DNA of 15,575 bases from Neoechinorhynchus agilis (lineage: Eukaryota > Animalia > Acanthocephala), in the NCBI GenBank assembly GCA_051530055.1, contig JBMGUZ010000065.1, positions 1-15,575 on the forward strand, in the 5' to 3' direction. Position 1 is the first letter of the stretch, and every line of letters begins with the position of its first letter. The translations under genes and the position numbers were made by a program. A model generated the notes under the pieces. That model was not told the DNA's origin, searched no databases, and saw nothing but the letters and a program-made list of their open reading frames with translations. Shown piece by piece: positions 1-15,575 of the stretch.

Positions 1-1003
1 GCTGTGACCGACTCGCTGGTAGATATGTAATATTCTGACCCGCAATAATTTCCTTCTTTTTAGCTTTTTTACCTTTGATTGCTGGATTTAATCTTCAAGT
101 TTCATTAATCTCCAACAATACCTTTGCTTCCAAATAAATTAATTTTACTCGACGTACACGAGTGCATTAATCAAATGTGTTATTATTACCCGGAACATGC
201 TGTTCGATTTTTTAAATTCTATTCAGACTCTACAGCTTGGAAAATAGAAATGATTGCCGTCTAATTGTTTAAAATTTTATTCCAATTTCACAACCAATAA
301 CATAGAAACGATTGCGGTCCAAAAACGGCATATCACTCAAATGTGGCATTTGCCTCGACGTATTACTTCTTAATTTGTTTTTAACTGCTTAAATTGACTA
401 AGGACAATCGAAAAGAATAACACGCGGTTGTGAGATTAATCGAAAATCCACCAACTTGTATTTTAAGCATTCTTTGTCGAGTTACAGGACTTGACGTCTT
501 TGGACGATCAAATTGACCGAAGGGATTTTTGCTTCCGTTTGTAGGTATTTTTAGGTAAACTGACCAAAGGCTGAAATCGGATTCTTCAAAAAAAATTACG
601 AATGTAATTAAGGATGCTTTTCAAAGAATAGAAGCGCTTCATTAGTTCATAATTTGATATATCCATGTTACAAGAAGGGTCCTGGTCAAGGTAATTGCCA
701 ATTTGTCTTATTCAAGGGCATTGTGCTTTAAATACTTCTAGGATTTCACAAAGATTCGTCTTAGCGGGTCCGTGTTTGCCGTTGCGTCCAGCACAAGTAG
801 AGCGCATCGATCGGCCTTAGTTGATGTAATGATCAAAAACAATGAATACTCGATGAACACGCAGGTACAAAGGCTGCGGCACCGAATGAATAATCAATGG
901 GGGGCCACAGGCGGCATTACATCAGGTTTGCGATCATAACGGACCTTGGGCCGACGACGACGGCTGCTGCTGTGAATATAATTTTTGTTTCTGATTTGTA
1001 GCT

Positions 1004-1024
1004 GTTGTTGTTGTTGTTGTTGTT
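1004..1024. repeat. (GTT)7 microsatellite just upstream of the zinc-finger start codon
   Basis: Seven perfect GTT units at 1004-1024, 25 nt before the ATG at 1050. Confidence 0.95.
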
Positions 1025-1049
1025 GGTAGCGGTGAATACTTATAAAAAG

Positions 1050-2661
1050 ATGGAACTATCGGCGATTACTCCCAAGCAAATCCACGCTGAGTTGAATGCG
1101 TACTTGGGTAAGTGTCTAGTTCGCGTGACATTTGACTCGATCTTTTAGCCATATCTTCTAATGAGTACTCGGATAATCGTTTAACCAGGGAAACCTCCAT
1201 TAAACCGGAGTCCGCACTCTCAAGTGGACAAAAGATTCAATGTCGACTGTATGAGTGCCATTATTGTCCGTACAAATCCAAATATCGGGCCGATGTATGC
1301 AAGCATCAAAGCAGAAAGCATAAGGACCAACCTAGAGTTGTATCTATCACGAGTCGAATAATGTGAGTACACCTTAAGAAAGGTTTAAACTTGAACAGGG
1401 TTGCTATCGTAGGGACACAACGGGCGCTAAATCAGTTCTGCCAACGCCTGCGATGTCGTCCATGAAAGTGCGACTGCCGGGTCCAAGGAGCCAACGAGCG
1501 GGTCGAATGGAGTGCGATATCTGTTTCAAGTTCGGGACTTATTCAACTGACAAATTCTATATCCACATGGCGGCACACCATAACCTCAAACCGTTCAAAT
1601 GTTCATTTTGTGGCCAAAGAGCGAACTATAAGTCGGACGTCCAAAAGCACATTCGGAACAGGAAAAAATACGAGCCACACGAAGCGGTTGTAGAGGTCTT
1701 ACCGGAGGAGGAAGCGAAGGCCACAATCGATATGTACATCCTGGAGAGACATCGTCACTCAAGCCACCGACGAAAACGTCAACCGTTTTGTGCGGGCGCG
1801 CTAGATAGATCCGCCGAGCTATCGCACCCGCAAAAGTTTATAAAGATGGAAAACGAGTCAGGTCATAAGGACATGTTCCAATTGAACCATTTGGTGGCCC
1901 AGTCTAAAGTGCCGATCGATGTTCCACGCTTTTATATTGGCGAACCAAATCTTCCATCCTCAATGCCCTTGATCAATCCATTGAAGCAGTTCAAATGCGC
2001 TAAATGCTTCTATCGCGGAGAAAGTCAGGAGTCAATGCGCCAACACATCGCACAGATTCATCAGTCGGTGGGCGTATTGAACGAGTCTTATCATGATTTG
2101 GGAAACAATACAGCCATGAACACGTTAAAATTATACGAGAGCACTTTCGGGACCATTTTGAACACTGAATCACTGTGTGGATTTATTCTCTATGAAAACC
2201 TCTCTTTCGACCAACTCTTGCAGCACATCGCTGGCCGCCTTTTGGAAATGAGACAAAAGGTGAATGCACACTCAAAAGGAAAACAAATTGAACAAATGTT
2301 CCTCGATTATTTCCGGATCTACACTGCCTACTACCCTGAGAGGTATGAGGGAATAATGGAAATCAGTCGACAAGTCGATGTCTTCATTCATTCGAACAAA
2401 AAGAAGACGCTCTCGAAATCGCATCTTAAGAAATCCAATACCGTGAAGCTTCAAAAAGACAATATTATTTGCTCTTTTTGCAAAGTGCGCATAGATTGTG
2501 CACTCGAGAATCAAGTGGATCATCTGGGATTGCATTTGCAAGGCGGAGCTGTCCGGTGCACATCATGCAATTATACTACCACCTTCTACAAGCTTGCGAT
2601 TCTCCACAACAACCGTGCCCACAGGGGAACCGCCAAGATGCAGGTACTTGATCCGCTGTAA
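1050..2661 (+). CDS. C2H2 zinc-finger protein, ~506 aa; exons 1050-1107, 1149-1362, 1413-2661
   Basis: ATG in context aaagATGg. Intron 1108-1148 (GTAAGT..TTTTAG, 41 nt) and intron 1363-1412 (GTGAGT..CGTAG, 50 nt) join the exons into 1521 nt = 507 codons, in frame with the 402-aa ORF. Fingers: CHYC-x12-HQSRKH (exon 2, 1250-1321, absent from the ORF track), CDIC-x13-HMAAH, CSFC-x12-H (last His missing), CAKC-x12-HIAQIH, CSFC-x13-HLGLH, CTSC-x12-HNNRAH. The splice model is inferred by hand. Confidence 0.8.
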
Positions 2662-2689
2662 TTTATTCGTTTTCCGATCTCGATCTCTG

Positions 2690-3365
2690 CTATTGATGAT
2701 TTGTTTTGCATGTTTGTTTATTTATAAACTGTTTACTTGTTTGACACAAAATCTTGAGATTATAGAACACGAGTGCGCCCCTGATTTGTACCAGGATTTT
2801 CTTCCATTTGTCAAAAAAACCTTCCACGCCACAATAACAATTCATAAACTAACCACACTCTAAAATTATCAGATAAATCGGGTTTTTTTGTATAGAAAAG
2901 CCAATAACGAATAAAACTATACCAATCGGGTAATCCGTTTCTAGATGAAACAATGTTGCCACTTAATTATTTACCTATTTTTCCAAGAAACACGTTGATT
3001 AGATCGGCGACCAGTTTTTCTAGCAATCGGTAATCGTCAAAGTGGATAAAACACAACAAGTGCGTTTTTATGGCACAAAAATTTGATGGATAACGAAATC
3101 GCGGTAAGGGGCTATAGTCCATAGTTTGATGCAGCAAATTACGGTCGATGGGTCTTTTCACAACAGCTAAAGAACATTATTTGTAGAAATAATAAACGTT
3201 CCAGGAAATGCGGCGGCTTAATTAACGACCAAGTTAAGAGTATTTGAATTGCTTTTTACAGAAATGGCCGGGTATATGATGAAGTCGTTTTGTTCCACAA
3301 GAGTTTTATTATCAAAAACTACTCTTAAATGCCTTCACGTGAAAGCCAATTGCCGCCTACGACAT
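2690..3365 (-). CDS. Tentative six-exon gene, 165-aa hypothetical protein
   Basis: Manual model with exons 3365-3361, 3323-3260, 3216-3198, 3166-2975, 2940-2854, 2820-2690. The five GT..AG introns are 37, 43, 31, 34 and 33 nt, and the spliced ORF is 498 nt from ATG to TAG. AATAAA lies at 2667-2662 just downstream. No recognisable domain, the last acceptor (GGAAG) is weak, and the model was built by eye. Confidence 0.3.
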
Positions 3366-3442
3366 TTTACTAAATTAAGGATTCTTTATTTTACAATGAA
3401 GAATGCAGAGAAATCCTCGCGATTGACAGCCAGCAAATCGCT

Positions 3443-6184
3443 TCAGTTGTCGACGAATTTGTTTAACGGTGAGCATTGCTCTATTTTATTTCTTATCAAT
3501 TGGCTCGCATTCCCAACTTTTACGGAATTGACCCAATGGTAATAAAGGGACTGGAAAGCAAGGGATAACGAAATTAAAGTAAGATCCGATCCACCATTCG
3601 TAACAAGATGTCGAAATGAGATAATGTCAGGCATCCTTGACAAAAGCGATGGATACGAGTAACATCCATAATTGATTGGGTCTAAAGGTAAGCCGAATTT
3701 TCGTTCATAAATGTGCATTATTTCATCTAGACAAAGTTCACTCGTAGGTTTAGAATATCCGGGCGGATAATTGTTCAGTCTGATCATATCATATCGCTCA
3801 TAGAAAATTGATAATATTGCCTTGGCGAACATAAGACACTTTGTGCCAGAAATGCGAACTGTATCAATCGATTTGAATGATGAAATTTTTATTGAGACTA
3901 ATTCGTCACCCAGACAAGAAGCGATATCACATAATCTGACCTGGACATTGAACTGATTTTTAACTCTAGATTGGAATTCGTATATATCGAGTTCTATTTG
4001 ATCTTCGTAATTGAGTTGGGTATCTAATAGGTCAATTATAGTTGATAGAAGAATACAGCGAATTCGACGGGGGCATATTTCTACATAGCCGTTACCAAGA
4101 ACACTCACATACTCCTTCATGTGTATCAACATATCAGAAAAATCAATGAATCCATAGGCATTGATGTCAAGTGCGTCAATCTCTTCCGAAAACCACAAAT
4201 GCTTCAAATCTGAAATGTTGGTCGAGTTTCGGCCGCCTCTAGAAACTAATTTGACTAGTTTAGCTCCCAGTACCAGTTTAAGGCCAGTTTGACTTACTGT
4301 AACCTGCTGTTCCATAGTAGCGAGACATTCTGATAACTGAATCAAGGAACAGTCGACATAGTCTAAAAGTAGATCAAAGTCGTATTCAAGATCTGTAAAA
4401 TCTGCAAATCGTTTCCCTAGCCTGTTGGCTAATTCGTTTAGTAAGTCATAACATCGAATTTGAAGTCCACCTTTGTCAATCATAATATTCAAAATATCAT
4501 TGGTTAAGTTAAGGCATTGTTTAGATTTAACGAATCTAAAGATTGTAGAAGACACTGATGTTGTGACTATCTTAAATTCTTTGGATGATCGAAGACAATA
4601 CAACAAATCAAGTATTGAGGTAACGCCGAAATCATATGGATCAAAAGCCTTTCCGATTAACAGCGTCCAATAATCGAGTAAAGTTTCAAGATTTATTGAC
4701 TCTTTGTTTGTCGATCTGAATATCCTTCTTAGAGACAATTGAAACCTTTGCATTTGAACGGTATGAGGCAATGTAAGGTATTGATCATTAAATGATCCGA
4801 TGACTTGTAAATACGCGGGCAATGATTGAAATAGTTCACTGATTTTTCGACATCCATAGTCGGCTACTCGTAGTTGTCTATGAAATCGACGGTGATAGGC
4901 GTTCAAAAACGTACACGCTGGTATCACACAGTGAGTTTCGTTCTCTAATATCTTCAAAATCTCACGCTCTAGTGTTGTCTTGGATTGAATTATCGTACAT
5001 AATGGTTTATTGTTCGATTGTCGATTAGATACTTCATACAACGATACTCTTTTTATTATCTGGTAGTCCGGAGAAAGGGTAGAAAAACCGGATCCGCATT
5101 TTTCTCCACATTGGGGGGTGTTGGTAGAATCAGACATGATAGTAACGCCCTCCACACAGCTAATGTAATGTTCCAAGCAAATGCCAGAAGATGCGTTCGT
5201 GATCAGTGGTTTAAATAAAGCATTATAGCAAGACACAAATCGAGATAAATCCACCGATCCGCCGTGTTGTTCCAACAATCTCCGAACGTTTCCACTGAAC
5301 GTGCTCAAAGACGGAGATTCAACCTTAACGGTAGCTTCCATTGGTGAGTATACAGTAGCACTACGACAATTGTCACAGGTAACTCGCAATTGTAAGGGTT
5401 GCCAATCAGATGGCTCAATATTGCTGACTTTTGCATCCGAATCCGAACCCCAAGTGTCACGCAATCTTACCGATATACCTCTATTTGTTGAACTAATAAC
5501 GTCAACTACCCGTGGAATCTTAAGCAACTCAGTGCTCGTTATATTATAATCAGTGAAATGCTGACGGTAAATATTGTTCAAATCCGTAAGCGTCATCTGA
5601 TCATGACCAGAAAGTAAGAAAGAGATCCTATCTTTCAGAAGCTCAAGATCTATTACATTACTTTGACGGCCGTTACGCTCAACATTGCGTGCCAATATAT
5701 GGATTTGTAGACGACGATATCCCACTTTTTTGTTATGAAATCTGCTTATGATTTGCATTGCATCAGATTCGTGAGCAACCGTGATAAATCCATTGAGTGA
5801 CTTTGTTCGATAAGTGCGTTCATTACTGTTCATCGGGTTGGAATCACGTAGTTCGATCTTGATGATGCTGGCTATCTGTGAGAAGCATTTGTGAAAATAT
5901 AGACTCCACTCTTCTCGACTCATTTTATAGTCCAGATTGGAAACATGTAGAACAACTGGTTCATATCGGTAAACAGATCTTTCCGAATAATCCCTAGTTC
6001 CAATGAACTCCTTAGTAATCGCAGTTTGTCTATTACCAGGTTCTTTGCGACCGCTCTTGGTTACTTTGAGCCCTGAAGTTCGGGTCCGGTTGAACATAAA
6101 GGGCAAATGTAGTGATTTGTCTAGTTTCCATATTCGACCATCGTACCTTTTTATTAGTATCGACCGCCTAACAAAAATCCACAA
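3443..6184 (-). CDS. MARF1: MARF1/Limkain-b1-like RNA-binding protein (one RRM + about 8 LOTUS/OST-HTH domains); 5' end unresolved
   Basis: 913-codon ORF; first in-frame ATG at 6097 gives 884 aa, and acceptor-like TTTTTAG lies just upstream of the ORF. The RRM (~5956-5696; VLHVSNLDYKMSREE..FHNKKVGYRRLQI) resembles MARF1 RRM2 (VQVSNIDYRLSRKE..LHRYKIGSKKILV). LOTUS repeats match MARF1 in order: FSGNVRRLLEQHGGSVDLSRFVSCY..GICLEHYISCVEGV; CVIPACTFLNAYHRRFHRQLRVADYG; FDPYDFGVTSILDLL; YERKFGLPLDPINYG. Confidence 0.9.
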   Translation of the reverse strand: MWIFVRRSILIKRYDGRIWKLDKSLHLPFMFNRTRTSGLKVTKSGRKEPGNRQTAITKEFIGTRDYSERSVYRYEPVVLHVSNLDYKMSREEWSLYFHKCFSQIASIIKIELRDSNPMNSNERTYRTKSLNGFITVAHESDAMQIISRFHNKKVGYRRLQIHILARNVERNGRQSNVIDLELLKDRISFLLSGHDQMTLTDLNNIYRQHFTDYNITSTELLKIPRVVDVISSTNRGISVRLRDTWGSDSDAKVSNIEPSDWQPLQLRVTCDNCRSATVYSPMEATVKVESPSLSTFSGNVRRLLEQHGGSVDLSRFVSCYNALFKPLITNASSGICLEHYISCVEGVTIMSDSTNTPQCGEKCGSGFSTLSPDYQIIKRVSLYEVSNRQSNNKPLCTIIQSKTTLEREILKILENETHCVIPACTFLNAYHRRFHRQLRVADYGCRKISELFQSLPAYLQVIGSFNDQYLTLPHTVQMQRFQLSLRRIFRSTNKESINLETLLDYWTLLIGKAFDPYDFGVTSILDLLYCLRSSKEFKIVTTSVSSTIFRFVKSKQCLNLTNDILNIMIDKGGLQIRCYDLLNELANRLGKRFADFTDLEYDFDLLLDYVDCSLIQLSECLATMEQQVTVSQTGLKLVLGAKLVKLVSRGGRNSTNISDLKHLWFSEEIDALDINAYGFIDFSDMLIHMKEYVSVLGNGYVEICPRRIRCILLSTIIDLLDTQLNYEDQIELDIYEFQSRVKNQFNVQVRLCDIASCLGDELVSIKISSFKSIDTVRISGTKCLMFAKAILSIFYERYDMIRLNNYPPGYSKPTSELCLDEIMHIYERKFGLPLDPINYGCYSYPSLLSRMPDIISFRHLVTNGGSDLTLISLSLAFQSLYYHWVNSVKVGNASQLIRNKIEQCSPLNKFVDN

Positions 6185-7109
6185 ACCCTAAAAACTAAAA
6201 GAGAATTTATTCAGCATATCGGGTATAAGTCAAGTATAAGTCAGTGCGATGGACAATGAGTATAAATTAGGAATGTGAGTAAGATGTCCAACGATTGCAC
6301 CGTTGCAGGCAAAGATCCTTCAGGAACCCAGCCCAGGATTTTGGTAGCAAATCAATGTGCCTGAAGAACTCTTGAATGAAGAGTGGCTTGTGTTCGGGAG
6401 GGCGACCTCTTGAGAAAAACACTAGGCTGGAAATGGCCCACGACTTCCAGATCGAACTCATTAGTCTACAAAATAGCCGCGGTTATTGATCACGCTGCTG
6501 TGCGGGTTTCGAAACATAATACGAATACCCCCCCCCAGCAAACTCTGACCACTCTTCTGTCCTCCCGTCTGGGATAAACGTAATTATAATATCTTTAATT
6601 TTATCAAATTGTTCAAATCTATGATTCACACCCTTCACTCTAACACCATTCGGATACGGGATCAGTTTCGGATAACCGAAAACACAATGTGATGTATACC
6701 GTTTTTAAGCAAGACTAAAGATATCAAAGTTCCTAATATGCGGCTTGAAGATGTCTTAAAGGTAAAATTAAGGATTAATTACACAATTTTAGCTTTATTG
6801 GGTAACATAACCATTTATTTGTCTTTCTACCATTGAATCCCATTATTTTTGCGCTACTAGATCTCCAATCGTCGGAAAGTTTTGAATTTCCAAAAATATA
6901 GAGCTGTGCAACAGATATTCTACATTATCCTTTCCTAAGACAATGCAATATTTCATGTTTTACCGAGAAACTCGACGGTCGGATAATCGACTTTCCACTG
7001 CATCTAGAAAAATGCTATTTATAAGAGTTATTCGTTGTTAGTATCAGCTCGATTGCGATTGCATTTTTCCTTTATGTCGCAACAGTGCGTTACTCGATTC
7101 AAGCGTCTC

Positions 7110-7260
7110 AGGCTACTTCACAGCATACGTGGATCCTCTGATTTTGATCGACTTGGCATTTTGATTGGAGATATCAACATAAATAGTGCTGGATCGAGCA
7201 CATTGAACTCTTACGATAACACTGACGCGTGGCTATCAAGCTTAAGCATTCCAAACCAAG
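7110..7260 (+). mobile_element. Probable fragment of an APE-type endonuclease from a non-LTR retrotransposon
   Basis: ILIGDININ at 7158-7184 resembles the hhxGDFNhN motif of LINE APE endonucleases. It is followed by WLSSLSIPNQV, weakly like the LxSxxLxNxV segment. Only one strong motif. Confidence 0.4.
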
Positions 7261-8167
7261 TGGAATACGAATGCAAAATCCGGCATAATAACGATGGTGG
7301 TTGTCAGAATGAAAACTACGATAACCTAAAACCGTATCTCAAACATTTGTGAGCATTCAATGGACACACCGTTGTTTTTCGTTTTTGTTTTCAGTTTAAA
7401 AAACGTTTTTGATGTGTTTGAAGAGCCATTTATTGATTAGCTTTTAAGCTTGGTACCTATGCTCCATCCCTTTTAAGACTCATTGAAGATGAACAAAACA
7501 TAAATAATAATGAAAAATACTTACACAAGTATCAGTGGATCCTTCAAGTATTTTTTACTTTAAATCAGACCATTGTCATGCTTACACGATCCTTGGATTT
7601 CATTTCCTCCCCAAAATCTTCATACTTTAAACGAGAATTGTATTTACGCAAACAAAATTGGATTTCAAGTGAGTATAAATATTGTTTTTAATAGGATCAA
7701 GCCCCTTGGGGTGCCCTAAATAATGAAAATTTTATTTCAGATATCAACAAGTTTATTGAATCTGTTGATGTTTAACGTGGCATCGTCTTAAGGTTTCAGC
7801 TCATGCTTACATGAACGCTGTGGCGAATGATGGAAACGTAGACGACATTGGGAAATCAGTGAGGTCAATATCCTATGACTTATATTAGACATTATGGATT
7901 TCCTGACTGATTACATTTACCTCCAATCCATCGTGAGTGGATAAGTTTTATTTTCAATGAGCCCTATAATTAATTTTTCTTCTTTTTATTTAATGTTCGT
8001 GCTTTAACATTTATTATCATTTTTCCATGTCAATGTCTCAACTCCTTTTTCGTGTAGATAAAAAATTCGAACCAGCGAGTAGGCAGGTAAATGCAGAGGT
8101 GGTGATAAGGTTAGAAAATATACGGTTTTCCAATTTCACCTAAACTTGGGTTTTTGCTTTCATAGTA

Positions 8168-8385
8168 ATATCGACGTCTTCTTAGCGATATTCACTAAGA
8201 AATAGATTTATATTGAAAATTTTCGGCCTTTTCGTTGGCCTTCTTCAGTCAGATTGCTTGTAAGTTTTCGAGTAACTCGAATATTTAAAAACTTACAAGA
8301 AATCTGACTGAAGAAGGCCAACGAAAAGGCCGATAGAAATTGAAACAATAATGATTAATTTCTTTACCTAAGGAAACGTCGATAT
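8168..8385. repeat. Nested inverted repeat (fold-back / MITE-like)
   Basis: Inner arms 8223-8268 and 8288-8333: 46 bp, one mismatch (8256/8300), 19-nt loop. Outer arms 8168-8185 and 8368-8385: 16/18 complementary. No target-site duplication seen, so the MITE label is inference. Confidence 0.9.
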
Positions 8386-9319
8386 CAACTGTCAAAATGA
8401 ATCATTATTAAATCTCATAAAAAAACGCTACTTAGATCGCAGCGAGTCTAAATCGGAGAGATCTAGAAAATAGATGCAATTCATTAATGGTAGCGACTAA
8501 CAATTGGCTAACTTTTAAAGCAAGATTAAAACCGGCGCTTAAATCAATGCAATACTGCCAATTCGGGATCTATAAGTTTCGGAATAAGATTTTGTGATAG
8601 TTGTGAAGTGAGGAGTTTGTACCTCTTCTTAAGGAAGTGGGGAGGCTACGGGTGGTAGACAAGGCTCAAGAATTGCTTGAATAATGGGAGCGAATCCGAT
8701 GAGGTGAAAAGATCAGCGAAAAATCCTACGATGGAATTTGCCAACTTTAAAAATATAATAGGGAGAAAATGATGCAGTCTGACGGGAAAAGAACTATTTT
8801 TTGAACATACAAAACAAACCAATTCTATTGCATATAAAAGACATGGAAACTCAGGAGTTTTAAGCAATGAAGAAAGCGGAACCAATGAGCATTAAAGTAT
8901 TGAATGAAGCAAGAGCGCCCGATGAAAGATACAAAGGAGAGTCCCTTAGTAAAATGGTTCAATCTCAAATATCGCCGGAAAAAATACGAGTGTCATTATA
9001 AACCATTACGATTGTGAACAAATAAGCGATCTTCAACAACGCAGACGAAAAAACAGGAGACAACTCTTCGAGCGACACGGGCCCTTCAACCCAACCGGAT
9101 ATTCTCAATCGAACGGGCGCATCCTCACCCGAACGAATCGTTCCCGAGTGGATAGTTCCTACCCGGATAGACATCCTTCCGACCAGATATTACCTCCCGA
9201 ACGGACATCCCTCGACTGCATATTCCCAGTGAGGACACATAATGATGCTCCGAACAATAGGTCTTTTGCAACAGGATTTAGGTCCTCTCCAGTCAGGCGG
9301 TCGACTAACCGAGAAAGTG

Positions 9320-10800
9320 CTCTTTCTAGAGAGAGCTGCTTCACCAGTGTCTCGAACCATTTGCAAAAGATGAGATGGCTTTTTTTAACTCTAAAATTTG
9401 AGTGGGTGTCCTGTTTTGTATGGGCGGAGGTGGAATTTCAAAACTGTCACTACTGCATGGGTGTTTTGACCGGAGTATTTGTAGTGTCGCGTTGTCTCGT
9501 TGTGCAAAACTGTCGGAGGATGACAATAACCGAACAGCCCCCGAACATCTTCGCCCGCAAGCTTCGAAGAAACACGTTCAGTCAGGGATTGCACGAGGCT
9601 CGCGAAATTTCATTTCGAAATTGTGAAATATCTGTTCGAAAGAGGCCACCCTTTCTTTACTTATTGATGTCAAGGACACACCAGAATTATCACTGGTGCA
9701 AAGGACTAAGCGCAGGAAAGCGAAGAACCGTGTCTATGATGGCATGCAGTGCTTTTGGAGGCAATCGTTGAGCAATCCCGTAAATGTTTTGGCGATCTTA
9801 TGTCGTGCGCCCCGTGGGATCCGTTTTAGGACGTTCTTGGGCAGAATCCGCACTATATCAGGTATCGAAATAGTCAGTAGTGATCTGAGAAGTCCCAGGC
9901 ATAAACAGATCGGTTGATTGTGGTGGAGAACCAGACTCGTTACAGCGGAAATCCCGGGGACCATGGGCAAACAAAACCCTGAAATTGGTTAATATAAAGA
10001 CTTATTGCAAACCGGACACACACCAGTAGACGCATGGGAGCTCGGCAGCGTAGGTCTTCTCAGGTTGAGCGCGTTCAAGGTGTCTGCGTCAATAGCGTCG
10101 ATTGTAGGCGGCATGAACGCAGTTCGCGGCTTGTTTTTAATCGAGATTTTCTTTGAGAACTGAGCCTTCGAGTTATCAGAATTTTATGGCGGTTGCATTG
10201 ATAGTTGGCTATTCTGTGATCCGGCCTCATAAAGTTCATATACCACAAACGATTAAGAGTAAATTTCGTCTTCGTTTACTTTAATGATCCTTCACTAAAG
10301 TGTTTGAAAGGAGTAATCAGGTTTAATGACTCGATCGAGATTATTTCATCTCAATACCCCACTTTCTCCTAGTATAATTCGACGACTTATTTGGATCTGT
10401 GCCTCAGGCCGAGAGCGTGATGGCTCAAGCCTTTGGTATAAACCCAATCAGTGGTTTATCTTCGCACGGACGATGATTTGATTATATGGAACTTCGAGCA
10501 CAACCAACTTTAGGTAAGCCGTTCAAGATCACTTCGGTAAACATCCATCTTTTTAACCCAGTCGTCAGATTGTGACCTAAACTTACACAAAAAGGCAAAT
10601 GATGAGAGCAAAAGAAATCGAAGACGCTGTTCCATCTAATTTCTGGTCATACTGGTTTAGAGTAGGGCACGATTCCAATTAGACTTCGATAAGAAACGGA
10701 TAACTTCCTTCGCTTGGTATTCCATACAAAGGGTTCCCCAAAGCGTTTTCTATCCTGGCGACAAGCGGCCGGTGGTTTATAAACGCTTCGTTTGTAGTGG
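9320..10800 (+). pseudogene. fem-1: Degraded Fem-1-like ankyrin-repeat gene relic
   Basis: Fem-1-like peptides are scattered across frames with stops and frameshifts: LHGCFD (9453-9470; cf LRAACFDG), HFEIVKYLFERG (9611-9646; ankyrin), VYDG..LEAI (~9732-9770), DVLGQNPHYIRYR (9830-9868; cf RILGPSHPDTSYYIRYR), GCIDSW (10191-10208; cf RCIxLW), PSIIRRLI (10368-10391), KTLFHL (10621-10638), IPYKGFPKAF (10719-10748; cf Fem-1 C-terminal IPYKGFIP..AF). Boundaries approximate. Confidence 0.55.
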
Positions 10801-11099
10801 ACATTCTAGAGATTGTAAGAAAAGCTTGATTTTTAACCGCGTAAACCTTGCGAGGGTAAAGGAAATCGAAGACGCTGTTCCATCTAATTTCTGGTCATAC
10901 TGGTTTAGAGTAGGGCACGATATCAATTAGACTTCGATAAGAAACGGATAACTTCCTTCGCTTCGTATTTCATACAAAGGGTTCCCCAAAGCGTTTTCTA
11001 CCCTGGCGACAAGCGGCCGGTGGGTTATAAACGCTTCGTTTGTAGTGGACATTCTAGAAATTGTAAGAAAAGCTTGATTGTTAAGCGCGTAAACCTTGC
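10614..11099. repeat. Tandem duplication of 238 bp (10614-10851 and 10862-11099)
   Basis: The two copies are separated by 10 nt and differ by 9 substitutions with no indels (~96% identity). Confidence 0.97.
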
Positions 11100-11309
11100 C
11101 GTATTAATTCAAGAGTGTCTGATATCATCCTAGATTAAAAATCTAAAAATAAGCATATACCAAGGAAGCATCCGCTCGTGTTGGTTTCATCTCCCGTTCA
11201 GAAATGGTCGGGTATCAACATATCTAAGCGAATCTTCTAAGTTAGACAAAAAAGTAAGAATATTTCTTCCCCAAGAGATGTTCGTCTCCCTGGAAATTCA
11301 GTCGGCACC

Positions 11310-11685
11310 AAATCGACGAATATCTTGATTGCTTTGGATATTTCAATAGCCCTTGATAATATTAACATATACTTTGATATAAAGATATCCTGAATAATAC
11401 TCTAAAATCCAAATTTTTCTATTCTTAAGATGACCTTGACAGAATTAAATATTTTCCGTCCTTGGAGTGCCCAGGGAACTCGTATTTCACCTATACTATT
11501 TGTTGGGCCAAACAATTTATGGTGTAGAATTATGGAGTATTCAAAGAAATCACATTATACGCCGATAGTGTAATTCAAGCCACATCACGGCAAGAGCTTG
11601 TTTATGATCGTTGCTTATTTTTTAAATAATCACCTACCTAAAATAAGGTTAAACTTTGATGCCAGAAAACTAAGTTCATTTTAAA
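11310..11685 (+). mobile_element. Degenerate reverse-transcriptase fragment of an APE-type LINE (CR1/Jockey-like; clade not resolved)
   Basis: RT motifs in the correct order: ILIALDISIALDNIN (11322-11366; cf LDxSKAFD), GV-QGTRISPILF (from 11464, with a 1-nt deletion in GVPQG), LYADS (11555-11569; cf YADD), NKVKL*CQKTKFIL (11642-11683; cf NxLxLNxxKT). Contains stops and deletions. Confidence 0.8.
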
Positions 11686-11839
11686 CTCTCGTTCCACTTT
11701 TTGGAAAACGTAAGATAAGAGAATTTTACAACCTCGATGAGGTAATCGTCCAAAATAGAAATTCCTGCGTAAACACTCACTAAAAACTCAAACATTAAAG
11801 ACGTTATGAAGAAACTCGAGAAATAGGTCAACTCGCCAT

Positions 11840-12800
11840 ACAAACTTAGCTGAATATTTAAAATGTAGTCGAGACACGCCTTCACAATGTCATCGAACTT
11901 CTTTAACTTATCGACTTGCTTGAAGGAAGCCGTACGCAGTTTATGAAGTAGTTTCGGGTTGAAGAGGGTATTCTTCGTCAGAAATAGAGCTTCGTGTGAC
12001 GAAAGTTCCCGGACTTTATCGCACAGCATCGTGGTGTTCGGGAGTAGATGGTCGATTTGATTTTCCACATTAGAATCAAAAACTTAGCTCCCTAGAAAAC
12101 TCAGCCCGTCTAGAGTGATCAATTCTAAACCGGGTGCCAGATTTCTAAAACCTTTGACGATTTCGCTCTGCGCTGATTCGTCCTCGATGTTCATTACCAA
12201 CAGTACGCATTTCCTTGTATTAAGCTCAACTCCCAATCTCGCAGTCTCCCTTACCAGTGTCTCCAGATCGCGCAGTAGTACGAAGGGTTCACCTCCGAGC
12301 GTAGCGTCATCCAGATACCAAGCGTTCAAGCTGGATGACGCTACGCTCGGAAGTGAACCCTTCGTACTACTGCGCGAAGCGTTCACCTCCGAGCGTAGCG
12401 TCATCCAGATACCAAGCGTTCAAGCTGGATGACGCTACGCTCGGAAGTGAACCCTTCGTACTACTGCGCGAAGGGTTCACCTCCGAGCGTAGCGTCATCC
12501 AGGTACCAAGCGTTAAAGCTGGAGAGAGGGCGCTATTGAATTCGCTGCAAGTGAGAAATCGATTGGACCGAGAGGGTCTCCCTGCTGTACTCCTCTTTCA
12601 AACCAAATGAGTTGTTCATTAAACAGCAAAGGAGGCTGGGTGCCGTATGCGTTGAGAAAATAAGGAAGAGCTTCTAATGCGTGACTTTTTGAGTGCCTCA
12701 AACAGAGCGGTACAGTTAATGGAATTGAAGGCATTTGTAAAGGCGCACCTCAAAATCACACAAGGCGTTGAACTATTGGTGATAAACTGCCGGAGCGTCC
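11840..12800 (-). mobile_element. CRE-like non-LTR retrotransposon, RT core and thumb, inactivated (fragment B)
   Basis: ILRCAFTNAFNS (NAFNS at 12735-12721; first catalytic Asp appears replaced by Ala), GVQQGDPLGP (from 12593), NAWYLDDATLGG, GVELNTRKC, FLGS* (stop at 12084-12086), then LSSHEALFL..PKLLHKLRTA..FDD..ILNIQLS. GVQQGDP + YLDD + this thumb is typical of CRE-like (RLE-type) elements. Two frameshifts, one stop and a 188-nt internal rearrangement. Confidence 0.85.
12268..12523. repeat. 94-bp tandem array of fold-back units inside the RT gene
   Basis: Period 94 (units start at 12281, 12375, 12469; about 2.6 copies). Arms 12268-12314 and 12331-12377 are reverse complements over 47 bp with one mismatch and a 16-nt loop; the structure is repeated 94 nt further on. 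Confidence 0.98.
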
Positions 12801-13310
12801 CGAGCGAAGCGAGGAGACGGCATCGGTGTCGTCGGTGAGCTGTACTGCGTCGTCGGAGAGAGTACCCACAGATGCCAGCGGGACCGAGTTCACCCAAGCA
12901 CCTGATTCTCTAGTGGAGACTGCCAACAACCTGGCACGGACAACGTCGTCGCTTGAATCTGATAAGAAAGAGAGCTTTGAACTCTTGCGACCAGAAGTCG
13001 ATATAACACAGATTGCTTTTGGCCATTCGCAGGTATTTGATCGGAGTTAGTCAGTGTCACCACTCACTGATTCCCTCTTCAAAATGCCTATCAAGACGAT
13101 ACGTATCTTTCAAAATGCGCTGAACTGCGCTTCTGCTTCCCTCATTGGAGTCGAAAAGTGCGGGCGGATGCCCAAACGGCCAGAAGATACAAGCAAAGAT
13201 GCTTGTCGCCATACTTCTTCTGACAGCTGGAAATTTAAAACTTGCTTGAGACGGTCTTTCAATCTGTCATCTATCTTGCGTAGCTGAACCTTGTGCTTGA
13301 AAAACGGACA
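12800..13310 (-). mobile_element. Second CRE-like fragment: post-RT region (fragment A)
   Basis: CPFFKHKVQLRKIDDRLKDRLKQVLNFQLSEEVWRQASLLVSSGRLGIR (LSEE..GIR at 13226-13164; cf LSDxxWxQAxLPxxxGGLGIR) and RARLLAVSTRESGAW (12938-12894; cf ARLLAxxxxESGAWL), ending SLRSG (cf SLRLG). Stops and frameshifts present. Weak RT-like traces may extend to ~13630. Confidence 0.7.
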
Positions 13311-14371
13311 ACGATGCTCTCTATGTCCTTCCTAATCAAATGGACATTGTTTGCGATTTTTATGGCTCGTTTGAAGATGTTTCCTGCAAACCTACAAAGC
13401 AGGTTGATAAAAGAGGCTTTGCTCATTGGCATGGAGGACACAGTTGAAAGGAAGAAGAGCAATCATGCTCTAAGACTTCCAACGAGGAATCTCCATGGGT
13501 CGTCCGCGCAGGGGATGAAACATCACCTCGGGAATCGACGGTCCAGCGCACCCGAGTCAAGGCAACCAACTTAGGTACCCCCACCACATCCATTTTTAGG
13601 TGCTTGAGAAGGAGGCTGGGGCTTTGAAAATTCGCAATGAAGAGTTCAATAAAGTTCGAGTGTGTTACAATTCGCCATTGAGAATAAGTTTTCATGTGAT
13701 TGGTTTATTAAAACTAAAGTATTTGTAATTTTATAATCTCATTGGATGGTGTAATTTTTAACAATTCTTTTAAAAATATACATTCGTATGAGATATTTCC
13801 CGAGATAACGGTGGGCTGGGTTCTACATGTTATTGTTTAATTTTTATGAATTTTTAGTACCTTTCCAGGTCGACAATCGAAGGCTCCTGAAGATTTTCTA
13901 TTAGTACGCAAAATGACTCAGACTACTTTGTTGCAATTTTTAGCTTCAATTCAGTATCATTAACCCCGTCTCCCGACGTATCGTTGATCTGTACGAAATG
14001 CAGTCGAAATGGAAATAACCCTTCAATCGTTCATCTTTGGCAATAACGTGGACAACATCTTCTATAAGCAGTTTCAATTACCACTGAATGATGAAAATGC
14101 TGCGCTTCATAAACTGTACTATCAAGTGGCTTAATTTCTAAAAGACCATATCAGTTTATTCGATTTCCACTCTACAGGACGATGCAACTCAAATTTTAAC
14201 GCCTATTTAACTAACCAGAAGGATAGTGGTTTGACGGTATACCAATTTATAAATTGAGCGTGGATGCGACGTCCAAATGACTTTGTACACAGGCGTTTTC
14301 AATCTATTAAGACAGGTTGATTTTTGCCGAAATTGAAAATTTCTTGATGATAATACGACTAAATACGAAAT

Positions 14372-15090
14372 TTACTTCCCTTTAATGGCAAACATTCCTG
14401 GGAACAACTTCCACCAGTCAATAACTTCAAAGAACTTATGAGCCTTTACCAGATCAGTTCCACTTTTTCCGCATCCATATCGCTTATCTGGATTGAGTTT
14501 CAATAGTCGACTTAAGAGATAGTTAAGCTCGGCTGAGAAATGGTCAGGAACTTTAAACCTTCCGGATTGAACTTTCGCCAAAATTCTCGCTTCATCTGAT
14601 GCCACAAAGGGCGTGTATGCTACATCGAGATCGTTGGCCAAAACCCCGAGTGCTCATCACTTTTGGAGCCATTTATTCAGCAGTTCCACAAGCATTCATC
14701 GTATTCCCGTTTAAGAAATTAGCGAATCCAAAGTCGCTTACTTTTACTTTGCCGTTGCCTTGGACCAAAATATTCTCAGGCTTTATTTCTCTGCGAGCAA
14801 CCTTAATCCGATGTAAATAATCAAAAACGACGACAATTTGAGCTATGATAAATCTATTTTATTCTTCACTAAATCGTCGTTTTGCACGCAAATGTTCATA
14901 CAAATCTCCGGTTGGCATTAATTTGATCACAATGTACAAAATGCTGTTATACTTATACGATCCCTAGAAATCCACAATATTTTAAAGAAATATATTACTC
15001 AGCATTGCCTTTTCGTCAACTGTTCGCTTTGTTTGTCTAGTTTGGAAGAAGTGGAGCATTTCATATATTTTTAACGCAAAATGATCGTGA
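14372..15090 (-). pseudogene. cAMP-dependent protein kinase catalytic subunit-like (AGC family) pseudogene
   Basis: [39 protein letters not shown] (14795-14772), DFG (14735-14727), CGTAE*MAPK, PF..KVQSGRFKVPDHFSAEL..LL..KRYG..HKFF..IDW. In-frame stops at 14984-14982, 14966-14964, 14861-14859 and 14675-14673, plus a frameshifting deletion of the DWW/helix-F segment. No introns seen. Confidence 0.9.
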
Positions 15091-15575
15091 TGTGAGGATC
15101 ATCAAAAACCTTCTTTGGATGGTCATTGAATGAAACAAAAAGAATCAATTTTTGTTTCGTCAGAGGGACGAAAACGAAAGAATGCTCAAGAAGTGGATTT
15201 TGATATCAAGATTTAATTTAAGTTAATTTTTGCGAGCTCGCTGATCTGTTGCCTTGCCTATGCGAGTAAATCAAATGTCGAGATGTTCAATGCGTTGCGG
15301 AAAGTTTTCTTGGGCAAATTAAAGTTTTGTCCATAGTTTTCTATACGAATATTTAATAGTCCAACTCAAATCAATTAACTTGCTAATTCGTTGCAATCGT
15401 GGTGTTAATATATATTGATTTATTGTGTTAATATGATTATCCATTTATCCCAAGATAATAATAAGATCCGCCAAAATTTGTGTTTTGAATTTTTCGATTT
15501 ACGTTTTTAAAGACTCATGGGACCCCATCCTTTTCGCCGCCAAACTCAGACCGATTTATCACCTTTGATTTGGCC

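Follow-up and report, generated by a model that had tools for sequence, protein, structure and literature searches.

A fold-back tandem array in a dead reverse-transcriptase fragment of Neoechinorhynchus agilis, probably built by template switching at short microhomologies and unit duplication

Hairpin-RNA loci that give endo-siRNAs in Drosophila and the young MIR genes of plants, the latter derived from inverted duplication of their targets, have transcripts and phased small RNAs, and the arms of characterised hairpin-RNA loci usually measure hundreds of nucleotides. Template jumping and self-priming are established behaviours of reverse transcriptases, and in LINE-1 elements twin priming inverts the 5' part once and duplicates nothing. 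Fold-back inverted duplications tied to DNA breaks are short and usually have one inverted junction; a 3' end that folds back on itself primes them at microhomology. Sequential switching at short inverted repeats leads to interstitial inverted triplications, as set out in one report (PMC10766183), and the origin of such triplications by template switching is also described in PMC4689423 and PMC11293582. Those of the ODIRA type span kilobases to megabases and represent selected amplification. On a much smaller scale, short-range template-switch mutations are described by a four-point model (PMC5453318, PMC7954356), and hairpins and new microRNA genes can be made by template switching (PMC10710096; bioRxiv 10.1101/2021.04.15.439925).

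We analysed an array of direct and inverted copies on an unplaced scaffold of Neoechinorhynchus agilis (JBMGUZ010000065.1, assembly GCA_051530055.1, 15,575 bp); the window, by which we mean the whole stretch of DNA that was analysed, is the entire scaffold. Direct reading of the sequence and repeat finding both reproduced the layout that the original prediction had given for positions 12268-12523, namely forward-inverted-forward-inverted-forward. A 94-nt unit is present in three in-register copies (12281-12374, 12375-12468 and 12469-12562, the third matching only to 12523), and Tandem Repeats Finder reported a period of 94, 2.6 copies, 97% matches and 0% indels. The parts of the array are as follows.

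12268-12280, plus strand: left flank, of which the inverted segments carry a copy; it consists of b, TCG (12268-12270), and the 10-nt s1, CGCAGTAGTA
12281-12335, plus strand: F1, forward, 55 nt; b' (CGA), M (26 nt), a (TCCAG), s2 (16-nt loop) and a' (CTGGA)
12331-12377, plus strand: I1, inverted, 47 nt, the reverse complement of 12268-12314; CTGGA is common with F1 and CGA with F2
12365-12377 and 12459-12471: reverse complement of the left flank, TACTACTGCG plus CGA
12375-12429, plus strand: F2, forward copy
12425-12471, plus strand: I2, inverted copy identical to I1
12469-12523, plus strand: F3, forward copy, continuous with the upstream reverse-transcriptase coding sequence

With rc for reverse complement, the presumed ancestor would read L-b-s1-b'-M-a-s2-a'-R, and the observed order is L-b-s1-b'-M-a-s2-[a'-rc(M)-b-rc(s1)-b']-M-a-s2-[a'-rc(M)-b-rc(s1)-b']-M-a-s2-a'-R, the lengths within one unit adding up to 16+5+26+3+10+3+26+5 = 94 nt. 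The inverted arms 12268-12314 and 12331-12377 are 47 nt long and 98% complementary, with a 16-nt loop and one mismatch, and additional inverted pairs in the array provide alternative stem registers. Translations of the open reading frames confirmed that the YLDD codons occur three times on the minus strand (12306-12317, 12400-12411 and 12494-12505) and that KLDDATLGSEPFVLLRE is encoded twice on the plus strand; the minus strand of F1 encodes SSLNAWYLDDATLGGEPF. The microhomologies claimed at the switch points are also there: CTGGA (12331-12335) is the reverse complement of TCCAG (12310-12314), and CGA (12375-12377) is that of TCG (12268-12270), with spacers between the junction repeats of 16 nt (TCCAG/CTGGA) and 10 nt (TCG/CGA).

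When no more than one mismatch was allowed, 20 first-order Markov resamples of the window gave longest hairpin arms of 12-15 nt, compared to the 47 nt observed, and RNA folding of 12250-12540 gave -190.3 kcal/mol on either strand (z ~ -18 versus shuffles). A chance origin of the array is excluded by the resamples and the folding z-scores together. The mismatch between the arms (C12293 versus A12352) does become a G-U pair in minus-strand RNA, as had been pointed out, but it carries no weight, since any transition in a stem yields G-U on one of the two strands.

The array interrupts a remnant of a mobile element whose recognisable pieces in the window are listed here.

9229-9577, minus strand: N-terminal-type fragment (AVRLLSS..KHP), far downstream of the reverse-transcriptase fragment and out of order; it matches L003 6507-6254
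11679-12749, minus strand: dead reverse-transcriptase fragment, extending from motif 4 past YLDD as far as the thumb (PKLLHKLRTA)
12520-12527: 5-nt deletion relative to three paralogues, in which plus-strand ATGGA was lost between TGGA direct repeats, next to a'
12759-13331, minus strand: post-RT, C-terminal-type fragment (WRQASL..GRLGIR; ARLLA..SGAW), upstream of the reverse-transcriptase fragment and out of canonical order

The minus-strand reading of the reverse-transcriptase fragment runs ...FERGVQQGDPLGP..., NAWYLDDATLGG..., ...PKLLHKLRTA, with both QQGDPLGP and YLDD present. Joined across the array, the fragment matched Pfam RVT_1 with E = 4.6e-6, and its 26.9 bits fall slightly short of the curated threshold of 29.6. 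Its sole match in a word-index search was P0001 (32% identity), which itself passes RVT_1, and an exhaustive search with the fragment returned 2888 relatives, of which 754 had E ≤ 1e-10; those that were scanned also pass RVT_1. Long relatives combine RVT_1 with PHD, OTU or UCH domains and have no integrase, and the element is termed non-LTR-type on the basis of this combination of RVT_1 without integrase. No endonuclease domain was found, and no solved structure matched the reverse-transcriptase fragment by sequence. The canonical order, as seen in P0001 and in the paralogue L003b, is N-terminal part, reverse transcriptase, thumb, WRQA... and ARLLA...SGAW. The element fragments among which the array lies form a same-orientation cluster, downstream of a kinase-like gene, and these fragments and the flanking genes are all on the minus strand.

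At the site of the 5-nt deletion the alignment shows TCCAT in the three paralogues. The deletion leaves QQGDPLGP (motif 4) and NAWYLDD in different frames even when the array is collapsed in silico, and an in-frame stop is present at 12084-12086. This copy of the element is dead regardless of the array, because of the adjacent deletion, the stop, its truncation and the reordering of its parts. The 188-nt gain had been said to break the frame; it does cause a frameshift (188 mod 3 = 2), but the frame is already broken independently.

The exhaustive search also found two annotated relatives in N. agilis, KAL7672332.1 (57% identical) and KAL7673038.1 (54%), and their loci on chromosome CM121342.1 of the same assembly contain three further copies of the family.

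L003a: DNA identity of 66-72%; a 55-nt deletion removes almost exactly the segment that is repeated in the window
L003b: the most complete copy, with DNA identity of about 80%; its forward segment is single and uninterrupted, as expected of the ancestor
L004: DNA identity of 66-77% over most of its length; an 11-nt deletion inside the forward segment

Looking for the same rearrangement in other family copies had been suggested as a check, and the array was absent from all three. Since none of the paralogues has it and L003b is single-copy, the array is derived and private to the copy in the window. The three other copies are themselves decayed (66-81% identity, with indels), two of them carrying deletions in the array segment. 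The statement that the repeated segment belongs to a highly conserved part of the family holds at the DNA level, where the YLDD region is the best conserved and 25 consecutive nucleotides of the arm, TGGATGACGCTACGCTCGGAGGTGA, are the same in L003b. In this nearest paralogue the equivalents of the junction repeats are shorter, at 4 nt and 2 nt. The YLDD segment was also considered as a mutational hot spot in view of the deletions in two of the three other copies. This idea was not adopted, as those copies carry indels roughly every 40-70 nt and the end points of the deletions, one of which (55 nt) nearly coincides with the repeated unit, are ambiguous by a few bases.

Among the described systems, the array resembles inverted triplications of the ODIRA type in its forward-inverted-forward order, in the lack of any sequence loss and in that both of its junctions coincide with short inverted repeats, here of 5 nt and 3 nt, that the single-copy sequence already had. 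The repeated unit is only 55 nt and can hold no replication origin, one unit has been added to give five segments, and the setting is a germline pseudogene rather than a selected amplification. The array works like ODIRA, yet it is no ODIRA amplicon in the strict sense. With four-point template-switch mutations it has in common that the switch is local: synthesis moves to the nascent or complementary strand no more than tens of bases away and then returns, which gives a near-perfect hairpin in one step. As in those events, the reverse-complement copy is found within tens of bases of its source, the ancestral state being represented here by the paralogue L003b (~80%) and not by an orthologous empty site. 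The array differs from them in that the return takes place upstream of the departure, with a direct duplication as a further product, and in that the event was repeated or followed by a further step; its 47-bp stem is also about twice as long as that of a microRNA.

The remaining comparisons are looser. Like the Drosophila hairpin-RNA loci and plant MIR genes, the array is an inverted duplicate of a potential target and a possible source of dsRNA, whereas its arm is 47 nt long. Break-tied fold-back duplications share with it short size and microhomology priming; the array, in contrast, has two types of junction and a return to the forward template, and both of its flanks are intact save for the 5-nt deletion. 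The 5' inversions of LINE-1 likewise place an inverted segment, with microhomology at the junction, in a copy of a non-LTR retroelement. Twin priming, however, does not yield a forward-inverted-forward array in the middle of a reverse-transcriptase domain such as that in the window copy.

We favour template switching at the level of DNA, during repair synthesis or at a replication fork, and later duplication of the unit, as the probable source of an array private to this dead copy. From the final structure, the microhomologies, the single-copy layout of the paralogue and the order of the variants, we infer the behaviour of the polymerase and the succession of events as follows. A DNA polymerase would have come off its template at CTGGA and found a new one at the nearby complementary TCCAG, which may have been that of the nascent strand or that of the opposite template. 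It would then have copied 47 nt backwards and rejoined the original template at CGA/TCG, upstream of the point of departure. The product of these switches would be a miniature inverted triplication, forward-inverted-forward, with a net gain of 94 nt. Substitutions would have accumulated in this precursor before the array grew by one further 94-nt unit, through slippage or through unequal exchange between the two direct copies; alternatively, the extra unit may stem from a second round at the same switch points. An intrinsic hairpin in the ancestral single-copy segment was considered as the cause and rejected, its DNA folding being no better than that of shuffles (z 0.2-0.5). Because the collapsed ancestral segment has no significant DNA structure, the switches would have relied on microhomology alone.

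This mechanism, which the original prediction had put forward as switching at short microhomologies and then tandem duplication of the 94-nt unit, accounts for the array exactly in length and agrees with the ancestral layout of L003b and with the shared variants. When the two-switch model was applied twice, building from F3 and the left flank, and compared with 12200-12600, the 401 nt aligned with no indels. The seven mismatched positions correspond to four independent changes, at 12315 and 12409, at 12327 and 12421, at 12352 and 12446, and at 12380 alone. Two of these are loop changes common to F1 and F2 and absent from F3 (A12409 and C12421 in F2), and C12380 is a derived change private to F2. 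Both inverted copies carry the same A variant, as had been noticed (12352 in I1, 12446 in I2), and the paralogue alignment identifies it as derived. Polarised with the paralogues, F3 is the most ancestral-like forward copy (TTT; TAC as in L003b); the TTG of F1 and F2 is clearly derived, and their TAT is ambiguous, as L004 also has TAT.

The derived changes common to F1 and F2 and to I1 and I2 indicate at least two steps separated in time. As the F1/F2 changes are absent from F3, the 94-nt unit appears to have been duplicated after substitutions had arisen in a forward-inverted-forward precursor; alternatively, the likeness of F1 and F2 could be due to homogenisation by gene conversion. Neither one processive zigzag nor one chimeric molecule fits well, because identical copies would then be expected. 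More than any other observation, these variants point to a forward-inverted-forward core that is probably real and of some age.

The quality of the scaffold bears directly on how the array is to be read. N. agilis (Acanthocephala), a parasite of fish, has a draft genome of 46.2 Mb that was obtained from Illumina PE150 and Nanopore R9.4 reads, mostly of a pool of about 50 worms and with very little HiFi data, and assembled with MaSuRCA in a hybrid mode with a Flye step, followed by purge_dups, Hi-C scaffolding and TGS-GapCloser (PMC12690905). Positions 1-6878 of the window match the 7.8-Mb chromosome CM121343.1 with 99.81% identity. This part includes a 913-aa open reading frame (3443-6184, minus strand) with OST-HTH/LOTUS domains of the MARF1 type, whose 884-aa annotated product is found on both JBMGUZ010000065.1 and the chromosome. 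The array-bearing part, 6879-15575, had no counterpart in the 22.6 kb compared, and at the point where scaffold and chromosome diverge the identity falls off gradually, with no sharp join. A search with a kinase exon for a second assembled copy of the right half of the scaffold gave only a distant match of 38%. The base quality of the scaffold can be considered good, given the 99.81% agreement of its left 6.9 kb with the chromosome and the lack of indels between the array copies. A second hairpin with arms of 46 nt and a loop of 19 nt is present at 8223-8333, also in the non-chromosomal part, while no hairpin with arms of at least 40 nt occurs in 35.6 kb of chromosomal loci. Exact-protein look-ups with the array-spanning open reading frames, the 913-aa frame and a 92-aa frame past the divergence point returned no match, the element fragments not being annotated as genes, and the array junction sequence had no match in JGI metagenomes. 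The scan of the window detected no Rfam family and, with ARAGORN, no tRNA.

Against this background we weighed DNA-level switching with other accounts of the same structure. It is quite improbable, in our judgement, that the element's own reverse transcriptase made the array during insertion, with the cDNA snapping back at CTGGA/TCCAG, copying itself and returning to the RNA at CGA. The geometry would fit equally well, with first-strand cDNA corresponding to the plus strand of the window read from low to high coordinates; the enzymes are known to jump and to self-prime, the array is private to one element copy, and the divergence of ~2-4% among the array copies is not clearly below the surrounding decay (one stop and one frameshift in ~1.07 kb). 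However, the derived changes of F1 and F2 that F3 lacks need a later duplication or gene conversion anyway, and we know of no documented precedent for a zigzag in which the enzyme goes back to the RNA template twice, each time at the same points. No feature of the array sets such an origin apart from DNA-level switching, and DNA replication or repair and reverse-transcriptase jumping are indistinguishable from sequence alone. We also consider it unlikely that the worm genome lacks the second 94-nt unit, or even all the inverted segments, and that these reflect fold-back chimeras or a double walk through a looped assembly graph. Several observations would fit such an artefact: the scaffold is unplaced and comes from a hybrid short-read and Nanopore assembly of pooled worms, it duplicates 6.9 kb of CM121343.1 before diverging, its array-bearing part has no second assembled copy among the loci compared, and a hairpin of similar size occurs in that same part and none with arms of at least 40 nt in the chromosomal loci. 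A period of 94 nt is not reliably countable with 150-nt reads, the doubt being greatest for the copy number, and the array variants could partly be allelic differences misplaced among the repeat copies. Yet the copies are not identical, and the two changes that separate F1 and F2 from F3, together with the derived change of I1 and I2, look like history; they contain no indels, unlike raw Nanopore error; and the divergence from the chromosome is gradual and not a sharp chimeric join. The genome paper mentions no whole-genome amplification, and the read depth is high (PMC12690905).

Function was weighed in the same way. If the array were transcribed on either strand, its RNA would be predicted to fold into one or two 47-bp hairpins, and the original prediction of a self-silencing hairpin locus supposed that such dsRNA is diced and that the small RNAs repress related elements in trans. 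We regard this as very improbable. The 47-bp stem is far shorter than the stems of characterised hairpin-RNA loci, the array is present in one dead copy of the four examined, and the decay of the other copies (66-81% identity, indels) means that no active target is known. The pairing bears no compensatory change or other sign of selection, the G-U pair having had an even chance of falling on this strand, and no Rfam family matches the window. What speaks for silencing is the very stable folding on both strands (-190 kcal/mol, z ~ -18), which is a potential only, together with the 25-nt arm stretch identical in L003b, which makes a target in trans conceivable, and the minus-strand orientation common to element fragments and flanking genes, from which read-through could give sense transcripts. 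Small-RNA pathways do exist in N. agilis, which has microRNAs, PIWI and piRNAs with a ping-pong signature and is without RdRP (PMC12256650). There is likewise only a very slim chance that the array is a newborn hairpin-RNA gene, predicted to give siRNAs, or to seed piRNAs, against the conserved YLDD stretch in this RdRP-less lineage; if that were true, a transposon-silencing trigger would have been caught arising by template switching. Public data for N. agilis comprise two small-RNA libraries (PRJNA1127840), 74 directional RNA-seq libraries (PRJNA1223661) and genomic reads, the older ones under PRJNA1126620.

Returning to DNA-level template switching and duplication as the preferred origin, the array is most likely neutral junk, in a region that is rich in rearrangements and crowded with pieces of elements. 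It is a small-scale new example of an already known kind of mutation, in junk DNA, and it draws attention to a part of the N. agilis draft assembly that may be of poor quality or prone to rearrangement. Only small RNAs derived from the array would give it greater importance. If real, the array would provide a clean case of two microhomology-guided switches and one duplication building a hairpin array, with a paralogue that gives the state before the event and internal variants that order the steps, and it would be of modest interest for research on mutation mechanisms and on the birth of hairpin RNAs.

The fragments of the non-LTR-type reverse transcriptase (RT) family in the window share one orientation, and they are accompanied by a tandem duplication, a second hairpin and two kinase-like pieces.

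Features of the window and of two related copies
8223-8333: near-perfect hairpin (arms 8223-8268 and 8288-8333), unrelated to the array at 12268-12523
9229-9577, minus strand: RT-family fragment
10604-11099: tandem duplication, two copies of a 248-nt unit
11679-12749, minus strand: RT-family fragment
12759-13331, minus strand: RT-family fragment
14375-14858, minus strand: two exon-like protein kinase pieces (Pfam Pkinase, E=1.9e-14)
L003 3001-3510 (copy L003a): family copy with deletions
L004 3001-3402: family copy with deletions

The RT-family fragments occur in the order C-terminal, RT/thumb, N-terminal, compared to the canonical N-terminal, RT/thumb, C-terminal order of L003b, the most complete chromosomal copy, and of the RT protein relative P0001. 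On the canonical map, the thumb fragment ends at almost the point where the C-terminal fragment begins (L003 about 5324-5351), and this near-coincidence suggests either that segments were swapped or that partial copies arose in tandem. The stretch separating the RT fragment from the N-terminal-type fragment holds the tandem duplication, whose two copies of the 248-nt unit are 95% identical. Outside the window, RVT_1 in four long RT relatives (P0019, P0038, P0115 and P0151) is joined on the N-terminal side by a PHD finger or an OTU protease and on the C-terminal side by a ubiquitin hydrolase (UCH) domain; Pfam searches of these proteins found neither an endonuclease nor an integrase.

The hairpin at 8223-8333, with 46-nt arms, one mismatch and a 19-nt loop, has nearly the dimensions of the array's own hairpin. 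It matched nothing in Rfam and had no counterpart in L001, the corresponding locus of chromosome CM121343.1, and no such hairpins were seen in 35.6 kb of chromosomal loci. The same mutational process that made the array could have produced this hairpin, or its cause could be technical. Window positions 1-6878 are 99.81% identical to the chromosome (L001 9222-16097; 11 mismatches, 1 gap), and the segment duplicated in this way takes in the ZnF and MARF1-like genes; past 6878 the two sequences drift apart gradually. At window position 1 the chromosome meets an N-gap (L001 16098-16120), and on the far side of this gap it carries a 112-nt satellite array (L001 about 16020-22655). The window makes up the complete unplaced scaffold JBMGUZ010000065.1, which probably represents a haplotype left uncollapsed or else a subterminal duplicate.

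The kinase pieces, where the annotation shows no gene, read ARREIKPEN in place of the usual HRDLKPEN motif, and their closest database relative is only 38% identical; they may represent a pseudokinase or a pseudogene.

Two other family copies have deletions within the segment amplified in the window, and the annotation lists what remains of them as hypothetical proteins (KAL7673038.1 in L003a and KAL7672332.1 in L004). In L003a 55 nt are missing, a loss that nearly matches the array's 55-nt forward unit, and in L004 11 nt are missing. These deletions may be coincidental, given the many indels in both copies, or may reflect recurrent breakpoints.
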